Shown piece by piece: positions 1-56,177 of a DNA stretch of 56,177 nucleotides. Under the pieces are notes generated by a model. That model was not told the origin of the DNA. It was given only the letters and a program-made list of their open reading frames with translations, and ran no database searches. Within the stretch, counting starts at the first letter, position 1; every line of letters begins with the position of its first letter. The position numbers were made by a program, and so were the translations under genes. Source of the DNA: Kofleriaceae bacterium (GTDB taxonomy: Bacteria > Myxococcota_A > Polyangia > Haliangiales > Haliangiaceae); contig DASZXE010000335.1 in the NCBI GenBank assembly GCA_035546475.1, forward strand, positions 1-56,177, in the 5' to 3' direction.

Positions 1-408
1 CTGCTGGCGCGGCGCGAGCACCGCGCCCTCCCCGGCCAGCGCCGCGTGCCCGCGCTCGGTCAGGCGGATCACCGTCGTCGTCGCGCCGCTCGTCCCCGCC
101 GGCACCACGAGCCGCAGCGCCTCGCCCGGCGGCGCCTCGTAGTAGTCGGCGACCCACAGCGCGAGCGCGACCAGCTCCGGCGGCACCCGCGCGCCGCCGA
201 CCGCCGCGACGTCCGCCAGCTCGATCGCGGTGGCGGGCGGGGGCGCCGGCGCCAGCGTGACGACGCCCGGCACCTTGCGGCCCGCGAACGGGACCAGCAC
301 GCGCGCGCCGACGCCGATCGCGCCCGCCATCACCGGCGGCACCCGGTACGTGAACAGGCCGGCGACCGGCAGCGCGACCGCGACCTCGCAGTGGCGCGCG
401 ACGTCCAT
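1..408 (-). CDS. priA: Primosomal protein N' (PriA), N-terminal fragment continuing past the left edge
   Basis: Edge-truncated, so absent from the ORF track. My reverse-strand reading from ATG (408-406) gives MDVARHCEVAVALPVAGLFTYRVPPVMAGAIGVGARVLVPFAGRKVPGVV... This fits the PriA N-terminal pattern (V.V.LP....FTY.VP......G.RV.VPFG.R...GVV). The start lies 2 nt after the galU stop. Confidence 0.6.
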   Translation of the reverse strand, partial: MDVARHCEVAVALPVAGLFTYRVPPVMAGAIGVGARVLVPFAGRKVPGVVTLAPAPPPATAIELADVAAVGGARVPPELVALALWVADYYEAPPGEALRLVVPAGTSGATTTVIRLTERGHAALAGEGAVLAPRQQ

Positions 409-410
409 CG

Positions 411-1304
<894 letters not shown>

Positions 1305-1338
1305 GGTGATTCGCTACTCTACACGCCCCCCCTGAGAA

Positions 1339-1694
1339 CGCCCGCCGCCCCGCCCTTCCCGTGCCGCCGGGAGCGCGACGTCGGAGGCAGCGGGTAGGCT
1401 CCGCTGGTGGGAACGCTCGCCGTTCCGCCGGGAGCGCGACGTCGGAGGCAGCGGGGAGGCTCCGCTGGTGGAACGCTCGCTGCCGTTCCGCCGGGTGCGC
1501 GACGTCGGAGGCAGCGGGGAGGCTCGGCTCGTGGAACGCTCGCTGGCCGCTCGCCGCCGTTCCGCCGTGACCGCGACGCCGCAGGCCGCGGGTAGGCCTC
1601 GGCTCGTCGACGCCCGCCGCCCCGCCCTCCCGTTCCGCCGGGAACGCGACGTCGGAGGCAGCGGGTAGGCTCGGCTGGTGGAACGCTCGCTGCC
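1339..1694. repeat. Tandem array of 5 units (61-74 bp) filling the galU/flhB-like divergent intergenic region
   Basis: The anchor CCGCCGGG/CCGCCGTG recurs at 1364, 1425, 1488, 1562 and 1635. Unit consensus is GTTCCGCCGGGAGCGCGACGTCGGAGGCAGCGGGGAGGCTCCGCTGGTGGAACGCTCGCTGCC. First and last units also share the prefix CGCCCGCCGCCCCGCCCT(T)CCC. The last unit contains the GTG start (1678) and first codons of the downstream CDS. Confidence 0.85.
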
Positions 1695-2664
1695 ACCGTC
1701 CGCGCGGCGCCTCGAGCTGGCGCGTCGCGCCGGCGTCGTGCTCACGAGCCCGGCGGTGGTGGCGGCCGTGGCGCTGGCGGTGGGCGTGGCCGCCGCGGTG
1801 GCCGCGATCGGCGTGGTCGGCGCGTCCGTCGCCTCGTTCGCGCGCGATGGCTGGTCGCACGCGGCCGAGCGCGCACCGGTGTCGCGCGCGCTCGACGTCG
1901 ATGGCGCGAGGCTGGTCGGCCGTGCCGCGGGGCTCGCCACGCCCGTCGTGCTGGCCGCGTGCGGCGCAGCGCTCCTCGCGACGGCCGTGATCGCTCGCGG
2001 CGTCGTCGTGCCGCGCCGCCGGATCCGCGGCGCCCCTCCGGCAGCGGACGACGCCGGCGCGCGTGCGACCGACGCGCTCGTCGCCCTCGTCCGCGTCGCC
2101 GCGATGGCAGCGGTCGCGGTCGGCTTCCTCGTCGATCGCCTCCCGGCGATCGCGGCCGTCGCGGGCGGCACCTCCGCCGACGTGCCGCTGCGCCTGCGCG
2201 ACCTCGCCGTCGGACTGGTCGCGCGCGTCGCGGTCGCCGCCGTGGCCGCCAGCGTCCTCGAGCTCGCCGTCCGCGCCGCCCGCCGGCGCGGGGCCCTGCG
2301 CATGACCGTGCGCGAGGCCCGCGACGAGCAACGCGAGACCGCCGGCGATCCGCACCTCCGCCGCCGCCAGGGCGACGCCTCTCGCGCCGACGTCCGCGCG
2401 CGCATCGCCGACGCGGTCGTCCTGCTCGTCGGCGACGACCGCGCCGTCGCGATCGGCTGGCAGCCGGGGCGCGATCCGCGCGTCCTCGCCCGCGGCGCCG
2501 GCGTCACCGCCCGCGCGCTCCGCGCCGCCGCGCGCGCTCGACGGGTCCCGCTCGCCTTCGCTCCCGCGCTGGCCGGTTCGCTCGACGCCACCGGTCCCGT
2601 CACCGCCAGCGATCAGCCCGCCCTCGCCTCCCTGCTCGCCGCCCTCTCCATCGGCCCGCGCTGA
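1678..2664 (+). CDS. flhB: FlhB/SctU-family export-apparatus switch protein (atypical, no NPTH motif)
   Basis: 328 aa. N-terminus ERSLPPSARRLELARRAGVV matches EKTE.PT.KKL..AR.KGQV. Four hydrophobic segments follow, then the linker MTVREARDEQRETAGDPHLRRRQ (family M...E.K.E.KE.EGDP..K.R.R). The C-domain reads AVAIGW..GRDPRVLARGAG..A..LR..A....VPL. GTG start, weak SD. Confidence 0.8.
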   Translation: MERSLPPSARRLELARRAGVVLTSPAVVAAVALAVGVAAAVAAIGVVGASVASFARDGWSHAAERAPVSRALDVDGARLVGRAAGLATPVVLAACGAALLATAVIARGVVVPRRRIRGAPPAADDAGARATDALVALVRVAAMAAVAVGFLVDRLPAIAAVAGGTSADVPLRLRDLAVGLVARVAVAAVAASVLELAVRAARRRGALRMTVREARDEQRETAGDPHLRRRQGDASRADVRARIADAVVLLVGDDRAVAIGWQPGRDPRVLARGAGVTARALRAAARARRVPLAFAPALAGSLDATGPVTASDQPALASLLAALSIGPR

Positions 2665-2817
2665 AGGAGTTTCGCGGCGTCGACGCCGGGAGCGCCCGCC
2701 CTGCGCGGCGCGTGCGCGCGCTGTTGCGGTGGCAGCCAATCCCCGGGTGCGCGCCCGCCCGCCCGCGCGAAGGCGACGCGCGATCGGCGCCGAGCTTCCC
2801 GCGATGGTCGGCGACGC

Positions 2818-2865
2818 CCGAGCCTCGGCTGGCGCGTCGATCGCGCGCCAGCGCTCGAGGCTCGG
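2818..2865. terminator. Imperfect long hairpin between convergent flhB-like and fliR-like genes (candidate bidirectional terminator)
   Basis: CCCGAGCCTCGGCTGGCGCG-tcgat-CGCGCGCCAGCGCTCGAGGCTCGG. Core arms CTGGCGCG/CGCGCCAG and outer arms CCGAGCCTCGG/CTCGAGGCTCGG. No flanking T-tract. Confidence 0.3.
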
Positions 2866-2972
2866 CCGGCCGCGACCGTTCACGAAGGAGGCCACCGCCG
2901 AGGTTCATGCGGCCGGCCGTCCGCCGAGGCGTTCCTTGTCGCGGTGCTGCGCGTCCCGGTCGGCCCGCGCGA

Positions 2973-3725
2973 TCAACGGCCCGCGAGGCGAGCAATCGCG
3001 GCTGCGAGCGTGGCGGGGAGCGCGCGCGTGTCGCCCGCGACGGCGATCGCGATGGCCATGATCGCGGCCGCGGCGGCGAGCAGGATCGCGAGCCGTCGCA
3101 CGGCGGCCTCCGGCGCGACCGAGGTCGCCAGGCCGGCGGCGCGCTCGATGACGGCCGCCGCCAGCGCGACCAGCACGGCGGTCACCAGCAGCGGCGCGGC
3201 GAGGACGAGCGCGGAGCCCAGGATCGCGGCGCCGGCGTCGACGACCGAGCCGGCCAGCGCGGCCTCCCCGGCGCCGCCCACGGGCAGCGCGCGATACGAC
3301 AGCCCGACGGCCGACACCGCCGCCAGGTGCCCGCCGATCCCGAAGAAGACCACCGCGGCGAGGAGCCCGAGGCCGATGCCCCACGGCGAGCCTCGGTCGT
3401 CGTCGCCGCTCACTGCCGCCAGCCACCCGCCCGCCGCCGACGCCGCGAGCAGCGGCACGGCCGCGGTGACCCCGAGCGCGACGCCGATCAGCAGCTCGCG
3501 CGCGAGGACGATCAGGCGCCCGGCCATCGACGCCGCACGCAGCGCGGCCGCGGCGTCGCCGAGCCCGCCGGCGACGAGCGCCGCCACCACCAGCGCGATC
3601 GCCACCTGCGCCGTCCGCGGCAGCGGCAGCCCGGCCGCCGCCGGCGCGATCAGCACGAGCGGGCCCACGCGCGCCGCGGCGAGCAGCAGGCCCCAGGCAG
3701 TCAGCCCGCCCGCGGCCCCCGTCAC
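2973..3725 (-). CDS. fliR: FliR/SctT-family export-gate membrane protein
   Basis: 250-aa polytopic hydrophobic ORF of FliR size. It lies immediately downstream of the fliQ-like gene in the canonical P-Q-R order. Confidence 0.7.
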   Translation of the reverse strand: MTGAAGGLTAWGLLLAAARVGPLVLIAPAAAGLPLPRTAQVAIALVVAALVAGGLGDAAAALRAASMAGRLIVLARELLIGVALGVTAAVPLLAASAAGGWLAAVSGDDDRGSPWGIGLGLLAAVVFFGIGGHLAAVSAVGLSYRALPVGGAGEAALAGSVVDAGAAILGSALVLAAPLLVTAVLVALAAAVIERAAGLATSVAPEAAVRRLAILLAAAAAIMAIAIAVAGDTRALPATLAAAIARLAGR

Positions 3726-3746
3726 GCTGCGCCTTCGCCGCGCACG

Positions 3747-4019
3747 CTATCCGCCGCCTGCCGCCGGCACGAGCGCCATCACGTGAGCGGCGAACGCGAC
3801 GAGCTGATGCGCGACCAGCGGCGCGCTCACCACGACCGCGATCGCGACCGCGACCAGCCGCGGCGCGAGGCCGATCGACGGGTCGCGCGCCTGGGTGACG
3901 GCGCCGATGACCGCGGTGAGCGCGCCCGCGACGAGCCCCGCGAGCACGATCGGCGCGGCGAGCACGAGCGCCAGCAGGAGGCCATCCCGCGCGAGCGCGA
4001 CGAGCGCGGTCGTCGTCAC
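3747..4019 (-). CDS. fliQ: FliQ/SctS-family export-gate membrane protein
   Basis: 90 aa with two hydrophobic helices. The loop GAVTQARDPSIGLAPRLVAV corresponds to the family loop QA.TQIQE.TL.F.PKL.AV. Start overlaps the fliP-like stop (4016-4019). Confidence 0.75.
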   Translation of the reverse strand: MTTTALVALARDGLLLALVLAAPIVLAGLVAGALTAVIGAVTQARDPSIGLAPRLVAVAIAVVVSAPLVAHQLVAFAAHVMALVPAAGGG

Positions 4020-4855
4020 GCGTACCCCCGGATCAGGCCTTCGACCAGCAGCCGCCAGCCATCGACGGCGACGAAGAGCAGCAGCTTGAGCGGCAGCGAC
4101 ACCGCCGCCGGCGACACCGTCGTCAGCCCTGCAGACGAGAGTCCGATGCCGACGACCAGGTCGAGCACGAGGAACGGCAGGAACACCAGGAACGCGATCG
4201 CGAAGGCCTCGGTCAGCTCGCTCGTCACGAACGCCGCCGAGAGCACCAGCAGATCGTCCTCGGCGACGTCGGGCCCGCGGAGCTGCCGCGCCAGCGCAAC
4301 GAACGCGGCGCGGTCACCCGCGTGCGCGTGCCGCACGAGGAACGCGCGCACCGGCCCTTCCGCCCGCTCGGCCGCCACCGTCCAGCCCGCCAGGTCGTGC
4401 GGCAGCTCGCGTCCCGCCAGCGGGTCGCTCCCCGCACCTCCGCCCGCCGCCCCCGTCGGCACGTCCGCGGCCGTCCCGCCCGTCGCCGCCGCCCCGCCAC
4501 CCGACTGCGCCGCCGTCCCCGGAGCGCTGCCCGTCGCAGGCATCGTGTCACCCGGCGTCGGCGGCACGACCGCGCGACCCGGACCCGGCGGCAGCGCTCC
4601 ACGCAGCCTCGCCGGCGCGGTCGCGGTCACCGGCGCCACCGCATCGAGCACCTGCTCGCCGACCGGCGCCATCACGAACACGGTGACCAGCAGCGCCAGC
4701 CCGGTCACGACGATCCCCGGGGGCGCCTGCGGTGCCCCCAGCGCGTTGCGCAAGAGCGCCAGCACCACCGACGTCTTCACGAACGCCGAAAGCATCAGGG
4801 CCACGACCGGCACGATCGCGACCGCGGCGATCACCGCCACTCCTTCGAGCGTCAC
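4016..4855 (-). CDS. fliP: FliP/SctR-family export-gate membrane protein with a low-complexity insertion
   Basis: In-frame GTG at 4855 overlaps the upstream stop (GTGA). Family motifs present: SAFVKTSVVLALLRNALGAPQAPPGIVVTGLALLVTVFVMAPV and VTSELTEAFAIAFLVFLPFLVLDLVV...LPLKLLLFVAVDGW. The ORF-track N-terminus (to 5284) is Arg-rich read-through and was trimmed. Confidence 0.85.
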   Translation of the reverse strand: MTLEGVAVIAAVAIVPVVALMLSAFVKTSVVLALLRNALGAPQAPPGIVVTGLALLVTVFVMAPVGEQVLDAVAPVTATAPARLRGALPPGPGRAVVPPTPGDTMPATGSAPGTAAQSGGGAAATGGTAADVPTGAAGGGAGSDPLAGRELPHDLAGWTVAAERAEGPVRAFLVRHAHAGDRAAFVALARQLRGPDVAEDDLLVLSAAFVTSELTEAFAIAFLVFLPFLVLDLVVGIGLSSAGLTTVSPAAVSLPLKLLLFVAVDGWRLLVEGLIRGYA

Positions 4856-5268
4856 GCCGTTGGCTCCTCGCTCGCCCCGGCACCCGCCTCCGTCGCCGGC
4901 CCGCGCCGCCCGCTCCCCCGCCGCGCGAGCGCGTGCGCCACCAGCGCCGCGAACCCTCCGCGCGGCGCCGGCTCCTCCGGCAGCGCTTCTGCCTCGATCT
5001 CCGACAGCAGCTGGATCCCGCCCTCGGACGACCCGACCAGCAGCGTCCGCCCCCCGACCTCGACGACGTACAGCGCGCGCCGCGGCTCCAGCGGCAAGCG
5101 CCCGCGCACCCGGATCACCCCGTCGTCGCCGCCGCGTCCGCCGAGCCAGCGCCGCCCGTAGCGGGCCACCACGATGACCACCACGCAGACCAGCACCAGT
5201 ACGAGCAGCGACGTCAGCGCCAGCTCGCCATAGCCTCCCGCCGCCGGCGCGGCTTGCCCTGGATGCAT
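4852..5268 (-). CDS. fliO: FliO-like small membrane protein
   Basis: Taken from ATG 5268 (MHPGQAAP...). It has a single TM (LALTSLLVLVLVCVVVIVVA) followed by VIRVRGRLPLEPRRALYVVEVGGRTLLVGSSEGGIQLL. That matches the FliO pattern (L.V.....L......L.LVEVG.R.LLLGV.....LL). Position is directly upstream of the fliP-like gene. Start uncertain. Confidence 0.5.
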   Translation of the reverse strand: MHPGQAAPAAGGYGELALTSLLVLVLVCVVVIVVARYGRRWLGGRGGDDGVIRVRGRLPLEPRRALYVVEVGGRTLLVGSSEGGIQLLSEIEAEALPEEPAPRGGFAALVAHALARRGSGRRGPATEAGAGASEEPTA

Positions 5269-5843
5269 GGGGCCAGCAAACCACCTACCCCTGACAGCGA
5301 CCGCCGATCGGCGGCCGACCGGTCGGCGGGACGTCTGCGGAGCGTGGCCCGGACGTGGACGAAGGCGATCGCGCAGCCATGGGCCTTTGCGCTCGGTCCC
5401 CCCATGGTCCGAAGGGGAGGTGGCGCAAGAAAGGGCTGAAGAACGACCCGGAGCGGGTTCGCCTGGAAATGCCGGCCCGGTGACACGCCGACCGCGAATT
5501 CCGCCACGGCACGACGATGACGGACATCGAACGGGCGGCCGAGCGACTCGAGGCCGAAACCGGCGGACCGTCGATCGGCTCGACGCTGGGGCGGATGAAG
5601 CCGGAGAAGCCGGCGCCCGAGGCGGTGCCCGCGGCGTCGCCGATGGCCGCAGCGAGCGCGCCGCCCGCCGGCGCCGCCACCGTCCACGCCAGCACCCGGC
5701 GCGCCCGCGGCGACCCGCACGCGCCACGGCCACGGGACCGCGAGCAGACGTTCAGCCACGCGCGGCAGGGCCGCCGCGACGTCGAACCAGCCGCCCCGAT
5801 GGCCTCGGACCGCTCTCCCACCGATCTCCGCGGTGCCGCGAGC

Positions 5844-6656
5844 CTACTCTGCGGTCCAGCTCGGCAACTCCGCCGCCCCTGCCGCGCGCCGACCGTGCAG
5901 ATCGAACAGCGGCGGATTCGTCTCCCCGTCGGCGTCGCGGGCGCAGCGGAACGCGGCGTGCGTGATCATGATCCGGCCGGGGACCTCGCCGTTGCTCCCC
6001 CCCCAGGTCGCCCAGTTGTCGCCCCGGATCATGCCGAGGGGATACGCAAGGTTCAGAGCGTCCGAGTCGTCGCTGCGCTCCATCACCCACTGGGCGTTGT
6101 GGTCGATGGCGCGCGCGCCGGCGGGTCCCTTGTAAGTCAGGCAGCGCAGCGAGAACAGCTCTCGGTCGTCGCAAGGAGTGCGGGCATTGCCCCATGGATG
6201 CGTCCGACCGTCGGTGCCGCGGGCCACCCGCTCGAACTCGTCGGCGGTCGGCAGCCGTGCGCCGCGCCAGCGACAGTACGCCTGCGCCTGCTCGTGACGG
6301 ACCTTGGCGAGCCGGTTGTAGTACTCGGCGGCGCTCGACTGGAAGCCGCCCAGCTGAAACGGTTCCCGCGGAGGTTCCACGTCATCGACGCAGGCGCCCG
6401 CGCGGACGCAGCGTGCATACTCGTCGCGCGTCACCAGGTTGCGGTCGATGTAGAACGCATGGAGCGTGACGATGGCACGCCGCTCTCGCACGCCGTCGCA
6501 TCCCACATCATGCGGCTCGTAGGGCGTGCAGTTGGCACCCGCCCGGAACGGACCGGCGGGCACCAGCACCTCCTGCGACTCGGCGACCGCTGCTCCGCGG
6601 CTGCCGCAGCCGATCAACGCCAGCAGCGCGACCACGATCGTGATCTTGTTCGTCAT
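5844..6656 (-). CDS. Formylglycine-generating-enzyme (FGE/SUMF1)-domain lipoprotein
   Basis: 270 aa. Lipoprotein signal MTNKITIVVALLALIGC. FGE-sulfatase motifs: FYIDRNLVTRDEYARCVRAGAC and YCRWRGARLPTADEFERVARGTDGRTHPWGN. Start overlaps the upstream stop (ATGA at 6653-6656). Confidence 0.8.
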   Translation of the reverse strand: MTNKITIVVALLALIGCGSRGAAVAESQEVLVPAGPFRAGANCTPYEPHDVGCDGVRERRAIVTLHAFYIDRNLVTRDEYARCVRAGACVDDVEPPREPFQLGGFQSSAAEYYNRLAKVRHEQAQAYCRWRGARLPTADEFERVARGTDGRTHPWGNARTPCDDRELFSLRCLTYKGPAGARAIDHNAQWVMERSDDSDALNLAYPLGMIRGDNWATWGGSNGEVPGRIMITHAAFRCARDADGETNPPLFDLHGRRAAGAAELPSWTAE

Positions 6657-8644
6657 CGGCCTCGGTCCTGGTGGTCCGTCTCGATCGACGCCCCGAGCTG
6701 AACAATCGTCTGGTCCAGGAGCTGATCCATCAGCGCGATGGCGCCCAGACGCTGGCGCTCGGGCGAGGGACGTAGCGAGCCACCCTTGCGCGACAGCCAG
6801 GTGGAAGGCTGGCCCACCGCACCCGTCTCATCGGTGAAGCGGACGTTGCCGGCCTCGTCACGGACGACCACGATCGGCGGCGCGCCCGAAGCGACCGTGC
6901 CGTGCGCGCGAATCACGATGCCGAGCTCGCGCAGCGGCCTGCTCTTGATGGTCTCGATCATGTTCAAGTGAACACCGGTCAGCCTTCCCTGCTTGACCCT
7001 GACTGCCCGCTCGGGCGTGTCGTAATCGGCCTCGAACGCGAGGTCGAGCATCCCGTCAACGCTCGCCATCGCCCCGCCATCCATCGGCGGCACCGCCGCG
7101 CCGCGGACGTCGGTGATCGCCGCGCCGTCGGCGCCGGGCGCCAGGCCGAGCCCGGCGGCCTGCTTGGCGCTCAGCGAGCCGAGCGCGTGCTGCGACAGGA
7201 AGCGCATCCACGCCAGCCGCGTCTCGTCCTTCTGGAACCCCTTGGCGTCGTCCGCCAGGTCCGCGAACTGGTGGCACATCTCTTCCATCTGCGCGATGGC
7301 CTGCTCCGGGTCGACACGCAGGGTGGGGAGCAACTGGCTGCGGAAGTGGGTCAGCGCGTCGGCGCGTCCGGTCGCCGACCAGTTGACCGCCGACGCGAGG
7401 CCGCTGAAGAAGTCGAGGGTCTCGCCACTGGCGATGCCGTCGACGGCCGCCTCGGCGCCCTGGCCGAACGCCGTCTCGCGCCCCGCCTTGCCCGCCTGCT
7501 TGAACGCCTGCTTGAACGACTCGACGAGCATCGCGGCCGAGCCGGGGTTGTCCACCTTCTCGCGCCCCGGCGACCAGACGACCGCGCCGTGGATGTCGTC
7601 GGCGCGCGCCGCGCCCGGGACCACGTGGCTCACCACCTTGCTCAGCTTCACCGCCAGCGCGCCGGCGATGCCGGCGGTGGCGGCATCGAGGGCGAACATC
7701 GCCAGGTCGAACAGCAGGCTGTGCTGGCTGCGCGGCACGAGCCGGTGGAACGCGTCGACCTCCTTGCCGACGTCGTCGACTCCCTGCCGTTGCTCGGCGG
7801 TCAAGAGCTCGAGCTGGTGCTGGGCGCGCTCGTACACTTCCAGCAGCCGGTTGTCGGCGCCCTGGGCGTACGGCGCGTCGTTCTGGTTCTCGCGCGCGAG
7901 AGCGTCGTCGAGTTGACGCGTGCGCGCCGCGTCCGCCGCCGCGGTCTGCTGCTCACCGGCGCGAGCGACAGCGGCAGCTTCTTCCTGCGCGTGGCTCGGC
8001 TCACCCGGCGCGTGCGCGGCCCCGATGACCAGGATCTCGATCGTGGTCTCCGGCCAGGCGTCGGTCTGCCACCGCGCGGTCACCCGCAGCACGGCCGACG
8101 CGCGCTCTCGCCGGTTCGGCTGGTACGCGATGGTGACCGGCGTGCCGAGGCCCTCGCGGCTCGGGTGCAGCCGGTCCGGCTTGCCGATCAGCAGGAGGTC
8201 CGGGCTACCGCTCAGCGAGACGTTCACCGCCGCCTCGTACGTCGGGTGCAGGTTGAAGATCTGCCGGTCCTCGGTCGCGCACTCGCCCGTGACGATCTCG
8301 CCGAAGTCGATCCGCGGCGGCCCCACCAGCCGAGCCGACGCCGGGTCCACGGCGGCGGCCGGGGCGCCACCGCCGCCCACCGGGTTTCCGCCGACGGGCA
8401 GGATCTCCGGCGCAGGGACGCCCCAGTCGCCATTGCCATGACCTCCGGGGCGGTGGACGGCCGGATCGACATCGGCTGCTGCCGCTCGCGAGCCACCGAC
8501 GCCTTCGCCACGAGGGCCGTAGCTACCGAAACCATCGGCGACAGCACCCCCGTACGGCGCATCGAGCGGCCGGTCGGCGGCGGGCGCCGAGCCGAAGGCG
8601 ACGGAGGACGAGGAACGATCGTCAGGTCTACGTCCGAAGGTCAT
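6653..8644 (-). CDS. Hypothetical 663-aa protein (disordered Gly/Pro N-terminus, Ig-like beta-sandwich region, coiled coil, hydrophobic segment, large C-terminal domain)
   Basis: Long ORF with coding-like codon usage. Start chosen at ATG 8644 (MTFGRRPDD...), preceded by GAGGGG 5 nt upstream. No signal peptide and no motif I recognise. Translationally coupled to the FGE lipoprotein gene. Confidence 0.6.
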   Translation of the reverse strand: MTFGRRPDDRSSSSVAFGSAPAADRPLDAPYGGAVADGFGSYGPRGEGVGGSRAAAADVDPAVHRPGGHGNGDWGVPAPEILPVGGNPVGGGGAPAAAVDPASARLVGPPRIDFGEIVTGECATEDRQIFNLHPTYEAAVNVSLSGSPDLLLIGKPDRLHPSREGLGTPVTIAYQPNRRERASAVLRVTARWQTDAWPETTIEILVIGAAHAPGEPSHAQEEAAAVARAGEQQTAAADAARTRQLDDALARENQNDAPYAQGADNRLLEVYERAQHQLELLTAEQRQGVDDVGKEVDAFHRLVPRSQHSLLFDLAMFALDAATAGIAGALAVKLSKVVSHVVPGAARADDIHGAVVWSPGREKVDNPGSAAMLVESFKQAFKQAGKAGRETAFGQGAEAAVDGIASGETLDFFSGLASAVNWSATGRADALTHFRSQLLPTLRVDPEQAIAQMEEMCHQFADLADDAKGFQKDETRLAWMRFLSQHALGSLSAKQAAGLGLAPGADGAAITDVRGAAVPPMDGGAMASVDGMLDLAFEADYDTPERAVRVKQGRLTGVHLNMIETIKSRPLRELGIVIRAHGTVASGAPPIVVVRDEAGNVRFTDETGAVGQPSTWLSRKGGSLRPSPERQRLGAIALMDQLLDQTIVQLGASIETDHQDRGR

Positions 8645-9133
8645 GTTGCCCCTCGTATCGGCATCACCTGTCCCGGGATGCGTGTCCGATGCGAGAGCGC
8701 CCGCCGAAATCCGCACGCCTTGCGACATCGACCGCGCCGACCACCGACATCGGAGCAAATCTCGCATCCGCTGCGGCGACCCCACAATCACCCGCCGGCG
8801 GTGACCGCCGGGCGCGGCGCCCATCGCCTGCCCCGTCCATTCACAGCCACGCGCCGCCGCTCGGCGCCCGTTGCCGCCGATCGGACGCAACCGCGGCACC
8901 GACCCGCCGACAACCTTGGCGACCACGCGCACCGTGACCATCATCCCTCGCCCCCGATCCTTCATTCGCGCCGGGTGCTCGCGCTCGGGCGCATCTCGCC
9001 GTCGCTACCGATTCGCCATGATCCATCGCGGCTCCGCCGGACCGTGGCGCGTCACCCACCCGTCGTCATGCGTCGCCGACACGGCTTGACGGCGACGGTC
9101 TTGATCTCCCCCACCCATGCAAGGAGACTTCTG

Positions 9134-10633
9134 ATGATGCGCCCGCTCGCCGCCACGATCACCCTTGGCGCGGCCCTCGCCTCGACGGCCTGCAAGTTCC
9201 CCTATCCCGGCGACGTCGACGATGCTCCCGCGAGGGACGACTCCGGCACGGACGCCCTGGCCGTGCCGGGCGGCGATGCGAAGGCCCAGCTATCGCTGGG
9301 AACGGGCGTCCGCGGCACGGTCTCAGCGGTCGCGCCGCCGGGTGGGGGCCTTCTGATCGCATATGACGCGAATGGCCTGGCGATCGTCGCGGGGACCACG
9401 CTGCCCTGCTCCTCCTGTTCCGTCGTCGCCAAGCTCGATGCGAGCCTGACCGAGCTCGAGTGGTACGCCTACGCCGACACACCCGAGATTCGCGAATCGC
9501 GTCTCGCCATCAGCCCGAGTGGAAGCGTGTACTGGGGGCTGGAGGCGGCTGGCGACGATCAGTACACGTTCACGATCGGCGGCAGTCGTTTCGCGCACCC
9601 GCTGACCATCTCGGTGGTTGGCAACTCCGATCAGGGCCAGGAGCCTGGCGGAGCGCGCATCGTGGTCGCGCTGGGTCCCACGGGGGAGGCACGATGGAGC
9701 CACACGCTCCGCCAGGTAGACACGGCGCCGGGGAACGCGCTCGGACCGTTCGCCGTGTTTGCCGCCGCGGACGACGCCCTCGTCTCCTCGCTGGAGGGCA
9801 AGGGGACCCTCGAATACGTGAACCAGTCGGGCGTGACCGCATCCACCGCGGTGGCTCAGTTGTCTCAGGTGCTCCACGAGCTGGACCCCGCTACCGGCCA
9901 CACTGTCAGCGTGCTCGTTCAACCGGAGAGCGGTAGCTACGCCCTCCACCAGCGCGCCATCGGGGTGCCCGGACTCGACGGGCGAGGCTTCTTGAGAACA
10001 GACACCGACCACGATGCAGACGGGCTCGATCTAGGCGATCGCCTGCGCATCGGCGCGTTCCAGAACGGCTTCGACACCAGCGTGACCGACTCGATCAGCG
10101 TCCCGGCCGGTGAGACACGCTTCGTTGCCGTGACGCTGGATGGCCAGCCAGCGGCGTTCGATACCATCCACGCCGCGGCCACGATCGCGGGCACGCATCT
10201 CACCGCGCCAAGCACGAACGGCGACGCCGTCTTCGTCGTCCTCGACCGGGCCAGTCCCTCGGTCCTGGCGACCATGTACGTCGCCGGGCGCGGATACGAT
10301 CGCGCCGCGTTCATGGCCGGTAGCGCCACCGACGCGTTCATCGGCGGCACCTACGAGTCCACTGATCTCTTGATCGGGAACGACAGGCTGCCCGCGCCCC
10401 CCGACGCGGGCAGCCATGGTGTCTTCCTGGCGCGCGTCCGCGGCGAGGGGGCCGCGCTCATCGCCGAGTGGTCCCGGGGTTACATTGCCACGGGGTCGCT
10501 CGACGTGAAGAGCGCAGCAGTGGACGCAGCGACCGGAGATTTGTATGCGATCGTCACCGTCTCGGCGACCGTGGATGTCGGGCTAGGACCGATCGGCGGA
10601 ACGTTCGTTGCGCGGTTCCTCCGCGGATCGTGA
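9134..10633 (+). CDS. Predicted lipoprotein, function unknown (beta-rich)
   Basis: AAGGAG at 9121-9126, 7 nt before ATG 9134. Signal MMRPLAATITLGAALASTAC with a lipobox-like Cys. This is the in-frame terminal 499 aa of track ORF 6902..10633, whose upstream part is antisense to the 663-aa gene. Confidence 0.7.
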   Translation: MMRPLAATITLGAALASTACKFPYPGDVDDAPARDDSGTDALAVPGGDAKAQLSLGTGVRGTVSAVAPPGGGLLIAYDANGLAIVAGTTLPCSSCSVVAKLDASLTELEWYAYADTPEIRESRLAISPSGSVYWGLEAAGDDQYTFTIGGSRFAHPLTISVVGNSDQGQEPGGARIVVALGPTGEARWSHTLRQVDTAPGNALGPFAVFAAADDALVSSLEGKGTLEYVNQSGVTASTAVAQLSQVLHELDPATGHTVSVLVQPESGSYALHQRAIGVPGLDGRGFLRTDTDHDADGLDLGDRLRIGAFQNGFDTSVTDSISVPAGETRFVAVTLDGQPAAFDTIHAAATIAGTHLTAPSTNGDAVFVVLDRASPSVLATMYVAGRGYDRAAFMAGSATDAFIGGTYESTDLLIGNDRLPAPPDAGSHGVFLARVRGEGAALIAEWSRGYIATGSLDVKSAAVDAATGDLYAIVTVSATVDVGLGPIGGTFVARFLRGS

Positions 10634-10636
10634 TGA

Positions 10637-12211
10637 TCAGTTGCAGGTGCCGTTGAGCGTGATGTCGCCGGCGCCGCCGCGCGGCAGGAAGACGTAGCTG
10701 TTCGTGTCGGAGAAGGCGTTGTAGTGCCAGATGCCGATGAGTGATGCGTAGCAGGTGTCCGCCGTGATCGTGAAACGGTAGATGTCGTCGTCCGCGATGA
10801 AGTTGGTCGTTCCGACGGTCAGGGTGCGCTGATGCGCCGTGGCGTTGCTCTCCGTACCGCTCACCTTCACGTTGTCGAGCTCGATGAGGACGCCCTCGTA
10901 GGGCTCGCCGGTGGCGTTCACGAGCAGGTTCGGCACGGTCAGGCCGGTGACCGGGGTCGGCGCACCGGCGGGCGCGCTCACGAACGTCACGTTCGAGAAC
11001 GAGACCTCGGTCGTCGTGTCGCCGCCGTCGCCGCCGTCGAACTCCTGCACCTTGCCCGACACGTTCACGCGGGCGCCGACGACGATGTTGTCCGGCAGCA
11101 CCGCCGCGCCCGAGCCGCGGAAGACGTACACGCCCTGGTTCGGCGCCGCCTGCAGGTTGTCGGCGACCCACAGGTTCTTCTTGTTGAACGCCACGCCGGT
11201 CACCACGACGTTGCTCAGGTTCACCATCGAGTTGACCGGCACGACCCCGGTCTGGACGTTCGCCACCGTCGTCGTCACCGTGCAGCTCTGCACCGCGGCC
11301 AGGCACGAGTTGTCGTTGCAGTCGGCGAAGCCGTTGGCGTCGTTGTCGATGCCGTCGGCGCAGGAGGTCGCGTCCGCCTCGGGCGCCGGGCAGTCGGTGC
11401 CCCCGGCCACGATGTCGGCCGTGCTGCGCGGCAGGACCTTGTACTGGAAGAAGTAGTCGCCGATGCCGGTGATGCTCGCGAGGCAGTCGCCCTTGGCGAC
11501 CAGCGCGTCCGGGATCTCCGCCAGGCTCGAGTCGACGTCGTAGTAGCCGGTGATGAGGAAGTCCTTGAACGTCGGGTCGGGCATCGAGCCGCCGATCGGC
11601 TGGATGTCGCGCGTCACCGACACGTTCTGGACCGTGATGAGGACGTGCTCCCACTTCTCCTGCTCGGCGAGGCGCATCGCCTCCGGCAGCCGGCCGTTCG
11701 CCAGCGCATCGACGACGTGCGGCGCCGGCACCGTGCCGGTCCCGACCTTGTTCACCGTCATCATGCCGCCGCCGGCGCCGACCAGCTCCGTGATCGTCGC
11801 CGTGTCGGTCGCGAGGCTGAACTCGTCCTTCTCCGCGTTCGTGATGTCGACGAGGTCGCCGACCGACAGCGCGTCGACCTGCTCGAGCGGCGCGCCGAAC
11901 ACCAGCACGCCCGAGTACTCGCCGCCCTCCGGCTCCTCGACGTAGAAGTTCCCCTCCCGGTTCCCGTACTTGTCGATGGCGGTGACGACCACGCCGCGCA
12001 GCGTGACCGGCGTGCCGACCGGCGTGTTGTCGTCCTGCACGGCCTGGATCTTCATGTCGTCCGGGTTCACGGCGTCGATGCCGCCGTCGCTGCCGGGGTT
12101 GACCCCGTCGTCATCGCCGCTGGACGAGCTACGGCACGCGCCGCCGGCGACGGCGAGGAGAGCCAGGACCAGGACGGCGAACGGTTGCGCAAGCAGTCGA
12201 CGTGCACGCAT
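10637..12211 (-). CDS. Predicted lipoprotein with two similar beta-barrel (OB-like) modules flanking a Cys/Asp-rich motif
   Basis: GGAGG lies 7 nt before ATG 12211. Signal MRARRLLAQPFAVLVLALLAVAGGAC. Module 1 reads ...TPVTLRGVVVTAIDKYGN..GNFYVEEPEGG.YSGVLVF. Module 2 reads ...VNLSNVVVTGVAFNKKNLWVAD.....NQGVYVF. Central motif is CADGIDNDANGFADCNDNSC. Confidence 0.7.
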   Translation of the reverse strand: MRARRLLAQPFAVLVLALLAVAGGACRSSSSGDDDGVNPGSDGGIDAVNPDDMKIQAVQDDNTPVGTPVTLRGVVVTAIDKYGNREGNFYVEEPEGGEYSGVLVFGAPLEQVDALSVGDLVDITNAEKDEFSLATDTATITELVGAGGGMMTVNKVGTGTVPAPHVVDALANGRLPEAMRLAEQEKWEHVLITVQNVSVTRDIQPIGGSMPDPTFKDFLITGYYDVDSSLAEIPDALVAKGDCLASITGIGDYFFQYKVLPRSTADIVAGGTDCPAPEADATSCADGIDNDANGFADCNDNSCLAAVQSCTVTTTVANVQTGVVPVNSMVNLSNVVVTGVAFNKKNLWVADNLQAAPNQGVYVFRGSGAAVLPDNIVVGARVNVSGKVQEFDGGDGGDTTTEVSFSNVTFVSAPAGAPTPVTGLTVPNLLVNATGEPYEGVLIELDNVKVSGTESNATAHQRTLTVGTTNFIADDDIYRFTITADTCYASLIGIWHYNAFSDTNSYVFLPRGGAGDITLNGTCN

Positions 12212-12393
12212 AGAGGAACCTCCAGAGACGATCGGAACGCGATCGCCGGCTTTATAGACCAGAACCATGACGTCGCGGTGAAGCGATCGTCACAGCTTTC
12301 CAGGTCCCCGCCCGGTGTCCACCGACGGTGAACACCGGTCTCGCGCGCACGCCGCGCGGCTCGGCCGGCGCCGGCCCGCCGCCGGCCCACGCG

Positions 12394-12873
12394 CTACTTC
12401 TCGTCGCCGGTCAGCCCGCCGTAGCCCGCCGCCCCGTACTCGGCCTCCAGCGCCGCGTCGTGGCGGAGGTGGATGTCGTCGTCCTCGAACCGCCCCACGT
12501 AGCCATCGCCCTCCTTCGCGAACTGCACGTCCATCGACGCGTCGCACGCGCCCCACGGGCAGAAGAAGCTGCCGCTGAACGCGAGGCCGTCCGCCGTCGG
12601 CGTGAGCGTCCCGCGGAACCGCTGCGAGCCCATCAGCTTGCGCAGCTCCCAGTGGCCGTCGACCTGCCGCAGCTTGCACGGCTGCGGGTCGTAGTCGCTG
12701 ATCTGACAGCTCCACAGCGCGTTGTCGCGGAACGCCTCCGGCGTCGCCACCGCCAGCGGCTCGCCGCCGGTGCCTTCGCCGGTGTTCCCGATCGGCGCCG
12801 CCGCCTTGCCACCGCCGCAGGCCGCCAGCGCCAGCCCGAGCGCCGCGGCCACCATCGTCGTCATCGTCCGCAT
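12394..12873 (-). CDS. Small predicted lipoprotein, function unknown
   Basis: Start trimmed to ATG 12873 ([19 protein letters not shown], lipobox LAAC). The track ORF extends to 13032, where it overlaps rplQ out of frame. Confidence 0.65.
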
Positions 12874-12880
12874 GGCGCGC

Positions 12881-12909
12881 AAACTAGCACGGCGCCCACG
12901 CGGGGCGCC
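12881..12909 (-). terminator. Candidate terminator downstream of rplQ
   Basis: On the minus strand, GGCGCCC-cgcgt-GGGCGCC (7-bp stem, 12891-12909) is followed by GTGCTAGTTTG. The T-tract is weak. Confidence 0.3.
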
Positions 12910-12970
12910 GTCCACGCGGGCGCATCGTGCCCGCTCGCGCGCGCGACGGCCAAAGCCGCCGCGCCGCCTG

Positions 12971-13396
12971 CTACGCCTCGCCGACGGCCGGCGCGAGGCC
13001 GACCAGCTCGACGAACGCCATCGACGCCGCATCGCCGCGGCGGAACCGCGTCTTGAGGACGCGCGTGTAGCCGCCCTTCCGCGCCTTGAAGTGCGGGCCG
13101 ATCTCGTTGAACAGCCGCGCCATCGCCGTGTCCGTCTTCACGACCTTGCGGGCCATCCGCTTGGCGTGGACGATCTTCGTCCGCTCGGCCGGCGTCTTGC
13201 CGTCCTTGCCGACCAGATCGGCGACGTCGATGCCCCAGCGAATGGTCGCATCGGCCACCGAGCGCAGCTCCTTGGCCTTCGCCTCGGTGGTCTCGATGCG
13301 CCCGTAGGTGAACAGCGAGGTCACCAGGTTCGCGTACAGCGCGTCGCGGTGGGCCGCGGTGCGCGAGAGCTTCCGTCCAGAGTTGCCGTGACGCAT
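12971..13396 (-). CDS. rplQ: 50S ribosomal protein L17 (bL17)
   Basis: [44 protein letters not shown] is the bL17 N-terminus. Last gene of the alpha operon. Confidence 0.95.
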
Positions 13397-13438
13397 GATC
13401 TGTCTACTTTCGTTGTCTCGTGCCGCTCGCGCGCGCCG

Positions 13439-14467
<1,029 letters not shown>

Positions 14468-14616
14468 GCCGCCGGCGGCGTCCGCCGCCGGCGTTGGGTT
14501 CCCGGCGGTGAGGCCGGCCGGGCAAGGGAATCTGGAAACAGGACGGCCCGGGCGTCCCCGGGCAGGGTCTACACCACGTCGGCGCCGGGGGCCAGTCCAG
14601 CCCCCGACCTCGCCGG

Positions 14617-15246
<630 letters not shown>

Positions 15247-15307
15247 CTTTTGTTCGTCCGTGTCCGAGTGCGTGGAGGAGGTGATCCCGACGGAGGAGGC
15301 CCGAGCC

Positions 15308-15697
15308 TCAGACCCGGCGGCGCTTGCGCGGACGGCAGCCGTTGTGCGGCACCGGCGTGCAGTCGCGGATGAGGTTGATCTTGAAGCCGGCGGCGTTGAG
15401 CGCGCGCAGCGCCGACTCGCGGCCGGCGCCCGGGCCGGTCACGTAGACGGTCACGTTGCGCACCCCGTGCTCCATCGCCTTCTTCGCGGCGTCCTCGGCG
15501 GCGAGCTGCGCGGCGAACGGCGTCGACTTGCGCGAGCCCTTGAAGCCGCAGGTGCCCGACGACGACCAGGCGACGGTGTTGCCGCTGACGTCGGTGATCG
15601 TGACGATCGTGTTGTTGAAGGTCGCCGCGACGTGCGCGACGCCGGTCTGGACGTTCTTCCGGACCTTCTTCTTCTGCTTACCCTTGACGGTCGACAT
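15308..15697 (-). CDS. rpsK: 30S ribosomal protein S11 (uS11)
   Basis: ...[44 protein letters not shown]; 129 aa. Confidence 0.95.
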
Positions 15698-15733
15698 CGT
15701 TTCCTCGCTGCTCTTCCGTTGGCCCTTGGCGGG

Positions 15734-16117
15734 TCACTTCTTCGTCGCGCCGCCCTGCTTCTTCACGGCCATCCGCCGCGGACCCTTGCGGGTGCGGGCG
15801 TTGGTGTGCGTGCGCTGACCGCGCGCGGGCAGGTTCCTGCGGTGACGCGAGCCCCGGTAGCAGCCGAGGTCGATGAGACGCTTGATGCTGAGCTGCACGT
15901 CGCGGCGGAGATCGCCCTCGACGCGGTAGTTCGCTTCGATCGCGTCGCGGATCTTGCGCACGTCGTTCTCGTCGAGATCGTCGGTGCGCTTGTCGGGCGA
16001 GATGCCGGCCTGCTTCAACACCACGTTCGAGGCGTGGCGGCCGAGGCCGAAGATGTACGTGAGGGCGATCTCGACGCGCTTGTTGCGCGGGAGGTCGACG
16101 CCGGCGATGCGTGCCAT
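15734..16117 (-). CDS. rpsM: 30S ribosomal protein S13 (uS13)
   Basis: [26 protein letters not shown]...; 127 aa. Confidence 0.95.
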
Positions 16118-16160
16118 GGATCGTTGCTCCTAGGTGATCTCGGTCGAGGCCGCTGCCTGC

Positions 16161-16274
16161 TCAGCCCTGGCGCTGCTTGTGGCGGACATTGGTGCAGATG
16201 ACGCGCACGACGCCCTTGCGCTTGATGACCTTGCACTTGGGGCAGATGGGCTTGACCGACGCTCGGACTTTCAT
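16161..16274 (-). CDS. rpmJ: 50S ribosomal protein L36 (bL36)
   Basis: Too short for the ORF track. My reverse translation gives [37 protein letters not shown] (37 aa, CxxC...C...H zinc type), between map and rpsM. Confidence 0.9.
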
Positions 16275-16335
16275 GACGCTTCCGTTCCTTGCTTCGATGG
16301 GGCCGCTGGACGTGGCCCCGGCGGAGAAGACTGGC

Positions 16336-17133
16336 TCAGGATCGATCGTGTGCAGGGTCGCCGGGGGTCGAGGCCGGCCGGGTCAGGACCCAGGGTCCCT
16401 CGTCGAGAATCGCGATGGTGTGCTCGAAGTGCGCCGAGAGCTTCCTGTCGGCGGTCACCGCCGTCCACTCATCGTCGAGGACCTCGACGTCAGGGGCCCC
16501 GGCGTTTACCATAGGCTCCACGGCAATGACAAGGCCGCGTTTGATGCGTTTTCCGCTACCTGCCTTGCCATAGTTCGGGACCGGCGGGTCCTCGTGCATC
16601 CGCCGGCCGATCCCGTGGCCGACGAACGTCGTAACCACTGAATATCCAAGGGACTCGGCGTAGTGCTGGACCGCGGAGCCGACATCCTCGAGCCGGTTGT
16701 CGATCCGACACTGGTCGATCGCGAGATCCAGGCACTTCTTGGTCGCCTGCAGGAGCGCGGTCGCCTCCGGCGTGCCCTTGCCGCCGACGAGGACCGTCCG
16801 CGCCGAGTCGGCGCACAGCCCGTGCTTGAACGATCCGAAGTCGATGCCGACCAGGTCGCCGGCCTGGAGGATCTTGTCCTTGCGCGGGATGCCGTGGACG
16901 ATCTCCTCGTTGACGGAGATGCAGGTCACCGCCGGGTACGGCGGCCGCGCGTAGCCGAGGAACGCCGACACCACGCCCTCGCGCTTGATCGCCGCGCGCG
17001 CGATGCGATCGAGCTCGAACGTCGACACGCCCGGCACCGCCGCGGCGCAGACCTCGTCGAGGATCGCGGCCACGACGAGGCCGGACTCGCGCATGAGTCG
17101 GATCTCGTCGAGGCTCTTGTAGATGATGCGCAC
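16336..17133 (-). CDS. map: Type I methionine aminopeptidase
   Basis: In-frame GTG at 17133 gives [22 protein letters not shown]... with metal-site motifs [23 protein letters not shown] and HFEHT. The upstream part of track ORF 16336..18069 overlaps secY out of frame and was trimmed. Confidence 0.9.
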
Positions 17134-17219
17134 GGTGGCTCGGTCGGGGACGCTCGTCGGAAACGGCAACGCGCCGCCCGGCTTCCACACCGGAGCGGCG
17201 CGCGGCGGAGGGGCGCCGG

Positions 17220-18575
<1,356 letters not shown>

Positions 18576-18626
18576 GTTGAACCAGCCTGCCGAGGGAGGC
18601 GCCGGAGGGGCGAAGGGTTCGGGACG

Positions 18627-19097
18627 CTACGCCGCCGCGGCCGCCTCGAGCGGGACCGCGGAGCCGCCGGCCTTCTCGATCTTGTCCTTCGCCGCCGCCG
18701 AGAAGCGGTGCGCCTTGACCGTCAGCTTCTTGGTCAGGTCGCCCTCGGCGAGGATCTTGATGGCCTCCGCCTTCTTGGGCACCAGGCCGCGAGCGCGGAG
18801 CGCGTCGACGTCGACGGTGGCGCCGGTCTCGAAGAGGTCCTCGAGCGTGCGCAGGTTGATCGGGTACGCCTCGACGCGGAACGGGTTCTTGAAGCCGCGC
18901 TTGGCGATGCGCATCTTCATCGGCATCTGGCCGCCCTCGAAGCCGATGCGGGCGCCGTGGTGACCGGGGCGGGCCTTCTGGCCCTTGACGCCCTTGCCGG
19001 ACGTCTTGCCGGTGCCCGAGCCGCGGCCGCGGCCGAGCCGCTTCTTGGTCTTCGTCGAGCCCTTGTTGGGCGAGAGCGAGTGGAGGGTGGTGCCCAT
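18627..19097 (-). CDS. rplO: 50S ribosomal protein L15 (uL15)
   Basis: Start set at the internal Met (19097): [43 protein letters not shown] aligns with the family N-terminus. The ORF-track start at 19148 would add 17 non-conserved residues. Confidence 0.9.
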
Positions 19098-19205
19098 CGC
19101 GATTCTGCTTTCCGAGGCCGCCGGTGTCCGCCCGTGAGTATCAGGCATGAACGGCGGCCGGCAACTACCGAAACGGTGAGGTGATCGAGGGCCGGCGCGG
19201 GCCGG

Positions 19206-19391
19206 TCACTCGACCGGGTCGACGGTGACCAGGTGCGAGACCTTGCGGATCATGCCGCGGATCGACGGCGTGTCCTCGAGGACCTTCGTCGCGTGCGGCT
19301 TGCCGAGGCCGAGGCCCTTGAGGGTCTGGCGCTGCGTCTCGGGGCGGCCGATGCCGCTGCGGATCTGGGTGACCTTGAGCTTGATGGCCAT
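19206..19391 (-). CDS. rpmD: 50S ribosomal protein L30 (uL30)
   Basis: [31 protein letters not shown]... from ATG 19391. The track extension overlaps the rpsE 3' end. Confidence 0.9.
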
Positions 19392-19419
19392 GACTGACTC
19401 CGTGAAGCCGGGAACCGGC

Positions 19420-19968
19420 TCAGCCCGCCGCCGCCGGCGTGCTGCCGGCCGCGCGAACCGCACGAGCGGGGGACACCACCTCGCCGACGTTCTTGCCGCG
19501 CACGCGCGCCACCTGCTCGGCCGAGCGCAGCGCCTTGAGCGCCGCGACGACCGCGTGGATGACGTTGTGCGGGTTCGACGTGCCGAACGACTTGGTGAGG
19601 ATGTCGCGCACGCCCGCGACCTCGAGCACCGGGCGCACGCCGCCGCCGGCGATGACGCCGGTACCGTGCGAGGCCGGACGGAGCAGCACCGAGGCGGCGC
19701 CGAACTCCCCCATGATGTCGTGCGGGATCGTCCCGTGCACCAGCGGGATGCGGAACAGGTTGCGCTTGGCGCGGTCGGTGCCCTTGCGGATCGCCTCCGG
19801 CACCTCGTTCGCCTTGCCGAGCCCCGCGCCGACGTGGCCGTTCTTGTCGCCGACGACGACCAGCGCCGAGAACGAGAACCGCCGGCCGCCCTTCACGACC
19901 TTCGCGACGCGGTTGATGTAGACGACCTTGTCGACGAGCTCGCCGACTTCTTCCTGATTGATGGACAT
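19420..19968 (-). CDS. rpsE: 30S ribosomal protein S5 (uS5)
   Basis: From ATG 19968: [47 protein letters not shown]. The upstream track extension is Arg/Ser-rich overlap with rplR. Confidence 0.92.
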
Positions 19969-20011
19969 ATCGATGTGCTTCCGTCTCTTCCGTCGGGTCC
20001 GTCGGGAGCCG

Positions 20012-20392
20012 TTAGAACTGGAGCCCGCCCTCGCGGGCGCCGTCGGCGACCTGGGCGACCCGGCCGTGGTAGAGGTAGCCGTTGCGGTCGAAGACGACCG
20101 TCGCGACCTGCTTGGCGAGCAGCTTCGCGGCGATCGCCTTGCCGACGACGCGGGCGACATCCTTCTTGTTCTTGCCCTCGACATCGCCCTTGAGGGCGGC
20201 CTCGAGGTCCGACGCCGCCGCCAGCACGGCGCCGGTGGTGTCGTCGATGGCCTGGGCGTAGATGTGCTTCGACGAGCGGAACACCGACAGGCGCGGCCGC
20301 TCGGCCGTGCCGGAGATGCGCTTGCGGATGTGGACCTTGCGGGCCTGCCGCTTGCGCTCGCGGGGGTTGACGATCTTCTCGTAGCCAGCCAT
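20012..20392 (-). CDS. rplR: 50S ribosomal protein L18 (uL18)
   Basis: ...[29 protein letters not shown]...; 126 aa. Confidence 0.95.
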
Positions 20393-20401
20393 GGCGGTCT
20401 C

Positions 20402-20944
20402 CTACTTGCCCTTGCCGGCGGCCTTGCCCGCCTTGCGCTGGATCTTCTCCTCGACGTACTTCACGCCCTTGCCCTTGTACGGCTCGGGGGCGCGGAAGCT
20501 GCGGATCTTGGCCGCCGCGGCGCCGAGGAGCTGCTTGTCCATGGCCGAGAGGATGAGCAGGTTCTTGTCGACCTTCGCGCTCACGCCCTCGGGCAGCTTG
20601 TACTCGATCGGGTGCGAGTAGCCGAGCGTGAGCACGAGCGAGGCGCCCTTGACCTCGGCGCGGTAGCCGACGCCGTTGATCTCGAGCTGGCGCTCGAAGC
20701 CGGTCGACACGCCCTTGACGAGGTTCGACGTGAGCGCGCGCATGAGCCCGTGGGCCGCGCGCGCCGGCTTGTCCTCGCCCTGGCGGATGAAGACGAGCTG
20801 GCCGTTCTCCTGCTTCACCTCGATCGCGTCGTGCCGCTTGAGCGACAGCGAGCCCTTCGGGCCCTTCGCCGTGATGAGGTCGGGCGTGATCTGGACGGTC
20901 ACACCCTTGGGAACTTCGACGTTGCGCTTGCCGATGCGGGACAT
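20402..20944 (-). CDS. rplF: 50S ribosomal protein L6 (uL6)
   Basis: [19 protein letters not shown].....AKGPKGSL; 180 aa. Confidence 0.95.
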
Positions 20945-20948
20945 GGTG

Positions 20949-21347
20949 TCACCAGACCTCGCAGAGGACTTCGCCGCCCACGCCGCGCTTGCGCGCCTCG
21001 CGGTCGGTCATCACGCCCTGCGACGTGGAGATGATGGAGATACCGAGGCCGTTGCGCACGCGCGGCACGCCCTTGGCGGGCACGTACGCGCGCTGGCCGG
21101 GCCGCGACACCCGGCGGAGTCCGGTGATCGCGTTGCCGGTGCGGCCGTCGTAGCGCAGCGTGACGGTGATGGTGCCCGAGTACTCGTCCTCGGCCGCGAT
21201 CACGCTGTCGACGAAGCCCTCTTCCTTGAGGATCTCGGCGATGCGCAGCTTGAGGTTCGACTTCGGGCAAGCCACCTCGCGCTTGCGGGCACGGATGCCG
21301 TTGCGCAGGCGAGCGAGCAGATCAGCGATGGGGTCGGTCATCGACAC
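20949..21347 (-). CDS. rpsH: 30S ribosomal protein S8 (uS8)
   Basis: [22 protein letters not shown]...; 132 aa. Confidence 0.95.
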
Positions 21348-21368
21348 GGCGAATGTCCTTGGACGGTG

Positions 21369-21548
21369 TTACCAGCTCGACTTGATGACGCCCGGGATCT
21401 CGCCACGCAGCGCGAGCTCGCGGAAGCAGCACCGGCACATCTCGAACTTGCGCAGGAACGCGCGCGACCGGCCGCACCGCTTGCAGCGGTTGTGGGCGCG
21501 GACCTTGAACTTGGGGGTCTTGGGCAGGCGATCGACGAGCTTGCTCAT
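21369..21548 (-). CDS. rpsN: 30S ribosomal protein S14, zinc-binding type Z (uS14)
   Basis: From ATG 21548: [59 protein letters not shown] (59 aa, CxxC...CxxC). Start overlaps the rplE stop. Confidence 0.92.
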
Positions 21549-22297
21549 GCGGCCGCTCCTTGCGCGGGCGACGCCTGACGGAACGGCATGCCGAGGTAGC
21601 CGAGCAGCGCGCGGCCCTCGTTGTCCGTCTTGGCGGTGGTGACGACGGAGATGTTGAGGCCCTTGATCGAGTCGATCTTGTCGTACTCGATCTCGGGGAA
21701 GATGATCTGCTCGCGCACGCCCATGGTGAAGTTGCCGCGGCCGTCGAAGCCGCGGCTCGACACGCCGCGGAAGTCGCGGACGCGGGGCAGCGCGATGTTG
21801 ACCAGGCGATCGAGGAACTCCCACATGCGGTCGCCGCGCAGGGTGACCGCGACGCCGATCTTGTGGCCCTTGCGGAGCTTGTAGTTGGCGATGTCCTTCT
21901 TCGCCTTGGTGACCACCGGCGCCTGGCCGGCGATCAGCTTCAGCTCCTCGACGGCGTTCTCGATGATCTTGCTGTCGTGGGCGGCGCGGCCGAGCCCCAT
22001 GTTCAGCGAGATCTTGACGACGCGCGGCACCTCCATCGCGGAGCCGTAGCTGAACTCCTTGGTGAGCTGCTCGCGGACCGTCGCCTGGTACTGCTGCTTC
22101 AGGCGCGGCGGGCCGGTGCGCTTGTAGGTCGGAGCCGGGCCGGTCGGAGCCGCGCCCTTCTTTCCGCCCTTGCCCGCGCCGGCGGCCTTGGCCGCGGCCT
22201 TCTTCTCGCCGCCGCCGCCGGCGTCGCCGCCCTCGGCCTTGGCCGGCTTCGCCGGCTTGGCCGGCTTGTCGGCCTGGTTGTCTTCCTTCGTCGCCAT
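21545..22297 (-). CDS. rplE: 50S ribosomal protein L5 (uL5) with a 64-aa Lys/Ala/Pro-rich N-terminal extension
   Basis: The conserved core starts at [18 protein letters not shown]...[15 protein letters not shown] saw no ATG/GTG/TTG in frame between ATG 22297 and that core. Confidence 0.9.
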
Positions 22298-22383
22298 GGT
22301 GCTTCTCTGCTAGTGGTTGATCGGGGCTCCCGACGCGTCAGCGGCGGGTTTCCGATTGAACGATCGATGGATCGGGCGTCGGC

Positions 22384-22712
22384 TCAGAGGCCGGCAGCCT
22401 CGAAGCGGGTGCCGCTCTTCACGCCCACGCGGACCTTCGTGCCGCCCTCCTCGACCCAGCGGGTGCGAGTGGCCTTGCCGAGCTTCTCGTCCCAGAGGGC
22501 GACGTTCGCGATCGCGATCGTGCCCTCCTTCTCGAGGATGCCGCCCTGGGGGTTCTTCTGGTTGGCCTTGGTGTGGCGCTTGACGAGGTTGACCTTCTCG
22601 ACGATCACGCGCTCGCCCGACTTCGTCGAGACGACGCGCAGGACCTTGCCGCGCTTGCCCTTGTCCTTGCCCTTGGTGACGACGACGAGGTCGCCACGGC
22701 GTACGTGCGCCA

Positions 22713-22716
<4 letters not shown>
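22384..22716 (-). CDS. rplX: 50S ribosomal protein L24 (uL24)
   Basis: [28 protein letters not shown] (KOW motif); 110 aa. Confidence 0.95.
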
Positions 22717-23077
<361 letters not shown>

Positions 23078-23081
<4 letters not shown>

Positions 23082-23392
23082 GGCAGGTTCTCCTTCACCT
23101 GGATCTGCTCGGCCTTGCTGACGGTGCGGAACACCCGCCAGCGCTTGGTCTTCGACATCGGGCGAGACTCCATGATCTCGACGACGTCGCCGACGCTGCA
23201 GCCGTTGTGCTCGTCGTGCGCCTTGTACTTCACGCGGCGGGTCACGAACTTGTGGAAGCGGCGGTCGCGGATGCGGCGCACCACGCTCACGACCACGGTC
23301 TTGTCCATGGCGTTCGAGGTGACGGTGCCGGTGATCGTGCGGCGGGTGCCGCGGTTGTCGCTGGTGTCGTTGGTCGCTTCGGTCGCGCTCAC
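23078..23392 (-). CDS. rpsQ: 30S ribosomal protein S17 (uS17)
   Basis: ...[43 protein letters not shown]; 104 aa. Confidence 0.93.
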
Positions 23393-23407
23393 GGGCGTGA
23401 TCTCCTG

Positions 23408-23659
23408 CTACTCCGCCGAGCGGGCGGACTTCGACTTCTTGCCCTGGGTCTCGAGGTCGAGCTCGCGGGCACGGAGGATGGTGAGGATGCGGCTCACCTC
23501 GCGGCGCTTGCTCGTGATCTCGGCCGACGACGTCACCTGGTTCGTGTGGCGGCCGAGCTCGAGGCGGAACACCTCGTCGCGGACGCGCGCCAGGGCGTTG
23601 CGCAGCTCGTCGGCGGGCAGATCGCGAAGCTTGTCGAGGCTGTCGGCGGACTTGCTCAC
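23408..23659 (-). CDS. rpmC: 50S ribosomal protein L29 (uL29)
   Basis: GTG 23659 overlaps the rplP stop (GTGA). [46 protein letters not shown]...[11 protein letters not shown]. It has a short basic C-terminal tail. Confidence 0.85.
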
Positions 23660-24078
23660 AGCGCGCCCTCCCGGGAGATGAGGTGGGTCTTGAGCGGCAG
23701 CTTGTGGTGCGCGCGGGTGAACGCCTGGCGGGCGGTGGCCTCGTCGACGCCCTCGACCTCGAAGATCACGCGGCCGGGGCGGACGACCGCGACCCAGCCC
23801 TCGACGCCGCCCTTGCCGGTACCCATGCGGGTCTCGGCCGGCTTCTTGGTGACCGACTTGTCGGGGAAGACGCGGACGTAGATCTTGCCGGCCTTCTTGA
23901 CGGCGCGGCTGATGGCGACGCGGGCCGCCTCGATCTGGCGGGACGTGAGCCAGCCGGGCTCGAGGATCTGCAGGCCGAAGTCTCCGAAGGAGACCTGGTC
24001 GCCGCCCTTGGCCAGGCCGGCGGTGTGTCCCTTGTGGAACTTGCGGAACTTCGTGCGCTTGGGGGAGAGCATGCTCAT
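23656..24078 (-). CDS. rplP: 50S ribosomal protein L16 (uL16)
   Basis: [26 protein letters not shown]; 140 aa. Confidence 0.96.
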
Positions 24079-24114
24079 GGCGAATTTCCTGGGCGTGCCG
24101 AGAAGGAGAGCCGA

Positions 24115-24786
<672 letters not shown>

Positions 24787-24797
24787 GGTGCTTGGTC

Positions 24798-25136
24798 CTA
24801 CTCGTCCGAGACGACGACGGTGAGGTGGCTGGTGCGGTGCTGGATCCGGTTGGCGCGGCCCATCGACCGCGGCATCCAGCGCTTGACGATCGGCCCGCCG
24901 TCGACGGTGATCGTGGAGATCTTGAGGTCCTCCACCGAGACGTCGCCGCCCGAGCGCTCCTCGGCGTTGGCGGCGGCGCTCTTGATCGCCTTCGCGATCA
25001 GGCGGCCGGCCTTCTTCGGCATGTGCTCGAGGAGGCCGACCGCGGCCTCCACGCGCTCGCCGCGGACCAGGTTGGCGACGACGCGCATCTTGCGGGGCGA
25101 CATCGTGATGCCGCGAATGAGAGCTCTGGCTTCCAT
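24798..25136 (-). CDS. rplV: 50S ribosomal protein L22 (uL22)
   Basis: From ATG 25136: [36 protein letters not shown]. The track extension overlaps the rpsS 3' end. Confidence 0.92.
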
Positions 25137-25152
25137 GGGAGTGCCGTCCTGC

Positions 25153-25428
25153 CTAGCGCTTCTTGTCGCCGCCGTGGCCGGTGAACGTGCGCGTGGGCGC
25201 GAACTCACCGAGCTTGTGGCCGACCATGTTCTCGGTGACGAACACCGGGATGAACTTCTTGCCGTTGTGGACCGCGAAGGTGAGCGCGACCATCTCGGGC
25301 GTGATCGTCGAGCGCCGCGACCAGGTCTTGATCACCCGCTTGTTCGGGTTCGACTCCTTCTGGGCGGCCTGGATCTTCTTGGTCAGGTAGGGCTCGATGT
25401 AGGGGCCCTTCTTCACGCTGCGCGGCAT
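25153..25428 (-). CDS. rpsS: 30S ribosomal protein S19 (uS19)
   Basis: [18 protein letters not shown]...........[14 protein letters not shown]; 91 aa. Confidence 0.96.
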
Positions 25429-25431
25429 GGC

Positions 25432-26256
25432 TCACTTGCTCCGGCGACGGACGATGTTCTTGTCGGTCCGCTTGTTGTGGCGAGTCTTGTAGCCCTTGGT
25501 CGGCTGGCCCCACGGGGTGCACGGGTGGCGGCCACCGGAGCTGCGGCCCTCGCCGCCGCCCATCGGGTGATCGACCGGGTTCATCGAGACGCCGCGGTTG
25601 TGCGGACGCTGGCCGAGCCAGCGCTTGCGGCCGGCCTTGCCCCACTCGATGTTCGCGTGCTCGGAGTTGGCGATCTGCCCGACGGTGGCGCGGCAGTCGA
25701 TGTGGACGTAGCGCATCTCGCCCGACGGCAGGCGGAGGGTGGCCTGCTCGCCCTCCTTCGCCATCAGCACCACCTTGGTGCCGGCCGAGCGGCCGAGCTG
25801 CGCGCCGCCGCCGATCTTGAGCTCCACCGCGTGGACCTCGGTGCCGATCGGGATGTGGCGGAGCGGCAGCGCGTTGCCCGGCTTGATGTCGGCCGAGTTC
25901 GCGCTGATCACCTCGTCGCCGACCTCGAGCCGCTGCGGCGCGAGGATGTAGGCCTTGACGCCGTCGGCGTACTGGATGAGCGCGAGGCGGGCCGACCGGT
26001 TCGGGTCGTACTCGATGCCCAGGACCTTGGCCGGCACGCCGGTCTTGTTGCGCTTGAAGTCGACCTTGCGGTAGCGCTGCTTGTGGCCGCCGCCGCGGAA
26101 CCGCGACGTGACGCGGCCGTGGTTGTTGCGGCCGGCGGTCTCGGTCTTGTGCTCGAGGAGGCTCTTCTCGGGCTTCTTCTTGGTGATCTGGCCGAAGTCC
26201 TGCGTGGACATGCCACGGCGACCCGGCGAGGTCGGCTTGTACTTGATGATCGCCAT
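25432..26256 (-). CDS. rplB: 50S ribosomal protein L2 (uL2)
   Basis: [17 protein letters not shown]...[13 protein letters not shown]; 274 aa. Confidence 0.97.
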
Positions 26257-26260
26257 TGGC

Positions 26261-26590
26261 TCAGACTCCCTCGAAGAACGCGATCTGGTCGCCGGCCTTG
26301 AGCGTCACGATCGCCTTCTTCCAGGCCGGACGGCGGCCGGAGAAGCGACCCACCCGCTTGATCTTGCCGCGGGCGACCAGCGTGCGGACGCCGGTGACGT
26401 GGACCTTGAACAGCGCCTCGACGGCGTTGCGGATCTCGATCTTGTTGGCGTCCTTCGCCACCTCGAAGACGACCTGCTGGGCGACGTCCTCGCCCTCGGC
26501 GGGGCGCTCGACGCCGCCGCCGGTCTCGCGCAGGCGGGCGGTCTTCTCGGACAGGAGCGGACGCTTGATGACGGCTTGCGGTGCGCGCAT
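26261..26590 (-). CDS. rplW: 50S ribosomal protein L23 (uL23)
   Basis: From ATG 26590: [20 protein letters not shown]...[26 protein letters not shown]. The track extension overlaps rplD. Confidence 0.9.
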
Positions 26591-26598
26591 GGCTCGGC

Positions 26599-27273
26599 TC
26601 ACTCCGCGGCTGCGGCCGAAGCTGCAGCCGGAGCTGCGGCCGAGGCTGCGGTCAGGGACGCCTCGACCGACTTGATCGAGGCCTGGGTGATCACCACGGT
26701 CTCGTGGCGGAGGATGTCGTAGACGTTCAGGCCCTCGGGCGCGATCCACTTCGACGCCGCGAGGTTCTTCGAGCCGCGGGCGAGCAGCGCGTTGTCCTTC
26801 GCGTCGACGATCAGCACCTTCGACGCCGGCTGGGCGACGCCGAGGTTCTTGAGCGCGGTCGCGACGCCCTTGGTCTTGCCGTCCGAGTCGAACTTGTCGA
26901 GGACGATGAGCTTCTGCTCGCCGGCGCGCAGCGAGAGGGCGGCGCGCAGCGCGGCCTTCTTCGCCTTGCGGGGCATCGTGTACTCGTAGCTGCGGGGCTT
27001 CGGGCCGAAGACCGAGCCGCCGCCGACCCAGTGGGGCGCCTTGTGCGAGCCCTGGCGGGCGCGGCCGGTGCCCTTCTGCTTCCACGCCTTGATGCTCGAG
27101 CCGCGGACCTCGCCGATGCGCTTGGTCGACGCGTTGCCGGCGCGGCGCTTGGCGAGCTGCCACTTCACGACCTCCCACAGGAGGTGCTCGTGGACCTCGG
27201 CGGCGAAGACCTCGTCGGCCAGCTCGATCTGCCCGACCGACTGGCCGGCGGTGTTCTTGACGTCTAGCTTCAT
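26599..27273 (-). CDS. rplD: 50S ribosomal protein L4 (uL4)
   Basis: From ATG 27273: [23 protein letters not shown]...[35 protein letters not shown]. Ala-rich C-terminal tail. The start lies 17 nt after the rpsJ stop. Confidence 0.93.
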
Positions 27274-27290
27274 GGCACGCGTCCTTGGAC

Positions 27291-27602
<312 letters not shown>

Positions 27603-27646
27603 GAGCTGGGTCCTGAGTTCGTCGAGGGGGGCTCGAAGAGTCGCGC

Positions 27647-27674
27647 AGTGTACTCAGATCGATTCGTTTTGGAA
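27647..27674 (-). promoter_or_regulatory. Weak sigma-70-like promoter candidate for the S10 operon
   Basis: Minus strand TTCCAA-16 nt-TACACT, in a locally AT-richer stretch of the 205-nt fusA-rpsJ spacer. Only 3/6 and 4/6 matches to consensus. Confidence 0.25.
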
Positions 27675-27807
27675 GATCGAACTGCAGCTTCTTTCGCCGG
27701 CTTGTCCTCGGGATCGAACGGCCGATCGAGGGCGGGACGGAGGCCTCCCGCGGCGACGCGCAAGTCGCTGAAATCACGCCGTGGGCTCGTCGAGGGCGCC
27801 GTCAACC

Positions 27808-29943
<2,136 letters not shown>

Positions 29944-30061
29944 GTCATGTCGAGGTCCGGTGGCGGAGGGAGCGGCGGGGGCCGAGGAAGACGGTGTCGC
30001 GCGGCGGGTCGCCTGCGCCGGACCGGGGCACGTCACGCGGGCGCGACGGCGGCGGTCCCCA

Positions 30062-30089
30062 CCGGCTGGATCGATTCCGGTCCAGCCGG
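30062..30089 (-). other. 9-bp-stem hairpin in the rpsG-fusA spacer
   Basis: CCGGCTGGA-tcgattccgg-TCCAGCCGG (perfect inverted repeat); no T-tract. Confidence 0.3.
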
Positions 30090-30202
30090 GGACTGTGAAA
30101 AGCCGGGTGGTTCGACGCCGTGCAACGGCATCGCCTTCCCGACCCCCGTGGAGCTGTCTCTTCCTTCGGTCCTCGCCTCCTGAACGACAGAGGTGACGCT
30201 AC

Positions 30203-30412
30203 GAGCTACGAACTGGGAGCTACCGGCGCCCTGGGAGCGTTTCCGCTACCAGCGCCCTGGTAGCGGTTCCGCTACCAACGCCCTGGGAGCGGTTCCGCTA
30301 CCAGCGCCCTGGGAGCGTTTCCGCTACCAACGCCCTGGGAGCGTTTCCGCTACCAACGCCCTGGGAGCGGTTCCGCTACCAACGCCCTGGGAGCGGTTCC
30401 GCTACCAACGAT
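30203..30412. repeat. 26-bp tandem array (7 full units plus a degenerate one) beginning at the rpsG stop codon
   Basis: CCCTGG recurs at 30229, 30255, 30281, 30307, 30333, 30359 and 30385 (exact 26-bp period). Plus-strand unit is CGCCCTGGGAGCG(G/T)TTCCGCTACCA(A/G). The last unit supplies the rpsG codons CGT TGG TAG. Each unit contains the near-palindrome GG(G/T)AGCGG-TT-CCGCTACC. Confidence 0.9.
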
Positions 30413-30890
30413 AGTGCGCGAACGCCTTGTTGGCGTCCGCCATCTTGTGCACGTCCTCGCGCTTCTTGACCGCGTTGCCGCGGTTCTGCGCGGCGTCGAC
30501 GATCTCGTTGGCGAGGCGGTCGATCATCGTCTTCTCGTTGCGGCCGCGGGCGTACTCGATGAGCCACCGCATGCCGAGCGCGAGCGAGCGGTCCGGGCGG
30601 ACATCGACCGGCACCTGGTACGTCGAGCCACCGACGCGGCGGCTCTTGACCTCGACCTTGGGGCGCACGTTGCCGAGCGCGCGGTCCCACACCTTCAGCG
30701 GATCGTCCTTCGCCCGCTCGGCGACCAGGTCGAGCGCGTTGTAGACGATCTTCTCCGCGGTCGCCTTCTTGCCGTCGCTCATCACCACGTTGATGAACTT
30801 CGTGATGCGTCGGCGGACATCGGGCGGCGCGTCCGTGAACTTGGGGTCCGGCAGGACGCGGCGCTTGGGGACTTCACCTTTGCGGGGCAT
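30402..30890 (-). CDS. rpsG: 30S ribosomal protein S7 (uS7)
   Basis: [18 protein letters not shown]...; ends ...[10 protein letters not shown]; 162 aa. Confidence 0.97.
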
Positions 30891-30910
30891 GGCTTCCTCG
30901 GTCTCTCAGA

Positions 30911-31282
30911 TCACTTGGGGCGCTTGGCGCCGTACTTCGAGCGGCCCTGCTTGCGCGACGACACGCCGGTGGTGTCGAGGGTGCCGCGGATGATGTGGTA
31001 GCGCACGCCAGGGAGGTCCTTGACGCGGCCGCCGCGGATGAGGACCACCGAGTGCTCCTGGAGGTTGTGGCCCTCGCCGGGGATGTACGAGGTGACCTCC
31101 ATGCCGTTCGAGAGCCGCACACGGGCGACCTTGCGGAGGGCCGAGTTGGGCTTCTTCGGCGTGGTCGTGTAGACGCGGGTGCAGACCCCGCGCTTCTGGG
31201 GGCAGGACTTGAGGGCGGGCGAGGCGGTCTTGGTCTTGACCAGCTCGCGGCCGTGTCGAACCAGCTGATTGATCGTCGGCAT
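30911..31282 (-). CDS. rpsL: 30S ribosomal protein S12 (uS12)
   Basis: [13 protein letters not shown]......[37 protein letters not shown]; 123 aa. Confidence 0.98.
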
Positions 31283-31339
31283 GAACCAGGGTGCTCCGAG
31301 CGTTGACCCGACGGACGAGTCCCGTCGGCGAGGCGCGAG

Positions 31340-31367
31340 AGTCTACAGACCCACCCTCCCCTGTCAA
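31340..31367 (-). promoter_or_regulatory. Sigma-70-type promoter candidate for rpsL-rpsG-fusA
   Basis: Minus strand TTGACA (31367-31362, perfect -35), 16-nt spacer, TAGACT (31345-31340). It lies about 60 nt upstream of the rpsL ATG. The predicted leader contains the hairpin CCGACGG-N7-CCGTCGG (31308-31328). Confidence 0.5.
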
Positions 31368-31382
31368 GCCCCTCGGCGCCCG

Positions 31383-31601
31383 TCAGCGGATCTTGTGCCC
31401 GCGGAAGCGGGGGACGACCTCGGTGGCGACGAACGCGCCGATCGAGGGGGCCTCCAGCATCGCCTGGGCGACCGACCGCGGCACGCCGAAGTACCGGTAG
31501 GTGCCGCCCTCCTTCAAGACGACCTCCAGCACGTTCGTGTCCGCGTCGAACCCGACCACGGCGATCGCCTTCGACCTGACCGGCGCGCGGATCATGGCCA
31601 C
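31383..31601 (-). CDS. KTSC-domain protein
   Basis: 72 aa. SKAIAVVGFDADTNVLEVVLKEGGTYRYFGVPRSVAQAMLEAPSIGAFV fits the KTSC pattern (I..vgYD.....L.V.F..G..Y.Y..VP..v...l..A.S.G.yf). Confidence 0.7.
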   Translation of the reverse strand: MAMIRAPVRSKAIAVVGFDADTNVLEVVLKEGGTYRYFGVPRSVAQAMLEAPSIGAFVATEVVPRFRGHKIR

Positions 31602-31639
31602 GTCCCACCCTACTCCGCCGCGCCGCGGTCGGGTGCCGG

Positions 31640-32752
31640 TCAGAACTTGTAGCCGAAGCCGATGGAGACGATCGGGAGGACGCGGTACCGGGCGAGCTTG
31701 GCGTCGATCTCCTCCTCCTCGAGCTCGACCTGGGAGTCCACCAGGTCGTCACCGGTGATGTTGCGGCACGGGTGGCCGTCGGGATCGCACGCGGTGCCGC
31801 GCAGCGAGATCGCCGTCGTCGGCGCGCGCGAGTAGACGACGCCGACCTCGACGGGGATGCTCCAGCGACGCCGGCCGCGCGGGACGATGTTACCCCAGCC
31901 GATCACGATCGCCGGCGCGATGCGCTCGTACTCGACGACCGCCGTCGCCGACACCGGATCGGCAGCGGCGCTGAGCAGGTCGGCGTGGTGGAGGTGGAAG
32001 ACCTCGCCCGCGGGCACGCTCGCCACGCCCGAGGCGCGATTGCCGTTGCAGAGCATGACCCCGGGGCTGAGGTGCCAGTTGCCGCCGAACGGGAACCAGT
32101 CGAGCGAGGCGCTCACCGAGCGGAGCATCAGGCGGCCGTGGTAGTGGACCCCCTCGTCGGCGTAGCCGTCTTCGAGCCAGAACGTGCTGAACCCGCCGCG
32201 CACGTTCACCCGTCCGCCGAGCGGCACCGCGACGTCGACGCCGGCGCCGAGCGCCGACACCTTCACCGCCAGCCCCACGTGCGTCGGCGGCTTCGGCGGC
32301 GTCCGGCCTGCCGCCCAGAGCGTCAGCGGCGCCGCGCCGGCGAGCTCGTCCGCGGATGGATCGCCGACGCCCCGGAGCCGGATGCCCCGGTCGAGCACGC
32401 AGCCATCGCCGGCGACGAGCACGTCCCCCGCCGCCAGCGTCACCGCGTCACCGGCGGCCTCGCGGTCCAGGACCTCGACCAGCTTGCCGTCGAGGCGGTG
32501 CGCCGCGCCGACGGCGTGCACGCGGAAGAGGCGGAGGGTCGTACACGGCGCGGCCGGTGACGCCGCGGCATCGACGCGGCGCGCCACCGACGACGTCTCC
32601 GGCGCGACCGGCGCGACGTAGCCGGGCTGCGCCCTCGGATCATCGATCTCGAACGGTGAGCGCGGGTCGACCGGCGGCGGATGCGGGGCGCAGGCCCCCG
32701 CGGTCGCGACGCTCACGAGCGCCGCGAGACGCCATCGGGGACGGCGTCGCAT
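31640..32752 (-). CDS. Predicted outer-membrane beta-barrel lipoprotein
   Basis: Signal MRRRPRWRLAALVSVATAGAC. Alternating beta-strand-like C-terminal half ending in ...VSIGFGYKF (aromatic terminal OMP signature). Confidence 0.65.
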   Translation of the reverse strand: MRRRPRWRLAALVSVATAGACAPHPPPVDPRSPFEIDDPRAQPGYVAPVAPETSSVARRVDAAASPAAPCTTLRLFRVHAVGAAHRLDGKLVEVLDREAAGDAVTLAAGDVLVAGDGCVLDRGIRLRGVGDPSADELAGAAPLTLWAAGRTPPKPPTHVGLAVKVSALGAGVDVAVPLGGRVNVRGGFSTFWLEDGYADEGVHYHGRLMLRSVSASLDWFPFGGNWHLSPGVMLCNGNRASGVASVPAGEVFHLHHADLLSAAADPVSATAVVEYERIAPAIVIGWGNIVPRGRRRWSIPVEVGVVYSRAPTTAISLRGTACDPDGHPCRNITGDDLVDSQVELEEEEIDAKLARYRVLPIVSIGFGYKF

Positions 32753-32797
32753 CTGACGATGGTGCGCGCGTCGCCAGGCCCGCGCAACCTGCCCTGG

Positions 32798-33196
32798 TCA
32801 GTGCTTCCACTTCTCGGCGCCGGTGGCCCGGTGCTCGGCCTCGTACTCGTGGGCCATGAGGAAGTGGTAGGCCACCTCGCGCGCGTTCTCGCCCTCGACG
32901 ACGCACTCGAACAGCCACTCGCCCTCCTGCTCGCCCGGCTCGGTCTGCACGTACGCGATCTCCGCCGGGTAGACCACCAGCTCGCCGACGAGCTCCTTGC
33001 CGCGCGCGACCTGAACGACGTACGTGCGCTCGTCCTCCATCGTCAGCGTCCAGTGGAACTCCTCGTGATCGAACAGCGCGGCCTCGGGCGTCCCGGCGCG
33101 CACGATGCAGTTGACGTGACCCGCCAGCCACGACCAGAACTTGTCGAAGGTCAGCGTGGTGGCGACGGCGGTGAGCCGCTTGCTCGACGAGGCCAT
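32798..33196 (-). CDS. Hypothetical acidic 132-aa protein immediately downstream of rpoC
   Basis: ORF with coding-like composition (MASSSKRLTAVATTLTFDKFWSWLAGHVNCIV...). No recognisable motif. Confidence 0.55.
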   Translation of the reverse strand: MASSSKRLTAVATTLTFDKFWSWLAGHVNCIVRAGTPEAALFDHEEFHWTLTMEDERTYVVQVARGKELVGELVVYPAEIAYVQTEPGEQEGEWLFECVVEGENAREVAYHFLMAHEYEAEHRATGAEKWKH

Positions 33197-33276
33197 GGGC
33201 GCACCCTAACGCCGGGGCCTGACGCTGTCGAGGGCGGCCGTGGGCGCCGGTGCCCGCCGCGACGCACCGCAGGCGC

Positions 33277-33317
33277 CGAAAACAGGTCGGGCCCGCTCCC
33301 GGCGAGGGAGCAGGCCC
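33277..33317 (-). terminator. Intrinsic terminator candidate after rpoC
   Basis: Minus strand GGGCCTGCTCCC-tcgcc-GGGAGCGGGCCC (11/12 bp) followed by GACCTGTTTTCGG. It begins about 50 nt after the rpoC stop. Confidence 0.55.
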
Positions 33318-33366
33318 GCTTCCGTCCGCGCGGCCCTCGGGCGGCCGCGCCTCGGTCAACCGCCCG

Positions 33367-37573
<4,207 letters not shown>

Positions 37574-37706
37574 TGGTTTCCTCGGGGCTTTCGTACCAGG
37601 AGCCCCCCGGCGGGCCACCTGCCCTTGCAGGCAGGCTGGACGGCGGGGAGCGGACAGTCAGGAGAGAGTCACGACAGGCCGGGGGCGAGGCCGGCAGGGC
37701 CGCGGG

Positions 37707-41909
<4,203 letters not shown>

Positions 41910-41967
41910 GGACGTGGTTGCCCTCGGGTGGTGAACGTTGTCGGAGCCGAGATGCGGCGAGAGAGCC

Positions 41968-42026
41968 GAAAAATAGAAAGACCGCCCGCGGCCGGTTCAC
42001 CTCGTCGCGCGACGCGAGGAGGTGAA
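41968..42026 (-). terminator. Attenuator/terminator-like element in the rplL-rpoB spacer
   Basis: On the minus strand, TTCACCTCCTCG-cgtcgcg-CGACGAGGTGAA (11/12 bp) is followed by a short GC hairpin (ACCGGCCGCGGGCGGT). Directly after that comes TTTCTATTTTT, one of the most T-rich runs I noticed in the window. Confidence 0.4.
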
Positions 42027-42214
42027 ACGGACCGGAGCGAGCGTCACATCTGGACGCAGAATGGGCGCGAGAGTCGCCGAGTCACGAACGAGTTGCACAG
42101 AGACGTCGGACGAGGCCGACGCGTCTGCGCGCTGGCTTGTAGCACACAATCCACGAGCGTGTGCAAGCCCGCCATGCAAGCAAGCGTGCCAACGCGATCC
42201 CTGAACGAACCTCG

Positions 42215-42242
42215 ACCAGGACGGTCCGAAGACCGCCCTGGT
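42215..42242 (-). other. Stable UUCG-loop hairpin just downstream of rplL
   Basis: Minus strand ACCAGGGCGGTC-ttcg-GACCGTCCTGGT (11/12 bp); no T-tract. Confidence 0.3.
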
Positions 42243-42281
42243 TTCGAGGTGTTGTGCAGGATGGGCAGAGCGGGACCAGCG

Positions 42282-42665
42282 TTACTTGATCTCGACCTCG
42301 GCGCCCGCGTCCTTGAGCTTCTTGGCGATGTCCTCGGCCTCGGTCTTCGGGATGGCGGCCTTGACGTCCTTCGGGGCGCCGTCGACCAGGTCCTTGGCGT
42401 CCTTGAGGCCGAGGCCGGTGATCTCGCGGACGACCTTGATGACGTTGATCGCCGTGGCGCCCTTGTTCTTGAGGACGACGGTGAACTCCGTCTTCTCCTC
42501 GGCCTTGGGGGCCTCGGCGGCGGCGGCGGGGCCCGCGGCGCCGGCGACGGCGACCGGGGCCGCCTTGACGCCCCACTTCTCCTCGAGGGCCTTCGTCAGA
42601 CCGACGATGTCCATGACCGAGAGCGAGCTGAGATAGTTGATGACATCTTCCTGAGAGAGCGCCAT
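42282..42665 (-). CDS. rplL: 50S ribosomal protein L7/L12 (bL12)
   Basis: [33 protein letters not shown], an Ala-rich hinge, then [22 protein letters not shown]. Confidence 0.97.
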
Positions 42666-42772
42666 GTTCCTTGCCTCTTCGTGATGGTGTCCGCGCGTGC
42701 GCGGCGTGCCTTGGTTGGTTGCGAGAGCTGCCGCGCGGGCGGCGAGCGAAATGGTGACTACGAGCTAGCGGC

Positions 42773-43303
42773 TCACGAGCCGCCGCCGCTCTCGAGCTGC
42801 CGCTTGCGGGCGTCGAGCGCGTAGACGAAGTTCTGCGGTCCCGCGATGATCGTGCGGACGAAGTCCGTCGGGCCCGCGAGGAACGTCATGAGCAGGCTGG
42901 CCCGGATCTCGTTCTTGCCGGGCATCTTCGAGAGCTGGTCGACGCCGGCGGCGTCGAGCTTCTTGCCGTCGAAGAAGCCGCCCATGATCTTGAACTTGGG
43001 CTCGTCCTTGGCCCACTTGAGGGCGACCTTGGCCGGCGCCTGCGGCGACTCGTTCGACCAGATGACGGCGGTCGTGCCGACCATCAGCTCGGCGAGCGGC
43101 TCCATCGAGGTGCCCTTGACCGCGATCTTCACCAGCGAGTTCTTGAGCACGCGGTAGTGGCAGCCGTTCTTGCGGAAGTCCTCGCGCATGGCGGTGACGA
43201 CCGGCACCCGGATGCCGCGGTAGTCGGCGATGACGATCGAGGCGATGTCGTGGAACGACTCCTTGATCTCGCCGAGGATCTGCTCCTTGCCTGCTCTGTC
43301 CAT
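42773..43303 (-). CDS. rplJ: 50S ribosomal protein L10 (uL10)
   Basis: 176 aa: MDRAGKEQILGEIKESFHDIASIVIADYRGIRVPVVTAMR. Canonical position. Confidence 0.93.
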   Translation of the reverse strand: MDRAGKEQILGEIKESFHDIASIVIADYRGIRVPVVTAMREDFRKNGCHYRVLKNSLVKIAVKGTSMEPLAELMVGTTAVIWSNESPQAPAKVALKWAKDEPKFKIMGGFFDGKKLDAAGVDQLSKMPGKNEIRASLLMTFLAGPTDFVRTIIAGPQNFVYALDARKRQLESGGGS

Positions 43304-43335
43304 GGTCTTCTCTTCCTGGTGGTGCGAACGACGAA

Positions 43336-43372
43336 CCCCTCTGACCGCCGCGAAGGGTGGAGATCAGAGGGG
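43336..43372 (-). promoter_or_regulatory. Hairpin in the rplJ 5' leader (possible L10-leader-type autoregulatory element)
   Basis: CCCCTCTGA-N19-TCAGAGGGG (perfect 9-bp stem) inside the 209-nt rplA-rplJ spacer. Assignment to the L10-leader class is inference only. Confidence 0.3.
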
Positions 43373-43512
43373 CCGATGGCACCCGCGGGGCGGGGCTGCC
43401 GGACCGACTGTGTCTCCGCGGGACGCTTCGTGGTGCCTCTTCCGAGGCGCCAGCCCTGCTTCTTCGACCGTCGGGGTATCGTGGGTGGTCGGGTCGGGTG
43501 CTTGCTCCGCGA

Positions 43513-44223
43513 TCAGTCGTGGATGCCGCCGGCCTGGTAGGCCGAGGTGTCGACCTTCACGCCGGGGCCGTGGGTGGTCGAGATGGTGATCGACTTGACG
43601 TAGCTGCCCTTGGCGCTGGCCGGCTTCAGCTTCATGAGCTGATCGATGAGCGCCGACAGGTTGGCGGCGAGCTGTTCGGGCTTGAACGACGCCTTGCCGA
43701 TCGGCGTCTGGATGATGCCCGCCTTCTCGACGCGGAACTCGACGCGGCCGGCCTTGAGCTCGCGGACCGCCTTCGCCACGTCGGCGGTGACGGTGCCGAC
43801 CTTCGGGTTCGGCATCAGGCCGCGCGGACCGAGGACGCGGCCGATCTTGCCGACCTGCGCCATCATGTCGGGCGTCGCGACCAGGGTGTCGAACTCGAAC
43901 CAGTTCTCGTCCTTGATCTTGTTGATGTACTCGTCGGAGCCGGCGAAGTCGGCGCCCGCCTCGAGCGCCTCCTTGGCCTTGTCGGCCTTGGCGATGACGA
44001 GCACGCGCTTCGTCTTGCCGGTGCCCGACGGCATCACGACCGAGCCGCGGACCATCTGGTCGGCGTACTTCGGGTTGACGCCGAGCCGGATCGCCGCGTC
44101 GACCGTCTCGTCCCACTTCGACGAGATCTTGGTGCGGGGCAGGATCGCGCAGGCCTCGGTGACCGAGTACTTCTTCGTCTTGTCCCAGCCGGTGACGGCC
44201 TTCTTGTACTTCTTGCCAGCCAT
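43513..44223 (-). CDS. rplA: 50S ribosomal protein L1 (uL1)
   Basis: 236 aa: [10 protein letters not shown]...[34 protein letters not shown]. Confidence 0.96.
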
Positions 44224-44319
44224 GTGAATCTCCGCTTGCCTGGGGTCGAGCCCGAACGTCGTCGGGGCTGCGCGCCGGGGTGGCCGGCTACCAGGCGGGT
44301 AGGCGTGAGGTGGATGCGA

Positions 44320-44742
44320 TCAGTCGACGACTTCGAGGCCCATCGACCGGGCGGTGCCCATGACGGTGCGCATGGCCGCCTCGACGTCGCTGGTGTTGAG
44401 ATCGGGCATCTTGTGCTCGGCGATCTCGCGGACCTGCTTCTTGGTGACCTTGCCGACCTTGGTCTTGTTCGGCTCCTTGGAGCCGCTCTCGATCTTGGCC
44501 GCCTTCTTGAGGAGGATCGAGGCCGGGGGCGTCTTGGTCACGAAGGTGAAGGAGCGGTCGGCGTACGCGGTGATGAGGACCGGGATGATCAGGTCGCCCA
44601 TCTGCGCGGTGCGCGCGTTGAACTCCTTGCAGAACTGCATGATGTTGAGCCCGTGCTGACCGAGCGCGGGGCCGACCGGCGGCGCCGGGTTCGCCTTGCC
44701 GGCGGGGCACTGGAGCTTGATGAGTGCGGTGACCTTCTTCAT
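44320..44742 (-). CDS. rplK: 50S ribosomal protein L11 (uL11)
   Basis: [43 protein letters not shown]; 140 aa. Confidence 0.97.
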
Positions 44743-44820
44743 GACGCTTGCCTTCGTGCGAGCCGGTCCGCCGTCGCGCCGTGTCCCTGTCCCGGGACCG
44801 CGGCGCGCGGAGGGGCCGCT

Positions 44821-45417
44821 TTATGCTTTCTCGACCTTGGTGAAGTCAAGCTCCACCGACGTGGCGCGGCCGAAAATCGAGACCCGGACCTTGACCTTCT
44901 GCTTGTCCGCCTTGACCTCCTCGACCGTGGCCGAGAAGTTGGCGAACGGGCCCTCGACCACGCGCACGTTGTCACCGACCTCGAAGGTGATCTTCGAGCG
45001 GGGCTTGGTCTTGCCCTCGGTGATGTTGGTCTGCAGGCCGGTGATCTCGCGCTCCGGCACCGGCGTCGGCTTGGTGCCGCCGAGGAAGCCGGTGATCTTG
45101 GGCGTGTTCTTGACCAGGTGGAACGTGCGGTCGTCCATGACCATCTGCACGAACATGTAGCCCGGGAAGAACTTGCGGGTCGTCGTGCGGCGCTGGCCCT
45201 TGACCAGCTCCATCACGCTCTCGGTCGGGACGAGCACCTCGCCGAAGAACTCGTTGAGGTTGGCGTTGCGGACGCGCTCGAGCAGCGTCAGCCGCGCCTT
45301 GTTCTCGTGCCCCGAGTAGGTGTGCACGATGTACCACTTGAGCCCCGCCGACGGCGGCGCGCCGCCCCCGTCGCCTGGAGCCGACGCAGTGGTGGTGTCC
45401 TCGGTGGGATCAGCCAT
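44821..45417 (-). CDS. nusG: Transcription termination/antitermination factor NusG
   Basis: [15 protein letters not shown]...FPGYMFVQM and the KOW motif [24 protein letters not shown]; 198 aa. Confidence 0.95.
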
Positions 45418-45793
45418 AGACGAGCTCCGTCAGGTTCGACCAGACGAAGTCGAAGGCACCGAGGATGAGCGCGGAGATGAGCGACATGATGATCACCACG
45501 ATCGCCGCCGCCCGCACCTCCTTGGCCGTCGGCCAGGTCACCTTCTTCAGCTCCGCGGCGACCTCGTTCGCCAGCCCGTGCACCCGGTCGTTGCGATAGA
45601 GGATGATCGCCGTGCCGAGCGCGATCGCCATCGCCGCGGACGTCATCACCAGCTCGCCCGGGGCGCTCCCCAGGAAGTAGGACGAGATCCAGTCGATGGT
45701 CCACTTCGCGAGGAAGAACAGGACCGCCGCACCGATCATGTACATGAGGTGGACGGGCTTGTTGGGGGCGTTCTCTTGGGCCACGGTGGTCAC
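45410..45793 (-). CDS. secE: Preprotein translocase subunit SecE
   Basis: 127 aa with three hydrophobic helices. Conserved C-terminal part: AAELKKVTWPTAKEVRAAAIVVIIMSLISALILGAFD. Overlaps the nusG start by 8 nt. Confidence 0.88.
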   Translation of the reverse strand: MTTVAQENAPNKPVHLMYMIGAAVLFFLAKWTIDWISSYFLGSAPGELVMTSAAMAIALGTAIILYRNDRVHGLANEVAAELKKVTWPTAKEVRAAAIVVIIMSLISALILGAFDFVWSNLTELVYG

Positions 45794-45932
45794 ACGGAGG
45801 AGGGGTGCACGAGGGGTAAGCGCTGCTTCGGGCGGTGTCGACTGTCCGGTCGGGCAGGCCCTGTGGATGGGCGCTGGTGGGTCGTTGGGTGGGTCGTTGG
45901 TGGGTCGGCGAGGCGAGGCAGGCGAGACGTTG

Positions 45933-46004
45933 CAGGGGAGAAGGGATTTGAACCCATAGCCCTCCGCTTTGGAGACGGATGCTCTACCGTTGAGCTACTC
46001 CCCT
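45933..46004 (-). tRNA. tRNA-Trp (anticodon CCA)
   Basis: Minus strand AGGGGAG-TA-GCTC-AACGGTA-GAGC-A-TCCGT-CTCCAAA-GCGGA-GGGCT-ATGGG-TTCAAAT-CCCTT-CTCCCCT-G. Full cloverleaf with one U-U mismatch in the T-stem. CCA is not encoded. Canonical position upstream of secE. Confidence 0.85.
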
Positions 46005-46240
46005 AGGGACTTCGAGAACTCGGTCGCGATCGCTGGGTTGCCTGCCGGGAAGCGTTGGAAAGACGGTGACGTGGAACGGAACGGGTCGGACGAAGGGCGG
46101 ACGAGATCGATGCCGCGCGACGCGGAAGCGGTCGTGTACCTCAAGCTGCCGGGCGGATCAAGCGCCTGGATACAAAACCCATCGTTTCTCGGTCGTTCTT
46201 CCCTTCCCCCCTCGCCCCTTCCGATCCCCTGCCTCGGCCC

Positions 46241-46285
46241 CGCCGACCAGCCGCCGACCAGCCGCCGACCAGCCGCCGACCAGCC
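46241..46285. repeat. 11-bp direct repeat x4 (CCGCCGACCAG)
   Basis: GACCAG recurs at 46245, 46256, 46267 and 46278 (exact 11-bp period). A C-tract block at 46198-46233 lies next to it (G-tracts on the minus strand). Confidence 0.8.
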
Positions 46286-46306
46286 CCTCCGAGCAGGCCC
46301 CGGCCC

Positions 46307-46337
46307 GAAAATGCCGACGCCCGACCGGAGCCGGGCG
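46307..46337 (-). terminator. Intrinsic terminator candidate after tuf
   Basis: Minus strand CGCCCG-gctccggt-CGGGCG followed by TCGGCATTTTCGG. It begins about 30 nt after the tuf stop. Confidence 0.4.
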
Positions 46338-46369
46338 CTGCGCACTTCACCGAGGCCGGTGAACGCTGA

Positions 46370-47566
<1,197 letters not shown>

Positions 47567-47632
47567 GTCTCGGTGCTCCTGGGCCTCCTACAGGGAGGCG
47601 GGGCTACGTGGTGCTAGGCCTTCTTGCGGTCG

Positions 47633-47704
47633 AGCCCTTGGCGAGAATCGAACTCGCGACCCCTTCCTTACCAAGGAAGTGCACTGCCACTGTGCTACAA
47701 GGGC
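47633..47704 (-). tRNA. tRNA-Thr (anticodon GGU)
   Basis: Minus strand GCCCTTG-TA-GCAC-AGTGGCA-GTGC-A-CTTCC-TTGGTAA-GGAAG-GGGTC-GCGAG-TTCGATT-CTCGC-CAAGGGC-T. Confidence 0.9.
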
Positions 47705-47726
47705 TGGTCTTCGTTCAGGGTTTCGA

Positions 47727-47927
<201 letters not shown>

Positions 47928-47992
47928 AGGATGTCGTAACGATGCGTGGGCTCGGGTCTTTCCTCTCGTCGGTCGGTCGGGGCGTGGTGTCG

Positions 47993-48065
47993 AGCTGGCG
48001 GTGGGACTCGAACCCGCGACCTCCTGATTACAAGTCAGGTGCTCTACCGGTTGAGCTACGCCAGC
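47993..48065 (-). tRNA. tRNA-Thr (anticodon UGU)
   Basis: Minus strand GCTGGCG-TA-GCTC-AACCGGTA-GAGC-A-CCTGA-CTTGTAA-TCAGG-AGGTC-GCGGG-TTCGAGT-CCCAC-CGCCAGC-T. First gene of the conserved Thr-Tyr-Gly-Thr-tuf unit. Confidence 0.9.
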
Positions 48066-48117
48066 GTTATTGCAGGAGAAAACAGGTTCGCACCGTCGCG
48101 GGCACGACGGCGGCGCT

Positions 48118-48146
48118 GGTATAGGCGAACACCCCAAGCAAGTCAA
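48118..48146 (-). promoter_or_regulatory. Sigma-70-type promoter candidate for the tRNA-tuf operon
   Basis: Minus strand TTGACT (48146-48141), 17-nt spacer, TATACC (48123-48118). It lies about 50 nt upstream of the first tRNA. An A/T-rich TTGAAAATCG sits just upstream (UP-like). Confidence 0.5.
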
Positions 48147-48205
48147 CGGGGTACGGAGCGATTTTCAAGCGCCGATCCCGCCCCATTCCGGATCCCGCTC
48201 TGAGT

Positions 48206-48275
48206 CCCGCTCCCGCTCCCGCTCCCGATCCCCGGAACCGAGATTTCGGGAAGCGGGAGCGGGAGCGGGAGCGGG
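48206..48275. repeat. 22-bp perfect inverted repeat built from hexamer repeats (CCCGCT)n / (AGCGGG)n; likely a terminator/insulator hairpin
   Basis: Left arm is CCCGCTCCCGCTCCCGCTCCCG (48206-48227), followed by a spacer of about 26 nt. Right arm is CGGGAGCGGGAGCGGGAGCGGG (48254-48275). The spacer itself can pair (CCCCGGAA...TTTCGGG). It lies between the TPR gene stop (48323) and the tRNA promoter. No T-tract. Confidence 0.8.
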
Positions 48276-48322
48276 TCACGGGCAGAAAACGAACCGCGGC
48301 GACGGGCGACGTAACCGGGACG

Positions 48323-49573
48323 TCAGGGAGTCGGCGTGGCGCTCGCGACCGGCGGCACCACCGCCTCGCCCCGGGCCTCGCGCGACAGGATCCCCAGGAT
48401 CTCGCCGGCCTTGAGCGCGGAGGCGCGGCTCCAGGCGTTGTCGACCCCGTACGCCGCGGCCAGCTTCACGTTCATCTGGTGACCCTCGAGCGCGGTCTCC
48501 AGGTGGCGGCGCACGCGGTCGTGGACCTCGGTGACGTAGTACGGCCGCGCCTCGGGGGTCATGCCGGCGGGGAACGGCGCGCGGACGGCGCTCTCCCACA
48601 GCTCCTCGAAGATCTGCGACATCTCGTAGCCGGCGGCGAGCGACCAGTACGGGTCCTTGAGGACGAGCGCGTCCTTCCAGTGATCGTAGGCGCGCGCGGC
48701 GGCGGCCTCGCGGGCGGCGAGGTCGGCCTTGAGCTCGTCGTCGGCGGGGCGCAGCGGCAGCTCCGCGAAGGCGCGGTGCTCGAGCTCACCCAGGTAGAAG
48801 TCCGCCATCGCGATGTAGTACGGGTCGTCGATGCGGACCGCCTTGCGCCAGGTCACGACGGCGGCCTCGAGGCTGGCGCGGGCGGCGTCGCGATCGCCCG
48901 ACTCGAGCTGGACGTAGCCGAGGCGCGCCTGCGCCTGCAGGCGGTCGGCGTAGGTGAGGTCGGTGCGGGCGAGGATCTCGGCGAGCGTGCGGGCGGCGTC
49001 CGGCCACTGCTTGTGCTCGGCCTCGAGGCCGGCGATGCGCAGGTGGCCGTCGAGCGACTCGCGGCCGGTCGGGTAGCGCGCGACGAGGTCGCGGTAGGCG
49101 GCGATCGCGTCGGCGACGTCGCCGAGCTGCTCGTGGATGCGGCCGATGTTGAACATCGCCGACGGTGCCATCGGCGAGCCGGGGAACTCCTCGGCGAGGC
49201 GCGCGAGCACGCCGACCGCGACCTGCGGGCGGCCCGCGTCGATGGCGGCCTGGGCCTGGTCGAGGAGGATCGACGGCGAGACGGCCTCGATGTGCGGCTC
49301 GCCGTCGGGGTCCTTGCCGGTGACGATCAGCTTGATCTCGCCGAGGTCGTAAGGGCCGCCGGCGGCGCCGGTGCCGGGGCGGGCCTCGAGGTCGCCGGGG
49401 TTGCCGGTCGCGGCCGGCGGCTGGTGGGCGCGGGCGGCGAGGTCGTCGGCGCGCGAGGTGGCGGCCGGGCCCGGCGACGGCGCGGTCGGGTGCGCGGCGC
49501 GGCCGGCGCAGGCGGTCAGGAGGATCGCGAGGCCGAGGGGGCCGAGGGTCGCGCGGAGCATCTTCCTCATCAT
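48323..49573 (-). CDS. Tetratricopeptide-repeat lipoprotein
   Basis: Start set at MMRKMLRATLGPLGLAILLTAC (lipobox LTAC). TPR-like helical repeats follow (AIDAGRPQVAVGVLARLAEEFPGSPMAPSAMFNIGRIHEQLGDVADAIAAYRDLVARYP...). The exact Met (49573/49570/49561) is uncertain. Confidence 0.7.
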   Translation of the reverse strand: MMRKMLRATLGPLGLAILLTACAGRAAHPTAPSPGPAATSRADDLAARAHQPPAATGNPGDLEARPGTGAAGGPYDLGEIKLIVTGKDPDGEPHIEAVSPSILLDQAQAAIDAGRPQVAVGVLARLAEEFPGSPMAPSAMFNIGRIHEQLGDVADAIAAYRDLVARYPTGRESLDGHLRIAGLEAEHKQWPDAARTLAEILARTDLTYADRLQAQARLGYVQLESGDRDAARASLEAAVVTWRKAVRIDDPYYIAMADFYLGELEHRAFAELPLRPADDELKADLAAREAAAARAYDHWKDALVLKDPYWSLAAGYEMSQIFEELWESAVRAPFPAGMTPEARPYYVTEVHDRVRRHLETALEGHQMNVKLAAAYGVDNAWSRASALKAGEILGILSREARGEAVVPPVASATPTP

Positions 49574-49650
49574 GACGCACGACGCGGCCTCGCGATGTAA
49601 CGGCGCGCAAGGGGGCGCCGCCATTCAGCTCGCGGGCGCGTGGCGTCGCG

Positions 49651-50061
49651 TCAGGTGCCGTCGCCGAGGGTCTTGACGAGGAGGCGCCGGCTGCGGGGGC
49701 CGTCGAACTCGCAGAAGTAGATCGCCTGCCAGGTGCCGAGCAGCGGCTTGCCGGCCTCCACGATCAGCGTCACCTGCGTGCCGACCAGGCTCGCCTTCAC
49801 GTGGGCGTCGTAGTTGTTGGCGGTGGTGACCTCGCCCGCGTCGTGCGGGGCCGCGCGCGCGAGGTGCTCGTTCAGCGCCGCCTTGACCAGCGGGTCGCTG
49901 TTCTCCTGGACCGTGATGCCGGCGGTGGTGTGCGGGCAGAAGACGCAGCAGAGGCCGCCGTCGATGCCGCTCTTGCGGATCGCGTTGCGCACGAGCGAGG
50001 TGACGTCGATGGTCTCCACCCGGCTCGTGGTCCGGATGTCGAAGGTCTCGGTCGCGGCCAT
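49651..50061 (-). CDS. YjbQ/UPF0047-family protein (secondary thiamine-phosphate synthase family)
   Basis: From ATG 50061: MAATETFDIRTTSRVETIDVTSLV...GGLCCVFCPHTTAGITVQENSDPLV..AL...L, then GTWQAIYFCEFDGPR. These are typical UPF0047 motifs. Confidence 0.8.
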   Translation of the reverse strand: MAATETFDIRTTSRVETIDVTSLVRNAIRKSGIDGGLCCVFCPHTTAGITVQENSDPLVKAALNEHLARAAPHDAGEVTTANNYDAHVKASLVGTQVTLIVEAGKPLLGTWQAIYFCEFDGPRSRRLLVKTLGDGT

Positions 50062-50248
50062 GCGGACGTCGTAACACGCCGGCGCGAGCGTCCGCGCCGC
50101 GCGACGTGCGCGAGGCGATCGGTTCGCGCAACGTTTCACTTGACGGCGCCGCTGTCACACCGCTCTGCTAGATCGAACAACGATCGGATCGATCATGGCG
50201 ATCGGTTCCGGCATCGACGGGTCGCACACGGACGAGGTCGCTCCAGGC

Positions 50249-52594
50249 ATGAAGGTCGCGTTCACCCACAACCTCCGCCTCACGGACGTCCGCCACTCCG
50301 AGAAGGAGGCCGAGTTCGACAGCGTCGAGACCGTCCACGCGATCGCCGCCGCGCTCGAGGCCGCCGGCCACGAGGTCGAGAAGGTCGAGGTCTCCGGACC
50401 GGCGTCGACCCTGCTCGAGCGGCTCGAGGCGATCGATCCGGACATCATCTTCAACACGGCCGAGGGCCAGCAGGGCAAGCTGCGCGAGGCGCTCTACCCT
50501 GCCCTGTTCGAGGAGCTCGGCATCCCGTACACGGGCGCCGACGCCTACACGAACGCGGTCACGCTCGACAAGTGGCTGACCAAGCTGGTCGTGCAGCGGG
50601 CCGGCGTCGACACGCCGCGCGCGTGCCTGGTCAACCCGCGCAACTTCGACGCGATCCTCGACCGCGGCCCCGGGCTGGCGTTCCCGGTGATCGTCAAGCC
50701 GAACCACGAGGGGTCGAGCAAGGGGATCTATGGAGGAGGAGGCGGGGGCGGCGGCGCGGCCGGCGGCGGCGCGCTGGCCCGCGAGGGCTCGGTCGTGCGC
50801 GAGCCGAAGGACCTGATGGCGGTGCTGAAGGCGGCGCTGCGGGCCTACCCGGACGGCGTGCTGATCGAGGAGTACGTCGAGGGCACCGATGTGCTGGTCG
50901 GCTACATCGACGGCGTCGGCCACGACAACGGGCTGCTCGCCCCGGTCGAGCTGCTGGTCGACCCGAGCCTCGACCGGCCGTTCAACGTCTGGGACTACCG
51001 GCTGAAGAACGTCGAGCCCGGCAAGGTGCAGTTCCGCTGCCCGGCCAGCATCCCGCGCGACATCGCGGCGCGGCTGCGGCAGATCGCGGCCGAGGTCATC
51101 CGCGCGCTCGGCCTGCGGGACGTGGCGCGCATCGACTTCCGGATCGCGCCGGACGGCCGGATCTACTTCCTCGAGGCGAACGCGATCCCGTCGCTGGCGC
51201 CGACCGCGGCGCTGTTCGCGGCGACGTCGCAGCTCGGCATGGGCTACGCGTCGACGGTGGCGGCCATCCTCCACGCGGCGGCGCTGCGGTCGGGGCTGGC
51301 GACGGCGAGCCAGCTCGGCGTCACCCGCCGGCCGGGCCGGGTGCAGCCGATCCGGGTCGGCTTCACCTACAACGTCAAGCGCGACCACGACGGCGACGAC
51401 GAGGCGGAGTGGGACCCGCCGGAGACGATCATCGCGATCGCGAACGCGCTGGCGCGGCAGGGGCACATCGTCGTCCACCTCGAGGCGACGCCGGACCTGC
51501 CGAGGGTGCTGGCCGAGGCCGATGTCGACCTGATCTTCAACATCGCCGAGGGGGTGGAGGGCCGCAACCGCGAGGCCCAGGTGCCCGCCCTCTGCGAGCT
51601 GCTGGGGGTGCCGTACACCGGCTCCGACAGCGCCACGCTCGCGATCGCCCTCGACAAGGCGCTCTGCAAGAAGGTGCTGATGCAGCACGACATCCTGACG
51701 CCGAAGTTCCAGGTGATGGAATCGGCGCGGGAGCGGATCGACCCGGACCTGCGGTTCCCGGTCATCGTCAAGCCGAACGCCGAGGGGTCGAGCAAGGGCA
51801 TCGAGGGGTCGACGTCGGTGTGCGACTCGGAGGAGGAGCTGCGGGCGGCGGTCAAGCTGTGCGTCGAGCGCTACCGGCAGCCGGCGCTGGTCGAGGAGTA
51901 CATCGCCGGCCGCGAGTTCACGGTCGGGCTCCTCGGCGACAAGCGGCCGCGGGTGCTGCCGCCGATGGAGATCTGCTTCAAGGACGCGGAGAACGACCGG
52001 CCGGTCTACGACTACGCGGTCAAGCAGGAGTGGGAGAAGCACGTCTTCTACCAGTGCCCGGCGAAGCTGACCGAGGCGGAGCAGAAGGCGATCGAGAAGA
52101 TCGCGCGGGCGACGTTCTGGGCGCTCGACTGCCGCGACGTGGCGCGCGTCGACCTGCGCATGGACAAGGACGGGCGGATCTACGTCCTCGAGGTGAACCC
52201 GCTGCCGGGGCTGACGCCCGGCTACTCCGACCTCGTGCTGATCGCGCAGGCGGTGGGCATCGAGTACGACCAGCTCATCGCCGAGATCATGGGCGGCGGG
52301 CTGCGGCGCATGCGCGAGAAGCGGCGGGAGGAGCGCGAGGAGACCGAGGCGCGCAACAAGGCGCAGGCGAAGGCGGCGGCGACCGACGCGGCGGCCAAGC
52401 TGGAGAAGGCGGCCGAGAAGGCCGAGAAGGCGGCCGAGAAGGCGGAGAAGGCCGCGAAGCGGATGGCGAAGCTGGCGGGCGACAACGGCAAGCCGCGGCC
52501 GACGACCGCGGTGCCGGTGGCGGAGGCGGCGCCGACGGTCGTGGTCAGCGAGGGCGACTCCGACCGGAACGTGGTGCCGGAGTCGGTGCACTGA
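50249..52594 (+). CDS. Fused tandem D-alanine--D-alanine-ligase-like ATP-grasp protein with a Lys/Ala/Glu-rich tail
   Basis: Two homologous modules. Module 1: MKVAFTHNLRL...FNTAEG..GK.REA..PALFEELGIPYTG...FPVIVKPNHEGSSKGI...RIDFR...GRIYFLEANAIPSL. Module 2 (from about 51350): IRVGFTYNVKR...FNIAEGVEGRNREAQVPALCELLGVPYTGS...FPVIVKPNAEGSSKGI...RVDLRMDKDGRIYVLEVNPLPGL. The track start 50195 is an alternative. Confidence 0.8.
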   Translation: MKVAFTHNLRLTDVRHSEKEAEFDSVETVHAIAAALEAAGHEVEKVEVSGPASTLLERLEAIDPDIIFNTAEGQQGKLREALYPALFEELGIPYTGADAYTNAVTLDKWLTKLVVQRAGVDTPRACLVNPRNFDAILDRGPGLAFPVIVKPNHEGSSKGIYGGGGGGGGAAGGGALAREGSVVREPKDLMAVLKAALRAYPDGVLIEEYVEGTDVLVGYIDGVGHDNGLLAPVELLVDPSLDRPFNVWDYRLKNVEPGKVQFRCPASIPRDIAARLRQIAAEVIRALGLRDVARIDFRIAPDGRIYFLEANAIPSLAPTAALFAATSQLGMGYASTVAAILHAAALRSGLATASQLGVTRRPGRVQPIRVGFTYNVKRDHDGDDEAEWDPPETIIAIANALARQGHIVVHLEATPDLPRVLAEADVDLIFNIAEGVEGRNREAQVPALCELLGVPYTGSDSATLAIALDKALCKKVLMQHDILTPKFQVMESARERIDPDLRFPVIVKPNAEGSSKGIEGSTSVCDSEEELRAAVKLCVERYRQPALVEEYIAGREFTVGLLGDKRPRVLPPMEICFKDAENDRPVYDYAVKQEWEKHVFYQCPAKLTEAEQKAIEKIARATFWALDCRDVARVDLRMDKDGRIYVLEVNPLPGLTPGYSDLVLIAQAVGIEYDQLIAEIMGGGLRRMREKRREEREETEARNKAQAKAAATDAAAKLEKAAEKAEKAAEKAEKAAKRMAKLAGDNGKPRPTTAVPVAEAAPTVVVSEGDSDRNVVPESVH

Positions 52595-52754
52595 CCGCGG
52601 CGGCGGCGGTGGCGGTGGCGGTGGCGGGGCTGGGCTGGCGCTGAGCGGCGGACCGGCGCGGGTGCACTGCGCCGCGGGGCGCGGGGACGGAAACGGGTGG
52701 CGGCACGGGGACGGCGGGGGAACGGGGGAGAGGGAGGCGTGGCATGCTGCGAGG

Positions 52755-54371
52755 GTGAGGATCGGGACGCGCATCACGATCGCCACCGCGCTGTCGGTGT
52801 CGGTGACGCTCGCGATCTATGCGTGGTTCGAGGTGCAGGGCGAGGCGCGGGTGCGGCGGACCGCGATCGAGGCGGAGGCGAAGTCGACCGCGCAGCTCCT
52901 GCGCAACTCGCTCGAGACGATCGGGCCGCACATGCCGGAGGTCGATCCGGCGAAGCTCGGCGACGACCTGACGCGGGGCAAGCCGCCGCGCATCCCGACC
53001 GGCTGGCGCGTGCGCGTGCTGCCGCGCGAGCAGGCCCCCGGCTCGCCCGCGCCGGTCTTGCCGATGACGCCGGGCGAGTTGCACCGGCTGCACGCGCTCG
53101 AGAACTCGCCGACGGCCGCGCTGCTCGAGTACGAGGGTGACGACGTCCACTTCGCGCTGCCGCTGCGGGCGTTCGGCGAGCGCAGCCAGGAGGTGACCGG
53201 CGCGATCGACGTCTCGCGGTCGACGGCGTCGCTCGAGGACGCGATCGACCGCGACCTGGTGCGCGCGATCCTCTGGGTGCTGGTGATCGCCAGCCTGACG
53301 ACGACCGCGGTCTACCTGCTCACGCGCAACCTGATGAGCCAGCCGATGGCGAAGCTGCTGCGCGGCATCGACGACGTCGCCAAGGGCGACCTGTCGCACG
53401 TGCTGCTGTCGGAGCGCGACGACGAGATCGGCGCGGTGGCGAGCCGCTTCAACGACATGACCTTCTCGCTGCGCGAGTCGCGGGCGGAGACGCAGCGGCA
53501 CAACGACGCGAAGTCGAGCCTCGAGCAGCGGCTCGCCCACACCGAGAAGCTCGCCACCATCGGCCAGATCGCCGCCGAGATCGCGCACGAGGTGGGCACG
53601 CCGCTCGGCGTGATCGCGGGGCGCGCGCGGGCGACGCAGAAGAAGGCGAACGACCCGGAGACGGTCGTCAAGAACTCGGCGATCATCGCCGAGCAGACCG
53701 CCCGCATCACGCGCATCATCCAGCGGCTGCTCGACTTCGCGCGGCGCCGCGTCGGCCCGCCCGAGCGCGCGCGGGTGAACCTGAACGCCTTGACCTTGAC
53801 GACGATGGAGCTGCTGGCCAGCCAGTTCTCGGCGGCGAAGGTGAAGACCCGGCTGACCCGCGCCGAGGGGCTGCCGCCGGTGCTCGGCGACGGCGACCGG
53901 CTGCAGCAGGTGCTGCTCAACCTGCTGCTCAACGCGGTGCAGGCGATGCCGGACGGCGGCACGCTGACGGTCGAGACCGCGGCGGTGACGCGGCAGCGGC
54001 CGGGCCTCGAGCTGTCACCCGAGCAGACGTTCGTGCGGCTCGAGGTCACCGACAGCGGCGTCGGCATCCCCGCGGACCGCCGCGACAAGATCTTCGAGCC
54101 GTTCTACACGTCGAAGGACGGCCAGGGCGGCACCGGGCTCGGCCTGGCGGTCTGCGCCGGCATCGTGAAGGAGCACGACGGCTGGATCGAGGTCGACGAC
54201 GCGGCGGAGGGCGGCGCGGTCTTCCGGGTGCACCTGCCGGCGGCGGACGGGGCGACCGACGGGCCCGAGCGCGCGCGGGGCGAGCGCGACCGGGGCGACC
54301 GCGACCGCGACCGGGGCGACCGCGACCGCGAGCGCGAGCGGGCGACTCGCGGCGACACCGCGGTCGGTTGA
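52755..54371 (+). CDS. Membrane sensor histidine kinase (periplasmic domain, HAMP, HisKA, HATPase_c)
   Basis: Two TM segments (ITIATALSVSVTLAIYAWF; ILWVLVIASLTTTAVYLL). HAMP region (DDVAKGDLSHV...DEIGAVASRFNDM). H-box IAAEIAHEVGTPL. N/G boxes LLNLLLNAVQAM, DSGVGIP and GTGLGLAV. Start (GTG 52755) is uncertain; the track ORF begins at 52662. Confidence 0.85.
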   Translation: MRIGTRITIATALSVSVTLAIYAWFEVQGEARVRRTAIEAEAKSTAQLLRNSLETIGPHMPEVDPAKLGDDLTRGKPPRIPTGWRVRVLPREQAPGSPAPVLPMTPGELHRLHALENSPTAALLEYEGDDVHFALPLRAFGERSQEVTGAIDVSRSTASLEDAIDRDLVRAILWVLVIASLTTTAVYLLTRNLMSQPMAKLLRGIDDVAKGDLSHVLLSERDDEIGAVASRFNDMTFSLRESRAETQRHNDAKSSLEQRLAHTEKLATIGQIAAEIAHEVGTPLGVIAGRARATQKKANDPETVVKNSAIIAEQTARITRIIQRLLDFARRRVGPPERARVNLNALTLTTMELLASQFSAAKVKTRLTRAEGLPPVLGDGDRLQQVLLNLLLNAVQAMPDGGTLTVETAAVTRQRPGLELSPEQTFVRLEVTDSGVGIPADRRDKIFEPFYTSKDGQGGTGLGLAVCAGIVKEHDGWIEVDDAAEGGAVFRVHLPAADGATDGPERARGERDRGDRDRDRGDRDRERERATRGDTAVG

Positions 54372-54490
54372 CCGGCCCCGCCAGCGCCGCGGTCGGGCAA
54401 GGGCCGTCGCGACCGCGCCAGCGTCGGACGGCGCGCCGCGGCCCGCGACGGGCGTGAGCGCGCGCGTCGGCAGGAGTAAGCTCGCGCTCC

Positions 54491-55876
54491 ATGCAGCCCG
54501 CGGCTTCGTCCGGTCCCGCTCCGGCGCCCGCGCCCCACGCGTGGACGGCGCTGGTGGTCGACGACGACGCCGGCATCCGCCAGTCGCTGCGCCTCTGCCT
54601 GGAGGCGGCCGGCGCCCAGGTGCGCGGGGTCAGCCACGCGCCGGCGGCGCTCGAGGCGCTCGACCGCGCCGACTACGACCTGGTGTTCCTCGACCTGTGG
54701 CTCGGCGCCGACTCCGGGCTCGACGCGCTGCCCGAGATCCTGCGGCGACGGCCGGAGGCGGGCGTCATCGTCATCACCGCGTTCGCGACGTTCGAGACCG
54801 CGGTCGAGGCGATGCGGCGCGGCGCCGCCGACTACCTGCCGAAACCGTTCTCGCCCGAGCAGGTGCGGCAGGCGGCGGCGCGCGTCCTCGAGCACCGCCA
54901 GCTCCGCCAGCGCGTGCGCGACCTGGAGGCGCGGCTCGCCGGCTACGACGAGGGCGCGAGCTTCGCCAGCCAGAGCCCGACCTTCCGCGCGTTCATGGCG
55001 ACCGTCGAGCGGGCGGCGCCGTCCGACGCCGTCGTCCTCCTGCGCGGCGAGAGCGGGACCGGCAAGAACGTGCTCGCGCGGTGGATCCGCGACGCCTCGC
55101 CGCGGCGCGAGCGGCCGTTCGTGTCGGTGCACTGCCCTGCCCTCGCCGGCGAGCTGATGGTGAGCGCGCTGTTCGGCCACGCCAGGGGCGCGTTCGGCGG
55201 CGCGGTCGCCGACGCGCCCGGCAAGGTGGCGGAGGCGGAGACCGGGACCCTCTTCCTCGACGAGGTCGGCGACCTGTCGGCCGACGCGCAGGCGCGCCTC
55301 TTGCGGTTCCTCCACGACCGGAGCTACGAGCGCCTCGGCGAGCCACGCGAGCGCAAGGCGGACGTGCGCGTCATCGCGGCGACCAACCGCGCGATCGAGG
55401 ACGACGTCGCCGCCGGCCGCTTCCGCGCCGACCTGTTCTACCGGCTGAACGAGCTGCCGCTGGTGGTGCCGCCGCTGCGCGAGCGGCCCGAGGACATCGT
55501 GCCGCTGGCGCGCCACTACCTGGCGGCGCTGTCGGTGCGCCAGGGGCGGCCGGCGCTGACGTTCGCGCCCGCCGCCGAGGACGCGCTGGCCGCGCACCGC
55601 TGGCCCGGCAACCTCCGCGAGCTGCGCAACGCGGTCGAGCGCGGCGTGATCCTCGCGGCCGGCGATGTCCTCGACGCCGACGTGCTCGGCATCCCGCCAG
55701 CGGCCGGCGCCGGGCGCGGCGTGGCGCTCGGCAACCTGGTGAGCCTCGACGAGCTCGAGCGCGAGCACATCGCCCGCGTGATCGGCCGGGTGCCGACGCT
55801 CGAGGCGGCGGCGCGCGTGCTCGGCATCGACGCGACGACCCTGCAGCGGAAGCGCAAGCGGTACGGGCTGTTCTGA
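54491..55876 (+). CDS. Sigma-54-dependent response regulator (NtrC family)
   Basis: Receiver domain (LVVDDD...DLVFLDLWLG...YLPKPF). AAA+ domain (VLLRGESGTGKN, GAFGGA, TLFLDEVGDLS, RVIAATN, FRADLFYRLN). C-terminal HTH (AARVLGIDATTLQRKRKRYGL). Confidence 0.9.
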   Translation: MQPAASSGPAPAPAPHAWTALVVDDDAGIRQSLRLCLEAAGAQVRGVSHAPAALEALDRADYDLVFLDLWLGADSGLDALPEILRRRPEAGVIVITAFATFETAVEAMRRGAADYLPKPFSPEQVRQAAARVLEHRQLRQRVRDLEARLAGYDEGASFASQSPTFRAFMATVERAAPSDAVVLLRGESGTGKNVLARWIRDASPRRERPFVSVHCPALAGELMVSALFGHARGAFGGAVADAPGKVAEAETGTLFLDEVGDLSADAQARLLRFLHDRSYERLGEPRERKADVRVIAATNRAIEDDVAAGRFRADLFYRLNELPLVVPPLRERPEDIVPLARHYLAALSVRQGRPALTFAPAAEDALAAHRWPGNLRELRNAVERGVILAAGDVLDADVLGIPPAAGAGRGVALGNLVSLDELEREHIARVIGRVPTLEAAARVLGIDATTLQRKRKRYGLF

Positions 55877-56177
55877 TGGCCGGCGCGAGGCGCAGGCTGC
55901 GCGCGCGCTTCGTCACCGCGGCGGCGTTGCTGGTGATCACCGGCACCGTCGCCAGCGGGTGGACGCTGGTGGCGCTGTCGCGGCTCGGCGACGCGCTCGG
56001 CGCGATCGTGCGCGGCAACGACCGGGTCAGCGCGGCGACCGCGCGGCTGTCGGGCGCGCTCGAGCGCGAGGACGACGCGCTCCTGCTGCTGATCGCCGCC
56101 GACCCGCGCGGCCACGACGCGCTCGTGCGCGAGCGGGCCGCCACCGACGAGGCGCTGGCGGCGGTCGCCGGCGCGGT
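55876..56177 (+). CDS. Membrane sensor protein, N-terminal fragment (runs off the right edge)
   Basis: ATG 55876 overlaps the regulator stop (TGATG). MAGARRRLRARFVTAAALLVITGTVASGWTLVAL... shows a basic N-terminus plus a TM, then a helical sensor-like region. Not in the ORF track because it is edge-truncated. Confidence 0.45.
   Translation, partial: MAGARRRLRARFVTAAALLVITGTVASGWTLVALSRLGDALGAIVRGNDRVSAATARLSGALEREDDALLLLIAADPRGHDALVRERAATDEALAAVAGA

Follow-up and report, generated by a model that had tools for sequence, protein, structure and literature searches.

The non-flagellar T3SSs (NF-T3SSs) of myxobacteria comprise short and long loci (Abby and Rocha, 2012), and include the needleless T3SS* and the T3SS(2) of M. 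xanthus. This group is conserved and basal (PMC3459982), its operons in Myxococcota contain FliO (PMC12248157), and T3SS* is functional though needleless (PMC12075869). The loci keep sctV, sctJ and sctQ beside sctRSTU (e.g., locus L088) and, according to the literature, sctN too. The flagellar export gate, FliOPQR–FlhB (Salmonella; Vibrio; 6F2D, 6S3L), is built from the five protein families of the locus described below. [quoted passage not shown] ETT2 of E. coli is a partial or cryptic T3SS, variably degraded and strain-specific.

The locus described here comes from a soil bacterium in the myxobacterial order Haliangiales; the host group, this bacterium included, is non-flagellated. In the window (the whole 56-kb stretch of DNA analysed), flhB (1678–2664, plus strand) is convergent with fliO-fliP-fliQ-fliR (5268–2973, minus strand). 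Families were assigned by bit scores against Pfam gathering cut-offs, and subfamilies by NCBIfam cut-offs. The genes are as follows (bit score vs. Pfam cut-off).

1678..2664, plus strand: flhB/sctU-like gene, 328 aa (PF01312, 107.8 vs. 24.4 bits)
2973..3725, minus strand: fliR/sctT-like gene, 250 aa (PF01311, 64.2 vs. 27.8 bits)
3747..4019, minus strand: fliQ/sctS-like gene, 90 aa (PF01313, 50.1 vs. 25 bits)
4016..4855, minus strand: fliP/sctR-like gene, 279 aa (PF00813, 174.2 vs. 26.9 bits)
4852..5268, minus strand: fliO-like gene, 138 aa (PF04347, 51.7 vs. 22 bits)

The first-pass annotation had proposed a divergent FliO-FliP-FliQ-FliR plus FlhB module and a check against profile thresholds; in profile searches all five genes exceed their own Pfam family cut-offs. 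At the subfamily level, FliP exceeds the EscR/YscR/HrcR cut-off of NCBIfam (NF009438, 190.2 vs. 179) and FliO marginally exceeds that of TIGR03500 (56.0 vs. 55.25), whereas FlhB, FliR and FliQ reach no NCBIfam equivalog cut-off, which bears out their divergence. The flagellar equivalog cut-offs are all missed, FliO excepted marginally; the best PDB sequence matches of the island are flagellar FliP, FliQ and FlhB. The described chaining of the genes holds in part: GTGA overlaps are present at the fliO/fliP junction, where the initial GTG of fliP runs into the stop codon of fliO, and at fliP/fliQ, but 21 nt lie between fliQ and fliR. The O/P and P/Q pairs may be translationally coupled.

The boundaries in the gene calls are those first described: on the left galU (411–1304, minus strand) followed by the first ~130 codons of priA (4–393, minus strand), and on the right lipoprotein/unknown genes followed by rplQ and rpoA. 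When the non-ribosomal ORFs in the window were scanned against Pfam, no FHIPEP, ATPase, ring, secretin, rod or needle family was detected, in agreement with the initial view that it holds no further type III machine gene.

The island shares with the myxobacterial NF-T3SSs a Myxococcota host, a FliO homologue in the operon, an SctR-type FliP which lacks a signal peptide and passes NF009438, the absence of needle, translocon and secretin, and vertical inheritance at a conserved locus. Unlike those loci, it holds only O-P-Q-R and a convergent FlhB, and lies at a housekeeping locus (rplQ / galU-priA); also, its FlhB lacks the NPTH site which the myxobacterial SctU has, and its FliP lacks the methionine gate. 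It resembles the flagellar gate in its five families, P-Q-R order, FliO, and FliQ pair of the E46/K54 type, but differs in having no flagellar genes nearby, no FliP signal peptide, and none of the MMM gate, NPTH site and plug aromatics. The altered regions are as follows.

2431..2442, plus strand: codons of FlhB G252-D-D-R255, which take the place of the NPTH autocleavage site when Salmonella FlhB is aligned by phmmer
4109..4129, minus strand: codons of FliP G243-LTTVS-P249, at the position of the methionine gate (Salmonella GMMMVPP; alignment)
4355..4636, minus strand: FliP residues 74–167, a variable periplasmic loop of low complexity, rich in Pro/Gly/Ala/Thr (alignment, pLDDT)

In FlhB of the window, an N-terminal PPSARRLELARRAG motif is accompanied by a hydrophobic domain and by a C-terminal domain that lacks NPTH; the protein is alignable to Salmonella and Vibrio FlhB across residues 2–306. 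In the phmmer alignment, LLVGDDRAVAIGW stands opposite VTNPTHYSVALQY of Salmonella FlhB. The absence of NPTH, noted in the first-pass annotation, extends to the relatives: FlhB orthologues are present in 49 island loci, and none of these 49 proteins has NP[TSE]H, GD-x being found in its place. NPTH is kept in 13 of the 15 Myxococcota/Thermoanaerobaculia clusters in which sctV adjoins sctU. Substrate switching requires NPTH cleavage (PMC7064499). Lacking NPTH, the island FlhB would be unable to autocleave, which would result in a single, non-switching substrate specificity.

In the FliP family at large, G-M-x-M is the usual form of the gate. In the island clade it is replaced by G-L-x-S/T-T/V; island-type gates are all G-L-x-x-T/V, with GM rare. 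Some myxobacterial clusters already have an eroded gate, GMQSL/GMQTL in L088-type and Myxococcaceae clusters and GLTQL in Anaeromyxobacter. The window FliP begins, like SctR, without an N-terminal signal peptide (residue 5 is opposite FliP residue 44), and the only PDB chains matched by its AF2 model are those of FliP/SctR. The low-complexity insert highlighted at first is present, and residues ~74–154 are predicted to be disordered (pLDDT <50 for 76–142), but it is not a defining feature because loop length varies from 45 to 146 aa across the clade (102 aa in the window). In FliQ, D46/R54 align with E46/K54 of Salmonella FliQ; an acidic/basic pair was detected by regex in 42 of 55 island FliQ proteins, being D/R in 39 of these. 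FliR matches Shigella SpaR weakly (E 8e-4), and in this weak alignment the loop corresponding to the plug is shorter, acidic, and devoid of Phe. FliO has one TM helix and a PLEPRRALYVVEVGGRTLLVG core that is conserved in the alignment with relatives. Loss of the Met gate and plug aromatics could mean that the complex does not seal or conduct like a T3SS gate.

A survey of relatives for the island beside galU, as initially suggested, revealed conservation: 48 of the best 80 species-representative genomes/loci, mostly Kofleriaceae/Haliangiales MAGs, have it with rplQ on one side and galU/priA on the other. The shared order is rpoA-rplQ-[variable]-fliOPQR<-flhB-(galU)-priA-patA_N-fmt, with both flanks found in 24 of the 48. 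The closest relatives are Kofleriaceae/Haliangiaceae/Myxococcales MAGs, and the window RpoA is 92.6% identical to that of a Haliangiaceae MAG (genus UBA2376). In Haliangiales (Kofleriaceae/Haliangiaceae) the island is fixed at this site, flanked by the ribosomal super-operon and galU/priA.

This distribution bears on the idea, raised in the first-pass annotation, that the module is a decaying remnant, i.e., that an ancestral myxobacterial T3SS survives here only as a non-functional relic. Such a relic would be consistent with the local absence of the remaining machine, the loss of canonical functional motifs, and the fast evolution of FliR and FlhB; also, erosion does occur, as one locus has fliOPQR with no flhB nearby (L056) and another only fliP(+fliO) (L086). 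However, dozens of species-level genomes have the reading frames intact and at a conserved position, and the module genes are under purifying selection similar to that of neighbouring housekeeping genes: pN/pS is mostly 0.04–0.30 in close pairs and 0.06–0.30 in four unsaturated ones, compared with 0.01–0.41 for RpoA/PriA/GalU/RplQ, and is higher (up to 0.52 and 0.78) in two further pairs. The clade signature is uniform, and replacement motifs (GD-x in FlhB, G-L-x-S/T-T/V in the FliP gasket) conserved clade-wide do not resemble random decay. Unlike the variably degraded ETT2, which is likewise an incomplete T3SS gene set kept in the genome, the island is intact and uniform across an order-level clade. 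A slowly decaying relic is therefore very improbable and largely refuted.

Conservation of promoter-like elements also argues against a relic. The two elements in the window are as follows.

5269..5299, minus strand: putative fliO promoter, GTCAGG box followed by TGgTTTGCT (extended -10-like)
1359..1694, plus strand: flhB promoter-plus-start repeat array, five tandem copies of 63–65 nt (TRF, repeat finder)

TGgTTTGCT stops 6 nt before the fliO ATG, suggesting a leaderless or near-leaderless fliO mRNA, and relatives have the conserved pattern GTCAGA-N9-TGnTAnnnn-N6-ATG upstream of fliO. The array unit is GTCGGAGG-N6-GTAGGCT-N6-GTG GAA CGC TCG CTG; the fourth copy is degenerate, and the actual start of flhB (1678) falls within the last. 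Four occurrences of the 21-nt core are present, against a chance expectation of 0.01. The array had been regarded as a regulatory-looking hallmark of the module; the copies are confirmed, but relatives have a single copy of the same element, and the array, a tandem duplication of flhB promoter and start codon specific to this genome, is not a defining feature. The two convergent units would have similar promoters (GTCRGA box and extended -10) and, probably, leaderless mRNAs.

A further reading is that the island acts without FHIPEP/SctV. No FHIPEP/sctV gene is found within 10 kb of any of ~50 island loci, whereas in full clusters sctV directly follows sctU in every case. This would suit a stand-alone minimal channel, FliP5Q4R1–FlhB assembled by FliO and needing no FHIPEP, ATPase or rings, which would serve either as an inner-membrane conduit, passive or gated in some other way, or as a platform for membrane remodelling as in the proposed CORE. 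FliPQR(-FlhB) is stable and self-contained in vitro (PMC7064499), low-level ATPase-independent export is known (PMC7064499; PMC4230889), CORE genes occur without flagella or injectisomes, and NPTH switching and the Met gate, which are tied to canonical operation, are lost clade-wide. However, FlhA/SctV is required for PMF-driven opening in every studied T3SS (bioRxiv 10.1101/2021.01.17.426956), and FlhA, absent locally from the island, belongs to the CORE set as defined. Tests of CORE function have been confined to Bacillus, Listeria and E. coli, and nothing points to a nanotube link for the island. The nanotube interpretation is itself contested. Moreover, two Haliangiaceae MAGs appear to encode two sctV homologues, one solitary (PMC11821767 supplement). 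A channel of this stand-alone kind thus seems possible but unlikely.

The same MAGs are listed with two sctR/S sets, the second contiguous as sctR-S-(T)-U-V, and with no ring, rod or needle genes, SctJ/D/L/I/O not being among the listed matches (PMC11821767 supplement). The module is alone in the window, as first reported, but its orphan status genome-wide is doubtful: SctV is probably supplied in trans, and there is probably more than one PQR/FlhB copy. It is by gene numbering in the published table that the solitary sctV would be linked to the island; the matches listed in two SctV searches, Myxococcaceae and Anaeromyxobacter proteins, showed no SctV of an island-bearing genome. The island might even be a spare, paralogous gate, whose P/Q/R/B subunits join the SctV (plus SctQ/SctN, if any) encoded at the sctRSTUV locus, so that a second state of specificity is reached without autocleavage. 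The NPTH-less FlhB would fit as a fixed-specificity variant beside a presumably NPTH-bearing SctU, NPTH being present in all sctV-linked clusters that were readable. This is quite unlikely, as the island is too widespread and positionally fixed for a mere spare, has its own FliO assembly factor, and the second set was not retrieved from any island-bearing genome. We know of no precedent for subunit mixing between paralogous gates.

The term "undescribed system" is too strong, since the module falls within a lineage already known, the needleless NF-T3SSs of myxobacteria (Abby and Rocha, 2012); the gate-only, NPTH-less island as such was not found described in the literature searched. We favour, with moderate confidence, a gate-only derivative of this lineage that is functional, inherited vertically and fixed in Haliangiales. 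By homology to solved complexes, five FliP would assemble on FliO as a scaffold, the helical P5Q4R1 channel would be completed by FliR together with four FliQ, and one FlhB would surround it. Closure would be rebuilt from small polar residues in place of the Met gate and a short acidic plug loop, with the FliQ salt-bridge pair retained. Gate opening is reportedly energised by proton motive force via FlhA (bioRxiv 10.1101/2021.01.17.426956), and in the island an FHIPEP (SctV) protein encoded elsewhere would probably act in trans. With no ring, rod, needle or secretin, substrates would stop at the periplasm or inner membrane. As relatives keep the same altered island at the same spot, it would represent a working minimal variant of the export gate, not a dead remnant.

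The five gate genes proposed by the first-pass annotation are all present where it placed them, in a GC-rich window (65-80% GC), and 5/5 exceed the Pfam gathering scores of their families by wide margins.

Genes of the island (coordinates, strand, gene, Pfam score against curated cut-off)
1678-2664, plus strand, flhB-like, PF01312 107.8 bits against 24.4
2973-3725, minus strand, fliR-like, PF01311 64.2 bits against 27.8
3747-4019, minus strand, fliQ-like, PF01313 50.1 bits against 25
4016-4855, minus strand, fliP-like, PF00813 174.2 bits against 26.9
4852-5268, minus strand, fliO-like, Pfam gathering score also exceeded widely

The fliO-fliP-fliQ-fliR genes run contiguously on the minus strand (5268 to 2973) in P-Q-R order, with GTGA overlaps at the fliO/fliP and fliP/fliQ junctions and 21 nt between fliQ and fliR; fliR and flhB are convergent, with 308 bp between them. 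The left flank consists of galU and the start of priA, and the right flank of five lipoprotein or unknown genes followed by rplQ, rpoA and the ribosomal super-operon. Among the non-ribosomal window ORFs, all of which were scanned against Pfam, no family of FHIPEP (FlhA/SctV), ATPase, ring, secretin, rod, hook or needle proteins was found, and the window contains no flagellar structural or motor genes (fliF/G/M/N, flgB-G, fliE, hook, flagellin, mot). The genes adjoining fliO (for 159-aa, 499-aa and 770-aa proteins and an FGE-sulfatase) were considered as parts of the system and rejected, as they are not conserved in relatives. Elsewhere in the window, an EF-G-like GTPase gene with an AHVDAGKTT motif (27808-30198, minus strand) lies within the ribosomal region, has a GC content of ~75% (neighbours, ~68%) and a long Arg/Pro-rich open frame upstream, and may be a divergent second EF-G. 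A 799-aa protein (50195-52591, plus strand) is unusual in being a tandem Ddl-like fusion: it matches the D-Ala-D-Ala ligase C-terminal (ATP-grasp) domain in two stretches, of which residues 509-699 score best, and its tail is rich in lysine and alanine.

At the subfamily level, FliP (SctR) passes the EscR/YscR/HrcR model NF009438 (190.2 against a cut-off of 179) and FliO is narrowly above the cut-off of TIGR03500. Four NCBIfam flagellar equivalog cut-offs are missed (score/cut-off: fliP 154.2/217.45, fliQ 49.5/88.9, fliR 52/168.6, flhB 78.8/349.25), and FlhB, FliR and FliQ fall far under both flagellar and injectisome equivalog cut-offs. By sequence, these three proteins are genuine family members, yet divergent.

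The closest FliP homologues (70-80% identity) are found in MAGs labelled Kofleriaceae, Haliangiaceae or Myxococcales, and the RpoA of the window shares 92.6% identity with its counterpart in a Haliangiaceae MAG (genus UBA2376). Six homologue contexts are all alike, with the order rpoA-rplQ-(variable genes)-fliO-fliP-fliQ-fliR, convergent flhB, then (galU)-priA-patA_N-fmt-rsmB-rpe. With each GTDB species represented by a single genome, an alignment-based FliP scan yielded 504 loci; among the best 80 of these 504, FliP is accompanied by at least one flank among rplQ, galU and priA in 48, by both rplQ and priA in 24, and by all five genes, as detected by tblastn, in 29, the remainder being mostly short contigs. 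In relatives, the module is conserved beside galU/priA. Deeper lineages also retain it: the island immediately follows rplQ in one locus (L094), and flhB is co-directional with fliOPQR in another (L092).

The fliR-flhB gap is a hot spot for insertions in relatives (L005, 11674-13755; L009, 12520-13974; L014 and L026, 7-8 kb), with inserts including a 693-aa protein of no assigned family (L005), a trypsin-PDZ HtrA-like protease (L009) and larger blocks. Right after rplQ, the window encodes a predicted 524-aa lipoprotein with no Pfam match (10640-12211, minus strand); because it holds the same place in ~40 island loci (33-57% identity), it is included in the syntenic block rplQ-lipoprotein-(variable)-fliOPQR. 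In a Kofleriaceae-labelled MAG of 57% GC (L056, 9441-11745), fliO-fliP-fliQ-fliR stand alone between gcvP and ychF, without flhB or rplQ/priA synteny, a different and further-reduced orphan arrangement. In a Polyangia MAG (L086, 9950-10693), fliP has rsmB and a response regulator gene as neighbours; a weak fliO-like match precedes it, a GMHML gate is retained, and fliQ, fliR and flhB are missing.

Comparison of orthologous upstream regions reveals, before both fliO and flhB, a GTC(A/G)GA box, a spacer of ~9 nt and an extended -10-like element (TGnTAnnnn), with 6 nt between this element and the start codon. These elements would represent co-regulated promoters giving leaderless mRNAs. They came from the orthologue comparison; sigma-70 and terminator consensus scans found nothing, and an Rfam scan of 1-7000 gave one sub-threshold chance match only. 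The regulatory-looking repeat array noticed earlier (1359-1694, plus strand) is made up of five tandem copies of a unit comprising the flhB promoter, the GTG start and the first five codons; short repeat-encoded ORFs (e.g., 1468-1668, 66 aa) open in the upstream copies. When the repeat unit was compared with relatives by BLAST, no array appeared elsewhere, relatives carrying a single copy; the array is a local duplication and may be an assembly artefact.

The motifs used for switching and sealing in known export gates are altered throughout the island clade. In FlhB (SctU), the residues aligned to Salmonella VTNPTHYSVALQY are LLVGDDRAVAIGW in the window, with GDDR at the position of the NPTH autocleavage site; other clade members have LGDD, LGDG, VGAD or similar, and NP[TSE]H is found in 0/49 island FlhB proteins, confirming that this FlhB is devoid of NPTH. 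Cleavage at NPTH is required for substrate-specificity switching (PMC7064499). Gate closure is normally held by the FliR plug, the FliP methionine gate and FliQ ionic pairs (bioRxiv 10.1101/2021.01.17.426956). The FliP methionine gate is GLTTVSP in the window versus GMMMVPP in Salmonella, so that the G-M-x-M pattern is lost; essentially all island FliP proteins have G-L-x-S/T-T/V, and the wider family mostly G-M-x-M. In FliR (SctT), the loop aligned, weakly, to the plug of Shigella SpaR is shorter, acidic and free of phenylalanine. The FliQ (SctS) pair, E46/K54 in Salmonella, is D46/R54 in the window, and a regex search recovers an acidic/basic pair in 42/55 island FliQ proteins, D/R in 39. 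As judged from these alignments, the FliQ pair is the only one of the three closure elements that survives.

The N-terminus of FliP corresponds to TM1 without a signal peptide, as in SctR, query residue 5 aligning with FliP residue 44. Its periplasmic loop is disordered and of low complexity. This insert, noted earlier in the window copy, is real (102 aa); rather than being peculiar to this copy, it is a trait of the clade, in which it spans 45-146 aa. An AF2 model of FliP has a mean pLDDT of 68.9, with C-terminal hairpins at 80-94, and in a Foldseek search with this model 42/42 matches at E<=0.001 are FliP/SpaP chains, in agreement with the two-helical-hairpin fold. The corresponding FlhB model, built from a single sequence, has a pLDDT of 52 and is unusable.

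Divergence of this kind might also be that of a non-functional T3SS relic, the decaying remnant considered in the first-pass annotation. All island reading frames are intact. NG86 ratios over all pairs of loci are 0.48-0.72 (housekeeping genes, 0.16-0.46), but these are inflated because a GC3 near 95% saturates pS at ~0.4-0.5; unsaturated close pairs were used instead. In such pairs the pN/pS of island genes is 0.06-0.19 (L037/L038), 0.08-0.18 (L042/L074), 0.06-0.26 (L046/L074) and 0.08-0.30 (L033/L047), and that of RpoA, PriA, GalU and RplQ is 0.01-0.41. Higher values occur in two other pairs (L024/L029, 0.04-0.52; L005/L037, 0.43-0.78). The low ratios in unsaturated close pairs show that all five genes are under purifying selection. 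A relic is now unlikely, as the island is conserved as a module and is under selection, and the frameshift and dN/dS checks speak against pseudogenes.

Full clusters for comparison come from the non-island loci of the FliP scan, which belong to Myxococcaceae, Pyxidicoccus, Anaeromyxobacter, unclassified Myxococcales and Thermoanaerobaculia. In 13 of them a FHIPEP gene follows sctR at a distance of ~3 kb, and one (L088) has SctJ and SctQ directly upstream and R-S-T-U-V present. Loci of the myxobacterial needleless non-flagellar type III secretion systems (NF-T3SSs; the Myxo group) combine sctRSTU with sctV, sctN, sctJ and sctQ, whereas the island holds O, P, Q, R and B only; M. xanthus T3SS gene lists were the comparison for Myxo locus content (PMC11821767 supplement). 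NPTH is kept in 13/15 sctV-linked clusters and in none of the 49 island FlhB proteins; its loss therefore coincides exactly with separation from sctV. The sctV-linked clusters keep at least one gate methionine, except for the Anaeromyxobacter type (GLTQL); erosion of the methionine gate, as read from these motifs, extends more widely among myxobacteria and has run to completion in the island.

Two further features are shared with the Myxo group. Like Myxo NF-T3SSs, the island has a SctR-type FliP that lacks a signal peptide and passes NF009438, and, as described for a non-flagellar T3SS operon of Myxococcota (PMC12248157), a FliO homologue inside the operon (4852-5268). The nearest non-island FliP proteins by BLAST are Pyxidicoccus, Anaeromyxobacter and L088-type SctR (186-199 bits), marginally ahead of flagellar-length FliP proteins, some of which score 189-191 bits (Salmonella type, 159 bits). 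Such near-equal values, which are BLAST scores rather than a tree, are compatible with the placement of the Myxo group as a basal branch close to the flagellar root (PMC3459982). The supplements of Abby & Rocha have no Haliangium or Sorangium entries. A flagellar remnant was set aside in view of the SctR-type FliP and because myxobacterial NF-T3SSs supply the nearest full clusters. Four loci of Thermoanaerobaculia/Acidobacteriota MAGs (L045, L054, L060, L070) carry non-flagellar-looking sctR...sctU-sctV clusters, with a SctN-like motif in L054 and L060 and NPTH in 3/4; their FliP proteins matched the same clade-specific peptide patterns as myxobacterial FliP.

A FHIPEP domain or motif is found neither in the window nor within 10 kb of any island locus, and a channel or platform truly independent of FHIPEP is a rival explanation. 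In comparison with the CORE nanotube platform, whose phenotype is purely experimental, FlhA is absent locally at the island. The window makes up one whole contig of 56 kb. At the genome level, Supplementary file 2 of PMC11821767 covers 46 Myxococcota MAGs, two of them Haliangiaceae (both 8.8 Mb, 73.7-73.9% GC and 92-94% complete), and gives their homologues of the M. xanthus T3SS.

T3SS homologues in the two Haliangiaceae MAGs (gene numbers from PMC11821767)
E1_bin.479, contiguous set: 02048 (R), 02049 (S), 02051 (U), 02052 (V)
E1_bin.479, second set: 05636 (R), 05637 (S), 05639 (U), no V; solitary SctV 03094
H1_Bin.107, contiguous set: 06307 (R), 06308 (S), 06310 (U), 06311 (V)
H1_Bin.107, second set: 00432 (R), 00433 (S); solitary SctV 02497

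With two sctV homologues per Haliangiaceae MAG (PMC11821767), the absence of FlhA asserted in the first-pass annotation holds within the window and probably fails genome-wide. In the same table, neither MAG has hits to SctJ, SctD, SctL, SctI or SctO, each has one SctQ-like hit, and SctN hits include adjacent gene pairs (02929/02930 and 06387/06388), which are suspected to be general ATPase/ATP-synthase subunits. Gene numbering suggests that the V-less second set is the island; if so, Haliangiaceae would be without rings, rod and needle, but with FHIPEP proteins and a second gate set. A split locus, in which a complete system elsewhere lacks its own gate genes, is inapplicable as worded, given that R, S and U are all present at the other locus itself; its SctT was not detected at the thresholds of the table (PMC11821767). 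As another rival explanation, the island might be a spare gate serving this contiguous, sctV-bearing locus. Searches with a SctV profile (Myxococcota/Thermoanaerobaculia, cluster-type loci) and with a single Anaeromyxobacter SctV (at least 120 matches each) were filled, among the matches listed, by Myxococcaceae/Archangiaceae or Anaeromyxobacteraceae, with no Kofleriaceae or Haliangiaceae name among them; both searches are uninformative on island genomes, not negative. A search for the second Haliangiaceae set with four near-outgroup FliP representatives (P0129, P0131, P0123, P0132) gave only short contigs or island-type loci.

The observation stands and is no artefact: the island is a conserved five-gene module under selection, with uniformly rewritten switch and seal motifs, physically apart from sctV. 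By homology to solved structures (PMC7064499), FliO would assist assembly of a P5Q4R1-FlhB complex, whose specificity would be fixed and non-switching. A FHIPEP protein encoded elsewhere would probably energise it, and delivery would be solely across or into the inner membrane, because outer components are absent. That incomplete myxobacterial T3SSs can function is known from the needleless T3SS* of M. xanthus (PMC12075869). A tentative reading, put at well under even odds, is that of a Haliangiales gate-only T3SS: a FliO-assembled P5Q4R1-FlhB channel, possibly with a separate FHIPEP ring, that works in the absence of an MS ring, a C ring, an ATPase, rod, needle and secretin, does not switch substrates and has a rebuilt closure. 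If this is true, the module would be a natural minimal T3SS protein-conducting channel, retained at a site of the core genome throughout an order of predatory bacteria of soil, and either the end-point of a reduction or a present-day counterpart of the pre-injectisome intermediate proposed by Abby & Rocha.

The earlier proposal of an undescribed system is too strong: the island is a variant, reduced further, of a lineage already known, and is not categorically new. Its components are routinely annotated already; the literature searched contains no description of the island as such, a distinct, conserved, NPTH-less gate-only module. For annotation, neither a flagellum nor an injectisome should be deduced from such loci. 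Provided that it functions, which is what the selection data indicate, the island amounts to a natural experiment on a question of T3SS mechanics and evolution, that of the smallest useful gene set; in it, the NPTH switch and the methionine gate, both treated as near-universal, are dispensable while the complex is kept very long. The island sequences thereby offer a concrete set for probing how a gate is sealed and opened without NPTH and the methionine gate. They also extend the story of needleless myxobacterial T3SSs from Myxococcia to Polyangia/Haliangiales, a group abundant as predators in activated sludge and in soil, of which few members have been cultured.
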